Counted from the first letter of the stretch, positions 1 to 32,000 are shown. The stretch: DNA of 32,000 nucleotides from an uncultured archaeon (GCA_964510585.1 CAZECW010000113.1:31948-63947), one strand, 5' to 3'. Translations and numbers: made by a program. The notes: generated by a model from the letters alone, not told the origin.

Positions 1-2
1 TT

Positions 3-773
3 AAACCTAGAAATGAGAGGGAAACTTGGGCTAAGGATATCCCATTCTCAAAATCGGCGGATACACTACTTTACGCTGGTTGCACTTATCCCTACATTTT
101 CCCAGACTGGTTGAGAACCGCAGCCCAGACACTCACAGGTATTGGGTTGAAACTGAATTGCTTGGGCAATGAGGAGTTTTGCTGTGGAAACCTGATGCTC
201 ACAACCGGCTTTTTAGAAGACTTCATGGAAACTGGAAAAAAGAACATAGAGGCCTTCCGAAAAGCTGGCGTAAAAAGAATAGTCACCGGCTGTCCGGGAT
301 GTTACAAGATTTTCGCCGAGGATTATCCTAAATATTTCAGCAATTTTGACATAGAGGTGGAGCACATAACCCAGCTTGTGGCAAGATTGATAGATGAGGG
401 AAAAATAAAACCAACCAGACCAGTGAATTCCGTCATCACATATCATGACCCCTGCCACCTTGGTAGACATATGAGGGTAATAGAGGAACCCCGCAAGATT
501 CTGGACAGTATCCCCGGACTGGAACTAAGAGAGATGGAGCATAACAAGTTCGATGCAAAGTGCTGTGGAGCTGGAGGAGGAATGATGGCCGCTTACCCAG
601 AGGTTGCAGTAAAAATAGCAGAAAAAAGAGTAAAAGAGGCAGAAGCCACTGGAGCAGAAATGCTGGTAACAATCTGCCCCATTTGCGAATTCAACTTTGA
701 CAGAGCCATAAGATACACAGACTCAAAAATAAAACTAGTCGACCTAATGGAGATACTCAAAAAATCCATTTAG
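3..773 (+). CDS. CCG-domain Fe-S oxidoreductase (HdrD/GlpC-like), 5' partial
   Basis: The frame is open from the window start (KPRNERETWAKDIPFSKSADTLLYAGCTYP...), so the track start at 111 is internal. Two CCG domains: YAGC...CCG...GCPGC and YHDPCHLGR...CCGAGGG...CPIC. Confidence 0.9.
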   Translation, partial: KPRNERETWAKDIPFSKSADTLLYAGCTYPYIFPDWLRTAAQTLTGIGLKLNCLGNEEFCCGNLMLTTGFLEDFMETGKKNIEAFRKAGVKRIVTGCPGCYKIFAEDYPKYFSNFDIEVEHITQLVARLIDEGKIKPTRPVNSVITYHDPCHLGRHMRVIEEPRKILDSIPGLELREMEHNKFDAKCCGAGGGMMAAYPEVAVKIAEKRVKEAEATGAEMLVTICPICEFNFDRAIRYTDSKIKLVDLMEILKKSI

Positions 774-818
774 CCGCGCATCAATCACACCCCATCACTA
801 AGCCAGAAAACATCATAA

Positions 819-841
819 GGGGACAAAGATTAAGGGTCCCC
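819..841. terminator. GC-rich hairpin between convergent genes
   Basis: GGGGAC (819-824) pairs with GTCCCC (836-841) around an 11-nt loop, between the convergent 3' ends of the CCG gene and moaA, next to A/T runs. Confidence 0.3.
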
Positions 842-944
842 ACAATCAAAAATTTTTAAATGTGTTTTCCGAAAAAAATTAGGAAAGAACTGTTTCCGAA
901 CCAATTTTACTATTTTTAATCGTGTTGCAGGCTGAGCAGGTTTA

Positions 945-1892
945 TCATTCAAAACATTTGGATGAGAGGTTCTCATCCTTGGCCCCGTAGTAGGGTTCGC
1001 GGAGTTCAACTGCTTTTAGAAACAGTTCTCTGAGAGTTTTGGAATCCGCACCTCCTCTGAGGGGGCCTATAATGTCAATAAGGTTGTCGCTTCGCATAAG
1101 GCAGGGTTTCAGCTTGCCATCACTTGTGAGGCGTATTCGGGTACAGTTTGAACAAAAATCGCTGTTATGTACCGGTCTTACAATTTCCACTTCTGCACCG
1201 CCGGGTAGAAAGTACTTTTTTCTGTTCTGCATACTTTTTCTAGTAACCACCCTTTCTGCATAGCCTCCCAACTCCACCTCTAAGGGCTCCACATCCACGT
1301 GAAAACGCTGGAAAACCTCGTTTCCCAAATCCACAAGCTCAATCACCTGCAGAATGGCGCCCTTGCTTTGAGAAAAACGCACCAAATCCCAAAACTCATT
1401 TTCATTCAACCCCCTCAATAAAACCATGTTAAGCTTAATGGGTCTAAGCCCAGCCGCCGAAGCCTCATCAATCCCACACAACACAGAGTCTAATTCATCA
1501 AAACCGGTAATTACCTTATATTTTTCAGGGACCAAGGAATCTAAACTAACATTTACCCTCTTTAACCCCACCTCTCTCAATTCCCAAGCCTTATCCGCAA
1601 GCAGAGTAGCATTAGTAGTCATAGAAACCTCCTCAATCCCGGGTACCGAGGAAATCCTCTCCACCAATTCAAAAATATCCCTCCGCAGCAAAGGTTCCCC
1701 ACCAGTCAACTTCACCCGCCTAACACCCTCAACCGCCGCCACTTCCACGATTCTCTCAATCTCATAAGCCTCCAACTCGCAACTAGGATTAATCTCACCC
1801 TCACCATGACAATAAATACACCTAAGATTGCAACGATGAGTAAGGGAAACCCGAATGTCCCTAATAGGCCTCCCATATCTGTCGCAAACCAT
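945..1892 (-). CDS. moaA: GTP 3',8-cyclase (molybdenum/tungsten cofactor biosynthesis, radical SAM)
   Basis: DRYGRPIRDIRVSLTHRCNLRCIYC (CxxxCxxC), VKLTGGEPLLR, and C-terminal cluster FCSNCTRIRLTSDGKLKPCL. SD-like GGGAGTG lies 5 nt before the ATG. Confidence 0.96.
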   Translation of the reverse strand: MVCDRYGRPIRDIRVSLTHRCNLRCIYCHGEGEINPSCELEAYEIERIVEVAAVEGVRRVKLTGGEPLLRRDIFELVERISSVPGIEEVSMTTNATLLADKAWELREVGLKRVNVSLDSLVPEKYKVITGFDELDSVLCGIDEASAAGLRPIKLNMVLLRGLNENEFWDLVRFSQSKGAILQVIELVDLGNEVFQRFHVDVEPLEVELGGYAERVVTRKSMQNRKKYFLPGGAEVEIVRPVHNSDFCSNCTRIRLTSDGKLKPCLMRSDNLIDIIGPLRGGADSKTLRELFLKAVELREPYYGAKDENLSSKCFE

Positions 1893-2023
1893 AATTGCAC
1901 TCCCAAGATTCTAAACTAACAACCACAAAGAAACTTAAAACATTAACCCCACAAAACAAAAAAACATAAACTAACCAGAAAAGCCAAACCCACAAACAAA
2001 ACACTAATCGCAAACCCAAAAAG

Positions 2024-2257
2024 TCAAAATTTAACTTCCCTAACCCGCGACGGCTTCTTAAAATCAATTCTTATAGCGTCAACAGGACAACGCGAAACAC
2101 ACATCTTACAACCCAGGCAGCTACTCTCATCCATAACCACAGCCAAACTCCTGTCCCCCAAATCCACAATTTTATAGATTCTGGCCCCCTTTGGACACAC
2201 AGCCCTGCAAATACCCTCACCTCTACACTTCTCCGGATCAACAGTAATCCTGACAAT
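2024..2257 (-). CDS. Dicluster-type ferredoxin (start at ATT 2257 or GTG 2272)
   Basis: VDPEKCRGEGICRAVCP and CLGCKMCVSRCPVDAI. SD GAGGTG (2270-2265) lies 7 nt upstream of an in-frame ATT. Confidence 0.9.
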   Translation of the reverse strand: MVRITVDPEKCRGEGICRAVCPKGARIYKIVDLGDRSLAVVMDESSCLGCKMCVSRCPVDAIRIDFKKPSRVREVKF

Positions 2258-2379
2258 AAAAAACCACCTCACAAACTATAAAAAGCACATCCAACAAAAC
2301 ATAAAAACTTTAGCCTGAAAAATCAAAATCCAGAACAAAAATAAACCCACTCTAAAAGTCAAAAAAGGAATTCCAGACC

Positions 2380-2928
2380 TTAATCCGAGTCTTGGGAAGC
2401 CCTACTTAATAAGCTGCGCAAGAGACCGCCGGAAGGCTTCGCGCCATATTCCTTCACACTCTCAGAAGCCCTGGATTCCATTCTAACTTCACCAGCTTTA
2501 ACCTCAGAAAGAACACTAGCAACAGAACGCAAAAAGTCGGGGTTAATACGCCACTCCGTAGTATCCTGCCCCGCCCTACACTCCAAAAAATCAGAGCCCA
2601 AAACCTGCTGAGACTGAGTCAAAATAGTGCTTACACGCACCAGACCCACTCCCCTGTCCCAACTCCGTGCAACACGACACAACTCAAAAACAGTATACCA
2701 ATTACCACTACTCAAAACGTCAAAAATAGCCCTCTTACACATGTCCCCCCCAATCAATCTCCTCAGCATATCACTCTTACCCGAACTTGAACTCACACCA
2801 GAACCGTAACCCCAACTATGACCAGAAACGCTTGAAGAGCCAGACGGAGAATTAGAAGCAGAAGACTGAGAATTGGAATCACCACTAACCCTACCAAAAA
2901 TCGACCTATGAGAATTCTCCTCAAGCAT
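2380..2928 (-). CDS. Hypothetical protein, probable winged helix-turn-helix core with Ser/Gly-rich N-terminal tail
   Basis: GGAGG lies 9 nt before the ATG. The pattern KRAIFDVLS-WYT-VFELCRVARS-GLVRVSTILTQ-FLECRAG..TEWRIN fits wHTH topology by eye. Confidence 0.7.
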   Translation of the reverse strand: MLEENSHRSIFGRVSGDSNSQSSASNSPSGSSSVSGHSWGYGSGVSSSSGKSDMLRRLIGGDMCKRAIFDVLSSGNWYTVFELCRVARSWDRGVGLVRVSTILTQSQQVLGSDFLECRAGQDTTEWRINPDFLRSVASVLSEVKAGEVRMESRASESVKEYGAKPSGGLLRSLLSRASQDSD

Positions 2929-3942
2929 AAAAGGAATCCTCCAAACCGCAAATAACTACAGCTCACAGTTAAGGAATCTATCCGAAAACAAGATAAAAAA
3001 TTGAGTAACACGCAACTAATACATATATAACTCAAAAAACCATAGAGTTCTTATAAAAAAGGGGCCAAAAAAAGCACAAAGCACCACTAGTTTAAACGAG
3101 AAAACAATAAAAACACAAAAAACCAAAACGAAATAAACAAAAAACCGAAAACAACAGAAAGATTTTTATTTGTAAAATACAAAATACATATTGGGGAAGT
3201 TGAACCTCACGCCGCGAAGTCCACACTAAGCTCACTAATCGCTTTCCCCCCTCACTTGCATTGTCGTTGTTGGTCTTCTTTTTTTGTTTTGGTGTGGGCG
3301 TATGGGCGCGAGGGCTTCCCTGACGTTTACTTCTTCCTCTGGAGAATGATTCACCACATAGTTCACTTAATTTGGGTTTTTTACTTATTTTAACAAATTT
3401 TAAAATTGTTTTAGTGTTTGTTTTATTTATGGGGAGAAATAAACGTTTTTCCAGCACATTTTTAAATTCATTTTTCAAATGTTCAGTCTACAAAGAGAGA
3501 ATGGAAACAATTACAAGTTGCACAACTCAGCAATTTTATAAATGGTTTAAAGGAAATCTAAAAAATATTTGAGGTGTATGTCTAACCCATGGGGGGGATA
3601 CACCTTTTTAGCTGAGGATGGGAATCGCTCAGATTTTTAAGGGAAGTGAAGGCTAAAATTGAGGATAGAAAAAGGGCTCTTTTTTAGCAATTATAGAGGG
3701 TTATTCCCAGTTTTCCCCTTACAATGGCTAAATGTGTATGGAAAAGGCTTGTTCCACTGAATATCACCAAAGTTAAGGCATACGTGGTTCTGCGCTTCTG
3801 TGTGTGAAGTACACCGCAGCGCTTTTAATTGCTTTAGAACCCTTTTTCTGGTGGGTGGGCCCCATTGCTCTTTTATTAGTTGTATTTTTGTGTTGTTCCA
3901 TCTTTGGGGATGGTGAACTGCTGCTTTATTTTTTGGTGATTA

Positions 3943-4575
3943 TTATTTTTGTTTGTCTTCGATTATTATTTCTTCGATTCCCTCTTTGGTGATTTTGTGT
4001 ATTTGGATTCTGCCTCCTGATGCTGTGTCGCGAGCTTTGGCTGCTCTTACTGCTCTTATGGCTAGGTCTTTTGCTTCTTCTACGGTGATGCCGTCTTTGT
4101 ATTCGTCTTCCAGTACTCCGTAGGCTATCACGGATCCTGATCCAGTTGCTCCAAATTTTGGTTCTTCTAGTAGGCTTCCTAGGGGATCTAGAGTGTAGAT
4201 GTGTGGGCCTGTTTCGTCTACTCCTCCTAGGACTGGCATGGTAATGTATGGGTTGATTCGGTTTTGGTATAGTAGTACGGACATGAGGTTTGCTGCTGCT
4301 TTTACGGTGACGTCTCTTCCTATTTCGTGTTTTCTGAGGGCTAGGTTTGCGGACATTATTTTTGCTACCTGCTGGCAGTCGGCAACGCCCCCGGAGATGG
4401 TCATGGATATTCGGGGGGCTATTTTGTATATTTTGGGGGCGGTTATGTTGGCCACTATGTTCCCCATGGTTGCTTGGGATTCTGTTGCCAGTATTACTCC
4501 GTCCTTGCAGACGATTCCCAAAGTGGTTGTGCCGCTTACATATATATTATCGTTAATTTTATTGTCTCTGCTCAT
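3943..4575 (-). CDS. psmB: 20S proteasome beta subunit
   Basis: Propeptide MSRDNKINDNIYVSG followed by TTTLGIVCKDGVILATESQATMG (catalytic Thr1), KIYKI, GATGSG and RDTASGG. Confidence 0.97.
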   Translation of the reverse strand: MSRDNKINDNIYVSGTTTLGIVCKDGVILATESQATMGNIVANITAPKIYKIAPRISMTISGGVADCQQVAKIMSANLALRKHEIGRDVTVKAAANLMSVLLYQNRINPYITMPVLGGVDETGPHIYTLDPLGSLLEEPKFGATGSGSVIAYGVLEDEYKDGITVEEAKDLAIRAVRAAKARDTASGGRIQIHKITKEGIEEIIIEDKQK

Positions 4576-4647
4576 GGTTACCCTACTCCTGAATTTCTGT
4601 CTGTGTATTTAGTATTGAGGTTTTTGCTTTTATTGACTTGGTAGGTG

Positions 4648-4668
4648 AAGTATTAATACTTTTTCATA
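4648..4668 (-). promoter_or_regulatory. BRE/TATA-like promoter of psmB containing a 14-bp perfect palindrome
   Basis: The minus strand reads TGAAAAAGTATTAATACTT. AAGTATTAATACTT (4648-4661) is self-complementary and lies about 75-85 nt upstream of the psmB ATG. Confidence 0.45.
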
Positions 4669-4991
4669 TTAAACCTGCCTAACCTTCCTGCCGGACAGTA
4701 TCGCCAAAGATGGGAATATGGCTGAATGGGAGGGAAGGACTGCATTGGGATGCTAGTGTTTTCCCCAATTGTTCAGTTTTTAAACTGGTTTGAAAAATGT
4801 GTGAGAAAGATATAGTATTCCCCACCTAAGCGCATCGTCAACCAACCTTCGCAGAGAAGAAGATAATTCTCCCAAAAATACTTGAGATAAATGGGATAAG
4901 TGTTTAAAGAATAGTTATGTTGTGTTAGCAATAGGTTTATGACTTATTATTGAGGGTTTGGTGGTGGTTTTATATTTTTGAGTTTCTTTTT

Positions 4992-6047
4992 TTAGAAGGT
5001 TTCTGTGGAGTCTACTACGTCTTCTAGGAATTTTTGGTATTTGAGGACTACTTTTTCTTTTAGGTCCATTGCTAGAACTGGGTTTACTTTGGCGATTTTT
5101 CTGAGTAGGAATTCGACGAGGAGTTCGTTTGTTTCTCCGTTGACTTTCAGGGCTATATTGTCTGAGCCCATGCATTCTAGGAGTACGCTTAGAATTTCTT
5201 CTCGGTCTTCGCTTCCACCGTAAGAGAAGAGGCGTAGGAGTTCGTTTCCGGCGATTCTTGTGAAGAAGAGTTTTAATTCTTTTAGATCTTTTTTGAGGAG
5301 GTTTGAGACTCCGGCTTTGATTATGCTCCAAACGAAGTCGTAGGCAACTCCCTCTCTTCTAACCACGAAAACGCACAGGAGGATGTCCTCTAAATCTTTA
5401 GTGTTTTTTTCCCTCTCAACGGCTAGGGCAATTTTTTGCCTGTCAAGCTTCTCAACGAAATCTTCCACAAGTAGGGGGTCTATTTCAAGGAGACACCGCA
5501 AACATAGGGCTAGAGAGGACAGGTCTTCTCCGGTGCTCAGCCTTTCTATTATGGTGCCCCAATCCATTTTTAGGGCCAGTTCCCTGGCGACTGTCTTATT
5601 TACTGAACCTAATGCTTCCAGAAAAAGGACCGGGTCTGTAAAATTTCCAGTATAGTTGTTGAGTTTATTAAGTAGGGATTCTTTGTTCATGTTGTCGGCC
5701 AGCCATTCTGGAACCCAGCTGGAGGGCAATCCTTTGGAGCCTTGCCCAAGATAACTGAAGAATTTTCTAATCACTCCCAAATCTTCTTCACTATTCAACT
5801 TCTCAACCAAAACAGGCAAATCTAATCCATTAAGTAACTCTTCAACCAAGTTTTTGGTCTCAAAACTCATCTGAAAAACAACCAGTCCAATCTTGCTCAG
5901 TTCTGGATTTCTATTAAGCTCATCCATAACGGCTTTTAGCTCCTCCACTGACAAGAGAGCTCTGCGCACCAGCTCTCTACTCTCATTCAATAAACGGTCA
6001 GAATCTGAATGGTCTCCCTGTGCCATCGAGTCTTGACTCCTCCACAA
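4992..6047 (-). CDS. Hypothetical alpha-helical repeat (solenoid-like) protein
   Basis: 351-codon Leu/Glu-rich ORF with degenerate ~40-aa repeats. An SD-like GGAGGAG favours the ATG at 6026 as start. Confidence 0.75.
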   Translation of the reverse strand: MWRSQDSMAQGDHSDSDRLLNESRELVRRALLSVEELKAVMDELNRNPELSKIGLVVFQMSFETKNLVEELLNGLDLPVLVEKLNSEEDLGVIRKFFSYLGQGSKGLPSSWVPEWLADNMNKESLLNKLNNYTGNFTDPVLFLEALGSVNKTVARELALKMDWGTIIERLSTGEDLSSLALCLRCLLEIDPLLVEDFVEKLDRQKIALAVEREKNTKDLEDILLCVFVVRREGVAYDFVWSIIKAGVSNLLKKDLKELKLFFTRIAGNELLRLFSYGGSEDREEILSVLLECMGSDNIALKVNGETNELLVEFLLRKIAKVNPVLAMDLKEKVVLKYQKFLEDVVDSTETF

Positions 6048-6855
6048 TTATAAACTAGCCATCCCATATTTCACGTACTAGACGGGGGGTCTACACCCTT
6101 AAAAGATAAATGCGCTATCCCGAATTATTAACGTTTTCTAATCTAACACAAACTCTAAACGATCATACTCCTCGATTTGCTATTTAGAGTATCTACAGAC
6201 CAACGGGAAAACCACGTATGCTTACAGGCCTCAAACAAAGCCTCGTATGTTTCCACGATCCAGATAATACAGAAATAAGGTCTTCAAATATTTTAGGAAA
6301 TCCTCGAATATGTGAATTTCTGCGTGGCTTTCGCTATTCTCAGCGGTTTTTATCATATTCAGTTTGCCATTTGCATGGCCTCTTAATCAATATGTACGCG
6401 CTTCCTGTCTAAATGGGGTAGACAAAAGAAAGTTTGGGAAGAAGACTCAAGATGATGTAGTTTCGTTCAATTTCGCCTTTGAAAGAAGCTTTCGTAGGGC
6501 TTCTTTTCCGATTTAGAGCCTCAAAATGGAGGGTAGAATCGGACTAATCTGCATCGCCGAGGACTCAATCAGAAAAGATTTAAATATTCTCTTTGTTTTT
6601 TTCTTACTGTCATGGAGGTCAACGGAAGTGTATCGCCGCCAAATTTGACAGCTAAAAGGCAAAACTACTTCTCAACTGTGAAAAGGCTAAGCCTTCCGTT
6701 GAAAACTTTTAATAACATGCATAAAATTATTTCTGGGGAGCTAGTTTCCCAAAAAATTCCTTGTAAAAGGTATTATGACAAAATTTTTCAGGATAAATCA
6801 TTCTCTAACAATCTTCTAGTGATAACAGAAAAATCTTGCGCTGGAAGTGAAAAGT

Positions 6856-9800
6856 ATGCCCCTCTATAAGGACGTTGAAACTACACCTGATTATCCAAAA
6901 ATCGAAGAGGAAATCCTAAAATTCTGGAAGCAAAACAAGATATTCCAAAAAACCCAAGAATTCCGGGAAAAAAACAATAAGGGATGGTTCGTTTTCCTTG
7001 AGGGCCCGCCCACCGCAAATGGGTTGCCCCACGTAGGCCACGTTCTAACCAGAGCGGTAAAAGATGTGGTTATGAGATACAGGACAATGAAGGGCGAGTA
7101 TGTAAACCCTCGACGGGCTGGGTGGGACACTCATGGTCTTCCGGTGGAGCTTGAAGTTGAAAAGGCTCTGGGTTTGAATAGCAAGAAGGAAATTGAGGAG
7201 TACGGTGTTGCAAAGTTTAATGAGAAGTGTAGGGAAAGCGTTTTCCGCTACGAGAAGGAATGGGTTAGGATGACGGAGCGTGTAGCCACCTGGATGGATA
7301 TGGATAATCCCTATGTTACACTTGAGCCGTATTTTATTGAGTCTGTTTGGTGGTCTTTGAAGCAGATTTGGAGCAAGGGTAACCTGTATCGTGATTACTA
7401 TGTGGTCTTGTATTGTCCTCGCTGTGGCACCCCTTTAAGTGCACATGAAGTGGCTTTGGGTGGCTATAAGGATGTTAAGGATCCCTCTATTCATATTAAG
7501 TTTAAGCTGTTGGGGGAGGAAAACACTTATTTTTTGGCTTGGACGACTACGCCTTGGACCCTGCTTTCTAATGTGGCTTTGGCGGTTCATCCAGATTATG
7601 ATTATATTTTGGTGGAGTATAAGGGTGAGCGGTTGATTCTAGCTAAGGCTCTCCAAATGGTTCTTGAGGGTAATTACAAGATTGTTCGGGAGTTTAAGGG
7701 TAAGGAATTGGAGGGCTTAGAGTATTGGCCACTGTTTGATTTCGTTAAGCCAGAGAAGAAGGCTTTTGTTGTGGTTTTGGCGGATTTTGTCACCCTCACT
7801 GAGGGTACCGGTATTGTACATATGGCTCCAGCTTTTGGCGCTGAAGACTTTGAAGTCGCCAAAAAATATGACTTGGCAATTATACAATTGGTTGACGAGG
7901 CCGGCCGCATAAAGGAAGAAGCCAAACCCTTTGCCGGGATGAAGGTTAAGGATGCGGATAAAAAGATAATTGAAGCTTTAAGAGAGAAAGGACTACTCTT
8001 CCGCGAGGGAGTTTTGGAACACGCTTATCCCTTCTGCTGGCGCTGCGATACCCCTCTTCTCTATTATGCCATTGAAACATGGTATATTAAATTGAGTGCT
8101 CTGCGGGAGAATCTACTCCGGAACAATGAGAAGATAAACTGGTATCCTCGACACCTTAAGCATGGACGCTTCGGCAACTTTCTCGAGGAGGGCAAGGACT
8201 GGGCTCTAAGCCGTAACCGATTTTGGGGAACACCACTTCCCATATGGAAGTGCGATAATAAACACTATGTTTGTGTGGGAAGCTTCAAGGAGCTAGAAGA
8301 GTATGCAGGCCCTCTACCTAAGGATTTTGATCCCCATAGACCCTACGTGGACCAGATTACTTTTGCCTGTCCTGAGTGCGGTGCAAATATGAAGAGGGAG
8401 CCCTACGTAATTGACTGTTGGTACGATTCTGGTGCAGCATCATTTGCGGAGCATCACTACCCATTTGAAAACAAAGAATTTTTTGAGAAAACTTTCCCAG
8501 TAACATTCATCACAGAAGCCATAGATCAGACTCGAGGCTGGTTCTTCAGCCTGCACGCTGTGGCAACCGCTGTTTTCGACAGTCACGCATATCAGAATGT
8601 GGTTTCCCTAGGCCACGTTCTAGACGAACACGGACACAAGATGAGTAAATCTCGGGGAAACGTTGTTGACCCGAATGTAATATTTAGAAATGAGGGCGCG
8701 GATGCAATGCGCTGGTACTTCTTTGTGTCCAGCCCACCTTGGGCACCTAAAAGATTCAGTGAAAAAATGGTGATTGAAACCAGAAACCATTTCCTGAATA
8801 CTCTCTGGAACGCCTATTACTTCTATGTCACCAACGCCAACATAGACGATTTTAATCCTTACGATGATAAATTCAAGAAAAAGGATTCGCAGAACATTCT
8901 TGATAGGTGGCTTAAAAGCAGACTGAACCGCGTTATCAAAATTGTGGACTCAAGTATGAAGAGCTATATGATCCACACCGCTGCCAGAGCAATCGATAAG
9001 TTTGTGGTGGACGAGTTAAGCAATTGGTATATTAGAAGGTCTAGGAGAAGATTCTGGAGGGCGGAAATGGACGAGGACAAAATCGCCGCCTATCACACAC
9101 TCTTTGAAGCCCTGGAAAAAATAGTGAGAATTCTAGCACCATTTATACCACTAATATCTGAGGCCATGTACCAAAACCTTTCCAAGGGAAACGGTGAAGC
9201 ACCTGAAAGTGTACATATGACAGACTTCCCAGAATTCAAGGAGGAACTATTCGATGATGAACTAGAGAAAAGTATGGGTTTAGCCATTGAAATTTCAAGT
9301 GCAGGACGCGCCGCCAGAGCCAGCAAAAACATAAAACTTAGACACCCCCTCCAAGAGCTGGTGGTAGTGGCAGATTCGGAAAGTCTAGATTACATAAAAC
9401 CCTTAGAACACGTATTAAAGGACGAACTTAACGTTAAAAATGTCAAATATGAAACTGACGATTCCAATTATGTCACCTACAAGCTTAAACCCAACTACAA
9501 AAACATCGGTCCAAAGTTTAAGAACCTAGCACCGAAAATAGTTCAAGAATTAGAGAGACTGGATCCTAAGGAAGCTGCACAGAAGCTTGCGGGACAGGGC
9601 AAGCTCACATTGTTCATTGGCGGTGAACAAGTGGAACTAACAAGTGAAGAAGTTGAAGTTGAAACTCTTGAAAAGGAGAATTATGTGATGGGCCAGGCCG
9701 GCCACGTAAAAGTATTTCTTAACACCATAATTACCCCCGAACTGGCAGAAGAAGCTCTGGCTAGAGAAATAGTGAGAAGAATACAGACTATGAGAAAAGA

Positions 9801-10008
9801 GATGAACCTTGACTACATGCAGAGAATAGAAGTATACATAGACTGCAGCAACAAAATGTTCCAAGAAATAGAAGAGAATAGTGATTACATTAGAGAGGAA
9901 ACATTAGCAACCATTCTAAAACAAGGGAAAGGCAAAACAAAAGGCTACCAAAAGAAATGGAAACTAAAAGACGAACAAATAACCATCACCATAAATGAGG
10001 CAAAATAA
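6856..10008 (+). CDS. ileS: Isoleucyl-tRNA synthetase (archaeal/eukaryotic type)
   Basis: EGPPTANGLPHVGH (HIGH-like), GWDTHGLPVE, CP1 editing motifs WTTTPWTL and GTGIVHMAPAFG, EAIDQTRGWF, KMSKS, ELSNWYIRRSRRRFW. The ATG at 6856 is preferred over the GTG at 6847. Confidence 0.98.
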   Translation: MPLYKDVETTPDYPKIEEEILKFWKQNKIFQKTQEFREKNNKGWFVFLEGPPTANGLPHVGHVLTRAVKDVVMRYRTMKGEYVNPRRAGWDTHGLPVELEVEKALGLNSKKEIEEYGVAKFNEKCRESVFRYEKEWVRMTERVATWMDMDNPYVTLEPYFIESVWWSLKQIWSKGNLYRDYYVVLYCPRCGTPLSAHEVALGGYKDVKDPSIHIKFKLLGEENTYFLAWTTTPWTLLSNVALAVHPDYDYILVEYKGERLILAKALQMVLEGNYKIVREFKGKELEGLEYWPLFDFVKPEKKAFVVVLADFVTLTEGTGIVHMAPAFGAEDFEVAKKYDLAIIQLVDEAGRIKEEAKPFAGMKVKDADKKIIEALREKGLLFREGVLEHAYPFCWRCDTPLLYYAIETWYIKLSALRENLLRNNEKINWYPRHLKHGRFGNFLEEGKDWALSRNRFWGTPLPIWKCDNKHYVCVGSFKELEEYAGPLPKDFDPHRPYVDQITFACPECGANMKREPYVIDCWYDSGAASFAEHHYPFENKEFFEKTFPVTFITEAIDQTRGWFFSLHAVATAVFDSHAYQNVVSLGHVLDEHGHKMSKSRGNVVDPNVIFRNEGADAMRWYFFVSSPPWAPKRFSEKMVIETRNHFLNTLWNAYYFYVTNANIDDFNPYDDKFKKKDSQNILDRWLKSRLNRVIKIVDSSMKSYMIHTAARAIDKFVVDELSNWYIRRSRRRFWRAEMDEDKIAAYHTLFEALEKIVRILAPFIPLISEAMYQNLSKGNGEAPESVHMTDFPEFKEELFDDELEKSMGLAIEISSAGRAARASKNIKLRHPLQELVVVADSESLDYIKPLEHVLKDELNVKNVKYETDDSNYVTYKLKPNYKNIGPKFKNLAPKIVQELERLDPKEAAQKLAGQGKLTLFIGGEQVELTSEEVEVETLEKENYVMGQAGHVKVFLNTIITPELAEEALAREIVRRIQTMRKEMNLDYMQRIEVYIDCSNKMFQEIEENSDYIREETLATILKQGKGKTKGYQKKWKLKDEQITITINEAK

Positions 10009-10119
10009 GAACAATCCTACTACTATCTTCCTCTCCCTATTTTTCAACTACATAATAATCACATTAAAATACCGGAAAAATACGAGAAGTTAATAATAAA
10101 AGGAAAGGAGGATTCAAAG

Positions 10120-11763
10120 ATTTCCATACTTTTAAAGAATGGAAGAATATTAGATGGTACTGGTAACCCTTGGTTCAAATCAGACCTACTTGTGGAGGGT
10201 AACAAGATTTCAAGAATCGAGCCCTCAATAGAACCAGCTGGCGTCGATGATGTCATCGATGTTTCTGGATTAATTGTAGCACCCGGATTTATTGACATTC
10301 ATTCTCACTCTGACATCACCATATTTTTGGAGCCAACGGCAAAGAGCAAAATTTCCCAGGGAGTAACAACAGACTGTGTGGGAAACTGCGGCTTCTCGGC
10401 ATCCCCCTTTCCCAAAGATCCAGAGAGAAGGGAAGAGCTGCTCAAAAAAATGATATGGATCTCTGAAATGCAAGATTTAGATATACGGTTTCACACCATA
10501 GAGGAGTACATGCAAGAACTAAATAAGACCAAGATTGGAATAAACATAGTTTCCTTAACTGGACACGGGATATTAAGAGCTATTTCTATGGGTGTCGAGA
10601 ACCGAGAACCAACATCAGACGAGCTTGAAACAATGAAAAATTACTTGGAACAGGAACTAAAACTCGGCTCATTCGGACTGAGTACTGGCCTTGATTATCC
10701 TCCTGGATCCTTCGCTAAAACCGAAGAAATAATAGAACTATGCAAAGTGGTAGCCAAATATAATGGAATCTATGCTACTCACTTTAGATATGTTTCCGGC
10801 TCTCTATCTTCTGCAACCCGAGAAGCCATAAAGATAGGAGAAGCATCTGGTGTTCCAGTTCAGATTTCACACTTTAAAGCCTTTGGAAAACTATTCTGGG
10901 GAACACTTGGAGATGCCTACAGAATAGCTATGAGGGCGAGGAAAAAGGGAGTTGAGGTAACATCAGACACCTACCCCCATCTGGTAAACTCCACGAGACT
11001 GTTTATGACGATGCCTTTCCACCTGTACCTGAGGGATGGAGCACTAGACCCAGAAGGCTTTCATGAAAAAATTAAAAGAATCAGAGAAGATCCGAAGCTA
11101 GAAGCCCAAGTTAAAAGGGAAATAGATCAAATTGCTAGCGATGTGTGGGGAGTGGATGTAAAATCTGGTGACTTGTCCGAGTGGAGAAAAATTATTGTTT
11201 CCACCAAGGGAGATCCCATATATAATGGAAAGTCGTTAGAGCAAATAGCAAAGGAACAGAAAAAGGATCCCAGAGATGTGCTCATAGATATTTTCATCAA
11301 ACACGGAATTAAGCCCGGAGGCACGTTTCTATCTTTGAGGGAAGAAGATAACCAAGTAACATTGACACATGAGATTTCAATGATTTCCTCGGACGGCGGG
11401 GTTGTTCCAAATAGAGACACTTATGTTAACCCATATTATTATGCTGCATTTACCCAAACACTGGCAAAATATGTTAGGGAGAAGAATTGGCTCACTCTGC
11501 CCGACGCGATACGCAGAATGACTTCGTTTCCAGCCCAGAAGCTGGGTTTAACTAAGAGAGGATTGTTAAGAGTTGGAAACTACGCCGACATCACCATATT
11601 TGACCCTGAAAAAGTTCAAGATCTCTCGACAAACGAAAATCCGCACCAGTATTCAGTGGGCATAGAATACGTCCTAGTGAATGGCCAATTTGCTATTAAA
11701 GAGGGAAAATTCACGGGAATAAGGGCAGGCAGAGGAATCTTGAAAAACAGGCAAGAAATTTAA
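10120..11763 (+). CDS. N-acyl-D-amino-acid deacylase (D-aminoacylase) family amidohydrolase
   Basis: PGFIDIHSHSD, SQGVTT..VGNCGFS (Cys ligand), YATHFR, QISHFK, ISSDGG, AIRRMTSFPA. The family N-terminus ILLKNGRILDGTGNPWFKSD lies upstream of the track GTG (10192), so the start is placed at ATT 10120 after AGGAGG. Confidence 0.9.
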   Translation: MSILLKNGRILDGTGNPWFKSDLLVEGNKISRIEPSIEPAGVDDVIDVSGLIVAPGFIDIHSHSDITIFLEPTAKSKISQGVTTDCVGNCGFSASPFPKDPERREELLKKMIWISEMQDLDIRFHTIEEYMQELNKTKIGINIVSLTGHGILRAISMGVENREPTSDELETMKNYLEQELKLGSFGLSTGLDYPPGSFAKTEEIIELCKVVAKYNGIYATHFRYVSGSLSSATREAIKIGEASGVPVQISHFKAFGKLFWGTLGDAYRIAMRARKKGVEVTSDTYPHLVNSTRLFMTMPFHLYLRDGALDPEGFHEKIKRIREDPKLEAQVKREIDQIASDVWGVDVKSGDLSEWRKIIVSTKGDPIYNGKSLEQIAKEQKKDPRDVLIDIFIKHGIKPGGTFLSLREEDNQVTLTHEISMISSDGGVVPNRDTYVNPYYYAAFTQTLAKYVREKNWLTLPDAIRRMTSFPAQKLGLTKRGLLRVGNYADITIFDPEKVQDLSTNENPHQYSVGIEYVLVNGQFAIKEGKFTGIRAGRGILKNRQEI

Positions 11764-12037
11764 ACAAGTTTTCCTCACATTCCTCACATCTTGCAAATTT
11801 TTCGTATTTTTTTTTTCTTTTTAACCCATTTCTGTTTATATCTCCTGCAGAATTTGAAGGCTGCCAAAAAATATTTGCTGAAGGTCTGGCATTCTTCGTA
11901 TCGACTTGTAAATATCGCAAAAATAGAAAAAAATAAACCAAGGGTTTGGGAAATGAGATATACAAATAGCTTTGGGAATAGCTTTTATAAGGTCACACCA
12001 ACACTTAGTATTGTAGATTCTTAAGGAGGAATGAAGA

Positions 12038-12682
12038 TTGGTAAAGGTTAAATGGTGGGGTCATGCCACATTTGAAATCAAAGGAAGCAAACTAACAATC
12101 ATCACGGATCCTCACGGGGGCTCAGTGGGATTACCCAATCCCAAATGTTCCGGGGATATTATTCTGGTTTCACACGACCACTTCGATCACTACTCAAAAG
12201 TCGAAGACGTATGCAAGGGTGGCGCCGAAAAGGTTTTGTGGATGACAGGCACCAAAACAGTTAAAGGAATTCCAATAAAGGGAATACAGGTATTCCATGA
12301 TGAGAGTAAGGGCAGTCAAAGGGGCAAAAATGTCATCTACACATTTGAAATGGATGGAATAAAGTTCTGCCACTTGGGCGACCTAGGACATGTTCCCTCG
12401 GAATCCCAAATTAGAGAAATCGGTGAAGTCGATGTACTTTTCATTCCAATCGGCGGAGTCTTCACCATCGACGCCTCAGGAGCCACCGAGGTGGCGGATC
12501 TAATAAAGCCAAAAATAGTAATTCCCATGCACTACAAGACTCCCGGTTTATCACTCGGTTTAGGCGACATAAAAGCATTTACTAAGGGTAAGCCTAGAGT
12601 GAAGGAAATCAAATCCTCAGAAGTGGAAATAACAAAAAGCAATCTACCAAAGGAAACCGAAATTTGGGTACTAAAACTGTAA
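12038..12682 (+). CDS. MBL-fold metallo-hydrolase (UlaG/Lactamase_B_3-like)
   Basis: WWGHATF, ITDP, VSHDHFDH, CHLGDLG, IPIGG.FTI, IPMHY. AAGGAGG lies 8 nt before the TTG. Confidence 0.9.
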   Translation: MVKVKWWGHATFEIKGSKLTIITDPHGGSVGLPNPKCSGDIILVSHDHFDHYSKVEDVCKGGAEKVLWMTGTKTVKGIPIKGIQVFHDESKGSQRGKNVIYTFEMDGIKFCHLGDLGHVPSESQIREIGEVDVLFIPIGGVFTIDASGATEVADLIKPKIVIPMHYKTPGLSLGLGDIKAFTKGKPRVKEIKSSEVEITKSNLPKETEIWVLKL

Positions 12683-12822
12683 AACTTTTTGATTCTTTTT
12701 TACTTTTTAAAAATAAAATCAGAACCTTTTTATTTCCTCGGCATCCTCTCTAACAGGACGAAAACTTTATTTTCCATAAAACTCGCAGCATCACCTCTAT
12801 TCTGAAAAAGGGAGGATTGATT

Positions 12823-14004
12823 TTGGACGTTGAGAAAATTAGAGAGGATTTTCCCGTAACTAGAGAGTGGGCCTACTTTAACACGGGTTATTATGGCCCC
12901 CTGCCTCGCCCAGTTGTACAAGCTATGAGCGATTTTTTAGTGGAATGTATGTGCACTGGACAAGGAAACTGGGAAAACTTGTTCGATTTTGAAGAGAAAA
13001 AAGAGAGGACAAGAATAAAACTGGCAAACATGCTGGGAGCCTCACCAGACGAGATTGCATTAACTAGAAGTACTACTGAGGGCTACAACCTAGCATTGCA
13101 GAATATTGATTGGAAGAAAGGAGACGAAATAATCATCAATAGTGTAGAGTATCCACCTAACCGCTATATATACAACTTTCTAGTCGAAAAGTTCGGAGTA
13201 CAACTCGTAACTGTAGAAGCTGACGAGGAGGGTATCGTCAACCCAGCAGATGTGGAACAAGCCATAACAGAACACACCAAACTCATATCTATGTGCCACG
13301 TTACCTACCACCCAGGAACTATTTTACCCGCGGAGGAAATTGGAAAAATTGCTTCTGAAAACAATATTCTCTACGCTCTGGATGGTGCCCAAGGACCAGG
13401 ATACATTCCAGTAAATGTGAAAAAACTCGGATGTGACTTTTATGCTGTAGCGGGGCACAAGGCTCTCTGCGGACCCGTGGGTACGGGCTGTCTATATTTC
13501 AAAAGGGAGCATGGGGAAAAAATGCAACCACTAATAGTAGGTGAACCATTCCTCTTCGGCGCAGAACCAACCGAAACCATCTCAGAGAAGGGAAGATGGT
13601 TGGCCCCCTATAAGTTTGAGGCAACTTCCCTAAATTATCTGGGGTTCATTGGTTTGGGCGCCGCAATAGACTATATGAATAGAATTGGGATTGAAAATAT
13701 TAGAAGAAGAAACATGATGCTCACTTCCTTTGCAATTGATGAGCTAACTAAGATCCCTAATCTTAAGATTGTTGGTACAAAAGACGTTAATAAAAGGGTT
13801 GGCCTACTGTCCATAGATCTTCCCGGTTACCCTGCGATAGTGTTGATGCCCTTCGCTGCAATAAGGAAAGTTATTTTTAGGCCGGTTAGGGGTAGCATCT
13901 CTCGAATTAGTATACACTATTTTAACACTGAGGAGGAAATCCTGAGAGTGAAGTCTGTCATAGAACAGGCCATTAAACTCTCAAAAATCAGAGAGCTCCT
14001 ATGA
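12823..14004 (+). CDS. Class V PLP-dependent enzyme (NifS/SufS-fold, lacking the persulfide Cys)
   Basis: REDFP...YFNTG, LTRSTTEG, LDGAQ, VAGHKALCGPVGTG (PLP Lys), RISIHYFNTEEEI. GGAGG lies 7 nt before the TTG at 12823 (track start 12817). Confidence 0.88.
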   Translation: MDVEKIREDFPVTREWAYFNTGYYGPLPRPVVQAMSDFLVECMCTGQGNWENLFDFEEKKERTRIKLANMLGASPDEIALTRSTTEGYNLALQNIDWKKGDEIIINSVEYPPNRYIYNFLVEKFGVQLVTVEADEEGIVNPADVEQAITEHTKLISMCHVTYHPGTILPAEEIGKIASENNILYALDGAQGPGYIPVNVKKLGCDFYAVAGHKALCGPVGTGCLYFKREHGEKMQPLIVGEPFLFGAEPTETISEKGRWLAPYKFEATSLNYLGFIGLGAAIDYMNRIGIENIRRRNMMLTSFAIDELTKIPNLKIVGTKDVNKRVGLLSIDLPGYPAIVLMPFAAIRKVIFRPVRGSISRISIHYFNTEEEILRVKSVIEQAIKLSKIRELL

Positions 14005-14128
14005 AACATTTTTCCACCCTTTTGGAAACTTCTCCCAGGTTTTCTTTTTTTGTTCTGTTTTTGCTTTGTTTCGCTTTCCTTTTTTGGGTTTGAAGTTTGA
14101 TGGGGTGTGTAAAAGTATTAACAATAGT

Positions 14129-14140
14129 AAAGCTTAAATA
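14129..14140 (+). promoter_or_regulatory. BRE/TATA-like promoter element
   Basis: AAAGCTTAAATA lies about 65 nt upstream of the thioredoxin-like ATG and follows a T-rich terminator-like tract after the upstream gene. Confidence 0.4.
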
Positions 14141-14205
14141 GATTTAATTATTTGTTTAGTTGTGCAATATCCGTGCAGAACCGTAAGTAAAACCGAGGTA
14201 ATAAG

Positions 14206-14499
14206 ATGATAGTAATAGAACTATTCTATTCCAAGAACTGTCCCTACTGCCCTGCGGCCAGGAAAATGATTGAGGAATCAGTCCAAGAAATAGAAAAGGC
14301 ATTTAACGAATGTATAATAGTAAATGAAATAGATGTGGGAACAAAAACAGGCCGCGAAAAGGCAAAACTGTATCAGGTGGAGGGCGTACCAACCATTGCG
14401 ATAAATGGTTTAGTGACTTTTGTGGGAGTCCCACCCAGCACCCAATCCCTAGTAACCGCAATTAGAAAATTCATAGACCCCAATCAAATATATGTATAA
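14206..14499 (+). CDS. Thioredoxin/glutaredoxin-like redox protein (CPYC)
   Basis: FYSKNCPYCP, GVPTIAING..FVGVP (cis-Pro loop). GAGGT lies 6 nt before the ATG. Confidence 0.92.
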   Translation: MIVIELFYSKNCPYCPAARKMIEESVQEIEKAFNECIIVNEIDVGTKTGREKAKLYQVEGVPTIAINGLVTFVGVPPSTQSLVTAIRKFIDPNQIYV

Positions 14500-14580
14500 T
14501 GAGATATAGGATTAGATTTTTTATTCTTTAAATTTAAAGCGAATTATTGCTTCTTCTAAACTTGTAAATAAAAAACCAAA

Positions 14581-15804
14581 TTGTTTGAGGAAAATAGATT
14601 AACAAGAAAATCTACCATATTGTCGGGTGCAAACTTGCCTAAAGAGCTAGTATCTTTAAGAAGGCTGTTAAAAAGGTATTTCAGATTAATTGCAGACTAC
14701 TCCAAGGAACTCTACTCGGTGGACGACGGGTTCACAAAGCAAACAGAAAAGGAATTTAAACAATATAAAACCAACCTTGTTCTTGAAGTAATCCAACAGT
14801 CTACCAAGTCTCTATCACAGTTCATATCATTCCTAGACACGCTTGTAAACGCCCTGAACCTCTGGTTTGAATTTTTCTTCAGCATAGTTAATTCTCTCGG
14901 GACACAGCAGTATTATGATATTATCCGCGGGAAAGTACGACTCGAAGAAATTGTAAAACCCGAAAAGGTTGACCTACACTTCCTGAGGTTTAACGTGGAA
15001 AACTCTGTAGCCTTCATTTATCCAAAAATAAAAGAACTATTCTCGGTCTTACTATCCGAGGTAAAAGGTATGCTTAGCATTTTAAAAACCATAAAGTCTG
15101 AAGTCGCGGAACAATTTATAAATGAGTTGGAAGAAACATTAAAAAAGTGGCTGGCATCTGAAGAAAACCTCTACTGCATAATTGAGGAGGCACTACAAGA
15201 CCAATCGGTAAACAGCGTAAATAAAATCATAAGCCTAGCTAACTATCTAATCGATTTCGCCCGAAACTTTCTCCACTGCATTGGGTATATTAGTCCATCT
15301 ATAAAGGCGGGAGAGGAGTACGAACTAGACGACTTCGTTACAGTCCTGGAGCAGATTAAAGGTATACAAAAGGATTTAACATTAATCCTTGATTTTCGAA
15401 GAAAAGCATATGAACATTCAGAAAAATTCAATGAGCAAATACCAATAGCTCTTTGGGGAGACAGAGAGACAGCTCTTAAAAAGTTCGAAGCCTTTGCCCG
15501 TTTCGAATTAAAAACTGATAAATTGATTCCGGAAAATGTTAGTGCCGAGGATCTGGCCTTTGGTTTAGTGCAGGCAAAGGCAGAACTCAACATTGTTAGT
15601 AATGCAATCGAAATGGAAAAAGAAAAAATATATGCACTTAAAGCCGCTGCGGATCTTCTTGAGAGTCCTATCCTAAAAATCCTATATCAAGGCATATTAA
15701 AGAGAAGAAAAATAGCAAAAAAGTATATACAGCTTCTCTACCAAAATTTGGATGATTTACAGAGAGAAACACAAAAAGTTCTAGAGTCAAAAGGCCAACA
15801 TTAA
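14581..15804 (+). CDS. Hypothetical all-helical protein
   Basis: 407-codon ORF with amphipathic helical periodicity and no clear catalytic motif. The start is uncertain. Confidence 0.75.
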   Translation: MFEENRLTRKSTILSGANLPKELVSLRRLLKRYFRLIADYSKELYSVDDGFTKQTEKEFKQYKTNLVLEVIQQSTKSLSQFISFLDTLVNALNLWFEFFFSIVNSLGTQQYYDIIRGKVRLEEIVKPEKVDLHFLRFNVENSVAFIYPKIKELFSVLLSEVKGMLSILKTIKSEVAEQFINELEETLKKWLASEENLYCIIEEALQDQSVNSVNKIISLANYLIDFARNFLHCIGYISPSIKAGEEYELDDFVTVLEQIKGIQKDLTLILDFRRKAYEHSEKFNEQIPIALWGDRETALKKFEAFARFELKTDKLIPENVSAEDLAFGLVQAKAELNIVSNAIEMEKEKIYALKAAADLLESPILKILYQGILKRRKIAKKYIQLLYQNLDDLQRETQKVLESKGQH

Positions 15805-15924
15805 ATGTTACAAAATAAGTTGAAAGAGATTAATTTTACCAGATTTTTGGGCTCTTTCACTAATCCTTAAATAAAAACTATGACAAAAGAATAGTTGAGA
15901 AATTTTTTCAGGTGGTGTTTCCCC

Positions 15925-17193
15925 ATGACGGAAGAAAACTCATTCCAACATGTTCTACACCAATTGGATAAAACTGCCGAAATAATGAATCTCGATCATA
16001 ACATTCACAACTTTCTAAGAAAACCCCAACGCTCCCTTGAAGTGTCCATACCCATAAGAATGGATGATGGTAGTATACAAGTCTTTGAGGGTTACCGGGT
16101 GCAATATAATTATGCTCGTGGACCATGTAAGGGCGGAGTTAGATACCACCCTTCCGTGACCTATGACGAGGTGAAGGCTCTAGCCGCCCTTATGACTTGG
16201 AAATGCGCAGTTGCAGACCTGCCCTACGGTGGAGCTAAGGGAGGGGTTGTTTGTAATCCCAAAGAAATGTCCCAAACAGAACTAGAAAGACTAACCCGAA
16301 GATATACTTATATGATTCTTCCAATAATTGGGCCAGAAAAAGACATCCCCGCCCCAGACATGTATACTAATGAACAAACGATGGCTTGGATGATGGACAC
16401 CTATTCAATGATTACAGGTTACTCTGTACCCGGTGTTGTAACTGGCAAACCCCTAGAAATTGGAGGGACAAAGGGAAGATCGTACGCCACAGGTAAAGGC
16501 GTAATGTTCATAACTCGAAAAGCCCTCGAAGACTACAACATACCAATAAAAGGCGCCACTATAGCCATTCAAGGCTTTGGTAAAGTTGGTTCCTACGCAG
16601 CCCAGTTTCTAGCTGAAAAGGGGTGCAAGATAGTCGGCATAACAACCATGGAAGGGGGACTATTCAATCCCGACGGTATAGATATACCAAAACTATTGAA
16701 TCACGTAAGAGAACAAAAACCATTTGCGGAGTACGAAGAAAAAAACTTGGAATACGTCCCTGACATGGAAAAAGCAAATAAACGGCTAATCAGTCTGGAC
16801 GTAGATGTACTAATTCCAGCGGCTATGGAAAACCAAATAACACATGAAAACGCAGGAGACATAGAAGCAAAAATCATAGTGGAAGGAGCAAATGCCCCTA
16901 CAACACCCAAAGCAGACGAAATCTTAATAGAACGTGGAATACCAGTAATACCCGACATCCTAGCAAACGCAGGAGGCGTAGTGGTCTCATACTTCGAATG
17001 GGTCATGTCCCTTCAGGCTTTCCTATGGAGCGAAAGGGAAGTTAATGTGAGACTTAGAGATTTAATGCTCAAAGCATACGAAAGTGTATCTTCAATCCAT
17101 AAGAAAATGAAAGTAGATTTACGCACCGCAGCCTACATATTGGCAGTGAGCCGTGTAGCCAAAGCAATTGAGTTAAGAGGTCTGTTTCCCTAA
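15925..17193 (+). CDS. gdhA: Glutamate dehydrogenase (Glu/Leu/Phe/Val dehydrogenase family)
   Basis: [36 protein letters not shown]...[37 protein letters not shown] lies 7 nt before the ATG at 15925. Confidence 0.97.
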
Positions 17194-17558
17194 ACATCCT
17201 ATAACCAGCTCAACAAAGTTATTCCATTTTTCATCTATTTTCTTTCACAAATTTAGAGAAGCAATAATCATACTCTTGCAGGATTAAGTTAACTCCATTT
17301 TTAAAAAATGAGGAAATCTCAGTTAAAAATAGGTATTTGGAGACTAATCTTGACTGGGGCGATGCGGGTTGGCAACTATATTTTAATCGTTTTTTGAGAC
17401 TTGAAAAATGAACTATAAATTTTTCAGTCTGGAAGCCAAACCTAATGAATCCATAAAATAGGGTGAGGAAGGATTATATAGGACTAATTATTTGTACTGT
17501 TAACGTTGATTTAGTAACCGCGAACAAACTTACCTGAAACTTTGGAGTAGTGATTATT

Positions 17559-17903
17559 TTGGATATAACCATTACACAGATGGCACTAGAATACATTGCC
17601 AAAGCGTCGGAAACAATTTCCAACAGCAAAGAAAAACCAGCCTTAGCCATTTGGGCGGATAGAGTCTACACTTGAGGCGGTAGCCGGGTGGAAATAAGGT
17701 TGGATGTGTATCCTGAAAATGAAATCCTAGAAGTTGAAGGATTTGAAAACAAGGGTAATTTGAATGGCACTGATATACCGCTCTACATACACAAAAACGC
17801 TTATGACTTCCTGCCGGAGAAACCGAACATTGACTGTTCAGGACTTCTCTTAAAGAGACTATTTATCTCCAACTTTACACCCGTACGCTTTGGACGATGT
17901 TAA
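17559..17903 (+). CDS. Probable selenoprotein of HesB/IscA-like fold (in-frame TGA 17673-17675 read as Sec39)
   Basis: TTG start after GGAGTAGTGA. Translation: MDITITQMALEYIAKASETISNSKEKPALAIWADRVYT-U-GGSRVEIRLDVYPENEILEVEGFENKGNLNGTDIPLYIHKNAYDFLPEKPNIDCSGLLLKRLFISNFTPVRFGRC (114 aa). Both halves match HesB-type motifs by eye. The track shows only the post-TGA half (17688-17903). Confidence 0.78.
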
Positions 17904-17907
17904 ATAC

Positions 17908-17983
17908 GGGGAAAGGAAATGATTCATCTCCCAAAAGTATAAAGGGATGATAATCAGACGGACAAGCACCGTCAAAATTCCCC
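17908..17983 (+). promoter_or_regulatory. Structured 3' UTR element, candidate SECIS
   Basis: Outer stem GGGGAA/TTCCCC encloses hairpin TGATTCATCTC...GGGATGATAATCA (A-rich loop) and hairpin GACGG-ACAAGCA-CCGTC. It begins 4 nt after the stop of the UGA-containing ORF. Confidence 0.45.
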
Positions 17984-18043
17984 AAAAGTTTTCTCCCCAC
18001 CAAATTAGTATGCATTATCTCTCATTAGATCCACCGCTTGGGG

Positions 18044-18847
18044 TCATATTGTTAATTTTAGCGAGTCGTATCCAATTATGATTTTTTTTCGAAGGGGGTC
18101 CACTTTTTCTTGTAGCTTTTCGTGGGGAGGATTTAGGTGAGCAAGGTGGATTAGTACCGTTTTTTTGGCATTCAAGGTATTTGCTAGTTCTTTGGCCTCA
18201 TTTACAGTCATATGGTGGTCTAAAAAGTGGGTTGGCTTGTCAATGAATGCATCAGTTATAAGAAGGTCTGGATTTTTTATGAGTCGGAGTGATTCTTCGG
18301 GAATTTTCACTCCAGTATCACCCGTAATCACAAGCTTTTTGCCATTTATATTAAAGCTGTAGCCTATAGGTTGTATGTACGAGGCGGGATGGGTAACATT
18401 CCAGGTGGGGTGATAGACGGGAAAGGCTTGAAACTGAATATTGTGATAGTCCACGGTTTCGTAAAGTTTTATTTCTTTACGCTTTGCGTTAATTATTTTG
18501 AAGCCCATTCTTTCTAGGACAAAGTCTAGAGTTTCCTTTAATCCGAACACTTTAATGAAATTCTGTACACGGTAGAACTCACTGAATCCCAGAATGTGGT
18601 CATAGTGGTGATGTGTGTAGAGAACCGCGGCGATTCTCCTTATCCCTTCACGGATTAGCTGAGCCCTGAGGTCTGGGCCGGTGTCTATAGATATGTTTCT
18701 GTCTTTTTCTGGATCACGTATAAGTATCCCAAATCGAGTTCGAGAGTTAGGAATCCCCTGCTCCCTCGCCAAGGTACACGATTCACAGTTACAATTCAAC
18801 GTGGGGGTTCCAACAGTATCTCCGCTTCCCAGAATAATGATTTCCAA
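18044..18847 (-). CDS. PhnP-like MBL-fold phosphodiesterase
   Basis: ILGSGDTVGTP..NCNCESC (structural Zn), SRTRFGILI, IDTGPDLRAQL, THHHYDHILG, VITGDTG, HMTVNEA, LIHLAH. Confidence 0.88.
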   Translation of the reverse strand: MEIIILGSGDTVGTPTLNCNCESCTLAREQGIPNSRTRFGILIRDPEKDRNISIDTGPDLRAQLIREGIRRIAAVLYTHHHYDHILGFSEFYRVQNFIKVFGLKETLDFVLERMGFKIINAKRKEIKLYETVDYHNIQFQAFPVYHPTWNVTHPASYIQPIGYSFNINGKKLVITGDTGVKIPEESLRLIKNPDLLITDAFIDKPTHFLDHHMTVNEAKELANTLNAKKTVLIHLAHLNPPHEKLQEKVDPLRKKIIIGYDSLKLTI

Positions 18848-19035
18848 CTCAAACCATCTCTCTCAAGAAATAAGTTAACTCGCTTATTGAATATTGTTCT
18901 GCATCACCATACCAAAACTTATGACAGCTGTATCCCAATGGCTTCTCACTATGATTAAACTTACAATATTTTAATATAAATACTACTGGTTTACCAATTA
19001 GAAATTAAAGTGTAAGATAGTTGTAAGGAGCCTTT

Positions 19036-19941
19036 TTAATCAGGTTTAGTGTATTTTGTTAGAAATCCTTGCGCTAAAGAGCGGGCGAGATCCCTTGCGT
19101 GGTTTGGTGCAAATTCATCCAGACCTTTTCCATAGGTTTGAACAATGAACTCAACCACTTTTTCCAGGTCTTGTTCTTCTTTGTAGACTTTAATTATTTC
19201 GTTATTCCACTTGTAAGTCACTTTAACTGTATCTTTTAGTGATAGATAGCCTTCACGTGCTGTTTTGGCTCCGAAGTGGGCAAATCCTATAATTTCAGGT
19301 TGGTAAGATTCGATTTTCCTTATTGTCGCAACAAATGTTTCTAAATCGAATTCTGGTGGGAAAGCTGTGGGTGTGATGGTTTTGGTTTGAGGCATGTGTA
19401 TACCGACTGCGTCTCCAACGAACATGAATCTGCTTTTGGCTTCGTAGAAACTTATGTGGTCTTTGGAGTGCCCTACTGTGTCCAAAATTTCTATTTCCAC
19501 CCCATTACCTAAATTGACTAAATCGCCCTCCTTTACTACATCAAAGTTTTTTATAGGTTTCATTTCGATGGTGGGATCACCGAATGTTTGTCTTCCCCCC
19601 TCAACAAGTTTCTCAATTATTGCGGGTACTGTGAGACGCTTGGAGTCCTTATCTGAAACCAGCACCCTAGCTTTACCAAACGCATCCTCCAAGTAAGCCG
19701 CACCTCCCGCATGGTCGAAGTGACAGTGGGAAGGCATTATGTAAGCAATATCATCAATCTTTATTCCCAAGTCCAGTACTCTTTCAACCAAGTTTTTAAC
19801 AGTACTGTTGGAGCCCGTGTCAAGAATAGCTGCCTTTTCTCCCTTAACCACAAATACGGAAGTGGAACCCAGCTTCCCATGCATTTTAACATCTACCAGA
19901 TATATGTTTTCGCCAATTTTAGAAGTTTTGGTAAACCACAA
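19036..19941 (-). CDS. MBL-fold metallo-hydrolase (glyoxalase II/lactonase-like)
   Basis: ILDTG, SHCHFDHAGG, GHSKDHISF, VGDAVG, FAHFG. GGGTG lies 6 nt before the TTG at 19941 (track start 19977). Confidence 0.88.
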   Translation of the reverse strand: MWFTKTSKIGENIYLVDVKMHGKLGSTSVFVVKGEKAAILDTGSNSTVKNLVERVLDLGIKIDDIAYIMPSHCHFDHAGGAAYLEDAFGKARVLVSDKDSKRLTVPAIIEKLVEGGRQTFGDPTIEMKPIKNFDVVKEGDLVNLGNGVEIEILDTVGHSKDHISFYEAKSRFMFVGDAVGIHMPQTKTITPTAFPPEFDLETFVATIRKIESYQPEIIGFAHFGAKTAREGYLSLKDTVKVTYKWNNEIIKVYKEEQDLEKVVEFIVQTYGKGLDEFAPNHARDLARSLAQGFLTKYTKPD

Positions 19942-20114
19942 AAGAGACACCCACAAAACCTTTTGGTATATTTCCACAATTTACTAGTGATACTTAACAT
20001 TTACGTATTATACACCCAAAATTTAGGAGTAAAGTTGTAAAAACCAAGTTAAACGCTGTTTGTAACAGTTTCTGAAATGCAAGTATATGTAATAATCTTA
20101 GTCTTCTGCCAAAG

Positions 20115-21041
20115 TTATGTGGGAGAAGCTTTTTTAGGTTCGGGCTCATTCCTAACTGCGGTTTTCTTATTTGTTCGGCTCTGTGTTAAGTAAACTCCAA
20201 AAAGGGTTAAAGCCATTCCCAGTATGCTTACTTCTGTGTAAAATTCGTAGAGAAAAATGGCTCCCAAAATTGTAGTTACTATGGGCACCAAGAGTAGTGC
20301 GATGCAGGCTGTTGAGGCCTCTATATCGTGAAGGACTTCGTACCAGACGAAGAAGGTTAAGACCGAAGACACTATTCCAAGAGTAACTAGGGAGGTCCAA
20401 CCTAAACCAGATAGGCGTGTAACGGGGACAAATCCTTCGGCGATAAATGCTGTTATAAATAGCAGAATGGTTCCAAAAGGCACCGATGTTGCAGTCATCA
20501 GATAGGAATCTATATTCGCCGCTATTCTCTTGGCTAGAATTGCCCCAACCGCCCATGAGAATGCAGCTCCGAACACTACAATGTTCCAAATGCTTCCTGA
20601 CAGAGTGGGATTAGTTGCTATAACCACAAGTACAACTCCCGTGTATCCCAAAAGAAGTCCTACCGCTTTTCTCCTTGTTATTTTTTCACCTAGGAATATT
20701 GCAGCAAGTATTGTAACTATTATTGGGTCTGTGTTCACAATTATTGATGCCTGTCCAGCGGGCACGTACTGCAGCCCATAAACTTCTAAAAAATAGTATG
20801 AGAATACATTAACAGCACCCAAAGTGCAAATAGAAAAAGTTTCCTTCCTAGTAAATTTTAAGATTTCCCTATATTTTCCAGTTATCATTAGGGAAACTAT
20901 GAGGATGCTTGAGGCTAGGAGGAAGCGGTAAGCAGTAAATGTTATGGGGGGCATATCTCTGAGAGCATACTTAATGAATATGAATGAGGAACCCCATGTT
21001 AGTACCACAAAGGTTAAACCGCCTGCGGTGCTAGGCTTCAA
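20115..21041 (-). CDS. EamA/DMT-family transporter
   Basis: About 10 hydrophobic segments in two repeats. WGSSFIFIK, PPITFTAYRF, ASIIVNTDPI, FLGEKIT, SWAVGAILAK. GGAGG lies 7 nt before the TTG. Confidence 0.95.
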   Translation of the reverse strand: MKPSTAGGLTFVVLTWGSSFIFIKYALRDMPPITFTAYRFLLASSILIVSLMITGKYREILKFTRKETFSICTLGAVNVFSYYFLEVYGLQYVPAGQASIIVNTDPIIVTILAAIFLGEKITRRKAVGLLLGYTGVVLVVIATNPTLSGSIWNIVVFGAAFSWAVGAILAKRIAANIDSYLMTATSVPFGTILLFITAFIAEGFVPVTRLSGLGWTSLVTLGIVSSVLTFFVWYEVLHDIEASTACIALLLVPIVTTILGAIFLYEFYTEVSILGMALTLFGVYLTQSRTNKKTAVRNEPEPKKASPT

Positions 21042-21105
21042 ATTTTTTCCTCCAATATGGTTAGCCTTAAATTGTAAAAGTTATTAAGCTTTTTTCATTA
21101 AAATA

Positions 21106-21130
21106 GAAAATTTTCAGGAGAAAATTTCTC
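21106..21130. promoter_or_regulatory. Two adjacent AT-rich palindromes, candidate Lrp operators
   Basis: GAAAATTTTC (21106-21115) and GAGAAA-A-TTTCTC (21118-21130) in the divergent EamA/Lrp intergenic region. Confidence 0.35.
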
Positions 21131-21246
21131 ATAAAATAAAGTTGACTACTTAAAATTTATTAAACTGAAAATAGAATATAAACCAATTAAGAAACAATAA
21201 AAAAATATAACCACATTATACTTTAGTAACTTTGAGGTGTAATTAA

Positions 21247-21705
21247 TTGGTCAAACTGGATGAGATTGATATAAAGATACTAAACATACTCCAAGAAGAT
21301 GGAAGAATAAGCGTAGCTGAAATAGCGCGCCAGGTTAAACTGGCATCTCCCTCGGTTCATGAACGAATCTCCAAACTGGAAGAGGAGGGAATAATTAAAG
21401 GTTACACTGCCATACTGGATGCGAAAAAGCTGGGTAAAGATGTCACCGCCTTTATTGGAATAAAGGTAAACCACGCACTCGCCAGTGGTGATTCGGTCAT
21501 GAACGAACTTATGAAGATTGATAGCATTGTGGAGTCCCACACAGTTACTGGGGAGGACGACATTCTCATAAAAGTCAAAACCGAGAACACCTCATCTCTA
21601 GAGGATATACTAAACAGGATATATTCCATAAAAGGAGTATTAAACACCATAACCACAGTAGTTTTATCAACAGCACTGGAAACGCTAAAAATTAAAATTG
21701 GATAA
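21247..21705 (+). CDS. Lrp/AsnC family transcriptional regulator
   Basis: LDEIDIKILNILQEDGRIS.AEIARQV.L...SVHERISKLEEEGIIKGY HTH, and RAM domain HTVTGEDD. GAGGTG lies 7 nt before the TTG. Confidence 0.96.
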   Translation: MVKLDEIDIKILNILQEDGRISVAEIARQVKLASPSVHERISKLEEEGIIKGYTAILDAKKLGKDVTAFIGIKVNHALASGDSVMNELMKIDSIVESHTVTGEDDILIKVKTENTSSLEDILNRIYSIKGVLNTITTVVLSTALETLKIKIG

Positions 21706-22066
21706 AACACTAAAAATAGCCAAAAACCCAGGAACAGTTTTTAATACTCTTTAATATCTATTACAACCTATCGCTGGATAATCCTATAGGGAAACGCTTC
21801 CATCAAAAAGGGGATTTAACGGATAATACTCCCGTTGATGATAGAAAGCCAAGCACTGGTCGTAATTTTGAATCCCAAACTGAAGCGGCAAAGTTCTACT
21901 TATTTCACCATTTCTCTGATTTCTGTCATAGTATATCTTTTTTTCCTACCATGTTACTCGAGCTCACAATCCGATTCAGATATCATATTTTTATCACTTT
22001 TTGAAGAAATAAACTTTTTTAGTTAATTTATGAATAAAAAAATTTAATAAATAAATATATAAAAAA

Positions 22067-22714
22067 ATGTTTAACATTCTGTGGGATTCAAATACTCAAA
22101 AAAGGAAAAGACTAAAAACCCAAAAACTAACCGAGTTGAACACATTGATAATACACAACATTTACATTATAAGCTCTGAAGGAATATGCCCCCTAAGCAT
22201 AAAACTAGGCTCCATAGATACAGATCCACAAATAATAGCAGGAGTATTTGCAGCTTCTCAAAAATTTTGGGCCCACCTTACAGGCGAAGACCCTCAATCC
22301 ATAAACTTTCACAACTTAAAGGCGCACTTGAGGCAGTTTAGCACAGGAGAAAAAAATTGGTACCTTGTAATTATTTTAGAATTTGAAAATCCACAACTAC
22401 TACGAACAGTTGAAAAAAGCATATTAGAGGTGGTAATGAAGAACAAAGAGATTTTCGAAAAATTTGTCGCCGACACAAACGAAATCAGCGTGAATGTTAA
22501 AAACCAAATCTTAGAAAGATTAAGAAAAATTCGTTGCCCCTATTTACAGGTAAAAATCTTCAAACACTTTTGCAAATTAAAAATCAATAGACTTGAAAAA
22601 AACAACTGTAACATCATAGCCATATCTGATTGCAAGGAAAAGATAAAAGAGCAATTACACCCTATCGAGAAAAAAGTTTCTAATCAATTAAATTTCCAAA
22701 GTAGTAGTGGATGA
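22067..22714 (+). CDS. Longin-like domain protein with C-terminal Cys4 motif (paralog 1)
   Basis: IHNIYIISSEGICP...GSIDTDPQIIAGVFAASQKFW..LTGE.PQSI resembles Asgard longin N-termini. The tail has C-x11-C-x11-C-x7-C. The true start may be downstream of 22067. Confidence 0.7.
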   Translation: MFNILWDSNTQKRKRLKTQKLTELNTLIIHNIYIISSEGICPLSIKLGSIDTDPQIIAGVFAASQKFWAHLTGEDPQSINFHNLKAHLRQFSTGEKNWYLVIILEFENPQLLRTVEKSILEVVMKNKEIFEKFVADTNEISVNVKNQILERLRKIRCPYLQVKIFKHFCKLKINRLEKNNCNIIAISDCKEKIKEQLHPIEKKVSNQLNFQSSSG

Positions 22715-23112
22715 TGGCAATGAGTCTAAGATTTAGTATAGGATTATTTTTCGATTGTCCTATTAATTGTTTTCTGTCACCCTTTCTTCGCCTGGAGGAT
22801 TGTTTTTATACTCCAAGCCCTTTAGGTGGAAATTACCCTTTAGGAATAGGGTTTAAACATAATACCTCCAAAGCAAAATATAATGGAAAGTGGATGAGAA
22901 GGAACATAGATGTCAAGGAATAGTAATATATACACCTTGTGGAAGCACTTCCTCCAATCTTTGGTTCAAATTGCACTAGAGCCTTTTTATGTTCCAAATA
23001 AAACATTTATAAACAAATTTGAGATTAAGTATACAAGATGAAACTGATTTCGTTGAGTCCTTAGGTATAGTGAGGTTAATGAAAATTACAAAACTGGAAA
23101 GCACACCTTCGT

Positions 23113-23697
23113 TTGGAGTGGAAAGATTTGATTATTCATAATATCTATATCATAAATTCAGATGGGATTTGTCCCGTAAGCCTAACTCTTGGTTCTATTG
23201 AGGCAGATCCCGATTTGATTGCGGGAATTTTCACCGCTTCTCAGAAGTTCTGGGGGGAGGTCACAGGAGAGACACCTCAATCCATCTCCTTTAAAAATAT
23301 GAATGCCTATATTAAGCCTTTCTCTACAGGTGAAAAGGACTGGTATTTGATTCTGATATCTGAGGCAGAAAAACCGGAGCTTTTGAAAAAAGTAGAAGAC
23401 ATCATATTCAAGATTATAGAGGAAAAAAAGGAGCTGTTTGAAAAATTTTTTGCAGATACAACAGATATCAACAACATTGTGGGCGGAGCCATAATAGAAG
23501 CATTAACTTTAATTCCCTGCCCCCATATAAGTAAAAATCTCTTTAAAAATGTGTGTGAAATTGACGGTAAACAGATAGAACCCAAATATTGTAACTGTGT
23601 TTCCATGGCAACATGTAAAACCAAAATCAGGGAATACCATAAGGAAGATTTCTCGGTTGTAGGGCTACTTGACAAGTTTTTCGAAAGCCTAAGATAA
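23113..23697 (+). CDS. Longin-like domain protein with C-terminal Cys4 motif (paralog 2)
   Basis: IHNIYIINSDGICP...GSIEADPDLIAGIFTASQKFW. By hand count it shares 54 of 83 N-terminal positions with paralog 1, and it has the same Cys spacing. Confidence 0.75.
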   Translation: MEWKDLIIHNIYIINSDGICPVSLTLGSIEADPDLIAGIFTASQKFWGEVTGETPQSISFKNMNAYIKPFSTGEKDWYLILISEAEKPELLKKVEDIIFKIIEEKKELFEKFFADTTDINNIVGGAIIEALTLIPCPHISKNLFKNVCEIDGKQIEPKYCNCVSMATCKTKIREYHKEDFSVVGLLDKFFESLR

Positions 23698-24147
23698 GAA
23701 AAAACGTATGCTCATAAAGTAACCAAATCCTACCTCCCGTCTTCCACAAAAACACAATTCCATTACACTCACAAACACGTCAAATCTAATACCTTCTATA
23801 AAATTTGACGCCGACACTCCTCTTCTTTGTAAACACCCATATAGAAAACACGGAGGGCAGGAATTGCGGATTTATATAGTAGTCATTCCATAATAAGTCA
23901 CTCCCTATTGTATTCCAATATGTGGATCATATTTAACCAGTGAATACTGGTTCGGCCCATACTACTATTTTTCCAAGAATTATCTGATTTTGGTATTTTT
24001 CCCTAGAGAGCATTGGTCATCAAAAATCAGAGCAGGCATTATTTAGCGTTAGGAGCTTATTTGTTGCTTTTCACAAATTATAAATACTTCACGCCACAAT
24101 TAATTTTTTAACATATTCTTAAATAATAGTTACTATCTATAACGACT

Positions 24148-24972
24148 TTGCCGAAAAGGGTGCAGTTTATGCTGAGTTTGGCGCAATTTATAATTTATGC
24201 GTATTTCCTTAGCGATTTTTATCGTTTATCTGCTGTTTTCGGCGTCTCTTCAGGGATGTATACCAAGCTTTATTTCTCAGCGTTAGCATCACTGGTTGCC
24301 TTTTTAGTTTCAGCTTCGCTTTTTATTAGATCTCGAAAACAACCTCCGGGCAAGAAAACATTCGTCCTTCTATCCATAGCAACTTTTGTTGGTGGACTCT
24401 CCACACTAAGCGTGGCCATTGCTTCGTATTTCTACATCACAACGCCCAGCCTTTTCACCTTCGTTCCCACGGTGACATTAGTGATGTACCGCATACACTT
24501 TGTTTCCATCCCTCTGATCTTGGTGTTTTTCTGGCTATTCTTCTCACAACTAATACGGGTAAGGAGAGTAATAATCTACGTTTTCATCATAGTATTCCTA
24601 ATAATGCTAATTCTTAATTCTATTACCCCAATTACTGCAGAAGAAGTACAGCTAACGCTTTCTGTTAACATGAGCTTGGTCGCCTCCCTAGTAACACTCG
24701 TCACCTGGCTGGTTGCTTTCTTGATAATCGCCCTCTCCTTCTATTACTACGCTTCCAAACAAAAAGACGAGCGCCGCATAATGGGCATGATTCTGGGAAC
24801 CGCCGCGATCTCCGCAATAATGGTTCAAGTATCCAATTTGTTTGCACTCCTCCTGAGCAACGCAGTTCTGGAAGCCAGTGTATGGTTATTTGCGGCATTG
24901 GCCTTCACACTAATGTACTTTGGATTACTGCCCCCAAAACGCCTCTTACCCAAGCAACAAACTGGAGAGTAG
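24148..24972 (+). CDS. Multi-pass (about 7-8 TM) membrane protein of unknown function
   Basis: Seven clear hydrophobic segments plus an N-terminal hydrophobic stretch, with basic loops RSRKQPPGKK and KQKDERR, ending YFGLLPP. No soluble signalling domain. Confidence 0.75.
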   Translation: MPKRVQFMLSLAQFIIYAYFLSDFYRLSAVFGVSSGMYTKLYFSALASLVAFLVSASLFIRSRKQPPGKKTFVLLSIATFVGGLSTLSVAIASYFYITTPSLFTFVPTVTLVMYRIHFVSIPLILVFFWLFFSQLIRVRRVIIYVFIIVFLIMLILNSITPITAEEVQLTLSVNMSLVASLVTLVTWLVAFLIIALSFYYYASKQKDERRIMGMILGTAAISAIMVQVSNLFALLLSNAVLEASVWLFAALAFTLMYFGLLPPKRLLPKQQTGE

Positions 24973-25077
24973 CCATTTCCCTCCCATTATCCCCCTACCA
25001 TATTTTTTATTTTTTGTAAAAGTTGCAATAGTTATTAATAGTGAGAGTTGTTTCTTGGAAATAAGAGGTTAAAAATA

Positions 25078-26490
25078 ATGCGTGACATCCTTAAAGAGTT
25101 TGAGCCGGTTTTCTTCCCCAAATCTGTAGCCATTATTGGAGCCTCGAGAAACCCCAGAAAACTCGGATATCAGAGCCTAAAGGCGCTAATTGAGGCGGAG
25201 TACAAAGGAAAAATTTATCCCATTAATCCAAATGCACAAAATGTGGGGGGATACAAGTCTTACCCCAGTATTCTGGAAGTTCCAGATCCCATTGATCTGG
25301 TGATAATTTCACTGCCTCCCGATGGGGTATTAGACGCGGTTAAGGAATGCGCTAAAAAGAGGGTGAAGGGACTGGTAATCTTTGCTTCCGGCTTCAAGGA
25401 GCTGGATGAGCAGGGTGCCCAAACTGAGAAAGAAATGGCAAGAATATGTGATGAAGTGGGAATCAAGATTATCGGGCCCAATACTATAGGGATGATTAAC
25501 TCTTACTGCAATTTGAATGCCAGCTTCGCCCCCATAGGAAAATTGTCCAAGGGAGACATATCTCTTGTTAGCCAATCTGGGGGAATGGGTACAACCCTTC
25601 TGTCCTACATCATTGAGGAAAATTTGGGATTCAGCAAGTATGTAGGTGTAGGAAACCGAGCCAACGTAGAGATAGCGGACATGCTACTCTATCTAAAAGA
25701 AGACCCCACCACCAAAGTCATCTGCTTGTTCATAGAAGGTCTGGATAAAGCCCGCGAATTCTTACAGGCAGCAAAAGAGGCGGCTAAAGAAAAGGCGGTA
25801 ATAGTATACAAGGTGGGAAAGACAGAAGTATCCAACAATGCCGCCTTCTCACACACAGGGTCCCTCGCAGGAACCTATCAACTATATAAAGCGGCATTCA
25901 CCCAAGCAGGAATACTTGAAGTGGTGGAACCCTCAGAACTAATTGATGCCGCCAAGGCCATCTCCATCCTTCCCCCAGCCAAAGGAGAAAACGTAGCCCT
26001 AATAACCCACACAGCAGGCCCCAGTCTTGTAATAACCGAAGTTTTAGAACGTTATGGAATTAAAATAGCGGAACTTTCTGAAGAAACAAAGAAACGCATC
26101 CAGAAAGAAATTCCCATAAAGATTAACGTTCAAAACCCCGTCGACCTTACTGGCGTGGCCTATGTGTTCTCCAATCTTTATGGAACCGTGGGGGAAATAA
26201 TTCTTAGAGACAAAAACGTTGACGTTCTAGTCGCAGTGTATACCCCCTCATTTCAATCCGAAATTCCACTACCAGCAAAAGAACTAATTGAAATAACAAA
26301 GGAAACCAGTAAGCCAGTTATTGCGGCACTAATATCACCAAACACGCGTCCCATCCAAGAAAAAGCCCAACTGGAAAAAAACGGTGTAGCAGTCTACCAA
26401 AATCCCGAAAGAGCAGCCAAAGCCACCGCAAACTACATCAAATACTGGAAAATAAGAAGAAGAACACAACTATCGAATATAACCTCATAG
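25078..26490 (+). CDS. acdA: ADP-forming acyl-CoA synthetase (acetate-CoA ligase) alpha subunit
   Basis: FFPKSVAIIGASRNPRKLG, YPINP, IIGPNTIG, SQSGG, GVGNRA, FSHTGSLAG (phospho-His), NPVDLTG. GAGGT precedes the ATG at 25078. Confidence 0.92.
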   Translation: MRDILKEFEPVFFPKSVAIIGASRNPRKLGYQSLKALIEAEYKGKIYPINPNAQNVGGYKSYPSILEVPDPIDLVIISLPPDGVLDAVKECAKKRVKGLVIFASGFKELDEQGAQTEKEMARICDEVGIKIIGPNTIGMINSYCNLNASFAPIGKLSKGDISLVSQSGGMGTTLLSYIIEENLGFSKYVGVGNRANVEIADMLLYLKEDPTTKVICLFIEGLDKAREFLQAAKEAAKEKAVIVYKVGKTEVSNNAAFSHTGSLAGTYQLYKAAFTQAGILEVVEPSELIDAAKAISILPPAKGENVALITHTAGPSLVITEVLERYGIKIAELSEETKKRIQKEIPIKINVQNPVDLTGVAYVFSNLYGTVGEIILRDKNVDVLVAVYTPSFQSEIPLPAKELIEITKETSKPVIAALISPNTRPIQEKAQLEKNGVAVYQNPERAAKATANYIKYWKIRRRTQLSNITS

Positions 26491-26685
26491 ATAATAGGCC
26501 CATCCACAACACTATCATCAAAAAAGTTATTTCCCTATCTGAAAACAAACATATTACCTTGAAGAATCAAACTTAAATTTGAAACGTAAAAAGCAGTATT
26601 ACTTACTATGCAACTGCTTTTCAAAAGTATAAATAATCGAAAAATAATATAATAGAAAGTATATGTGGAAGTTGCTGGTGATTCT

Positions 26686-27813
26686 ATGTATTTAGAGTGC
26701 GCGGTTTGTGGAAAGCGTATAGGGGACAATTCGATTCTATGTCCCGATTGTAAAGGGCCAATCCAAGTATATTACGAGTATGATTCTATGCGGTTGAGCC
26801 GGGAAGATTTTCACGGCAGAACCATCTGGAGGTACCGCGAACTACTTCCCTTCGAAAAGATTACCCGCCTCGTAACACTAAATGAGGGAAGCACACCTCT
26901 ACAGAGAAGCGACACCATAGGAGATGACCTAGCACTAGACCTATGGTTTAAGCTAGAGTCACACAACCCCACGGGATCTTTTAAGGATCGCGGGAGCGCT
27001 GTGGAACTCACTAAGGCGCTGGAGAGGGAGGCAAAATCGGTTGTATGTGCGAGCACTGGGAACATGGCCAGTTCTGTTTCCGCCTATTCTGCTAAAGCGG
27101 GGCTTAAATGTAAAATGGTTGTTCCAAAGAATGCGCCGGTGGCTAAGATAACTATGATGGAGCTCTACGGAGCGGAGGTGGAATTTGTAGATGGGGGGTT
27201 TGACGAAGCTGTGGCCACCGCAATGGAATATGCTAAAGACCCCAGCGTGCAGTTTGCTGGGGATTATTATTGGAGGAGAGAGGGGCAAAAAACCATTGCC
27301 TTTGAGATCTGGGAGCAGTTGCCGAATGTAGATTGGGTTGTGGTTCCTGTTGGTTCTGGAGTGCTTCTCTCCGCCATCTATAAGGGATTTTGGGAATTAA
27401 AGAAATTGAAGCTTACTGATAGGATTCCTCGTTTAGTTGGCGTTCAAGCAGAGGGTTGCAGCCCGGTGGCCTTAGCTTGGAAAGGGTACAAGCTCAGAAA
27501 GTGGGAGAAGGCACAAACCGTTGCGAGCGCAATTGAGGTTTTGAATGCCTTTGATGCTCCTCTTGCTCTTGAAGCAGCAAAAGAAAGTGGAGGCAAAATT
27601 ATTTCGGTTTCTGATAAAGAAATCATGGAATCCCTTGTCGAACTAGCGCGCAGGGAAGGGATTTTTGTAGAACCCGGCGCCGCAGCCTCAATAGCAGGAG
27701 TGTTGAAGAATTGGAAAACATTTGATGGAAGGGTTGTATGTGTATTGACTGGTTATGGGCTTAACGATTTCCAAACGGTTAAGGATTACTTGGAAGGGAA
27801 ACTCAAGTTCTAA
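26686..27813 (+). CDS. thrC: Threonine synthase (fold type II PLP enzyme)
   Basis: N-terminal CAVC...CPDC ribbon, IWRYRELLP, TLNEGSTPL, KLESHNPTGSFKDRG, CASTGNMASS, EGQKT, VPVGSG, EGIFVEP, CVLTGYGL. Confidence 0.9.
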   Translation: MYLECAVCGKRIGDNSILCPDCKGPIQVYYEYDSMRLSREDFHGRTIWRYRELLPFEKITRLVTLNEGSTPLQRSDTIGDDLALDLWFKLESHNPTGSFKDRGSAVELTKALEREAKSVVCASTGNMASSVSAYSAKAGLKCKMVVPKNAPVAKITMMELYGAEVEFVDGGFDEAVATAMEYAKDPSVQFAGDYYWRREGQKTIAFEIWEQLPNVDWVVVPVGSGVLLSAIYKGFWELKKLKLTDRIPRLVGVQAEGCSPVALAWKGYKLRKWEKAQTVASAIEVLNAFDAPLALEAAKESGGKIISVSDKEIMESLVELARREGIFVEPGAAASIAGVLKNWKTFDGRVVCVLTGYGLNDFQTVKDYLEGKLKF

Positions 27814-27859
27814 AAAATAGGGGGGCGAGGGTTTCTGGAGCAGTTTTTGGAGGAATAAA

Positions 27860-28432
27860 CTACTTTTTGGTGAAGTGGTCTAGGGTTAATTTTGCCTTTT
27901 TATTCTCTTCGGGTTTTGATTTTTTAGAAGACTTCGTTTTCTGCTTTGTTTCTTCCTCTATCTGTTTTTCTTTTACCTCCGTGTCTTCCTTAGATTTTTC
28001 TTTTTTAATCTCTTCCCCGGAAGTTTTTTGGATTTTTGGGGGTTCTTTGAACTGAACTATTGGGGGCTTTTCTTCTTTTGTAATAGTTTTTTGTTGGATT
28101 TTTAATTGTACTTCTTTGCATTCTATCCTGCTTTTTATGCTGTATGGTTTAATATTTATTAATTCTTCAGGTCTAACGTTTATATTCAATTTGTAGAGTG
28201 GTGGGAGTTCTATGCGTTCTTTAATAGTTAGGGTTTCGTTTTCTTTTTCCAGAATCTTTTCTTCAAGGGCGAGGGTAAGAATTTTTTGGGCAGTTGAGGG
28301 CGGTAGATTTTTGTGTATACCCCAGTTGAAGGAGAGGTAGAAGCACCAGTCAATTGGACTTAGATGTTCTTCGCCGGATAATTGAAAAGGTATCTGTGAA
28401 AGGAAGGTTAGATCTCTTCTGTCTATGGGCAT
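27860..28432 (-). CDS. DUF2240-like protein with long Lys/Glu-rich tail
   Basis: The N-terminus FYLSFNWG...PPSTAQKILTLALEEKIL resembles archaeal DUF2240. The charged tail ends KAKLTLDHFTKK. Confidence 0.65.
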   Translation of the reverse strand: MPIDRRDLTFLSQIPFQLSGEEHLSPIDWCFYLSFNWGIHKNLPPSTAQKILTLALEEKILEKENETLTIKERIELPPLYKLNINVRPEELINIKPYSIKSRIECKEVQLKIQQKTITKEEKPPIVQFKEPPKIQKTSGEEIKKEKSKEDTEVKEKQIEEETKQKTKSSKKSKPEENKKAKLTLDHFTKK

Positions 28433-28577
28433 TTTGCATACATCTCGTTAATCCTCATTATTTTAATGAGTCCTTGGATATATTAATAGCGCTTATTCTT
28501 AACCGGTGAAAGGACTTCTTTTGCATATAACGCCACCCTTTAATCGCAAATTTCTGAAAATGTTTCTATATTGGGCT

Positions 28578-29624
28578 TTAATGTTTCTTGTAAGGAGATG
28601 CGACCATTAGGGCCATGGCATAAGCTGTGGACATAGTGGCTCCCTTATCCCCAATGATTTGCCCCAAATCAATTATTTCTTTAAAACCCACAGCTTCGGC
28701 GGCTCTGCGGGCTAAAAAATTCCTACCCATTCCCGCTACAACCACTCTACTAATCGTTGGATTCCCAGAAGCAACTTGGAGTATAGCTTCTTTTATTTGG
28801 TCTAATTGACACTGATAAATATGCTTTGCAATCTCGTAAATCTCTTCCCTCCGAAGCATATTGGTGTCGGCACATATCACACGAGCCAAGCGTGCCAAAC
28901 TATGTTCAACAGTTTTGCTTCTGCCATCCGCTGTCTCACAGGAATATTCCTCCTCGCTAATGTTGCTGAGAATCAAGTGTACATCAGCTGAGAGAGCAAA
29001 TTTTTCAGAGGAAACCCTACACTCCCTACCCCAAACGGGAACGCGGCTCACAATGGCGGGTATAACTGTTCTAAGTGCACCGGTATAAACAAGTTCCCCC
29101 GAAATCAGTCTCTCAGTATCAGTTTTTCCCACAGTAAAGGGTTTTCCATCCACAACAGGTATGATGTCGGTGGTAGTGCTCCCCACGTCTATCAGAAAAC
29201 AATCCTTAATGTGGCGGCCTACCATCCAGGCCGAAGCAGCCCAATTAGCAGCAGCAACCCTTAAGGGATTTCTCCTAGCTTCAACCGGATTTAGAAGGTT
29301 AGCCTCAACATCAACCACCCAAACGTTGGTTTCGGGAAAAGCTTGCTCAACGGATTCTAAAACATGGTTTACACCCTCACGCTTTGTTTGGTAAGCATCA
29401 GAAAGTTCAGCGGTCATTGTCACGCCCACAGAGTAGGGTTTTCTATCTTTACAAAGTTCGTCCCGCATTTGTGCCAGTAATTGGGGTAGTTCAGAGAGAG
29501 AGTGTTGCCATACGGGAAAAAATACCGAGAGAGACTCGTAGTTCTCCACTTCACCCTTGGGATTCGTGTATAACGCCACAGCTTTGGTGTTCGCACCTCC
29601 AATATCCCATCCCAGAAATAGCAA
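28578..29624 (-). CDS. mfnF: Methanofuran biosynthesis protein MfnF (hydantoinase A-like)
   Basis: LGWDIGGANTK, VTMTAELSD...TKREGV, AAANWAA, IDVGSTTTDIIP, ELVYTGALRT, ARLARVICAD. GGAGG lies 7 nt before the TTG. Confidence 0.88.
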   Translation of the reverse strand: MLFLGWDIGGANTKAVALYTNPKGEVENYESLSVFFPVWQHSLSELPQLLAQMRDELCKDRKPYSVGVTMTAELSDAYQTKREGVNHVLESVEQAFPETNVWVVDVEANLLNPVEARRNPLRVAAANWAASAWMVGRHIKDCFLIDVGSTTTDIIPVVDGKPFTVGKTDTERLISGELVYTGALRTVIPAIVSRVPVWGRECRVSSEKFALSADVHLILSNISEEEYSCETADGRSKTVEHSLARLARVICADTNMLRREEIYEIAKHIYQCQLDQIKEAILQVASGNPTISRVVVAGMGRNFLARRAAEAVGFKEIIDLGQIIGDKGATMSTAYAMALMVASPYKKH

Positions 29625-29640
29625 CCCGAAACCTCCTCAG

Positions 29641-30204
29641 TTAACTCTTTATTAGGCCCTCCTTCTTGGCCATCTCAATTAAACCGGTTGGTGCAGTTAA
29701 TCCCCTCTCATCCATCATTTCTGTGACTCTTAATAGGATCCTGCTCCAATTATTAATTGCTTCCTCGCCGAATCTCCGTGTTTTTTTATCCTCCTCACTA
29801 TCGGTGAGTTTGTCCAAAGACCATTTTAGTATGCTGACCAGGTCAAAACAGGCCTCTGCAACTCCAGAAGCCCTTCCCAGAAATGCGCGGGCGTCCTCTA
29901 AATCCTGAGAAAAAAGCGTCGCCGCAATAAAGGATTCTACAGTAGCGTTTAGAGCTTGACAAGCATGGGCGAAAGCCCTAATGGAAATGAGAAGACATTC
30001 CCTGCTACTTTTTGCCCCCAATATTTCCTGAATGTTCCCCGCACTGAGATTACGCTGCACAATACGTGCCTCAGTAAATTTCTGGAACGCCTCCTTATAC
30101 TTTCCTTTTTCTAGGGCTTCCCCCGCTTCTTGAATAATTTTCATGAAGAGAGCGCTCCCCTTAGTGCTTAAGTCCATATACATGCCTCCAAACGAGCTAA
30201 CCAT
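29641..30204 (-). CDS. Hypothetical helical (TPR-like) protein in the mfnD-mfnF operon
   Basis: 187-codon ORF overlapping the mfnD stop by 8 nt and ending 16 nt before mfnF. The alternative ATG at 30177 has GGAGG 7 nt upstream. Confidence 0.75.
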   Translation of the reverse strand: MVSSFGGMYMDLSTKGSALFMKIIQEAGEALEKGKYKEAFQKFTEARIVQRNLSAGNIQEILGAKSSRECLLISIRAFAHACQALNATVESFIAATLFSQDLEDARAFLGRASGVAEACFDLVSILKWSLDKLTDSEEDKKTRRFGEEAINNWSRILLRVTEMMDERGLTAPTGLIEMAKKEGLIKS

Positions 30205-31465
30205 TAGGAAACTTCTCCAACTCTTGCTGTTCTATAACAGTTTTTATTTTTTTTCCAGTTAATTCTTCTATTAGGTCTTTCTTCATTTTCTCCATATTTA
30301 ACATTGCCAATTTCTCGTTTTTCGAGTGTGTAACTAGGATTGCGTGTATTTTGTCACCCATAGGAAATGGCGGAGCAGCTACACCTTTACGCTGTGCAAT
30401 CTTTCTAAATCTACCCTCATCAATTCTTAGGTCTGGAAGATATATTTTTTTGAAATATGCACAACCTTCAATGCTGATTTTTGAGGGTAGGGTTTTATTG
30501 ACAATGGCTTCATTTATCATACTGGTAAGATTTTGTCTGAGAACTCTTCTTAATCCCAAATAGGAGGTTGTGAGACGGGGATTAACTTCCAGAATAGTTA
30601 CCTCATCATCAGAAAGCTTAACATCCACACCTACATATCCTTGCAACCCATTTATGTTTTCTACCAGAGTTTTTGTATCCTCAAAGGCCTGTTCCTTCAG
30701 TCTATGCCTCAAGGGAACATATCCACCCTCATATTTAGACTCCTCATTGGGACTTCTAATCTTTACAGATTGAAAGTTTAAAGATAGGGGAAAAGCTTTT
30801 TCTCCATTAGAAATCAGGCTTACACTGGCATCTACACCAGGAACAAATTCCTCCACCAGAAACAAGTCACGATTACTTACCCTGCGAATCTTTTCTATAG
30901 CCTGCGGAATTTCATTCCCCTCACTCACAAGGCTCAACCCCTCGCTACCCGCACCATCCAAAACCTTAAACACAACTGGATAACCTATACCCTGAACAAT
31001 TTTTTCAACACTCGCAGCAGAACTACTAGTCTTTGAGAGGCTGTGCCTCGGAACCTTTAATCCCAATTCTTTCGCAACACCCAGAAGCTTACTCTTATCA
31101 GTAGTTAATTCTATAGCGGAGGGAAGAGGACCAAGAAGTTTAGCACCAGCCTTAACCACCTCAGAAGCCAAGGAGTACAGAATATTATCCGTCTCGGGCG
31201 CTATTAGGAACACGGCGTCAAACTCACCCAGCAATTCTCGAAATAAATCTAAATCCCAACTAGAAACAACTTTGACCTGATGAGCCCTTAAAGGAGGAAC
31301 AAGCTGTGCAATTCTATGATCAAGCGTTGTGTACACCTCGAAGCCCGCTTCCCTAAAGTCCTCAACAATATAGCGGAGCATAGCATAAGCCTCGCCTATC
31401 AAACCCGAGATCTCCCCCTCAACAAAACCTCCTCCAGAAAAAAACTCGAAAACCAGTAATTTCAA
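30197..31465 (-). CDS. mfnD: ATP-grasp tyramine--L-glutamate ligase (methanofuran biosynthesis)
   Basis: KLLVFEFFSGGG, EAYAMLRYIVEDF, FLIAPETDNIL, VVFKVLDGAGSEG, GYVGVD, LEVNPRLTTSY. GTGGTG lies 6 nt before the TTG at 31465. Confidence 0.85.
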   Translation of the reverse strand: MKLLVFEFFSGGGFVEGEISGLIGEAYAMLRYIVEDFREAGFEVYTTLDHRIAQLVPPLRAHQVKVVSSWDLDLFRELLGEFDAVFLIAPETDNILYSLASEVVKAGAKLLGPLPSAIELTTDKSKLLGVAKELGLKVPRHSLSKTSSSAASVEKIVQGIGYPVVFKVLDGAGSEGLSLVSEGNEIPQAIEKIRRVSNRDLFLVEEFVPGVDASVSLISNGEKAFPLSLNFQSVKIRSPNEESKYEGGYVPLRHRLKEQAFEDTKTLVENINGLQGYVGVDVKLSDDEVTILEVNPRLTTSYLGLRRVLRQNLTSMINEAIVNKTLPSKISIEGCAYFKKIYLPDLRIDEGRFRKIAQRKGVAAPPFPMGDKIHAILVTHSKNEKLAMLNMEKMKKDLIEELTGKKIKTVIEQQELEKFPNG

Positions 31466-31639
31466 CCAAACCACCACAACTTAGTCATCTGCAAACCTTA
31501 ACAGGTTTCCCTTTAACATTCTAGCGACGCGAAGTTTTTTAAATACAGACACTGATTCAAACTTAAATTAGCACCTCTATAATTTTTCCGGGAATGTTGG
31601 ACTATTCAAAAATTTAACTCTTAAATTATGGTGTTTTTT

Positions 31640-32000
31640 ATGAGGGTTATACCAGTAATGGATGTTTTGAAGGGAGAAGTTGTTCAAGCCATTAGGGGAG
31701 AGCGCCAGAAATATCAGCCAATGAAAACAGTTCTCTCAGCCTCTTCAAAACCGTTGGATATAGCCTTGGCCTTCCAGGAGATTTATGGTTTCGATGAGCT
31801 CTACATAGCGGATTTGGACGCCATACAGGGATTAGGCTCAAACATTAAAGCAGTCAAAGAAATTTCCAGTAGAACAAATTTAAAACTAATTGTAGATGCG
31901 GGAGCAAACAATCCCAAGGACGCCAGGCGCATCTTGGAAGCTGGCGCACAAAAAGTCATTGTAGCCACAGAAACACTAGAATCAGTCAAACAGTTGGAAG
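31640..32000 (+). CDS. HisA/HisF-related TIM-barrel protein of C1-cofactor clusters, 3' partial
   Basis: Not in the ORF track because the stop lies outside the window. Reads MRVIPVMDVLKGEVVQAIRGERQKYQP...DELYIADLDAIQG...LIVDAG...ILEAGAQKVIVATETL and is divergent from mfnD. Confidence 0.88.
   Translation, partial: MRVIPVMDVLKGEVVQAIRGERQKYQPMKTVLSASSKPLDIALAFQEIYGFDELYIADLDAIQGLGSNIKAVKEISSRTNLKLIVDAGANNPKDARRILEAGAQKVIVATETLESVKQLE

Follow-up and report, generated by a model that had tools for sequence, protein, structure and literature searches.

The window analyzed here, a 32,000-nucleotide stretch of DNA from an uncultured archaeon (GCA_964510585.1, CAZECW010000113.1:31948-63947), carries on its plus strand a short reading frame interrupted by one in-frame TGA and followed by a structured 3' untranslated region (3'UTR). 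The host, an Asgard archaeon from hot springs, belongs to the Jordarchaeia/Freyarchaeia group and has a genome of 3.78 Mb that is 96% complete. The frame opens with a TTG at 17559, and a Shine-Dalgarno-like GGAG (17544..17547), read directly from the sequence, lies 11 nt 5' of this start. From the TTG, 38 codons lead to the TGA (17673-17675); beyond it, 75 further codons in frame reach a TAA stop at 17901-17903. The last residue, Cys114, is encoded by a TGT at 17898..17900. This layout, including the terminal Cys, had been described in an earlier note made from the window alone and matches the sequence. On translation with the TGA read as selenocysteine (Sec), the coding sequence at 17559..17903 comprises 114 codons including Sec39. 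In an alignment, six more distant homologues have their ATG starts in the column of the TTG. Three codons 5' of the TTG, at 17550, a conserved GTG offers an alternative start.

Standard gene calling does not recover this frame. With translation table 11, the locus yields two fragments only, 17550-17675 and 17688-17903, and the gene is present in public databases solely as unnamed fragments of 41 aa and 68-78 aa or as artefacts in which TGA was translated as W. The members of the family found in database clusters are without names or labelled "hypothetical protein." The previous suggestion that the gene had been missed by annotation was thus borne out. For the reasons developed below, 17559-17903 is very probably a single gene for a selenoprotein of 114 residues, in which UGA39 is decoded as Sec.

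The family was found by a six-frame profile search in 14 of 400 Asgard genomes, and each match contained exactly one TGA. The carriers are all six genomes of the genus, all five of a sister family, and three distant genomes. A distant member of the family comes from Ca. Helarchaeota. The 14th copy (L031, in genome G116) is a truncated remnant, and the 13 intact members were used for conservation counts. In all 13, which span four or more Asgard lineages and share 28-97% identity with the window protein, the TGA occupies one and the same alignment column. At the DNA level, TGA-GGC-GG is invariant and many nearby third positions differ. The dN/dS ratio was 0.05-0.5 before the TGA (37 codons) and 0.10-0.32 after it, with synonymous sites near saturation, and these values indicate that both halves of the gene are under purifying selection. 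Contigs from four further hot-spring runs (three studies) showed 1-22 differences in the stretch and none at 17673-17675, and independent assemblies and runs argue against the TGA being an assembly artefact.

A pseudogene, in which a TGG (Trp) or TGT/TGC codon had mutated to TGA and left a dead gene or annotated fragments only, is the least probable of the other explanations and can be practically dismissed. This reading was suggested by two full-length 118-aa homologues (58-61% identity) with W at the TGA column, a finding that the earlier note had named as speaking against recoding; the truncated remnant in genome G116 points the same way. It is rejected because the W codon of both homologues is TGA in their DNA, and the stored proteins are reproduced only when TGA is translated as W. 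In addition, a dead gene would hardly keep its TGA in every intact member down to 28% identity, dN/dS well below 1 on both sides of it, and a covarying selenocysteine insertion sequence (SECIS) element in the 3'UTR.

The structure of the protein was predicted with AlphaFold2 (AF2). The alignment of 14 sequences gave a single domain with a pLDDT of 92.2 and a pTM of 0.84, all five models being at least 90, compared with a pLDDT of 75 from three sequences only. When the model was compared exhaustively with 48,161 chains by VIA-align, the matches were IscA (1r94; Z 8.7, 94 residues aligned, 3.0 Å), SufA (2d2a; Z 8.5), DsrR (2k4z; Z 8.0), IscA with 2Fe-2S (1x0g; Z 7.0), two putative Fe-S biosynthesis proteins (2p2e, Z 6.7; 2qgo, Z 6.2), and HI1723 (2apn; Z 6.1). 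Between 87 and 96 residues were aligned to the IscA/SufA/DsrR chains, and the best chain outside this set reached a Z of 3.4. Foldseek searches of the PDB and the AlphaFold database (AFDB) returned IscA-type matches throughout, and a sequence search of the PDB with the family profile gave nothing meaningful. In a profile-profile alignment (hhalign) with ten Asgard IscA proteins (E 5.3e-5, probability 67%), the Sec column fell on the Cys of GGC(A/S)G. As shown by the model and the profile alignment, the predicted protein has the A-type carrier (IscA/SufA/HesB) fold, and Sec39 would sit at the tip of the beta2-beta3 hairpin, in the place of the invariant cluster-ligating Cys of that motif.

These results sharpen what had been proposed from the window alone. 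The description of the protein as HesB/IscA-like is true at the level of the fold, with Z scores of 8.7 to 6.1 and IscA-type AFDB matches, and does not extend to membership of PF01521 or TIGR01911 by their cut-offs. The placement of the TGA at the conserved Cys of GC(S/G)G agrees with the hhalign result (E 5e-5), which puts the U there. The single terminal Cys proposed in place of the CGCG tail of IscA is also a property of the family, since the C-terminal Cys is kept in 12 of the 13 members.

The fold bears as well on whether the locus holds two independent small genes, a 41-codon ORF at 17550-17675 and a 71-codon ORF starting with a GTG at 17688 and ending at 17903. Gene callers output exactly these fragments, and the GTG lies 13 nt past the TGA. 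However, the two parts always lie next to each other in one frame, separated by the TGA and four conserved codons (GGSR; RSSR in relatives) that would then be non-coding, and the column of the GTG start is ATA, ATC, or GTA in relatives. Moreover, the parts together form one compact domain (pLDDT 92) with a beta-hairpin that spans the TGA, and about 94 residues match full-length IscA. Two separate genes are therefore very improbable.

By sequence, the relation of the protein to known families is distant. The window protein had no match in Pfam and NCBIfam. Against PF01521, it scored 12 bits and the best member 22 bits (E 2e-4), compared with a gathering threshold of 26.3; these matches are weak, and collinear in 9 of the 14 members. 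The best-scoring named family was NF041239, with a best score of 22.2 bits (E 1e-4) against a cut-off of 40 and matches in 8 of the 14 members that are collinear over nearly the full length (profile positions 1-90 of 91). None of the 14 members matched TIGR01911 at E≤10 (cut-off, 66.35 bits), and none of the order's 11 genomes yielded a TIGR01911 match at E≤0.1. A canonical PF01521 protein was absent from the same 11 genomes, and PF01521 is rare in Asgard archaea, being present in 5 of 151 genomes. By these profile scores, the proteins constitute a separate family, remote from PF01521, TIGR01911, and NF041239.

The new family shares its fold, over essentially the whole chain, with IscA/SufA/ErpA (PF01521) and with the Cys-less DsrR. 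Sec39 aligns with the first invariant Cys of IscA, and the counterpart of the CxC tail is a thiol in the C-terminal tail. IscA has three Cys residues, in GGC(x)G and CxC, whereas the present family has Sec and one terminal Cys; the beta-strands, and the hairpin that follows the Sec, also exceed those of IscA in length. Like the HesB-like proteins of TIGR01911 from Methanococcales and anaerobic bacteria, in which Sec presumably takes the place of the conserved Cys in the HesB domain, it is small (~90-115 aa), related to HesB/IscA, and carries a single Sec. In contrast to TIGR01911, with its motif UxGP, the motif here is U-[G/R/S]-[G/S/T]-[S/V/T], without Pro; the terminal Cys is conserved, Cys-form homologues are not detectable, and the SECIS is eukaryote-like rather than of the GAA_A type. 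NF041239, the "CC/Se motif family (seleno)protein" (Moor_selen_rel), is similarly a family of ~90 aa that includes selenoproteins. The neighbors of Sec in our family are T/S/G-U-G/R/S, with no adjacent Cys, and the comparison with NF041239 is one of profile scores.

Cys-containing forms of the protein were sought in two large collections. An exhaustive profile search of 1.84 billion representatives gave 10 matches, consisting of N-terminal fragments that end directly before the TGA, C-terminal fragments that begin ~10 residues past it, read-throughs with TGA as W, and one false positive. The latter, a protein of 1,887 aa with seven matched stretches, was rejected as repeat driven. A second search, with the diverse alignment, returned nine proteins, none of them named and none with Cys at the Sec column. 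Neither the 1.84 billion representatives nor a 5.8-billion-protein collection yielded a Cys form. Of the homologues with Cys or TGA at position 39 that the earlier note proposed to look for, those with TGA exist, and those with Cys were not found in these searches. A Sec/Cys pair of the kind used as a criterion for selenoproteins is lacking, and the U falls on the Cys of IscA at the fold and profile level only. As far as searched, the family appears to be limited to Sec-using Asgard archaea and to have always Sec and never Cys.

The 3'UTR is conserved and is predicted to contain a complete SECIS in the form of a three-way junction (17908..17983), closed in the RNAalifold consensus by an outer helix (17908-17912 / 17979-17983) with compensatory changes. 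Within it, an eSECIS-like type I hairpin (17916..17955) begins 15 nt past the TAA stop and about 245 nt past the UGA. Its lower helix of 2 bp (17916-17917 / 17954-17955) is followed by a bulge AAU and by a core of AUGA (17919-17922) opposite AA (17952-17953), in which G.A (17921/17953) and A.A (17922/17952) are followed by U.U (17923/17951). Above the core are an upper stem of 7 bp (17924-17930 / 17944-17950), with compensatory changes in five of the seven pairs, and an A-rich apical loop of 13 nt with unpaired adenines (CCAAAAGUAUAAA, 17931-17943). The junction is completed by a second small hairpin (17957..17973; GACGG / CCGUC, loop ACAAGCA), of which four of the five pairs covary across lineages.

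Covariation across 13 sequences argues for this structure. The proportion of cells that were paired was 97.8%, compared with 40-55% in slid controls; 11 of 14 pairs had changed on both sides, and the observed values were reached in none of 500 shuffles. The upper-stem sequences are wholly different between lineages. The core of relatives is AUGA_GA or GUGA_GA, and a strain 97% identical has GA. The window itself has AUGA_AA, and AUGA_GA is the commoner form; according to two previous studies, the AUGA_AA variant is known from genes of Lokiarchaeia/Helarchaeales and Sifarchaeia (Mariotti 2016, PMC4989117; Huang 2024, PMC11227280).

The rule for Asgard type I elements, as given in Huang 2024, allows a stem of 7-15 bp with at most two mismatches and a loop of 8-20 nt that opens with unpaired adenines. 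The present element agrees with all the published features in that account, having a GA_[G/A]A core, a 7-bp stem, and a 13-nt loop. It resembles the Asgard eSECIS-like type I elements described there in its 3'UTR site, its AUGA...[G/A]A kink-turn core, its 7-bp stem, and its A-bearing 13-nt loop, but differs from them, as far as they are described in the available text of PMC4989117 and PMC11227280, in that a conserved, covarying second hairpin makes a three-way junction. A home-made type I pattern gave 369 matches in the genome, including the target, the selD element, and both frhD elements, and is too permissive as evidence by itself.

A covariance model (R1) was built from the 3'UTR elements of the family alone. 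In a genome-wide search with default filters, the window element scored 91.8 bits and the next genomic match 14 bits. With the filters off in 54 kb of control loci, the top rank went to an frhD SECIS (12.5 bits) and the third to that of selD (10.9 bits). In the same genome, a closing helix is likewise present in the SECIS elements of the two frhD genes and of selD, as is a second hairpin whose loop is AAGC-like. When the window and two homologous loci were scanned against Rfam at E≤10, no SECIS family was matched; the SECIS models of Rfam are eukaryotic or bacterial, and Mariotti 2016 (PMC4989117) also reported no matches for the Loki SECIS elements.

The host genome encodes the proteins of a Sec pathway: SelD with an in-frame TGA of its own (228 bits), SepSecS (512 bits), a PSTK-like kinase (207 bits), and EFSec/SelB (302 bits). 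SepSecS, the PSTK-like kinase, and EFSec are on one contig, together with a candidate tRNA-Sec that adjoins SepSecS, whose UCA anticodon lies in the anticodon loop CUUCAAA and whose variable arm is long. The candidate is below threshold (22.6 bits; gathering score, 47) and atypical in the D-arm region; no tRNA-Sec was found in the genome at E≤0.001, and the candidate surfaced only at a relaxed threshold. ARAGORN detected only five or six tRNAs in the whole host genome, and no tRNA gene was found in the window. In addition, the genome contains two FrhD/MvhD genes with two TGAs each. Among the genomes that bear the family, SepSecS was above the cut-off in 12 of 14 and cut short by the end of the contig in one, and it was not found in the metagenome-assembled genome (MAG) G114, which is 92% complete.

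The genomic setting also bears on read-through of UGA without Sec, either by a near-cognate tRNA for Trp, Cys, or Arg or by reassignment of TGA to Trp, with the 3'UTR structure serving otherwise. Gene callers did choose a TGA=W code for short contigs. In the host genome, however, TGA closes 298 of 1,457 long frames (~20%) and is therefore an ordinary stop, and the long conserved genes of the window are intact under table 11 without internal TGA. Such read-through would also leave unexplained why the 3'UTR element fits the Asgard SECIS rule and resembles the frhD and selD elements of the same genome, why the family is confined to genomes with Sec machinery, judged by the SepSecS counts above, and why the recoded residue aligns with a Cys that is catalytic or a ligand and not with a Trp. 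We consider this explanation highly unlikely, although it fares better than the two preceding ones.

The recoding of UGA as Sec that had been proposed from the window alone is thus upheld by the conserved TGA, the covarying SECIS 3' of the stop, and the Sec machinery of the genome, in which tRNA-Sec is a sub-threshold candidate. UGA39 would be read by a system of the archaeal/eukaryal type, made up of PSTK, SepSecS, EFSec, SelD, and the candidate tRNA-Sec, and its decoding would be directed by the Asgard eukaryote-like kink-turn SECIS hairpin 3' of the stop. The joint claim of Sec recoding and of an IscA-type fold in the 114-residue protein, to which the predicted model contributes, is held nearly as firmly as that of the recoded gene.

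The function of the protein can be approached through its two conserved residues. In line with the redox or Se/Fe-S transfer role suggested in the earlier note, we infer that Sec39 and Cys114 are the active pair, with Cys114, the conserved last residue, as the proposed partner that may stand in for the C-terminal CxC of IscA. We tentatively prefer a redox or chalcogen (S/Se) relay that is built on an IscA scaffold and would work through a selenenylsulfide. The relay is favored over a carrier that ligates its cluster through Sec because Sec is obligate and there are only two candidate ligands, because a Cys of the resolving type is on the C-terminal tail, and because most Asgard genomes are without any A-type carrier.

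The selenoprotein may instead be a true A-type Fe-S carrier, a homodimer with two Sec and two C-terminal Cys residues that holds Fe or 2Fe-2S and passes it to apoproteins. The fold and the position of the ligand are identical to those of IscA/SufA, and the order has no canonical PF01521 protein in 11 of 11 genomes. In this genus only, a class-V aminotransferase (cysteine desulfurase-like) and a thioredoxin-like gene are found 3.5-5 kb upstream. Nevertheless, each chain offers two potential ligands, compared with three in A-type carriers, and an obligatory Sec without Cys forms is characteristic of redox chemistry more than of cluster ligation. The links in the neighborhood are not kept outside the genus: no gene neighborhood is conserved between lineages, and the unannotated genes upstream in one of the two families bear no relation to those in the other. 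Most Asgard genomes that are without the family also lack canonical IscA, so that there is no gap that needs filling and the role of a replacement A-type carrier is not compelled. On these grounds, a carrier function is considered somewhat less probable than the relay. No usable RNA run turned up for the locus; two runs labelled as metatranscriptomic gave multi-kb contigs across the locus, of a kind unable to show transcription.

A further and bolder view, which we regard as unlikely on present evidence, is that of an obligately selenium-dependent homologue of the A-type carriers. Such a protein would be the first Fe-S or iron carrier with a selenolate ligand, or a trafficker of selenium (perselenide) to SelD or cofactors, and would represent an Asgard invention without a Cys counterpart, served by a three-way-junction SECIS.

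As reported previously, 11 selenoprotein families are recognized in archaea, and the HesB-like family among them is TIGR01911, with the motif UxGP (2026 review, PMC13188914). The HesB-like selenoprotein of M. maripaludis was confirmed by 75Se labelling. Sun et al. 2021 (PMC9723677) described three selenoproteins (HdrA, Prx, and MvhD) across Sifarchaeia and Jordarchaeia, whereas each Jordarchaeia MAG was predicted to contain 19-25 SECIS elements. Seven Asgard families were identified by homology to known ones, and none of them is HesB-like (Huang et al. 2024, PMC11227280). As far as their accessible text goes, the Asgard surveys of 2016, 2021, and 2024 list SelD, FrhA/VhuU, HdrA, FrhD, Prx-like, AhpF-N-like, and DsbA-like proteins only, and the IscA-fold family is apparently unlisted in them. 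Because such surveys take known families or Sec/Cys pairs as their starting point, a family with neither a Cys form nor a match to known models is invisible to them.

The gene at 17559-17903 would add a further family to the Asgard selenoproteins and would show a continuing need for SECIS-first or TGA-aware profile searches. A selenoprotein with a HesB fold in the archaea closest to eukaryotes would parallel the HesB-like selenoprotein of Methanococcales, and this bears on whether or not the selenoproteomes of methanogens and Asgard archaea share an ancestry. In addition, an IscA-like protein that always has Sec would provide a compact model for the role of selenium at the ligand position of Fe-S carriers.

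In the SECIS element that belongs to the selenoprotein gene (window positions 17559 to 17903, forward strand), a second small hairpin with an AAGC-like 7-nt loop (17957 to 17973) lies between the kink-turn hairpin and the closing helix (17908-12 paired with 17979-83). This second hairpin showed covariation within the selenoprotein family. It was found again 3' of two frhD genes and of selD in the source genome (contigs C76, ~15779-15870; C150, ~29649-29740; and C193, ~54406-54497). A three-way junction seems to be the shape of SECIS elements in the source lineage. The portions consulted of the papers on lokiarchaeal and other Asgard SECIS elements contained no description of the second hairpin. 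The selD gene itself, which is located outside the window (C193:53368-54288), carries its Sec TGA within a G-U-S-C-K motif, and between its conserved motifs NDVY and A(M/I)GG lies a palindromic insert of 30 nt in which a TAA occurs in frame.

For the tRNA-Sec, a candidate was detected on the reverse strand of contig C146 (17140-17245; positions 1501 to 1606 of the extracted locus L065), ~1.1 kb away from SepSecS, with a score of only 22.6 bits against RF01852. It has the anticodon loop CUUCAAA and a long variable arm, and a 33-nt stretch, possibly an intron or an extended D-arm, takes the place of the 14-nt D-arm region of the model. ARAGORN found only 5 to 6 tRNAs in this 3.78-Mb, 96%-complete genome, and one tRNA detected with Rfam (L064:1501-1594) has a ~22-nt insertion 3' of the anticodon stem, which suggests that numerous tRNA genes of the genome are atypical or contain introns.

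Upstream of the selenoprotein gene, at a distance of 3.5 to 5 kb and on the same strand, are a class-V aminotransferase gene (cysteine desulfurase/selenocysteine lyase-like; PF00266; 12817 to 14004) and a 97-aa thioredoxin-like gene (~14204 to 14497). Between the pair and the selenoprotein gene lie a glutamate dehydrogenase gene and an ORF of 407 aa that has no annotation, and the linkage was seen within the genus only.

In other Asgard genomes, two copies depart from the usual form of the family. In G116, a truncated remnant (C56, L031:1405-1734) has unrelated sequence in place of the N-terminal half, including the Sec codon; it carries a TGA at a Trp position and has lost the C-terminal Cys. 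Its SECIS is still recognizable, and SepSecS is retained in the genome. In G112, a homologue (C153, L029:1492-1845) lacks the usual G-x-C-stop end, and its reading frame extends into its own SECIS at the GUGA. A shift of the frame or an error in sequencing close to the 3' end may account for this, or the variant C-terminus may be genuine.

Canonical IscA/HesB proteins (PF01521) were detected in none of the 11 genomes of the source order and in only 5 of the 151 Asgard genomes sampled. Therefore, A-type Fe-S carriers appear to be absent from most Asgard archaea.
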